Source of the DNA: Saccostrea echinata
Lineage: Eukaryota
Assembly (NCBI RefSeq): GCF_033153115.1
Contig: NW_026889781.1
Span: forward strand, 7,688,001 to 7,752,000
Direction of reading: 5' to 3'
Length of the DNA: 64,000 nt
Position numbers and translations under genes: made by a program. Positions 1 through 64,000 of the stretch are shown here, piece by piece (position 1 is the first letter of the stretch; each line of letters opens with the position of its first letter). The notes below the pieces were generated by a model that did not search any database, had not been told where the DNA came from, and worked only from the letters and a program-made list of their open reading frames with translations.

Positions 1-13567: not shown

Positions 13568-14775
13568 CTTTTGGTAAACCGATCCGTTGTATTTTCATAG
13601 TATTTAAATTTAAGTTCGTGTGGTTACTATATAGATACAGTTTCAAAGTACAGTGTCATGAGCTCATAAATATGAAATGTGAATGCCAATATCAAAACCT
13701 TGCCACACAAAATCATCGCTGGTAGTTTTCATGATATTTTTTGTCAAACAGTGCACATGCTTATTAACATATATTTACCTCTTAAATGTCAAAAATGTGC
13801 TGTATATCAATAAATGACGTACTTTATAAAGTAGGTCAAAGGTCAAGTTAAAAGGTCAAGGGGTCGGTAACCATGGTATTTTACTGACTGAAATTTCGTT
13901 ATTTGGACAGTTTTCAATAGAACAATAAACACATTGAATTTTAACAAATCCATAGATGAAACAACTTCACTTATTACATAATATTAAGGCAATGAAAAAA
14001 ACTAACAAGTTGTTAACTAAACTATTATAATCAATGTAAAAAAAAACAATAAAGTTATTGATATACTGTAATTATTTCATTGTAGCTAAACTCATTTTAA
14101 ATGTTTAATTTAAAAAAAAATAATTATAAAAACAAAACAAAAGAAACAAACATCAACGAAAGCAACAAAGGTTTATTACATGAAATGAACGGTTTTAACT
14201 GTTATTCAATAACATGATGGTTCATGCGTTTATGTATTTTGGAAATAAATTTCATTGAATCTAACTCATCAAAGCAATAAATTTATGTTGCCTTTTTGTC
14301 TTTGAAATCGACTTTAAAAACCTCTCTACTTATTTTTTATGTCTTGTATTTCATTTTTCTTTTTGGGGATGGATGTGTGGTGGTGTTTGTTGAGATTGGT
14401 TTGTTTTATTATTCACTTTTAATTATTTTTTGGCATGGATAAACATCGTCTGCGAAATGCTTAACCACTAAAAGAAACGATAGACACGTAACTTGATAAT
14501 ACATGTTATCAAGAAAATGAGCAAATACACATTGGCAATTTATATGCTAATGGGTATGATAATTTTTTCTTAATCGATTTCAATATATCTATTACTTTTT
14601 TTCAGCGATAATAGATTCAGTAGATACGATGAGCTTATTTAAATCGAATGGTTGATTTTGGGATCACCTACGCACTAAATAAAATCTCATGACTATTATG
14701 CCAAACCATAATTTAATATACATATATACACAGAATAATCTCAACATTGTGAATACAGGATTTTGTGGTAATTTT

Positions 14776-15085
14776 GATTAATGATTTGAATGATTGTATG
14801 TTATTTAACCTCTCATTCGAGAATTTTTCACTCATACAGAGACGTCACCATATACCGGTGAAGGGCTTCAAATTAAGACTTATACTCGGCACTCGGGGCA
14901 ATGGAACAGGACGGGTTTTTATCGTGCCAACGCCTACTGTGGAACGGGACCTCGGTTTTTAAGATCTCATCCAAAACACCCTTGACCTACACTTCTAATG
15001 CCTGGCGCTTGGCGGGGAAACAGTCACTGTCTGTATCTACATCCTAGGTTTGACTCGGCGCGTTGAACTAGAACCCTAGCCTCCC
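14776..15085 (-). mobile_element. tRNA-derived SINE
   Basis: Reverse complement of the 13225 SINE body (GAATTTTTCACTCATACAGAGACGTCACCATATACCGGTGAAG...), (TGAT)n tail on the left. Confidence 0.75.
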
Positions 15086-15666
15086 ATTTATTGCAGTCAT
15101 ATAAATACTTGTGATTCAAATGAATAAAAGAAATCAACATGTAACTTGCACTTTATTTCCATTATAGCAAAGTATTCCACTCAATTTAGCTCTATGCATG
15201 GAGAGAGAGATAGAGAATGAAGCAATTATATACCCACCTTCTCAATCCCTTTTTTCGATCAGGATATTCCTGCTTAGAATGACTACCGAACCCAGGGATA
15301 GGAGCATTAACATTACATGTAATTAGAGACGTAAACATATAATTTTGAGTTTTGAGGAATTGCAAAATGCCATAAGTTTTCCATCTTATATTCCTTTACA
15401 AGCATGTTACTAATAACCTATCAGCATATTCACAAAAACAAAATTATCCAAAATTCTTTATAAAAAAATACCCCCTACCAAAAGAAATAAAAACCCACTA
15501 AGGGTATCTTAATTTTGAAATGAATAAAATTGATAGTACAACAGCTATAGATATATCCTTACCATCAGAAAAAGCAAAGTATGTTTAAGTTCTTCGTCAT
15601 TTTAAACAGCCAGCATGATGTCATTTTCGATCTGTTTTAACAATGGTTACATCACAGCAATGACAT

Positions 15667-17021
15667 ATGATGCTGGACCGAATATTAGTCCTTCTGTCGC
15701 TTTGTAACGCTTGCAATATAACAGAAATGACCGAAAGACCTGAGCTTCTTTCTGATATATCTGACATTATTCCTCTGAAAAAGATGTCCTCCATTCTCAG
15801 TAACGATTTGCAAGATAGGGAGAATAAAGTACGTATATTTCTTCCCAGAAGAAAAGTGCCGGCCAATTCCAATCAAAATTTCAACAACTTATTTTCAAAG
15901 CTTTAGCTTATTAAAGAAGATGATGATTTCATTTCACAAGTTAATAAATCTGTCAAAGGAACAATGAAAGTCTCAGCGTCAAGTGATGAATTCCATGATT
16001 CACAATATCAAATTGATGCTTTTCAAAACAGAAATTTTTGGCTTGAAATGGCGTGTTCGTCTGACGTTGATATCTGGCAAAGTGGAATTATCTTAGGAAA
16101 ACCTGAAGGGACAAATATTAGTAACACAACACAAGATATGGCATTTACAGGTGGGACACGTGATACAAACCTGTCATCTTCCATCAAAGGTGACTTTATT
16201 CAAGGGATTAGAAGAGTCAAAGATATACATTTTAATTTCATTACTATTTTGTCTCTAACTACGTTGTCTGTTGGTGTCATCAGCAACATATTAACTGTAG
16301 CAATTATTATATCGAAACAATCATTACGAAAACCATTTATTATGCCATATTAATACTATGTGCAACTGACGTCTTTTATTCGATTCACAACTTGATAGCC
16401 TTTTCATTGTTCTTCATTGAAAATCTCTGTCAATTTTTCAAGTATCTGAAAATGCAGTAGGATATGGAGTGATATTACTGTCAAAAATGTGCGTTCTTTT
16501 CCTGGGGTTTATTCGATATGCAATGTTTGTTTATCCTATCAGAAGCCGTTTGTACATAACTACAAACTTAATCATCATCTTAGCTATTGTGTCCGTCTTA
16601 CTAAGCACCGCGTACGGATATACCATTGTATATTTTTTATGGTCCTTGAACATGTCTCGCCAGTTTATCCTTTTCATTTGTGATGACATTTTTTATTCTA
16701 GTTGTTTCTCTAATTCTACATAGTGTACTATTTTTCAAAAGGTTGTGTACTGCAAAATCATCAATAGCCACTGGTAATTTGAAAATCAAAATGACCATAA
16801 TTGTAACAATTCTTTTAACGTTGAATTGTATGAGCTCCATTTTAAATATCACATACATGTACAATTTAAATGTTTACATGCTTCAGAAGTACTCCTTTAG
16901 ATTCCCAGAACTACTTTCTCTGACAGAAACACATTTGCTGTTTTTTGTTAGCAACTTTATGAAAATAACTGTTCATTCTGTTAACCTTTTTCTCTACTTT
17001 TTTCTACCTCTCCTCCGATGA
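15667..17021 (+). pseudogene. Disrupted intronless 7TM receptor (class A GPCR-like) with signal peptide and long N-terminus
   Basis: Signal-like MMLDRILVLLSLCNAC; in-frame TAG at 15904-06; TM1 LSVGVISNILTVAIII followed by LRKPF; DRY-like FIRYAMFVYP; NPxxY-like HSVNLFLYFF; frameshifts near 16340, 16440 and 16680. Confidence 0.65.
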
Positions 17022-17163
17022 AAAGATTAATGATATTCTGTTTTACATGCCAAAAAAAAGTTGACGATCCGGGGGGGATGGCTTAAGTTTACCTGATACT
17101 TTCCAGAAATTAACAGTTTGTGTGCTAGAAATTAAAATTTCCTCCACAAAAGTCTGAAAATAC

Positions 17164-17706
17164 TGTAATGGTTATTGGAAACTGAAAACGCAAAGAAGAC
17201 CCAGATGTAAGGTTAGAATGGAATAACCTGTCCTCCCTTAAGCTTAAAGTAGACTAGTCCAAAGGGTATAAATAAGACTGCATTGAGAGATTCAGAGTCT
17301 TGTGGGGAATGCAGAGCTGCAGTTAAGTAGAAGCAGGAGAAATATTTGGGTAAGAATAACGGATAAGAGAAAGGGAAAATAAAAGAAATAGATTTGCACC
17401 AGTGATAAGAATCTCGGGGAATTGAGGCGAGATACTGGGGGCTGTAGATCTGTATAAGAACGAAACTCCTAGTATCCGCTATCAATAGGAACCTGGGGCA
17501 AGGTACACGGTGCTAAGTCTAACAGTTACCAAGTCATAAGAATTCATCCCACATTATATATTCTTTGATTAAATATAATAGAAAAACCCAGATAGGTTTA
17601 AGAAAAATTATTATACTGTACATAGTCAAATTATTAGATCATAAACTCAGGTAGAGTAAGAGAAAAATTCATCCCCTGAGAACCCAACGCAGGGGTACAC
17701 GTTACA
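17164..17706 (+). repeat. 5' LTR
   Basis: Direct repeat of 24145-24687 with 3 transitions seen; TATAAATA at 17267-74. Confidence 0.97.
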
Positions 17707-17709
17707 TTT

Positions 17710-17724
17710 TGGTGGCAGCCGGTA
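17710..17724 (+). promoter_or_regulatory. Primer-binding site, probably tRNA-Leu
   Basis: TGGTGGCAGC(C)GGT 3 nt after the LTR; complementary to the 3' end ...ACCGCTGCCACCA of eukaryotic tRNA-Leu(AAG/TAG) type. Confidence 0.7.
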
Positions 17725-17744
17725 AGGGGATAGAAGTTAATAAG

Positions 17745-17965
17745 ACAAAATTACTAGGTACGAGGTCCAGTTTACCAAGTGCTATTTACGAGGTTCAGTG
17801 GTACCAGGTACGCAGAGCCAGGTACGGTGTTACCAAGGACATTTTACCAAGTACAGTTTACCAGGTCCAGTATAACCAGGTACAGAGAGCCAAGCGCGCT
17901 GTTAACAAGTACTGCTTACCAGGTCCAGTGTTACTAGGGCAGAGCGCCAAGTAGTGTGACAAGGT
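17745..17965 (+). repeat. Degenerate ~14-15-bp tandem repeat array in the retrotransposon 5' leader
   Basis: Recurrent CAGT(T/G)TTACCA(G/A)GT(A/C)-like units, e.g. TTTACCAAGT, TTACCAGGTCCAG, TAACCAGGTACAG. Confidence 0.65.
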
Positions 17966-18041
17966 TTTTATATACTGGGTTCAGTGTACTTTTCATTAAT
18001 AATAGAAGGAGGAATCCGTAGGTCCATTAGAGAAAAGTAAG

Positions 18042-18560
18042 ATGTCTGATAAAGAAGCGGATCTTTTGGCCGACCTAAGTGCTATACACGCCATGCGAGA
18101 GAAACTAAGGGAATCTCTAGACAGAATGAAGTCTACACCAAAGACATCTACAAATCCAGCAAGGATACCGGATTCGGGAGTAGATATTAGATACAGGCCA
18201 TTTGAATCTAGTTTAGATGAATTAACATCTAAATACACGAACACTTTGGACAGGGAAAAAGGTGCAACAGGTGGCAAAGAGGACTATAGGTACTTGATGT
18301 CCCCTAAGCCAAGTTATACGTTGTATGAGGAAGAAGAAAATGAAGGTAGAGGAACATTTACTTCTGGGGGACCAAACAAGTATGAAGTATCAGGACAAGT
18401 TAAGCAAACAACTCTCCCTAAATTGATTCCAACAACAGGATTGCCTTGGAATACTAGGGGATATGCTGCTCCGTCAACAACGACAAATGTGACTTGGTCA
18501 GACAGCCGAAATGCGGGTACTGGCTCATTTTCTGTTAAACAGCCAAAACCCAGTATATAG
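18042..18560 (+). CDS. gag: N-terminal part of Gag (in frame with the downstream Gag-Pol, separated by TAG)
   Basis: 172-aa ORF; the frame continues without a shift across TAG 18558-60 into 18591. Confidence 0.7.
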   Translation: MSDKEADLLADLSAIHAMREKLRESLDRMKSTPKTSTNPARIPDSGVDIRYRPFESSLDELTSKYTNTLDREKGATGGKEDYRYLMSPKPSYTLYEEEENEGRGTFTSGGPNKYEVSGQVKQTTLPKLIPTTGLPWNTRGYAAPSTTTNVTWSDSRNAGTGSFSVKQPKPSI

Positions 18561-18590
18561 AGTGCAACAAATAAAAGCACGGAATATACT

Positions 18591-21458
18591 GTGGGTAAAA
18601 CAGTGATGAAACCAGCGACATATGATGGAGTAGGATCTTGGATTGACTACAAGGCACACTTTGAGGCCTGTTGTGATATCAATATGTGGAGCGCTCGACA
18701 GAAAAGTTTGTACTTGGCAGCTTCGTTAAGAGGACAGGCTCAAACTGTGCTAGGAAATATGAGCCCAGGTACAGCCTGTACATATGAGGATTTATGCGAT
18801 GCCTTAGAGGCCAGGTTCGCACCGGCAAACCAAACTGAGTTATATAGAGCAATGCTGAAGGAGAAAAGACAGACACCCACAGAAACTTTGCCAGAGTTAG
18901 GTGAAAGTATTCGCCGATTAACTCACTTAGCCTACCCAACTGCTCCCCGTGAAGTAACAGAAATGATTGCCAAAGACCAGTTTGTCGATGCACTAACAGA
19001 CTTTGACATGAGACTCCGTATTCAACAATCTCGACCAAAGTCACTTAATGATGCGGTGCGACTAGCAGTCGAAATTGAAGCATATTGCAGAGCAGAAAGG
19101 CAACGAAGACATGACGTTGGGTTTGCCAGGAATGCCACAAGGGATCAAGAAAATAAAAATGTGAATCATGATGATGGCAGTGTAAGAGAAGAATTTAAGA
19201 AGCTTAGGGATGAGTTACACATATCTTTAAGAAAATTAGAAAACAAAATCGGAAACCTTTCAAAAGAGGAAATCAATAAACAATCCGAAAATACTGAACC
19301 ACAATCACCTGCTTTTCCGTACAAATGCCATCATTGTGGGAAACGTGGACATAAAATCAAAGATTGCTTTTTGAGAAACAAATCTAACCCAGTCCCGGTA
19401 CCAGTGCCAGGAAGCAGACCCAGGGCGAAGAACAATGCAAATGTGGAAAGGTCACCACAGGGGAAAAGAGATACAATCAAGTCTAGTACAGCTACGGTTA
19501 AACATGCGAAAACAGGTCTAGAATCAGGTCTTTTCATAAAAGCTCATGTAAACCTCGTACCTTGTAATCTACTGGTTGATACTGGGGCAACACTTACTAT
19601 TTTTGCTGAAAGAATGTATGATGAAATGGTAAAGTCAGTTAATATTCCCCTGGAAACGGTATCACAGAACATAGTAGCGGCTGATGGAACTCCATTAAAA
19701 GTAAAGGGACGAGGTAACTTTTTAATTAAGTTAGGAGACCACGAGTTTGACTGCCAAGCTGTCGTGGCAAACATTAAAGCAGATGGAATTCTAGGTTTGG
19801 ATTTCCTTCGATCAAGTCAATGTTTAGTGGATATAGCTCGTACTAAAATGTTTGCATCTGGCGTTGAACATGATCTGCATTTACAGGGGCAAATAAGTTG
19901 TTTTCGTGTTAGTCTGGAGGAAAATATAACAATTCCTCCTAGAAGTGAGATGATTTGTTCTGGACAGTTGTTATCATCTCCAGGAATAAAAGTACAAGGA
20001 CCTCTACTTATAGAGCCTATCAAAAAGTTTGATACCGGCGGTAAAGCGCTAATAGCTAGAACCTTGGTTGATCCAGCTAAAAATGTCACAGTGCGTTTAA
20101 TGAATATATCAGAACAGATTCAAACAATTTACAAAAATACAGTTGTCGGGGTGACTTCGCCAGTGGACGTAGTTAAATCTGAGGATGAAAATATTGTTAG
20201 CACAGTAACGCTAAGTGAAAAGATAGAAAACATACCAGATCATTTAAATGAGTTGTACACAGAAACAACTAAGGGCCTCACAGCAGAAAAGGCATCCAAA
20301 ATTAAAACATCTTTAATAAAGTTTCAGCACCTATTCTCTAAGGCCAAAGATGATTTTGGTAGAACCTCGTTAACAAAGCATAAGATCAATACAGAAGGTG
20401 CCAGACCAACCAAGCAGCCTCCTAGGAGATTGCCACATCATGCGGCAGAATTTGTTGACAAGGAAGTAGAAAATATGATCAGAAAAGGCATTGTCGAACC
20501 TTCTTCCAGTCCTTGGGCTGCCGGGGTGGTTCTGGTGGAAAAGAAAGATGGTACCAAGAGATTCTGTGTAGACTATAGATCTCTCAATAGTAAGACTGTG
20601 AAAGATGCCTATCCTTTGCCACGAATCGATGACTCGCTTGATCGTCTACAAGGAGCTATCTGGTTTTGCACCTTAGACCTTCATTCGGGGTATTGGCAAG
20701 TGGAGATGGATGAGGCTGATAAACCTAAGACAGCTTTTGTCACAAGAAATGGCCTATTTCAATTTTCAGTAATGCCCTTTGGACTTTGTAACAGTCCAGC
20801 AACTTTTGAGAGACTCATGGAGACGGTTCTTGCTGGGTTAAATTTTAAGATATGTTTAGTGTATATAGACGATATTATTGTCTTTGGAAGCACTTTTGAT
20901 GAGACACTTCAAAATCTGGAGCAAGTGTTCGAGAAATTACACCAGGCAGGGCTAAAGTTGAAACCTTCTAAATGTACCTTGTTTGAGAAAGAGGTTTTGT
21001 ATTTGGGATATCGTGTTTCAGGACATGGCGTTCATACCGACCCTCAGAAAAAAGACTGGTCTGTTCCCATAGATGCAAGCGAAGTGCGTTCGTTTGAGGG
21101 TCTTTGCAGTTATTACAGGAGATTTATTGCAGGTTTCTCCTCACTAGCTAAACCATTATTTAGGTTAACTGAGAAAGGCCGAGTTTTCAATTGGACATTG
21201 GAGTGTCAGGAGGCTTTCGAAAAGCTTAAGCACCATTTAGTCACTGCTCCCATTCTTGCACATCCTGACTTCTCATTGCCTTTTATTTTAGACACAGACG
21301 CAAGTCAAGTGGGTCTCGGTGTAGTCCTTTCTCAGGAAATAGATAGTGAAGTTAGAGTAATATCTTATGCAAGTAGGACTCTATCAAAAAGTGAGCGGAA
21401 ATACTGTATAACTAGAAAGGAGCTGTTGGCGGTAGTATTTGCCTGTAAACACTTTTGA
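18591..21458 (+). CDS. gag-pol: Gag core-CCHC knuckle-protease-reverse transcriptase-RNase H (premature TGA)
   Basis: KPATYDG..WIDYKAHF Gag core, CHHCGKRGHKIKDC, LLVDTGA, RFCVDYR, MPFGL, YIDD, LDTDAS; ends KHF*HYLYG where CGA>TGA is expected. Confidence 0.93.
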   Translation: MGKTVMKPATYDGVGSWIDYKAHFEACCDINMWSARQKSLYLAASLRGQAQTVLGNMSPGTACTYEDLCDALEARFAPANQTELYRAMLKEKRQTPTETLPELGESIRRLTHLAYPTAPREVTEMIAKDQFVDALTDFDMRLRIQQSRPKSLNDAVRLAVEIEAYCRAERQRRHDVGFARNATRDQENKNVNHDDGSVREEFKKLRDELHISLRKLENKIGNLSKEEINKQSENTEPQSPAFPYKCHHCGKRGHKIKDCFLRNKSNPVPVPVPGSRPRAKNNANVERSPQGKRDTIKSSTATVKHAKTGLESGLFIKAHVNLVPCNLLVDTGATLTIFAERMYDEMVKSVNIPLETVSQNIVAADGTPLKVKGRGNFLIKLGDHEFDCQAVVANIKADGILGLDFLRSSQCLVDIARTKMFASGVEHDLHLQGQISCFRVSLEENITIPPRSEMICSGQLLSSPGIKVQGPLLIEPIKKFDTGGKALIARTLVDPAKNVTVRLMNISEQIQTIYKNTVVGVTSPVDVVKSEDENIVSTVTLSEKIENIPDHLNELYTETTKGLTAEKASKIKTSLIKFQHLFSKAKDDFGRTSLTKHKINTEGARPTKQPPRRLPHHAAEFVDKEVENMIRKGIVEPSSSPWAAGVVLVEKKDGTKRFCVDYRSLNSKTVKDAYPLPRIDDSLDRLQGAIWFCTLDLHSGYWQVEMDEADKPKTAFVTRNGLFQFSVMPFGLCNSPATFERLMETVLAGLNFKICLVYIDDIIVFGSTFDETLQNLEQVFEKLHQAGLKLKPSKCTLFEKEVLYLGYRVSGHGVHTDPQKKDWSVPIDASEVRSFEGLCSYYRRFIAGFSSLAKPLFRLTEKGRVFNWTLECQEAFEKLKHHLVTAPILAHPDFSLPFILDTDASQVGLGVVLSQEIDSEVRVISYASRTLSKSERKYCITRKELLAVVFACKHF

Positions 21459-21464
21459 CATTAC

Positions 21465-23222
21465 TTGTATGGCCATAAGACAATTGTGTACACTGACCAT
21501 AGTGCTTTGAAATGGCTCATGAATTTTAAAGACCCCCAAGGACAGGTGGCCAGATGGATCGAATTTCTGGGTACTTATGATCTAGAAATACGACACAGAC
21601 CGGGTCCAAAGCATGGGAATGCAGACAGTCTCAGTCGATACCCCTGTCGTCAATGTGGATATAAGGGAAAAGATCAGGATGATGATCCTAAAACAGAAAC
21701 CGTACAGGCAGTTGAGAAAACATTGGCTGGAGACGGACTGACGATTGAAGAACTCCAAAAGCAAGATTCAGACATAGCAAAAATAAAGAGCTGGGTGTCA
21801 TCTCAGAAGCGGCCAGAGTTTGCAGAAATAAAGGCTGAAAGTAATGTTGTAAAGTCGCTATGGTCACAATGGAATACTTTAGAGATCAATAATGACGTAC
21901 TGCGTAGAAAATGGATAGGTGATAGAAAAGAGTTTCACCAAATTTTGGTCCCCTTGTCTGAAAGAAAGGAGATTTTAAGACAGTGTCATGATGCTCGAAC
22001 TGCGGGTCATCTTGGGGTAACAAAGACCTTGGCCAAAATACGAGAAAAAATCTATTGGGTTGGATTGCAGAATGATGTCCGTAGCTATGTGACTGGGTGT
22101 CCACAATGCAGAAAACGAAAATCTCGTTCTGCTGGAAAATCATACATGCAGTTAGATCAAATTGGGTTTCCCTTAGAACGAGTAGCCACAGATATTATGG
22201 GGCCACTACCCGAAACAGAGAAAGGTCACAAGTATATTCTAGTCATATCTGACTACTTTACTAAGTGGACAGAGGCCTTTCCTCTGAAAAACATAGAAGC
22301 ACGGACAGTTGCTGAAGTCATAGTAGAACAGTTTGTTACCAAGCTTGGTATCCCAGAAATAATACACAGTGACCAGGGCAGACAGTACGAAAGCAAGCTG
22401 TTCAAAGACATGTGTGAAATGTTGGGAATAAGAAAAACTCGAACTACTGCTTTCCATCCAAAGTCAGATGGAATGGTGGAAAGATTTAATAAAACTTTAG
22501 CAACAATGCTGAGTGCCTATGTGTCTGACCACCAACAAGATTGGGATAGAAACCTTCCGTATGTGCTTATGGCCTACCGTTCCTCTGTGCATGAAAGCAC
22601 AGGCTATACTCCGAATATGCTTATGTTTGGACGCGAGGTAGCTACCCCGCTAGATATCATGTATGAATTACCGAATAGTATGAAGCCAAGCAAAGTACAT
22701 GATTATGTATGGAAACTTCGGGAAACACTGGAAGAGGCATATAAGTATACCCGTCAGATTAGCCAGCAGTCTATGCTTAGACAGAAGAAGTATCACGATC
22801 AAAATATTATCAGTAAGAGTTTTGAGGTTGATGATAAAGTGCTAGTGTTTTTCCCACAAAGAAATGTAGGGAAGTCTCCCAAATTGATGAGTTTTTGGTA
22901 TGGCCCTTATATTATCGTTGAAAAGCACACTGATGTTACATTCAAAATTAGAAAAGAAAACGATACCAAGACTCTCATTGTACATATTGACAGGTTAAGA
23001 CATTATGGGACTCAGGTCCTGGGTAATGAAATACCGCAGTCTGAAGATGATCACCAAGTAGTGCAAGATGAAAGTCAGACTGATGAACTTCAGAATGATG
23101 AACCTGAACTAGATATGCTTGGTAATTCAGAACTGAATGAATTAGAATTGTCAAACGCCAATCGTAGACAACGCACTAGGCCTAAATGGCACACTGATTA
23201 TGAGTTTGATTATACAATTTAA
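21465..23222 (+). CDS. pol: RNase H C-terminus and integrase (same frame as Gag-Pol)
   Basis: TDHSAL, NADSLSR, HHCC (CHDARTAGHLG..CPQC), DDE (DIMGP, HSDQG, GMVERFN), GPY/F module WYGPY. Confidence 0.93.
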   Translation: MYGHKTIVYTDHSALKWLMNFKDPQGQVARWIEFLGTYDLEIRHRPGPKHGNADSLSRYPCRQCGYKGKDQDDDPKTETVQAVEKTLAGDGLTIEELQKQDSDIAKIKSWVSSQKRPEFAEIKAESNVVKSLWSQWNTLEINNDVLRRKWIGDRKEFHQILVPLSERKEILRQCHDARTAGHLGVTKTLAKIREKIYWVGLQNDVRSYVTGCPQCRKRKSRSAGKSYMQLDQIGFPLERVATDIMGPLPETEKGHKYILVISDYFTKWTEAFPLKNIEARTVAEVIVEQFVTKLGIPEIIHSDQGRQYESKLFKDMCEMLGIRKTRTTAFHPKSDGMVERFNKTLATMLSAYVSDHQQDWDRNLPYVLMAYRSSVHESTGYTPNMLMFGREVATPLDIMYELPNSMKPSKVHDYVWKLRETLEEAYKYTRQISQQSMLRQKKYHDQNIISKSFEVDDKVLVFFPQRNVGKSPKLMSFWYGPYIIVEKHTDVTFKIRKENDTKTLIVHIDRLRHYGTQVLGNEIPQSEDDHQVVQDESQTDELQNDEPELDMLGNSELNELELSNANRRQRTRPKWHTDYEFDYTI

Positions 23223-23291
23223 CTTTCAGTACAGTGTTTTAAGAATTATCATTCATTTTCAGATTTAAAAAAAAGGGAAGAAAGAAAAGAG

Positions 23292-23970
23292 ATGCCATTG
23301 ACCAAAGTGACTCCCAGGAAGCCTGGGTTTCTATGCTCTATTTGCTTGCTTCGCCTTCCTTCTGAAGAGGAATGGAGAGATCACTTGCTAGCATGTGGAA
23401 TGGCTGATAATAATTGACGAAAATATGAATGCGAATTATGTGATCAAGCTTTTAGTAAGAAAATTATCTTAACCAGGCATGTGAAACGCGTGCATAAGGA
23501 ACAAGAGATTTCAGAATTACAAGGAAAGAGGCAGATTCAAGATTCGTCAGTGGAATCACTTATAGAAGAGGATTGGCTAGAAGATCCAGGAGAACTAATT
23601 TTTGAAGAAGCCGATATTGAGTTAGGTAGAACTCAGAGAAAAAGAACTGCCCCACGTTTGCCAGGTATAAAAAGAAAAACAGCAGACAGAGTGAACCAAG
23701 TAGTTGAGGAAGAAATAATAAAAGACAAGGATGCGAAGAATGAAGGCGAAGCAACTAGGAGTAGACCAGACCAGGAGGCACCTGTGGAGAATCTGCATTG
23801 TTCCTGTTGCAAGAAACAAGTTGAGACAGTGGAAGTAGCTAAAACAGGCCAACATTCATGTTGAAGAAGTTAACCAGAGAAGACATAAGAAGATCATACG
23901 AGTGATCAGAAAATATCAAGAAAATGGAGAAACCATTGAAAAATTTGAAGAGGACATTTGGTCTGATTAG
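23292..23970 (+). pseudogene. Third ORF of the Gypsy element: double zinc-finger (C2HC + C2H2) protein, ~225 aa reconstructed
   Basis: MPLTKVTPRKPGFLCSICLLRLPSEEEWRDHLLAC...NN*RKYECELCDQAFSKKIILTRHVKRVH...; TGA at 23415-17; one extra A near 23842 shifts the end to ...EKFEEDIWSD* (23970). Confidence 0.8.
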
Positions 23971-24130
23971 ACTTCCTCATGTACGTCAAATCAAACTGAC
24001 TGTGTGTTTGTGTTTCTTTCATTTTTGTAACCAGGTGTTATTTTTACCTTTGATAAATAAATAAATTAAAAAAAAATAATAATAAAACATATAAATATCT
24101 AAAAAGAAAACATGCGGGACGCATGAAATC

Positions 24131-24144
24131 AGAGGGGTGGGTGA
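24131..24144 (+). promoter_or_regulatory. Polypurine tract
   Basis: AGAGGGGTGGGTGA directly abutting the 3' LTR. Confidence 0.8.
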
Positions 24145-62355: not shown

Positions 62356-64000
62356 GCACATAATTCCACCTGTTTGTAGAGAACTGTGTTGGTTTTGCTT
62401 ATAAGTATTGTTTAAATGGAGCTAAAGAATAATCAGTAATCGTTATCTTCACATTTTATGTAAAGAATGTAAGGAATATGGCTGTGTTATAAAAAATGCC
62501 TTAATATATCGTGATCAATACTACATTTCTTTTAAGTGCCGTATATACACATACTCACCTTCTATTCAGATTTTTGGGACTAGATTTTAATTCAAAATCT
62601 ATGTCTGCCTTATAGTCGAGTTCTCGAAACATTGGTATTTTTCTTGACGGCGAAATATGGATTTTGCGTTAAACAACTCCGACGATTATCTTATTAAACT
62701 GATATGATGAGAACAAAAGATTAAATATCTGTCTCATTTACACAAATATTATTTGAACACTGCTAAAAACATAAAAGTATTGATACGAAATATATTTGTT
62801 GAGGAAAAAAAGTTAAATAAATATTGGTGTCACTTGATAGCTGCACTGTGTATATGTATAGCTTGCATTAGAATTGTTATTGGATACATTGGTTCTAGTA
62901 TACTTTATAACACTGATTTTGTAATTTTGGAATCGAATTTATTTAGAAGGAAATAATACAAATGTCAATAAAAAGCAATACAAGTGTCTGAGTGAATACT
63001 GTGATTACATTATTTTAACAGAAATATCGGAGATAATATGTAGCGCTACCCATTTCTAAAAGGTATGGAAATTTTTGTCACTGAAAAAAAACGATATTTC
63101 CTCTCTTGCACCGTAGGGGTTAGTTCTTCTTATAAATGTATTCTCCTTAGTTGAATTATTGAACGTACCACTAAATATCTCGACCGCATCTATAGGATGG
63201 ATTTGTATTTTTACTTGATTGGCTGATATGTTGTTTCCGTTATTTACCTATATATCTCAGAAAAATTTTATTACCATAGGCGTTATATGATTTTCATATG
63301 AGGTTTTATGGTTTCCTACCATACTACTGCAGATTTTTTTATTGATTTAATGGAGGTTTTACATTGGGGCACTCAAAAATAACATTTCCTGATTTAAAGA
63401 AATTCGTATTAATCGATAATGTGCATGTATGTGTAATTGCTGTGTGTAGGAAAGGAAATATAAGAAGGAAGAAGCTTTAGTTTGTTCGGGAATGCTCTGT
63501 CGTAACATGTAAATTACTTCTATGTAAAAAAAAAATCCAGGTGCTTCTCTTCAGAATTTCAACTGTTATTTACATTTTAGCTCTATTTTGATCTTACATT
63601 TGCAAAAATATCGGAAAGAAAATGAATGGTAAAACCTATAGATTAAACGTATTTATATATAAAGGATTGTCTTAGAAGTGCTTATGTATCCGTTGCTTAA
63701 ATCTCTAAAATGTTTTTCTAGAGACCATCCTAGTAATTAGACCTTTCTCGCTTAAAAATCCTGTAATGCAAAAGAGTGATTTTTGTTGATTCAAAGGTTG
63801 TTCAAATGCAAGGGTAATACGTCATAAAAGAAGTTACAAATCCGGCCCTGTCCGACGCTCGTTTGCTTCTAAAAAAGTCTCATATAAAGTAAATAACTCA
63901 TATAGAATTAAACAAAGAATCAGATACAAGCAGATGTCAACCGATAAATAAGTTAAATTGTATTATAATTTTTTTAAAGGTCTTTCGTCTTCCTTCTCGT

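Follow-up and report, generated by a model that had tools for sequence, protein, structure and literature searches.

A zinc-finger third open reading frame with a histone H3-like N-terminus in the env position of oyster Gypsy retrotransposons

Results

Structure of the carrier element

The analysed window is a 64,000-nucleotide stretch of the Saccostrea echinata genome (RefSeq assembly GCF_033153115.1, contig NW_026889781.1, positions 7,688,001 to 7,752,000, forward strand), and it carries a full-length young Ty3/Gypsy LTR retrotransposon, all features of which lie on the plus strand. The 5′ LTR (17164..17706, 543 nt, TG...CA ends) shows 3 differences from the 3′ LTR (24145..24687), and the element is bordered by a 4-bp target duplication, ATAC (17160-17163 and 24688-24691). 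Gag, a zinc knuckle, protease, reverse transcriptase (RT), RNase H and integrase are encoded in a single gag-pol frame (18042..23222), in which the order protease-RT-RNase H-integrase is that of Ty3/Gypsy elements. The frame is interrupted in the window by in-frame stops at 18558-18560 and 21456-21458; in a sister copy, gag-pol is one uninterrupted frame of 1749 codons.

A putative primer-binding site (PBS; 17710..17731), which we take to be tRNA-Leu-like, is followed by imperfect repeats in the leader (17746..17947). Matching of the PBS to tRNA yielded 173 pattern matches, with tRNA genes at 0/16 of the loci tested. Copies of the same family vary here, with extra bases in the window form and a shorter form in L052 and L066. 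At the 3′ end, a conserved 6-bp hairpin (24111..24125) lies directly 5′ of the polypurine tract (PPT; 24131..24144). Of 12 families whose sequence was folded, 11 have the hairpin, and in L101 it bears a double change.

Several other sequences were observed in the window. Overlapping hydrophobic frames at 15907-17021 (+), which look like a 7TM receptor by eye, end 140 nt 5′ of the LTR; two of their three pieces were scanned against Pfam, and neither gave a match. Long frames at 29495-30487 (+) and 31533-32063 (-) resemble fragments of non-LTR or Penelope-type RT by eye, and MITE-like inverted-repeat pairs spaced 1.1-1.5 kb apart occur at 13387-14959 and 24762-25987.

Architecture of the ORF3 protein

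A sequence-only reading of this DNA had proposed a third ORF between the integrase stop (23222) and the PPT, and the present analysis confirmed it. This ORF3 (23292..23970, about 225 codons) starts with an ATG 69 nt past the integrase stop and ends with TAG at 23968-23970. The same reading had restored about 225 aa by allowing for one stop and one frameshift; both lesions could be placed, at 23415-23417 and at about 23840-23845, respectively. Among its four nearest sisters, which are 95-97% identical in DNA, two are unbroken and encode 225 aa (P0001) and 224 aa (P0002), so that the ORF is present and intact among sister copies. P0001 and P0002 are NCBI-named S. echinata proteins, and these natural unbroken copies served as the ORF3 reference throughout.

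The motifs listed in that reading (C2HC finger, C2H2 finger, acidic patch, basic patch and CSCC) were all located within the ORF. The protein opens with a histone-H3-tail-like N-terminus (23292..23324), in which T3, K4, T6, R8 and K9 fall in register after Met removal. Zinc finger 1, of the C2HC type C-x2-C-x12-H-x3-C (23334..23396), and zinc finger 2, a classical C2H2 finger (23424..23495), follow; in an unbroken sister protein, finger 2 matched Pfam zf-C2H2 at E 0.0005, short of the curated cut-off. Further along are a near-invariant acidic W..DPG motif (23568..23591), a basic NLS-like patch with a near-invariant R-K-x-T-x-P (23637..23678), an HCxCC motif (23796..23810; HCSCC in the window) that is kept only in the window's sub-clade, an LC8/DYNLL1-type motif region (23820..23862) that is split by the frameshift in the window copy, and a C-terminal beta-hairpin (23884..23967, pLDDT >90) of no known family. 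The H3-like start and the LC8-type motif were both overlooked in the first reading, the latter probably because the frameshift falls inside it. In an alignment of 24 proteins with 26-58% identity to P0001, the residues M1, T7, C15, C18, C35, C50, H63, H68, K117 and Q185 are invariant.

In the fold model (mean pLDDT 67.8, pTM 0.32), confidence is high for the two fingers at residues 11-70 and for the C-terminal beta-hairpin at residues 199-224, and low for the part between them. Fold searches retrieved generic zinc fingers only, none at E<=0.001 (best Z 5.3), and barely tested the C-terminal hairpin. The first match of an atlas search was a 236-aa cluster without a name (0.95, with 149 features in common), which may be the ORF3 protein's own; no usable atlas match was obtained for residues 85-225. 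A reading of finger 1 as a ubiquitin-binding (NEMO/UBZ-like) finger was not adopted, as the fold search gave weak rows only (NDP52 finger, Z 3.6). An Env or env-like identity was rejected, in agreement with the earlier reading: hydropathy gave no signal peptide or membrane segment in 24/24 family proteins, where the best 19-residue Kyte-Doolittle mean was only 0.18-1.19, and no Env family occurs among the 25 most-matched Pfam families listed for ORF3.

Genomic position and distribution of ORF3

A search of the S. echinata genome gave at least 93 ORF3 matches at E<=1e-5, with 150 of 272 candidates scored; overall coverage, from three single-protein searches, is a lower bound. The positional analysis comprised 71 loci, namely 70 distinct fetched loci (a duplicate pair counted once) and the window. 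Integrase lies no more than 1.3 kb upstream of ORF3 in 51/71 loci, and gag, protease or RT lies upstream with integrase deleted in another 17, so that ORF3 follows Gypsy pol or gag sequence in 68/71. Of the three loci with no pol match, one is a deletion copy between LTRs, another bears a deletion junction and the third is a fragment. An LTR pair flanks ORF3 within a 9.9-kb stretch at 45/71 loci. Both metagenome-scan loci with ORF3 also have it 3′ of integrase (2/2). At L197:1194-2000, ORF3 is in frame with integrase, and the acceptor-like site and ATG are retained.

In the reverse direction, 40 unexamined loci were chosen from 150 integrase matches, spread across identity. ORF3 was found in 17 of the 26 closer loci and in none of the remaining nine; the 14 distant loci comprised 11 with other zinc-finger ORFs, 1 with a divergent ORF3 and 2 with none detected. 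In the integrase tree (52 rows; L062 and L089 left out for short matches; midpoint root for drawing only), the window and every ORF3-bearing row except L152 fall in one clade (99/99, 38 rows). Rows without ORF3 are nested inside this clade, as expected of losses. Such copies and families (L124, L127, L131, L142 and L143) have the hairpin and PPT shortly past the integrase stop.

Named homologs were found in the oysters Saccostrea cucullata, Ostrea edulis, Magallana gigas, Crassostrea angulata and C. virginica and, as protein records only, in the scallops Pecten maximus and Argopecten irradians. Several of them are near-identical copies at separate loci.

Selection on ORF3

Among 9 between-family pairs of unbroken copies, ORF3 pS was 0.76-0.88, which is saturated, and pN was 0.27-0.48; no dN/dS ratio is given between families because dS is saturated. 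In the same pairs, pN was 0.14-0.35 for gag and 0.05-0.23 for RT. The ORF3 pN exceeds the gag pN in shared pairs, which indicates that ORF3 is conserved yet evolves faster than gag. Within families, 9 pairs gave dN/dS of 0.20-1.93, and the interval excludes 1 in only 1/9. The within-family pairs are weak evidence. By these codon comparisons, ORF3 is under purifying selection between families, where synonymous sites are saturated and non-synonymous sites are not; the dN/dS near 1 that the earlier reading had named as a refuting sign did not emerge from that comparison. This selection and the number of genomic matches make ORF3 more than a chance frame.

These data bear on the explanation that ORF3 is a captured host zinc-finger fragment that is neutrally carried. 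RefSeq does list ORF3 proteins as host genes, one of them named 'zinc finger protein 407-like', as this explanation would have it. However, 68/71 loci stand behind Gypsy coding sequence, open frames persist despite the saturated synonymous sites, and the host proteins among the best 150 matches align at the fingers only. We therefore regard neutral carriage as highly improbable. Capture of a host C2H2 gene was likewise rejected as the identity of ORF3, with no full-length match to a non-transposon host gene and matches in the finger region only.

Expression of ORF3

A pyrimidine-rich, splice-acceptor-like tract ending in CAG (23248..23262) lies 29 nt 5′ of the ORF3 ATG in the window. When the 45 nt before the ATG were scanned, a pyrimidine-rich YAG was found 0-29 nt 5′ of the ATG in 12/14 families, and 0-28 of 109 background windows matched the acceptor score. 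A donor scan of 10 elements gave no shared site, and the acceptor joint was not found in two RNA runs (0.04 of words), with contigs from relatives at 80% likeness, which speaks neither for nor against expression. From the acceptor-like tract, we infer that the ORF3 message would be a subgenomic RNA produced by splicing.

An element with a 3′ acceptor meets the export problem that is known from Cer1 of Caenorhabditis elegans, whose CERV is described as a nuclear, spliced, cysteine-loop protein with an export role (PMC10309623). ORF3 could thus be a CERV/Rev-like factor that recognises the unspliced genomic RNA and enables its exit from the nucleus, a reading with which the conserved hairpin 5′ of the PPT agrees. 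This hairpin, however, is retained in ORF3-less copies; matches to a leucine-rich NES regex fall mostly within finger 1, with none conserved elsewhere; the CERV domain plan differs; and the H3 register would be left unexplained. On balance, an export factor of this kind seems quite unlikely.

N-terminus resembling the histone H3 tail

The likeness to H3 was first spotted by eye and was tested afterwards against the H3 read from the animal's own genome. Among 33 distinct ORF3 N-termini drawn from 42 proteins (L134 and L145 were left out, as no start was found), the H3-register residues are kept as T3 in 31, K4 in 32, T6 in 33, R8 in 29 and K9 in 28; family members are related, so these counts are not independent. 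The codons for these residues differ from family to family. Residue 1 after Met is P, V, A, T or I, and Met removal, leaving a free N-terminus, is probable because of these residues. Scored with the ORF3 family profile, H3 residues 1-10 reach 11.1, more than any other stretch of H3; this value was attained by 0/105,833 control 10-mers (best 9.2) and 0/129 control N-termini.

The 33-member set was partly chosen with patterns favouring T-K, and the analysis was therefore repeated on 20 distinct N-termini from whole-protein database searches, in which 31/33 proteins have the N-terminal finger. T3, K4, T6, R8 and K9 were kept in 18, 19, 20, 20 and 19 of the 20, respectively, and the H3 score was reached by 0/59,680 window-frame and 0/8,194 gag-pol 10-mers (best 10.9). 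As judged from these profile scores, the correspondence in register between the ORF3 N-terminus and H3 exceeds chance.

Several H3 readers need R2, and R2 of H3 is kept in only 1/33 ORF3 N-termini, which limits the readers that could bind ORF3. T-P-R-K stands at the H3-like residues in 18/33 N-termini, and this motif also fits a CDK site. In the divergent element L152 (1338-1808, -), which lies outside the main clade, the ORF3 start is identical to H3 at 7/10 residues, R2 included. This N-terminus may hint that the tail was derived from an H3 gene. Short histone-like motifs are described as common in viral proteins (PMC11738798).

Predicted LC8-binding site

A TQT-type motif centred on Q185 lies 33-44 residues from the C-terminus, and some families have two or three such sites. 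[TVI]QT occurs in 23/24 ORF3 proteins, which are related to each other, compared with 3.0 on average and at most 10 in shuffles (n=2000); the lone non-TQT case of the 24 is the window's own family, which has TQA. A TQT within a disordered region is described as an LC8 anchor (PMC6607443), and the motif region of ORF3 is modelled with low confidence, as a disordered stretch would be.

A complex of LC8 from the S. echinata genome with two copies of P0001 165-225 was modelled without use of our own alignment. The predicted complex scored 0.73 vs 0.53 for the best of 3 controls, which is exactly the minimum margin required (+0.20). In calibration, the score mark was reached by 51/78 solved complexes and 2/108 mismatched pairs, and in eukaryotes by 39/65 and 2/126, respectively; peptides fall outside this calibration. 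At least 80% of the contacts coincide between runs, the partner pLDDT is 56-58, and the modelled interface places ORF3 177-190 against LC8 59-70. LC8 is thus predicted to hold two ORF3 chains through residues 177-190. LC8-peptide complexes have already been solved, so the score may stem from those known structures, and the model shows likeness to LC8 complexes, not binding.

LC8 is described as chiefly a dimerisation hub rather than a cargo link, and the nuclear TQT proteins that it dimerises include Panoramix, a piRNA silencing factor of Drosophila (PMC7919418), and the zinc-finger factor ASCIZ (PMC5963919). The ASCIZ plan, a finger combined with a disordered TQT region, would also suit a plain LTR transactivator: LTR binding would fall to the fingers and activation to the acidic W..DPG motif, LC8 would tune the output as it does for ASCIZ, and the N-terminus would be no more than an NLS or a kinase site. 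In keeping with this proposal, finger 2 is similar to C2H2 fingers that bind DNA, and R62 is near invariant. By contrast, T3, T6 and their fixed spacing from the initiator Met persist where P7 is lost, and a comparison of 12 LTRs for common words, as candidate finger targets, yielded only TATA-like and terminal words. We consider a simple transactivator fairly unlikely.

Fused copies and other ORFs in the same position

In non-autonomous lineages of at least three families, gag-protease is joined to ORF3 near codons 33-43 (G000: L059-L061, L066, L067, L071, L077, L081, L083, L084, L098 and L112; also P0224). RT, RNase H and integrase are gone from these fusions, along with the H3-like tail and finger 1. 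L067 and L071 each hold a single open frame, of 906 and 861 codons, between LTRs that are 99.0-99.8% alike. An origin of the junctions as spliced products was ruled out, as they have microhomology or inserted letters instead of GT-AG.

The recurrence of Gag-protease-ORF3 fusions in these families and in P0224, together with the in-frame ORF3 of L197, would fit a particle or integration factor, that is, an ORF3 that accompanies the capsid or pre-integration complex, is transported by LC8/dynein and tethers integration to chromatin through the tail or fingers. Against this, most elements have ORF3 as a frame apart that begins with an ATG of its own, relatives lacking ORF3 have inserted too, and LC8, as noted above, acts mostly as a hub. 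A role in particles or integration is accordingly unlikely in our estimate.

Other zinc-finger ORFs occupy the same slot in elements whose integrase is 38-45% identical (L146-L148, L150, L151, L153-L157 and L159). Fingers occur with TQT and a likely coiled coil in L146, L147, L154 and L157, with a BTB domain in L150 (Pfam BTB_2, E 2e-18) and with acidic sequence in L148 and L153; the rest are of other kinds. LTRs flank all ten distant elements that were checked (L152 and nine of those listed), and each has matches to RT, RNase H and integrase as well as a 3′ ORF. For one type of distant slot ORF, 7 homologs were found, with named records in M. gigas and O. edulis.

Discussion

Possible function of ORF3

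The earlier reading had proposed an element-encoded accessory protein (an LTR transactivator, anti-silencing or targeting factor); the analysis supports this proposal, for which the H3-like N-terminus and the LC8 site supply two further arguments from sequence. ORF3, an accessory gene under selection in an oyster Gypsy clade, may act as a nuclear counter-silencing factor for the element; this is the reading that we prefer, at a probability a little short of even. The message would be a subgenomic RNA spliced at the acceptor that precedes the ORF3 ATG, and Met removal would give the protein a free N-terminus. The basic patch would then mediate nuclear entry, LC8 would pair two ORF3 chains via the TQT-type site, and the zinc fingers would place the dimer on the element's DNA or RNA. 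There, the two H3-like tails could decoy or recruit H3K4/H3K9 readers and writers, whereby the LTR would be kept active. Such a protein would act in trans, so that ORF3-less copies and families can persist. The recurrent fusions without the tail are left unexplained by the counter-silencing reading; young Gag-protease-ORF3 frames that lack both tail and finger 1 suggest that the C-terminal half may be useful by itself.

More broadly, the env slot of bivalve Gypsy elements might hold an H3(1-9) mimic mounted on zinc fingers and made bivalent via LC8, the hub on which piRNA silencing also relies for dimerisation, with sister designs that combine fingers and oligomerisation (TQT with a coiled coil, or BTB), together forming a class of animal retrotransposon regulators annotated as host genes. 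This generalisation is tentative, and we think it possible rather than probable.

Animal LTR retrotransposons are known to carry only a few accessory genes other than env, most of them lacking a mechanism, and ORF3 is clade-wide, selected and present in young copies. Two short motifs in it are also open to peptide assays. Should the H3-like tail act as a decoy, ORF3 would be a transposon-encoded histone mimic, through which the means by which animal retrotransposons counter H3K9-based silencing could be tested directly. The host zinc-finger labels that RefSeq gives to ORF3 proteins in oysters and scallops mislead gene-family and expression studies.

Comparison with known systems

The sequence-only reading had taken ORF3 as a candidate for an undescribed system. 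This holds in part: the protein family is apparently undescribed, and the slot is not new, since CERV and the ORF3s of bdelloid rotifers are already non-env third ORFs. No description of ORF3 was found in the literature covered, which lay outside Repbase, most subscription journals and supplements (e.g. those of PMC6238403 and PMC13524379). In the portions of text available, a mollusc Gypsy survey contains 'orf' and 'zinc' 0 times (PMC6238403), an env survey 'zinc' 0 times (PMC13524379), the bdelloid ORF3 paper 'zinc' and 'finger' 0 times (PMC5408684) and a survey of viral histone mimics 'retrovir' 0 times (PMC11738798); the portion of PMC4176367 held nothing relevant to ORF3.

Compared by description, CERV is, like ORF3, a non-env accessory protein of a Gypsy-type element, and it is nuclear with an NLS; its spliced RNA, a last part 3′ of pol, a cysteine motif and a predicted multimer (PMC10309623) would each have a counterpart in ORF3 as read here. 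Unlike ORF3, CERV has 517 aa, exons shared with gag and H/M/G domains; the available part of the account reports no C2H2 finger, H3-like tail or TQT site, and CERV homologs are described as confined to nematodes (PMC10309623). The ORF3s of bdelloid rotifers (PMC5408684) and the additional ORFs of plant elements (PMC7264820) resemble the oyster ORF3 in being family-specific, in lying between pol and the 3′ LTR and in having been gained or lost along the tree, but they are described as encoding env-like, GDSL, DEDDy, coiled-coil or TM proteins, unlike the zinc-finger ORF3. Insect sORFs are further known non-env third ORFs (PMC11952523). The Env of errantiviruses shares with ORF3 the slot and an acceptor-like site before the ATG, whereas ORF3 has zinc fingers in place of the signal peptide and membrane segment (PMC13524379).

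Two host proteins have a comparable plan. ASCIZ/ATMIN combines N-terminal zinc fingers with a disordered TQT region, as ORF3 does (PMC5963919), and Panoramix, which acts in transposon silencing, has C-terminal TQT sites beside a small folded unit, also as in ORF3 (PMC7919418). Both are host genes to which no full-length match was seen, whereas ORF3 is transposon-encoded and has 1-3 sites.

As for the tail, SNAG domains carry a short motif in register with that of H3. A short H3-register motif like that of ORF3 is also described in influenza NS1 (H3K4-like) and in SARS-CoV-2 ORF8 (PMC11738798). The ORF3 motif differs from those of the viral histone mimics in that it spans both K4 and K9, stands at a probably free N-terminus and is encoded by a retrotransposon.
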